A stretch of 1,669 nucleotides of DNA from Naegleria gruberi (Eukaryota): NCBI GenBank assembly GCA_000004985.1, contig GG739353.1. One strand, given 5' to 3'. The notes under the pieces are model-generated. The model did not search any database, was not told the DNA's origin, and saw only the letters and a program-made list of their open reading frames with translations. The position numbers were made by a program, and so were the translations under genes. Shown piece after piece: positions 1-1,669 of this stretch. Numbering within the stretch: the first letter of the stretch is position 1; every line of letters begins with the position of its first letter.

Positions 1-150
1 ACTGTTGTTATCATGACCACCAAACACAACCAAATAATCACCATAAATCGTTGATGATTGACCATAACGTGGAGTGATAATCTCATCACTACTAGGCTCC
101 GATTTTCGTTTCAATAGACACGAGGAGTGGAAGTTACGAGCACTTGGTCC
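1..150 (-). CDS. Kelch-repeat protein, downstream reading-frame segment (frame Y, shifted by 1 nt relative to 153-326); continues beyond the left edge
   Basis: Reverse-complement translation of 150..1 gives GPSARNFHSSCLLKRKSEPSSDEIITPRYGQSSTIYGDYLVVFGGHDNNS. It has 50 open codons and shows kelch hallmarks again (P-s-a-R-n-f-H-S-s ... iY-g-d-yLvVFGG). The spacing from the previous R-t-G-H-S is about 49 residues, which is one kelch blade. It is preceded in frame by TAA TAG (plus 151-156). It is not contiguous with frame X unless 1 nt is inserted near 148-155. Confidence 0.6.
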
Positions 151-152
151 CT

Positions 153-326
153 ATTATGTATTGTCTTGTTTTCCCACTTTTGTGAGGAAACATCCACTTG
201 AATGAGATCGTTTACTAGTTCGGAATTGACAAAGCCTCCGAAAAGATAAACTTTATCGTTATGAAAGATACCACTATGACCAGTACGAGAGGTCGAGGCA
301 ACGAAGATGTTAATATTAACATTTTT
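153..326 (-). CDS. Kelch-repeat protein, 5'-proximal reading-frame segment (frame X); possibly a pseudogene or frameshifted
   Basis: Reverse-complement translation gives KNVNINIFVASTSRTGHSGIFHNDKVYLFGGFVNSELVNDLIQVDVSSQKWENKTIHN. This is a textbook kelch blade: P-x-a-R-x-G-H-S..., then v-Y-v-F-G-G, then n-D-l, then k-W. The frame is open from just after an in-frame TGA (plus 327-329) to a TGA at plus 111-113. It contains no in-frame ATG. Confidence 0.6.
309..320. repeat. Perfect 12-bp palindrome GTTAATATTAAC
   Basis: The sequence is its own reverse complement. It lies in the 5'-proximal part of the kelch frame-X ORF and overlaps an out-of-frame ATG on the minus strand (plus 319-321). Confidence 0.45.
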
Positions 327-467
327 TCACGGGGGGTGATGAACTTTGGTTTTCTTCTTCAGTTTTGACTTTTTGTCATTTTTAATAATTTTACAATAAA
401 TTTGTCAATCAGATTTACTTAAAAAACTTTAAAATCTATCTTCTTTTTAAAAGAGACGATTTCCGTT

Positions 468-494
468 AATATTATGGTACGATACCATGATATT
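468..494. repeat. Imperfect inverted repeat: 12-bp arms (aatattatggta / taccatgatatt), 3-bp spacer (cga), 1 mismatch
   Basis: Arm 468-479 against the reverse complement of 483-494 matches at 11 of 12 positions (T473 vs G489). The perfect core is atggta-cga-taccat. This is the most structured element in the intergenic region. Confidence 0.5.
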
Positions 495-716
495 TATTAA
501 TATTCATATGTCATGGGTGATGAAATTAAATTTCATAAAGAAATTAAAAAGTTATTGTTGGCAGTTATCATTAATTAATCTTAAAAAAGATGAGTGAGTA
601 AATTTAAGGAAAGATTTTTAGTACCGTTCATTATAACGCTGATTACAATAGTTTTACCAAAATTAAGACAATAATATCTAAAAATGAAATTTTTAATTAA
701 ATTCAAATTTGATATA

Positions 717-735
717 AATTTAAAAAATTTAAAAA
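717..735. repeat. Low-complexity tandem (aatttaaaaa x about 2) within a longer aaattt-rich tract (about 681-740)
   Basis: aatttaaaaa is directly followed by atttaaaaa. The flanking sequence repeats aaattt and ttaa units. This is typical AT-rich simple sequence. Confidence 0.4.
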
Positions 736-779
736 TGTATCTACTTTTGGAAACAATATTTATTTCAGTTAAAACTTCT

Positions 780-788
780 TATATATAT
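780..788. promoter_or_regulatory. TATATATAT tract (candidate TATA element; orientation and target gene unknown)
   Basis: A (TA)4T run lies about 340 bp upstream of the oligoribonuclease ATG and about 455 bp upstream of the kelch ORF. Such runs occur readily by chance in DNA this AT-rich. Confidence 0.2.
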
Positions 789-1095
789 CAAATAATACAA
801 TATACAACGTGTATTGGGTCCTTGTTTCTTGAAATGTTTCTGTATTATTGTTTATGAGTTGTACCATTAATGTGCCAATAATTAAGCAAAAACGTGACAA
901 TATTTTTTAATAAAAGCAGTATCATCAAGAAGATCTTTTTTGTAAGAAGCTCCTTATGGAAGTAAATTGTACTTTTATTGGTTTGTTATTGTGTGTTAAA
1001 TTTCCAAATGTGAATGCAAAGACGACTCCTTCAACTATGGTTTTTATTTTGAGCATGGTTTTGGAAACTCGTAACAATCTATCAAGATCAAATAA

Positions 1096-1117
1096 TATAA
1101 TAAAAATATAATATTAT
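1096..1117 (+). promoter_or_regulatory. AT-rich TATA-like tract (tataataaaaatataatatta) immediately upstream of the oligoribonuclease ATG
   Basis: It contains TATAAT and TATAA-like hexamers 10-30 nt upstream of the ATG at 1126. It may be core-promoter or 5'-leader sequence. No TSS evidence is available. Confidence 0.2.
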
Positions 1118-1125
1118 TTAAAAAT

Positions 1126-1173
1126 ATGACAACAACTCTTGTACAAGACCCTATTGTTTGGGTTGACATGGAG
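1126..1173 (+). CDS. REXO2: Oligoribonuclease (Orn/REXO2/Rex2 family, DEDDh exonuclease), exon 1 (initiator ATG)
   Basis: ATG at 1126 sits in an A-rich context (aaaaatATGa) with an in-frame TAA directly upstream at 1120-1122. It encodes MTTTLVQDPIVWVDME. The WVDME segment matches the conserved N-terminal Exo I motif of oligoribonucleases (E. coli Orn ...LIWIDLEMTGLD, human REXO2 ...MVWVDLEMTGLD, both recalled from memory). It carries the catalytic D (1165-1167) and E (1171-1173). The exon ends right before GTAAGA. Confidence 0.8.
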
Positions 1174-1223
1174 GTAAGATATAATAGCCACTGACCACAA
1201 TTCACACAATTAATTCTAAATAG
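1174..1223 (+). other. Intron 1 of the oligoribonuclease gene (50 nt, GT-AG, phase 0)
   Basis: Donor is GTAAGA at 1174. A CTGAC branch-point-like motif lies at 1191-1195, 29 nt from the 3' end. Acceptor is AAATAG ending at 1223. Splicing joins ...VDME in frame to MTGLD... at 1224 and rebuilds the conserved D-x-E-MTGLD motif. Without the intron, the exon-2 ORF lacks the catalytic Asp and Glu. Confidence 0.8.
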
Positions 1224-1534
1224 ATGACAGGATTAGATATTGATTCCGATCACATTTTGGAAATTGCAGTCATTATTACTGATGGTAATTTAAATATTAT
1301 TGCACAATTGGATTCATTGATTGTTCATCAGAGTGACTCTGTTTTAGATAATATGAATGATTGGTGTAAACAGCATCATGGTGATAGTGGTTTGACTGCT
1401 GCCGTTCGGAAGAGCACACTCTCCATTCAGCAAGTTGAGGATACAGTCTTGGATTTTGTTAAACACTATGTTGCATCGGAGAGATTGGCTCCATTGGCTG
1501 GTAACAGTGTTTATTGTGATAGATTATTTATGAA
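1224..1534 (+). CDS. REXO2: Oligoribonuclease exon 2 (core DEDDh domain)
   Basis: This matches the supplied ORF 1224..1559 up to 1534. MTGLDIDSDHILEIAVIITDGNLNIIAQ...DWCKQHHGDSGLTAAVRKS...LAPLAGNSVYCDRLFMK aligns along its whole length with Orn/REXO2 (human ...[30 protein letters not shown]...DWCKEHHGKSGLTKAV...LAGNSVHEDKKFLDKY, recalled from memory). It includes the Exo II Asp (GNSVYCD). The ORF's last residues (YVNFLLF, then stop at 1557-1559) have no homology and are read as intron read-through. The preferred exon end is 1534, before GTATGT. An alternative end at 1538 is described in the findings. Confidence 0.75.
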
Positions 1535-1579
1535 GTATGTTAATTTCTTATTATTTTAATAATATTTTAATTATTTTAG
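1535..1579 (+). other. Intron 2 of the oligoribonuclease gene (45 nt, GTATGT...TTTTAG, phase 2), preferred model
   Basis: Donor GTATGT at 1535 is canonical. The acceptor is the pyrimidine-rich tract ttattttAG ending at 1579. Intron length is a multiple of 3, and both flanking exons use the same genomic frame. Splicing removes the in-frame TAA (1557-1559) and joins ...CDRLFMK to [29 protein letters not shown], which restores the conserved C-terminal H-x4-D (Exo III) motif. An alternative with the same intron length is 1539..1583 (donor GTTAAT, acceptor AAG). It would give ...FMKY-EMKRL... but has weak splice signals. Confidence 0.6.
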
Positions 1580-1669
1580 AAAGGAAATGAAAAGATTAGA
1601 TGAATATTTGCATTATAGAATTATTGATGTTTCTTCAATTAAAGAGCTTGCAAGAAGATGGTCACCTGA
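1580..1669 (+). CDS. REXO2: Oligoribonuclease exon 3 (partial, runs off the right window edge)
   Basis: Taking aa (1533-1534) + a (1580) as the phase-2 junction codon, the exon translates as [30 protein letters not shown] and continues past 1669. This matches E. coli ...[29 protein letters not shown] and human ...[28 protein letters not shown] (recalled from memory). It contains the DEDDh His and the final Asp. Confidence 0.75.

Follow-up and report, generated by a model that had tools for sequence, protein, structure and literature searches.

The closest described relatives of the DNA considered here are the kelch beta-propellers of the families PF24681 (Kelch_KLHDC2_KLHL20_DRC7), PF24981 (Beta-prop_ATRN-LZTR1) and PF01344 (Kelch_1), which carry an R-x-G-H-S / hydrophobic / GG / W signature. 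One gene of this kind in Naegleria gruberi, NAEGRDRAFT_63109, encodes the protein P0123 (EFC49114.1, XP_002681858.1, UniProt D2V2T2) and lies on an 850,158-nt scaffold together with the oligoribonuclease (ORN) gene NAEGRDRAFT_30577, whose product is P0292; the two neighbours have the consecutive UniProt accessions D2V2T2 and D2V2T3. A second kind of described system that bears on this locus is the haplotigs and pseudogenes of heterozygous draft assemblies. N. gruberi is reported to be heterozygous in a passage of PMC9928731 that cites Fritz-Laylin 2010, and divergent haplotype contigs are therefore to be expected.

The window that we analyzed is a complete unplaced scaffold of 1,669 nt from the N. 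gruberi NEG-M assembly. It is AT-rich and carries two genes in divergent orientation, whose features are collected in Table 1. Because P0123 and P0292 are encoded on one large scaffold and both are matched in the window, the window, judged from its sequence, is a second copy of the divergent pair NAEGRDRAFT_63109 and NAEGRDRAFT_30577. The minus-strand fragments share the kelch signature, and profile matches and blade signature together place them in the kelch family. They do not, however, make up a functional member, which would have an uninterrupted open reading frame from its start and complete four-stranded blades. This kelch copy is probably a decayed paralogue or null allele of NAEGRDRAFT_63109, possibly on a haplotig, as argued below from sequence comparison.

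Table 1. Features of the 1,669-nt window, with frames given as codon starts modulo 3.
Feature	Positions	Strand	Basis or remark
Degenerate copy of kelch/F-box gene NAEGRDRAFT_63109, 5' part (~107 codons)	1..322	-	tblastn with P0123/P0271/P0127/P0155, DNA and protein alignments, Pfam; cut at base 1
Ancestral ATG (322-320) and codons MLILTSSLP, frame 1 mod 3	296..322	-	P0123 begins MLLTSSLP
Lesion 1: LGQL codons gone, 'CG' left, frame 1 mod 3 to 2 mod 3	294..296	-	net -10 nt vs P0123
Kelch blade 1, TSRTGHSG...KWENKTIHNR, frame 2 mod 3	150..293	-	47/49 vs P0123 residues 13-61
Lesion 2: G3 where the intact gene has G4 (AGG GGA = R-G), -1 nt	149..151	-	frame 2 mod 3 to 0 mod 3
TGA reached without frame correction	111..113	-	reading frame 2 mod 3
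Blade 2 remnant GPSARNFHSSCLLKRKS, frame 0 mod 3	100..150	-	P0123 residues 62-78 (HSP 2)
Lesion 3: junction of 102-nt in-frame deletion, 34 codons NDCSDEMVIFGGKSNGFHNDVWSYRFDTFEWGLL gone	99..100	-	between KRKS (to 100) and EPS (from 99)
Blade 3 start EPSSDEIITPRYGQSSTIYGDYLVVFGGHDNNS, no stop or frame disruption up to scaffold end	1..99	-	tblastn, alignment
Intergenic region, divergent, 24% G+C, AT-rich	323..1125	.	composition; between kelch copy and oligoribonuclease gene
Oligoribonuclease (ORN, RNase_T) gene	1126..1669	+	Pfam RNase_T 96 bits; 3' cut by scaffold end
ORN exons	1126-1173, 1224-1534, 1580-1669 (last cut by scaffold end)	+	spliced product vs P0292
ORN intron 1, 50 nt, GTAAGA...TAG	1174-1223	+	
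ORN intron 2, 45 nt, GTATGT...TAG	1535-1579	+	

The spliced oligoribonuclease product is identical to P0292 at 147 of 149 positions, which confirms its exon-intron structure, and P0292 belongs to the 90% cluster of the window's ORN model. The model deposited for the window's scaffold, NAEGRDRAFT_77014 (P0002, EFC35332.1; 111 aa), is the unspliced open reading frame 1224..1559 and is 100% identical to the window. It omits exon 1 and reads through the second intron into YVNFLLF*, and it needs re-splicing. The intergenic region contains an imperfect direct repeat of 29 nt (419-447 against 720-748, 86% identity), which is probably low-complexity AT-rich sequence. Another homopolymer in which length errors or variation might arise is a run of six G on the plus strand (331-336; minus-strand C6), but this run is noncoding: it sits in the presumed 5' UTR, 8 nt ahead of the kelch ATG.

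Intact relatives of the kelch copy came from a full HMMER scan of 1.84 billion representatives, which yielded P0123 (367 aa) as well as P0127 (292 aa) and P0155 (219 aa) from related organisms. A word-indexed protein search with the 108-aa corrected product gave no match, although P0123, which is in that collection, shares exact runs of up to 34 residues with the query; negatives from this search warrant caution. The assembly also holds a third kelch copy, P0271 (EFC35580.1, partial, from a 7,486-nt N. gruberi contig), which shares a 90% cluster with P0123 and is near-identical to it over about 330 residues. The window copy belongs to the same gene family as P0123 and P0271, and its ORN neighbour is the same as that of P0123 (NAEGRDRAFT_30577).

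P0271 runs on into a C-terminal F-box-like segment (PF00646, 19.6 bits) that is absent from the P0123 model, which ends differently, implying that the 3' end of the latter is probably mis-modelled. A weak C-terminal match to PF00646 was also found in P0273 (22.2 bits), and from these sequences the family architecture appears to be an N-terminal kelch propeller followed by a C-terminal F-box; in the window copy, the F-box region of the intact relatives would fall past the scaffold end. On the Logan contig L003, which carries the P0127 gene, residues 324-380 of P0271 match the opposite strand (1150->980) with 87.7% identity, a pattern that hints at an assembly artefact, a fold-back or inverted join, at the contig end (980-1150).

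Beyond P0123 and P0271 themselves, the close matches to P0123 were short Logan, ENA and JGI contigs, none of which is assigned to another Naegleria species. A synteny check of the ORN loci of N. fowleri (L001) and Willaertia magna (L002) found no kelch gene beside ORN, and these loci are therefore unusable as orthologous references. On this evidence, both the kelch/F-box gene and its position beside ORN look specific to the N. gruberi lineage. Exact look-ups of the 111-aa ORF, P0002, P0123, P0271 and the 35-aa ORF found neither an independent assembly of the locus nor DNA of the intact N. gruberi copies on record. When metagenomes were scanned with the conserved 20-mer AAAGTGGGAAAACAAGACAA, three loci came up, each sharing 23 nt of identity only; kelch homology was absent from all three, and the 23-mers are chance matches.

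The change of frame within the kelch copy is seen directly in translation. The minus-strand frame with codon starts at 2 mod 3 reads NVNINIFVASTSRTGHSGIFHNDKVYLFGGFVNSELVNDLIQVDVSSQKWENKTIHNRDQVLVTSTPRVY, ending ...SRTGHSGIFHNDKVYLFGGFVNSELVNDLIQVDVSSQKWENKTIHNRDQVLVTSTPRVY, and then meets TGA (113-111), whereas the frame with codon starts at 0 mod 3 passes TAA (156-154) and TAG (153-151) and then reads GPSARNFHSSCLLKRKSEPSSDEIITPRYGQSSTIYGDYLVVFGGHDNNS to base 1 uninterrupted. Intact P0123 is continuous across this site (...KTIHNRGPSARNFHSS...). When P0123 was compared with the window by tblastn, two HSPs were obtained, one in frame -3 and one in frame -2 (E = 2e-42 for both combined). HSP 1 pairs P0123 residues 13-61 with window 293..150 (47 of 49 identical, one Leu missing), and HSP 2 pairs residues 62-145 with window 150..1; over the aligned residues, identity to NAEGRDRAFT_63109 is 47/49 and then about 44/50. 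Nucleotide 150 belongs to both HSPs, so the window lacks exactly one G where Arg (AGG) and Gly (GGA) adjoin: relative to the intact gene, AGG-GGA has become AGGGA. A DNA alignment with L003, where the P0127 gene is one uninterrupted ORF, also places a 1-nt gap in the window at AATATTGGACCA, and P0123, P0271 and P0127 each pass through the junction in a single frame, as N-[R/I]-G-P-S-A-R-N-F-H-S-S.

Insertion of a single base restores an exact match to P0123 across the junction. The product with one G inserted scored 68.1 bits against PF24681, 58.9 against PF24981, 49.8 against Kelch_6 and 46.1 against Kelch_1, above the curated cut-off, and the halves on either side of the frame change both match kelch profiles far beyond chance. 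The initial annotation, made from the letters of the window, had described this frame change, and much of its description holds. Translation confirmed that the frame ending ...QKWENKTIHN runs to the TGA at 111-113 and that the alternative frame from 150 is preceded by TAA TAG (156-151), with CCC at 149-151; its proposal that one inserted G would restore continuity is supported by the match to P0123 and by the HSPs that share nucleotide 150. The frameshift-aware comparison that it had suggested, tblastn with P0123, puts the shift at that nucleotide. It had also suggested comparison with the orthologous locus in related genomes; P0123, P0271 and P0127 proved intact and continuous, and the ORN loci of N. 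fowleri and Willaertia magna have no adjacent kelch gene.

The G run is not the only lesion. Relative to NAEGRDRAFT_63109, the window copy has lost net 10 nt after codon 9, a Leu codon, 1 nt and 102 nt, and P0123, P0271, P0127 and P0155 are continuous across all three lesion sites listed in Table 1. The sizes of these lesions relative to the intact N. gruberi copies were deduced from protein, the DNA comparison being with L003 only. The block AAAAAATGTTA at the window ATG lines up with the start codon called for the P0127 gene (L003:273). The first lesion appears against L003 as a 16-nt gap, and the remaining 'CG' precedes ACC-TCT-CGT (T-S-R). As a result of this layout the conserved ATG at 322 and the downstream kelch repeats lie in different frames, and translation from this ATG gives a 35-residue out-of-frame peptide only; from the stop at 329-327 to the kelch motif, frame 2 mod 3 contains no ATG. 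The start codon itself is taken in by a 16-nt perfect palindrome, ATGTTAATATTAACAT (307-322 on the minus strand; inverted self-match 307-325), which holds an extra ATA (Ile) codon absent from P0123.

Farther along, blade 1 has lost one Leu codon beside 218-216 (SELLVND to SELVND), and the third lesion has removed from blade 2 strands B-D, that is, the GG strand, the third strand and the W strand. The deleted 34-codon segment is present in all four homologues; the gap measures 34 residues against P0123 and P0271 and 38 against P0127 by tblastn, and 114 nt against L003. Beyond the junction, window 1-87 has 87% nucleotide identity to L003. Because of the 34 deleted codons, the third R-x-G-x-S motif (PRYGQS) follows the second by 23 residues, compared with 57 in P0123. 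The spacing of about 49 residues between R-x-G-H-S motifs that had been put forward in favour of a continuous gene is therefore correct for motifs 1 and 2 but fails at motif 3. The two frameshifts do not compensate for each other, since three different frames are in use. Compared with kelch beta-propellers, then, blade 2 is down to one strand and the frame is broken twice, making a closed propeller impossible.

These observations can be drawn together in a simple model. NAEGRDRAFT_63109 would have a second, non-functional copy, whose 5' part is the minus-strand kelch sequence; this copy would be either a paralogue that has become a pseudogene or, on a divergent haplotype contig, a null allele. 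The change at 149-151 would be a 1-nt deletion in a G4 run, and would be one of at least three disabling deletions, the others being the net loss of 10 nt after codon 9 and of 102 nt in blade 2; with the three deletions, no kelch propeller would be made from the window copy. The lesions, their positions, their intact counterparts and the common ORN neighbour are all directly observed. Moreover, the copy has two of the properties expected of a pseudogene or null allele: N. gruberi itself has intact genes clearly homologous to it (P0123 and P0271; tblastn E = 2e-42), and it carries several independent disabling lesions that neither introns nor recoding explain (-10, -1 and -102 nt, plus one codon).

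The residues that the window copy retains are also informative. Its 'GG-DNNS' and 'SDE' agree with P0127 and its 'DNNS' also with P0155, while P0123 and P0271 have in common the derived forms 'DDNNS' and 'GDE'. Retention of these outgroup-shared states implies that the window copy is a separate lineage and does not stem from poor reading of the main allele. Three replacements are also unique to it: T for V/I/F in SRxGHS, where the homologues carry V, I or F, and A to S in GQSATIYG and Y to H in GGYD, at sites where all homologues agree. The amino-acid identity of the kelch part is about 94%, compared with 99% for ORN, and this higher divergence fits relaxed constraint on the kelch sequence. 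We infer that the lesions probably exist in the genome and are not sequencing or cloning artefacts.

How well does the alternative of a sequencing or assembly artefact fare? On this reading, the genome would have G4, and one G would have been lost through an error of base calling or consensus in a 1.67-kb Sanger scaffold of low coverage. The scaffold is indeed unplaced, only 1,669 nt long and probably of low coverage, with every lesion less than 300 nt from a scaffold end; the lesion at the G run is a single-base change in a homopolymer, about 150 nt from the end, and inserting one base gives the exact P0123 match at the junction. Nevertheless, even with the G run corrected, the ATG remains in the wrong frame and most of blade 2 is still gone, so that the gene stays dead, and the 10-nt and 102-nt deletions are not explicable as base-calling errors. 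Local sequence quality looks adequate, because the final 99 nt run to the scaffold end without a stop or frame disruption and the ORN half has correct splice sites and 99% identity, and the ancestral states held in common with the outgroups point to a real, distinct copy. We consider such an error unlikely. The several lesions make a pseudogene or null allele much likelier than a lone homopolymer error, and it is here that the initial annotation went astray: its set of explanations was the right one, but it treated the G run as the lone lesion and missed the 10-nt and 102-nt losses and the Leu codon.

A short spliceosomal intron across the frame change, for example 143->97 (47 nt) or 143->82 (62 nt), is a very improbable explanation, although not for the reason given at the outset. 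The initial annotation held that the only possible GT-AG intron was 27 nt long and kept the frame, which is wrong: there are 15 frame-restoring GT-AG pairs, each of at least 20 nt. Several of these are 41-62 nt long, comparable to the 50-nt and 45-nt introns of the ORN gene, and the product of 143->82 aligns on PF24681 with no net gaps (residues 11-86 to profile 49-125). Its conclusion that no intron is involved holds because the intact homologues encode the region continuously. The putative intron is coding in P0123, P0271 and P0127, as GPSARNFHSSCL[LVW]KRKS, and all 15 candidates would remove homologue-encoded sequence, GPSARNFHSSCL.KRKS and/or VDVSSQKWENKTIHN, so that none of them is credible as an intron; the P0127 gene is a single uninterrupted ORF over the region. 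The candidates also look unlike the real introns of the window, with 34-47% G+C compared with 9-30%, and with weak donors (GTGCTC/GTAACT) and GAG acceptors in place of GTAAGA/GTATGT donors and TAG acceptors. The 7 of 15 spliced products with Pfam scores reached 42.6-57.7 bits, about 10 bits or more below the 68.1 bits of the frameshift-corrected product, and splicing would in any case leave the 5' frameshift unrepaired. Production of a full-length protein by programmed -1 ribosomal frameshifting or other recoding at AAU-AGG-GAC has a single point in its favour, the meeting of two kelch-coding frames at the G run, and its probability is close to nil. No X XXY YYZ slippery heptamer is present at CAU AAU AGG GAC, the downstream 96 nt fold like shuffled sequence (z = -0.12), and the junction is single-frame in all intact homologues; because the upstream frameshift and the 34-codon deletion are also present, recoding at the G run could not yield a functional protein. 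Recoding, ranked last from the beginning, was rejected on the combined strength of the absent slippery site and downstream structure, the single-frame homologues and the other lesions.

Within the preferred reading of a decayed copy, a haplotig with a null allele and a duplicated pseudogene are equally plausible. The window resembles the haplotigs and pseudogenes of heterozygous drafts: it is tiny and unplaced, duplicates a locus of a large scaffold, and differs from that locus by about 1% in one gene and by indels in the other; it departs from the haplotig picture in that P0271, a further copy, is also in the assembly. A more specific proposal, which we put forward tentatively, is that the scaffold may be a true second haplotype of the kelch-ORN locus in strain NEG-M, on which one allele of a lineage-specific kelch/F-box gene decayed through three deletions while the linked ORN gene stayed intact.

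Overall, the decayed copy is nothing unusual for a heterozygous draft assembly; it points to no new mechanism and opens no long-standing question. Its importance is for annotation hygiene. The scaffold is redundant with the locus on the 850-kb scaffold and is no evidence for recoding or for a new gene, and its kelch fragment is best annotated as a pseudogene or null allele of NAEGRDRAFT_63109. If the scaffold is a real haplotype, it would add modestly to what is known of allelic decay in N. gruberi, and the loss of the kelch/F-box allele would be a case of gene loss confined to one allele in an amoeba that is heterozygous and propagates mostly clonally.

Follow-up and report, generated by a model that had tools for sequence, protein, structure and literature searches.

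A partial oligoribonuclease gene with two predicted introns on a short, probably redundant scaffold of Naegleria gruberi

The stretch of DNA analysed here (the window, 1669 bp) is an entire scaffold from the nuclear genome of Naegleria gruberi (Heterolobosea) and has a GC content of 29%. It carries parts of two genes that lie head-to-head on either side of an AT-rich spacer, and a single public gene model covers a segment of one of them. The features are as follows.

1-322, minus strand: 5' part of a Kelch-repeat gene, unannotated on the scaffold, a copy of NAEGRDRAFT_63109; ATG at 322-320
323-1125: AT-rich spacer separating the two head-to-head genes, about 23.5% GC as measured over 321-1125
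1126-1173, plus strand: exon 1, an ATG followed by MTTTLVQDPIVWVDME; bears the Exo I catalytic residues Asp14 and Glu16
1174-1223, plus strand: intron 1, 50 nt, phase 0, GTAAGA...CTGAC...AAATAG, 30% GC
1224-1534, plus strand: exon 2, MTGLD...GNSVYCDRLFM(K); bears the Leu20 wedge, Trp63, Ser111 of the phosphate cap and Exo II Asp115
1535-1579, plus strand: intron 2, 45 nt, phase 2, GTATGT...TTATTTTAG (ending TTTTAG), 9% GC, with two in-frame stops
1580-1669, plus strand: exon 3, partial, (K) plus 29 residues plus GA; bears Tyr132, Arg133 and Ser138 of the phosphate cap
1224-1559, plus strand: public model NAEGRDRAFT_77014 (XP_002668076.1, D2W6H0; P0002), 111 aa, consisting of exon 2 and eight read-through codons

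With a probability of roughly 0.93, we read positions 1126-1669 (+) as the 5' part (149 of some 185 codons) of an Orn/REXO2-type oligoribonuclease gene that is interrupted by two introns and lies on a redundant scaffold. Two short, canonical GT-AG spliceosomal introns, one of 50 nt in phase 0 and the other of 45 nt in phase 2, would split the coding sequence. A spliced mRNA would then join Exo I Asp14/Glu16 from exon 1 to Leu20, Trp63, Ser111 and Asp115 from exon 2, and to Tyr132/Arg133/Ser138 from exon 3. The 111-aa public model would be an artefact of taking the longest open reading frame (ORF) without splicing. The unplaced 1.67-kb scaffold itself would be redundant: it would represent another haplotype, or else a recent duplicate, of a pair of Kelch and Orn genes whose intact members, NAEGRDRAFT_63109 and NAEGRDRAFT_30577, appear to sit together on one 850-kb scaffold.

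The promoter regions of both genes presumably lie within the spacer. Its only ORFs are short chance ones, and its only repeats are likewise short, AT-rich and attributable to chance. ARAGORN found neither a tRNA nor a tmRNA in the spacer, and an Rfam scan gave no match near its gathering score. The only Rfam match, to tmRNA at 526-572 (-), reached 14.1 bits against a gathering score of 47 (E=0.004), and we treated it as a chance match of low-complexity, AT-rich spacer sequence.

A preliminary description, made from the letters alone, had reported an ORF of 111 aa at 1224-1559 (+), running from MTGLD to YVNFLLF and a stop, and had proposed that it is only the middle of a longer gene. The ORF lies exactly there, and the other positions given in the description proved to be correct as well. 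Ahead of it, within 1126-1223, are the in-frame ATG, the WVDME motif and the GTAAGA...CTGAC...AAATAG series that the description had named, and beyond it the GTATGT donor and the TTTTAG acceptor delimit 45 nt, with the C-terminal part following in 1580-1669. An in-frame TAA at 1093-1095 precedes the ATG at 1126 with no other ATG between them, so that 1126 is the first possible start in the window sequence. The CTGAC of intron 1 is placed 30 nt before the acceptor. If read through, the frame of exon 1 meets a TGA at 1192-1194 inside intron 1 and then a TAG that spans the 3' junction (1222-1224). The last two bases of exon 2 (up to 1534) begin a Lys codon. Exon 3 is open to the last base of the window, where the end of the scaffold cuts the gene with no stop codon in the window. 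About 36 codons, including those for Exo III His161/Asp166, fall past the scaffold end, and the window holds about 80% of the coding sequence (149 of 185 codons).

The same gene exists elsewhere in the N. gruberi assembly in complete form. NAEGRDRAFT_30577 (P0121, XP_002681696.1, D2V2T3) is a 185-aa 'predicted protein' encoded on a scaffold of 850,158 bp. It has the same N-terminus as the spliced window product, is identical to it at 147 of 149 residues, and belongs to the same 90% cluster as the 111-aa model. It reads ...VDME|MTGLD... and ...LFMK|KEMK..., that is, the same residues across both junctions as the window, and the trailing GA of exon 3 agrees with its Glu150. It also shows the C-terminus that is absent from the window, ETLTKVVKTGAHRALDDIKESIEELKVYKKHLFKLE, in which Exo III appears as H161-RAL-D-D166. 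The only difference between the two versions is at residues 81-82, where NAEGRDRAFT_30577 has SF and the window has Thr81-Leu82 (ACA CTC, 1416-1421). These positions vary in other Naegleria and heterolobosean orthologues, and hence neither version is obviously defective.

We scored alternative products of the locus with a hidden Markov model (HMM) built from 26 non-Naegleria Orn/REXO2 proteins (alignment A1). The three-exon product scored 251.1 bits, as compared with 163.1 for exon 2, 165.1 for the unspliced ORF, 186.8 for exons 1 and 2, and 227.5 for exons 2 and 3. In an exhaustive scan of the 58 stop-free GT..AG combinations, the proposed junctions (1174/1223 and 1535/1579) ranked first. As a null, each terminal exon was replaced by every equally long stop-free piece taken from elsewhere in the window. 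For exon 1 (48-nt pieces, n=760), the null had a mean of 229.0 bits, a standard deviation of 1.3 and a maximum of 236.8; for exon 3 (90-nt pieces, n=321), the corresponding values were 189.5, 1.7 and 196.6, both nulls being set against 251.1. Exon 1 contributes about 24 bits of the family score, whereas the best null piece contributes about 9. The three-exon match is far above chance.

Independent alignments place the exons identically. With the intronless orthologues from Willaertia and Acrasis and with the Naegleria proteins as queries, tblastn found exons 1, 2 and 3 each at the predicted place; exon 1 matched residues 1-16 of NAEGRDRAFT_30577 at 100% and also matched the N-termini of the Willaertia and Acrasis Orn proteins. 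Removal of the GT...AG introns restores one open frame that is colinear with the intronless homologues. Thus, the homology that had been expected for the translations of 1126-1173 and 1580-1669 is present, both by tblastn and by HMM score against the null, and the spliced alignment that had been suggested as a check (tblastn, the GT..AG scan and alignments to PDB structures) supports 1126-1173 / 1224-1534 / 1580-1669 throughout, which establishes the exon/intron structure at the level of sequence. A single alternative junction came close. The pair 1539/1583 (LFMKY|EMK) scored 248.1 against 251.1 bits, the sole near-tie, but has weak signals (GTTAAT...AGAAAG). It is ruled out because the corresponding extension would run into a stop in N. 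fowleri (AAG TAA) and because NAEGRDRAFT_30577 reads LFMKKEMK.

The product is a member of the oligoribonuclease family. On the NCBIfam equivalog model NF003765 (cutoff 106 bits), the spliced 149 aa scored 197.6 bits versus 121.4 for the unspliced ORF, with profile positions 5-146 of 189 covered colinearly; on Pfam RNase_T (PF00929, cutoff 24 bits), the scores were 96.2 and 57.4, respectively. Alignment to human REXO2 (PDB 6J80) gave E=7e-49 and 55% identity over 141 columns, with residues 9-149 on residues 7-146 and no gap at either junction. Against solved structures of bacterial Orn (E. coli 1YTA/2IGI, V. cholerae 6N6A), E-values were about 1e-39 to 1e-40; the match to E. coli 1YTA had E=5e-39. 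Hence, the statement that both junctions rebuild motifs of Orn and REXO2 was correct.

In E. coli numbering, the Exo motifs are D12/E14 (D-x-E) for Exo I, D112 within GNS..D for Exo II, and H158/D163 (H-x4-D) for Exo III. In the window product, Exo I is present as WVD14-M-E16, encoded by exon 1, at Asp and Glu columns that are invariant in the 26 homologues. Exo II is present as G109-N-S111-V-Y-C-D115, encoded by exon 2, and its Asp column is also invariant. V. cholerae Orn residues L18, S108, Y129, R130 and S135 align to window residues L20, S111, Y132, R133 and S138, and REXO2 W64 aligns to window W63. The Exo I and Exo II residues, the Leu wedge, the Trp and the Ser/Tyr/Arg/Ser cap are therefore common to the window product and human REXO2 (PDB 6J80, 6J7Y, 6RCI, 6N6I, 6STY). 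Unlike the long human REXO2 isoform, which has a mitochondrial presequence, the Naegleria proteins begin just 8-11 residues ahead of the WVD motif, and since the window product is without an N-terminal extension, a location in the cytosol is a reasonable guess.

The phosphate cap (Ser108, Tyr129, Arg130, Ser135), the Leu18 wedge and the base-stacking Trp set Orn apart from RNase T/ExoI (PMC6613908). The cap narrows the active site and the Leu is wedged between two bases, and both Orn and REXO2 have 5'-phosphorylated dinucleotides as their specialised substrate (PMC6613908, PMC6900737). The window Orn and human REXO2 presumably share the same dinucleotide-degrading mechanism (PMC6900737, PMC6613908). 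The enzyme would then be a DEDDh 3'-5' exonuclease that clears the final RNA decay products, above all 5'-phosphorylated dinucleotides. We infer this activity and substrate, as well as the splicing of the gene in vivo, the latter from homology, splice signals and comparative conservation.

The public model, the scaffold's only one, is a 'predicted protein' identical (100%) to the translation of the ORF at 1224-1559. Missing from it are the Asp/Glu pair of Exo I, all but one of the four phosphate-cap residues, and Exo III. Mutational data show that D12A and R130A abolish activity (PMC6613908); by analogy, the 111-aa product would be inactive, much as the preliminary description had held when it called a protein from this ORF truncated and catalytically dead. 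We considered whether that ORF might be the true product, the gene being unspliced or intron 2 being normally retained, so that a truncated protein is made. Intron retention is common in protists, which counts in favour of this idea, as do the existence of the public model itself and the fact that the ORF alone passes both the Pfam and the NCBIfam cutoffs. Such a product, however, would be without those catalytic and cap residues and would end in seven residues (YVNFLLF) that match nothing, whereas the flanking pieces add 86 bits, join without gaps and are bounded by canonical GT-AG signals. Moreover, the intron positions are common to two congeners, and the sister locus, NAEGRDRAFT_30577, is modelled as the spliced form. 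Together, these observations make an unspliced 111-aa product very improbable, and we conclude that NAEGRDRAFT_77014 is an annotation artefact.

The intron positions are conserved within the genus. N. fowleri FDP41_005942 and N. lovaniensis C9374_011470 are each 74% identical to the window product. The intron after WVDME is in phase 0 in all three species and measures 50 nt in N. gruberi, 162 nt in N. fowleri and 112 nt in N. lovaniensis; the intron within LFMK|K is in phase 2 and measures 45, 180 and 114 nt, respectively. A third, phase-1 intron at IIT|DG is found in N. fowleri (L001 5227-5336) and N. lovaniensis (L004 3216-3286) but is absent from N. gruberi, and hence represents a gain or loss within the genus Naegleria. 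Taken together, the introns of the two congeners are 71-180 nt long, as compared with 45-50 nt in N. gruberi. The upstream neighbour of Orn in both congeners is a different gene, on the plus strand. The last exon is uninterrupted to the stop in N. fowleri and N. lovaniensis; by analogy, therefore, the complete N. gruberi gene most likely consists of three exons. The description of the gene as 'three-exon' stands for the window, with its 149 of 185 codons, while for the whole gene the count comes from the congeners. Outside the genus, Orn is intronless in Willaertia magna (552 nt for 183 aa) and in Acrasis kona (546 nt for 181 aa), and neither orthologue shows a gap at either junction when aligned.

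These comparisons also bear on the idea that the Orn-like sequence derives from bacterial contamination or a recent horizontal transfer, with the 'introns' as artefacts. In its favour, many bacteria have Orn, and the matches include several proteins from bacterial or archaeal metagenome-assembled genomes (MAGs). The best matches, though, are to Naegleria (76-100%), Willaertia and Acrasis, followed by animals and fungi; the frame-breaking stops are removed by GT-AG splicing alone; the neighbour is a Naegleria Kelch gene; and the GC content is 29%. Bacterial Orn genes are intronless, whereas the gene in the window needs two splicing events. A foreign origin is thus already refuted, and we assign it a negligible likelihood. 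The claim that this is a eukaryotic, intron-containing gene is borne out, its junctions being the best of 58 and their positions and phases being shared with N. fowleri and N. lovaniensis. A 32-nt word from exon 2 had no match among the metagenome contigs scanned, and the library of papers that was searched contained none naming Naegleria together with oligoribonuclease.

A separate observation concerns the N. fowleri annotation. The Orn model XP_044559902.1 (FDP41_005942), of 171 aa, begins at the Met of 'DME', 14 codons late. An in-frame ATG 42 nt upstream (L001 4959-5006, VFQX01000048.1) gives MNSQVLNDPIVWVDME, which restores the Exo I catalytic Asp. This ATG is just 6 nt past the stop of an 861-aa gene, a closeness that may have led the annotation pipeline to pass it over. 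In N. lovaniensis, the model has the complete N-terminus. Extension of XP_044559902.1 by 14 codons would thus regain the catalytic Asp.

The left end of the window relates the scaffold to the locus of NAEGRDRAFT_30577. With its frames joined, the fragment at 1-322 (-) matched Pfam PF24681 at 68 bits and Kelch_1 at 46 bits. Its closest near-full match in a phmmer search was the 367-aa N. gruberi protein NAEGRDRAFT_63109 (P0126, D2V2T2). An earlier, word-indexed protein search with the Kelch fragment (1-320) had given no match. This was a false negative, as a full HMMER scan did find an N. gruberi protein with which the fragment has identical stretches longer than 20 residues in common; a null from a word-indexed protein search does not amount to absence. 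Since NAEGRDRAFT_63109 and NAEGRDRAFT_30577 are both assigned to a contig of one length, 850,158 bp, and have consecutive UniProt accessions (D2V2T2 and D2V2T3), the window appears to duplicate a head-to-head Kelch/Orn pair, with a spacer of about 0.8 kb.

The Kelch copy is disrupted relative to NAEGRDRAFT_63109. Frame-by-frame tblastn revealed two frame breaks, one at a 10-nt gap after MLILTSSLP (at about 295) and the other at 150, where a G run has lost 1 nt. Further differences are a 102-nt gap following KRKS, two gaps and one insertion of a single codon each, and five substitutions in about 106 aligned residues. A short intron does not account for the frame break near 150: just one GT..AG pair would shift the frame there, a 41-nt one (GTTTCC...AATAG), and we rejected it because it would remove a conserved repeat Trp that is retained in NAEGRDRAFT_63109. 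The Kelch copy could be a pseudogene, as an allele or a duplicate, or could reflect poor sequence at the scaffold end; likewise, the scaffold as a whole could be a decaying duplicate or simply of poor quality. A third near-identical Kelch copy (P0274) is found at one end of a scaffold of 7.5 kb.

The origin of the scaffold is a question within our preferred reading and leaves the gene structure aside. One answer is that the scaffold is a real second copy, having arisen by segmental duplication or as a haplotype that has diverged strongly, with Orn intact and Kelch a pseudogene, rather than an error-bearing haplotig. The uneven distribution of damage points this way, with six indels in the 322 nt of the Kelch part, among them the clean 102-nt gap and the two frame breaks, versus none in the Orn exons, where just two of 149 residues differ; the third Kelch copy on the 7.5-kb scaffold is also consistent with it. 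Substitution levels, by contrast, do not differ significantly between Kelch and Orn (5/106 versus 2/149, Fisher p=0.13), and the 1-nt loss sits in a G run. Losses of this kind are typical where bases are miscalled near the end of a Sanger scaffold of low coverage. Furthermore, N. gruberi is described as heterozygous in a passage of PMC9928731 that cites Fritz-Laylin 2010, and leftover haplotigs are therefore to be expected. We regard a real second copy as possible but on balance doubtful. That selection keeps Orn intact in an extra copy or strongly diverged haplotype while the adjacent Kelch gene decays, we consider unlikely. If there were such an extra copy, strain NEG-M would have two expressed Orn variants differing at residues 81-82. 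The window is best read as a leftover fragment, from an alternative haplotype or a duplicate, possibly with sequence errors at its left end.

The enzyme belongs to a well-studied family, its introns are unremarkable, and a correct full-length model of the gene already exists in this genome; our analysis is a correction of a gene model rather than new biology: knowledge of Orn/REXO2 and of Naegleria introns is unchanged, and the value of the finding lies in curation. For XP_002668076.1 / D2W6H0, we suggest either substituting a partial model with three exons or marking the entry as a redundant fragment of NAEGRDRAFT_30577. Left uncorrected, the entry would lead proteome-based inventories of Naegleria to count a catalytically dead 'paralogue'.
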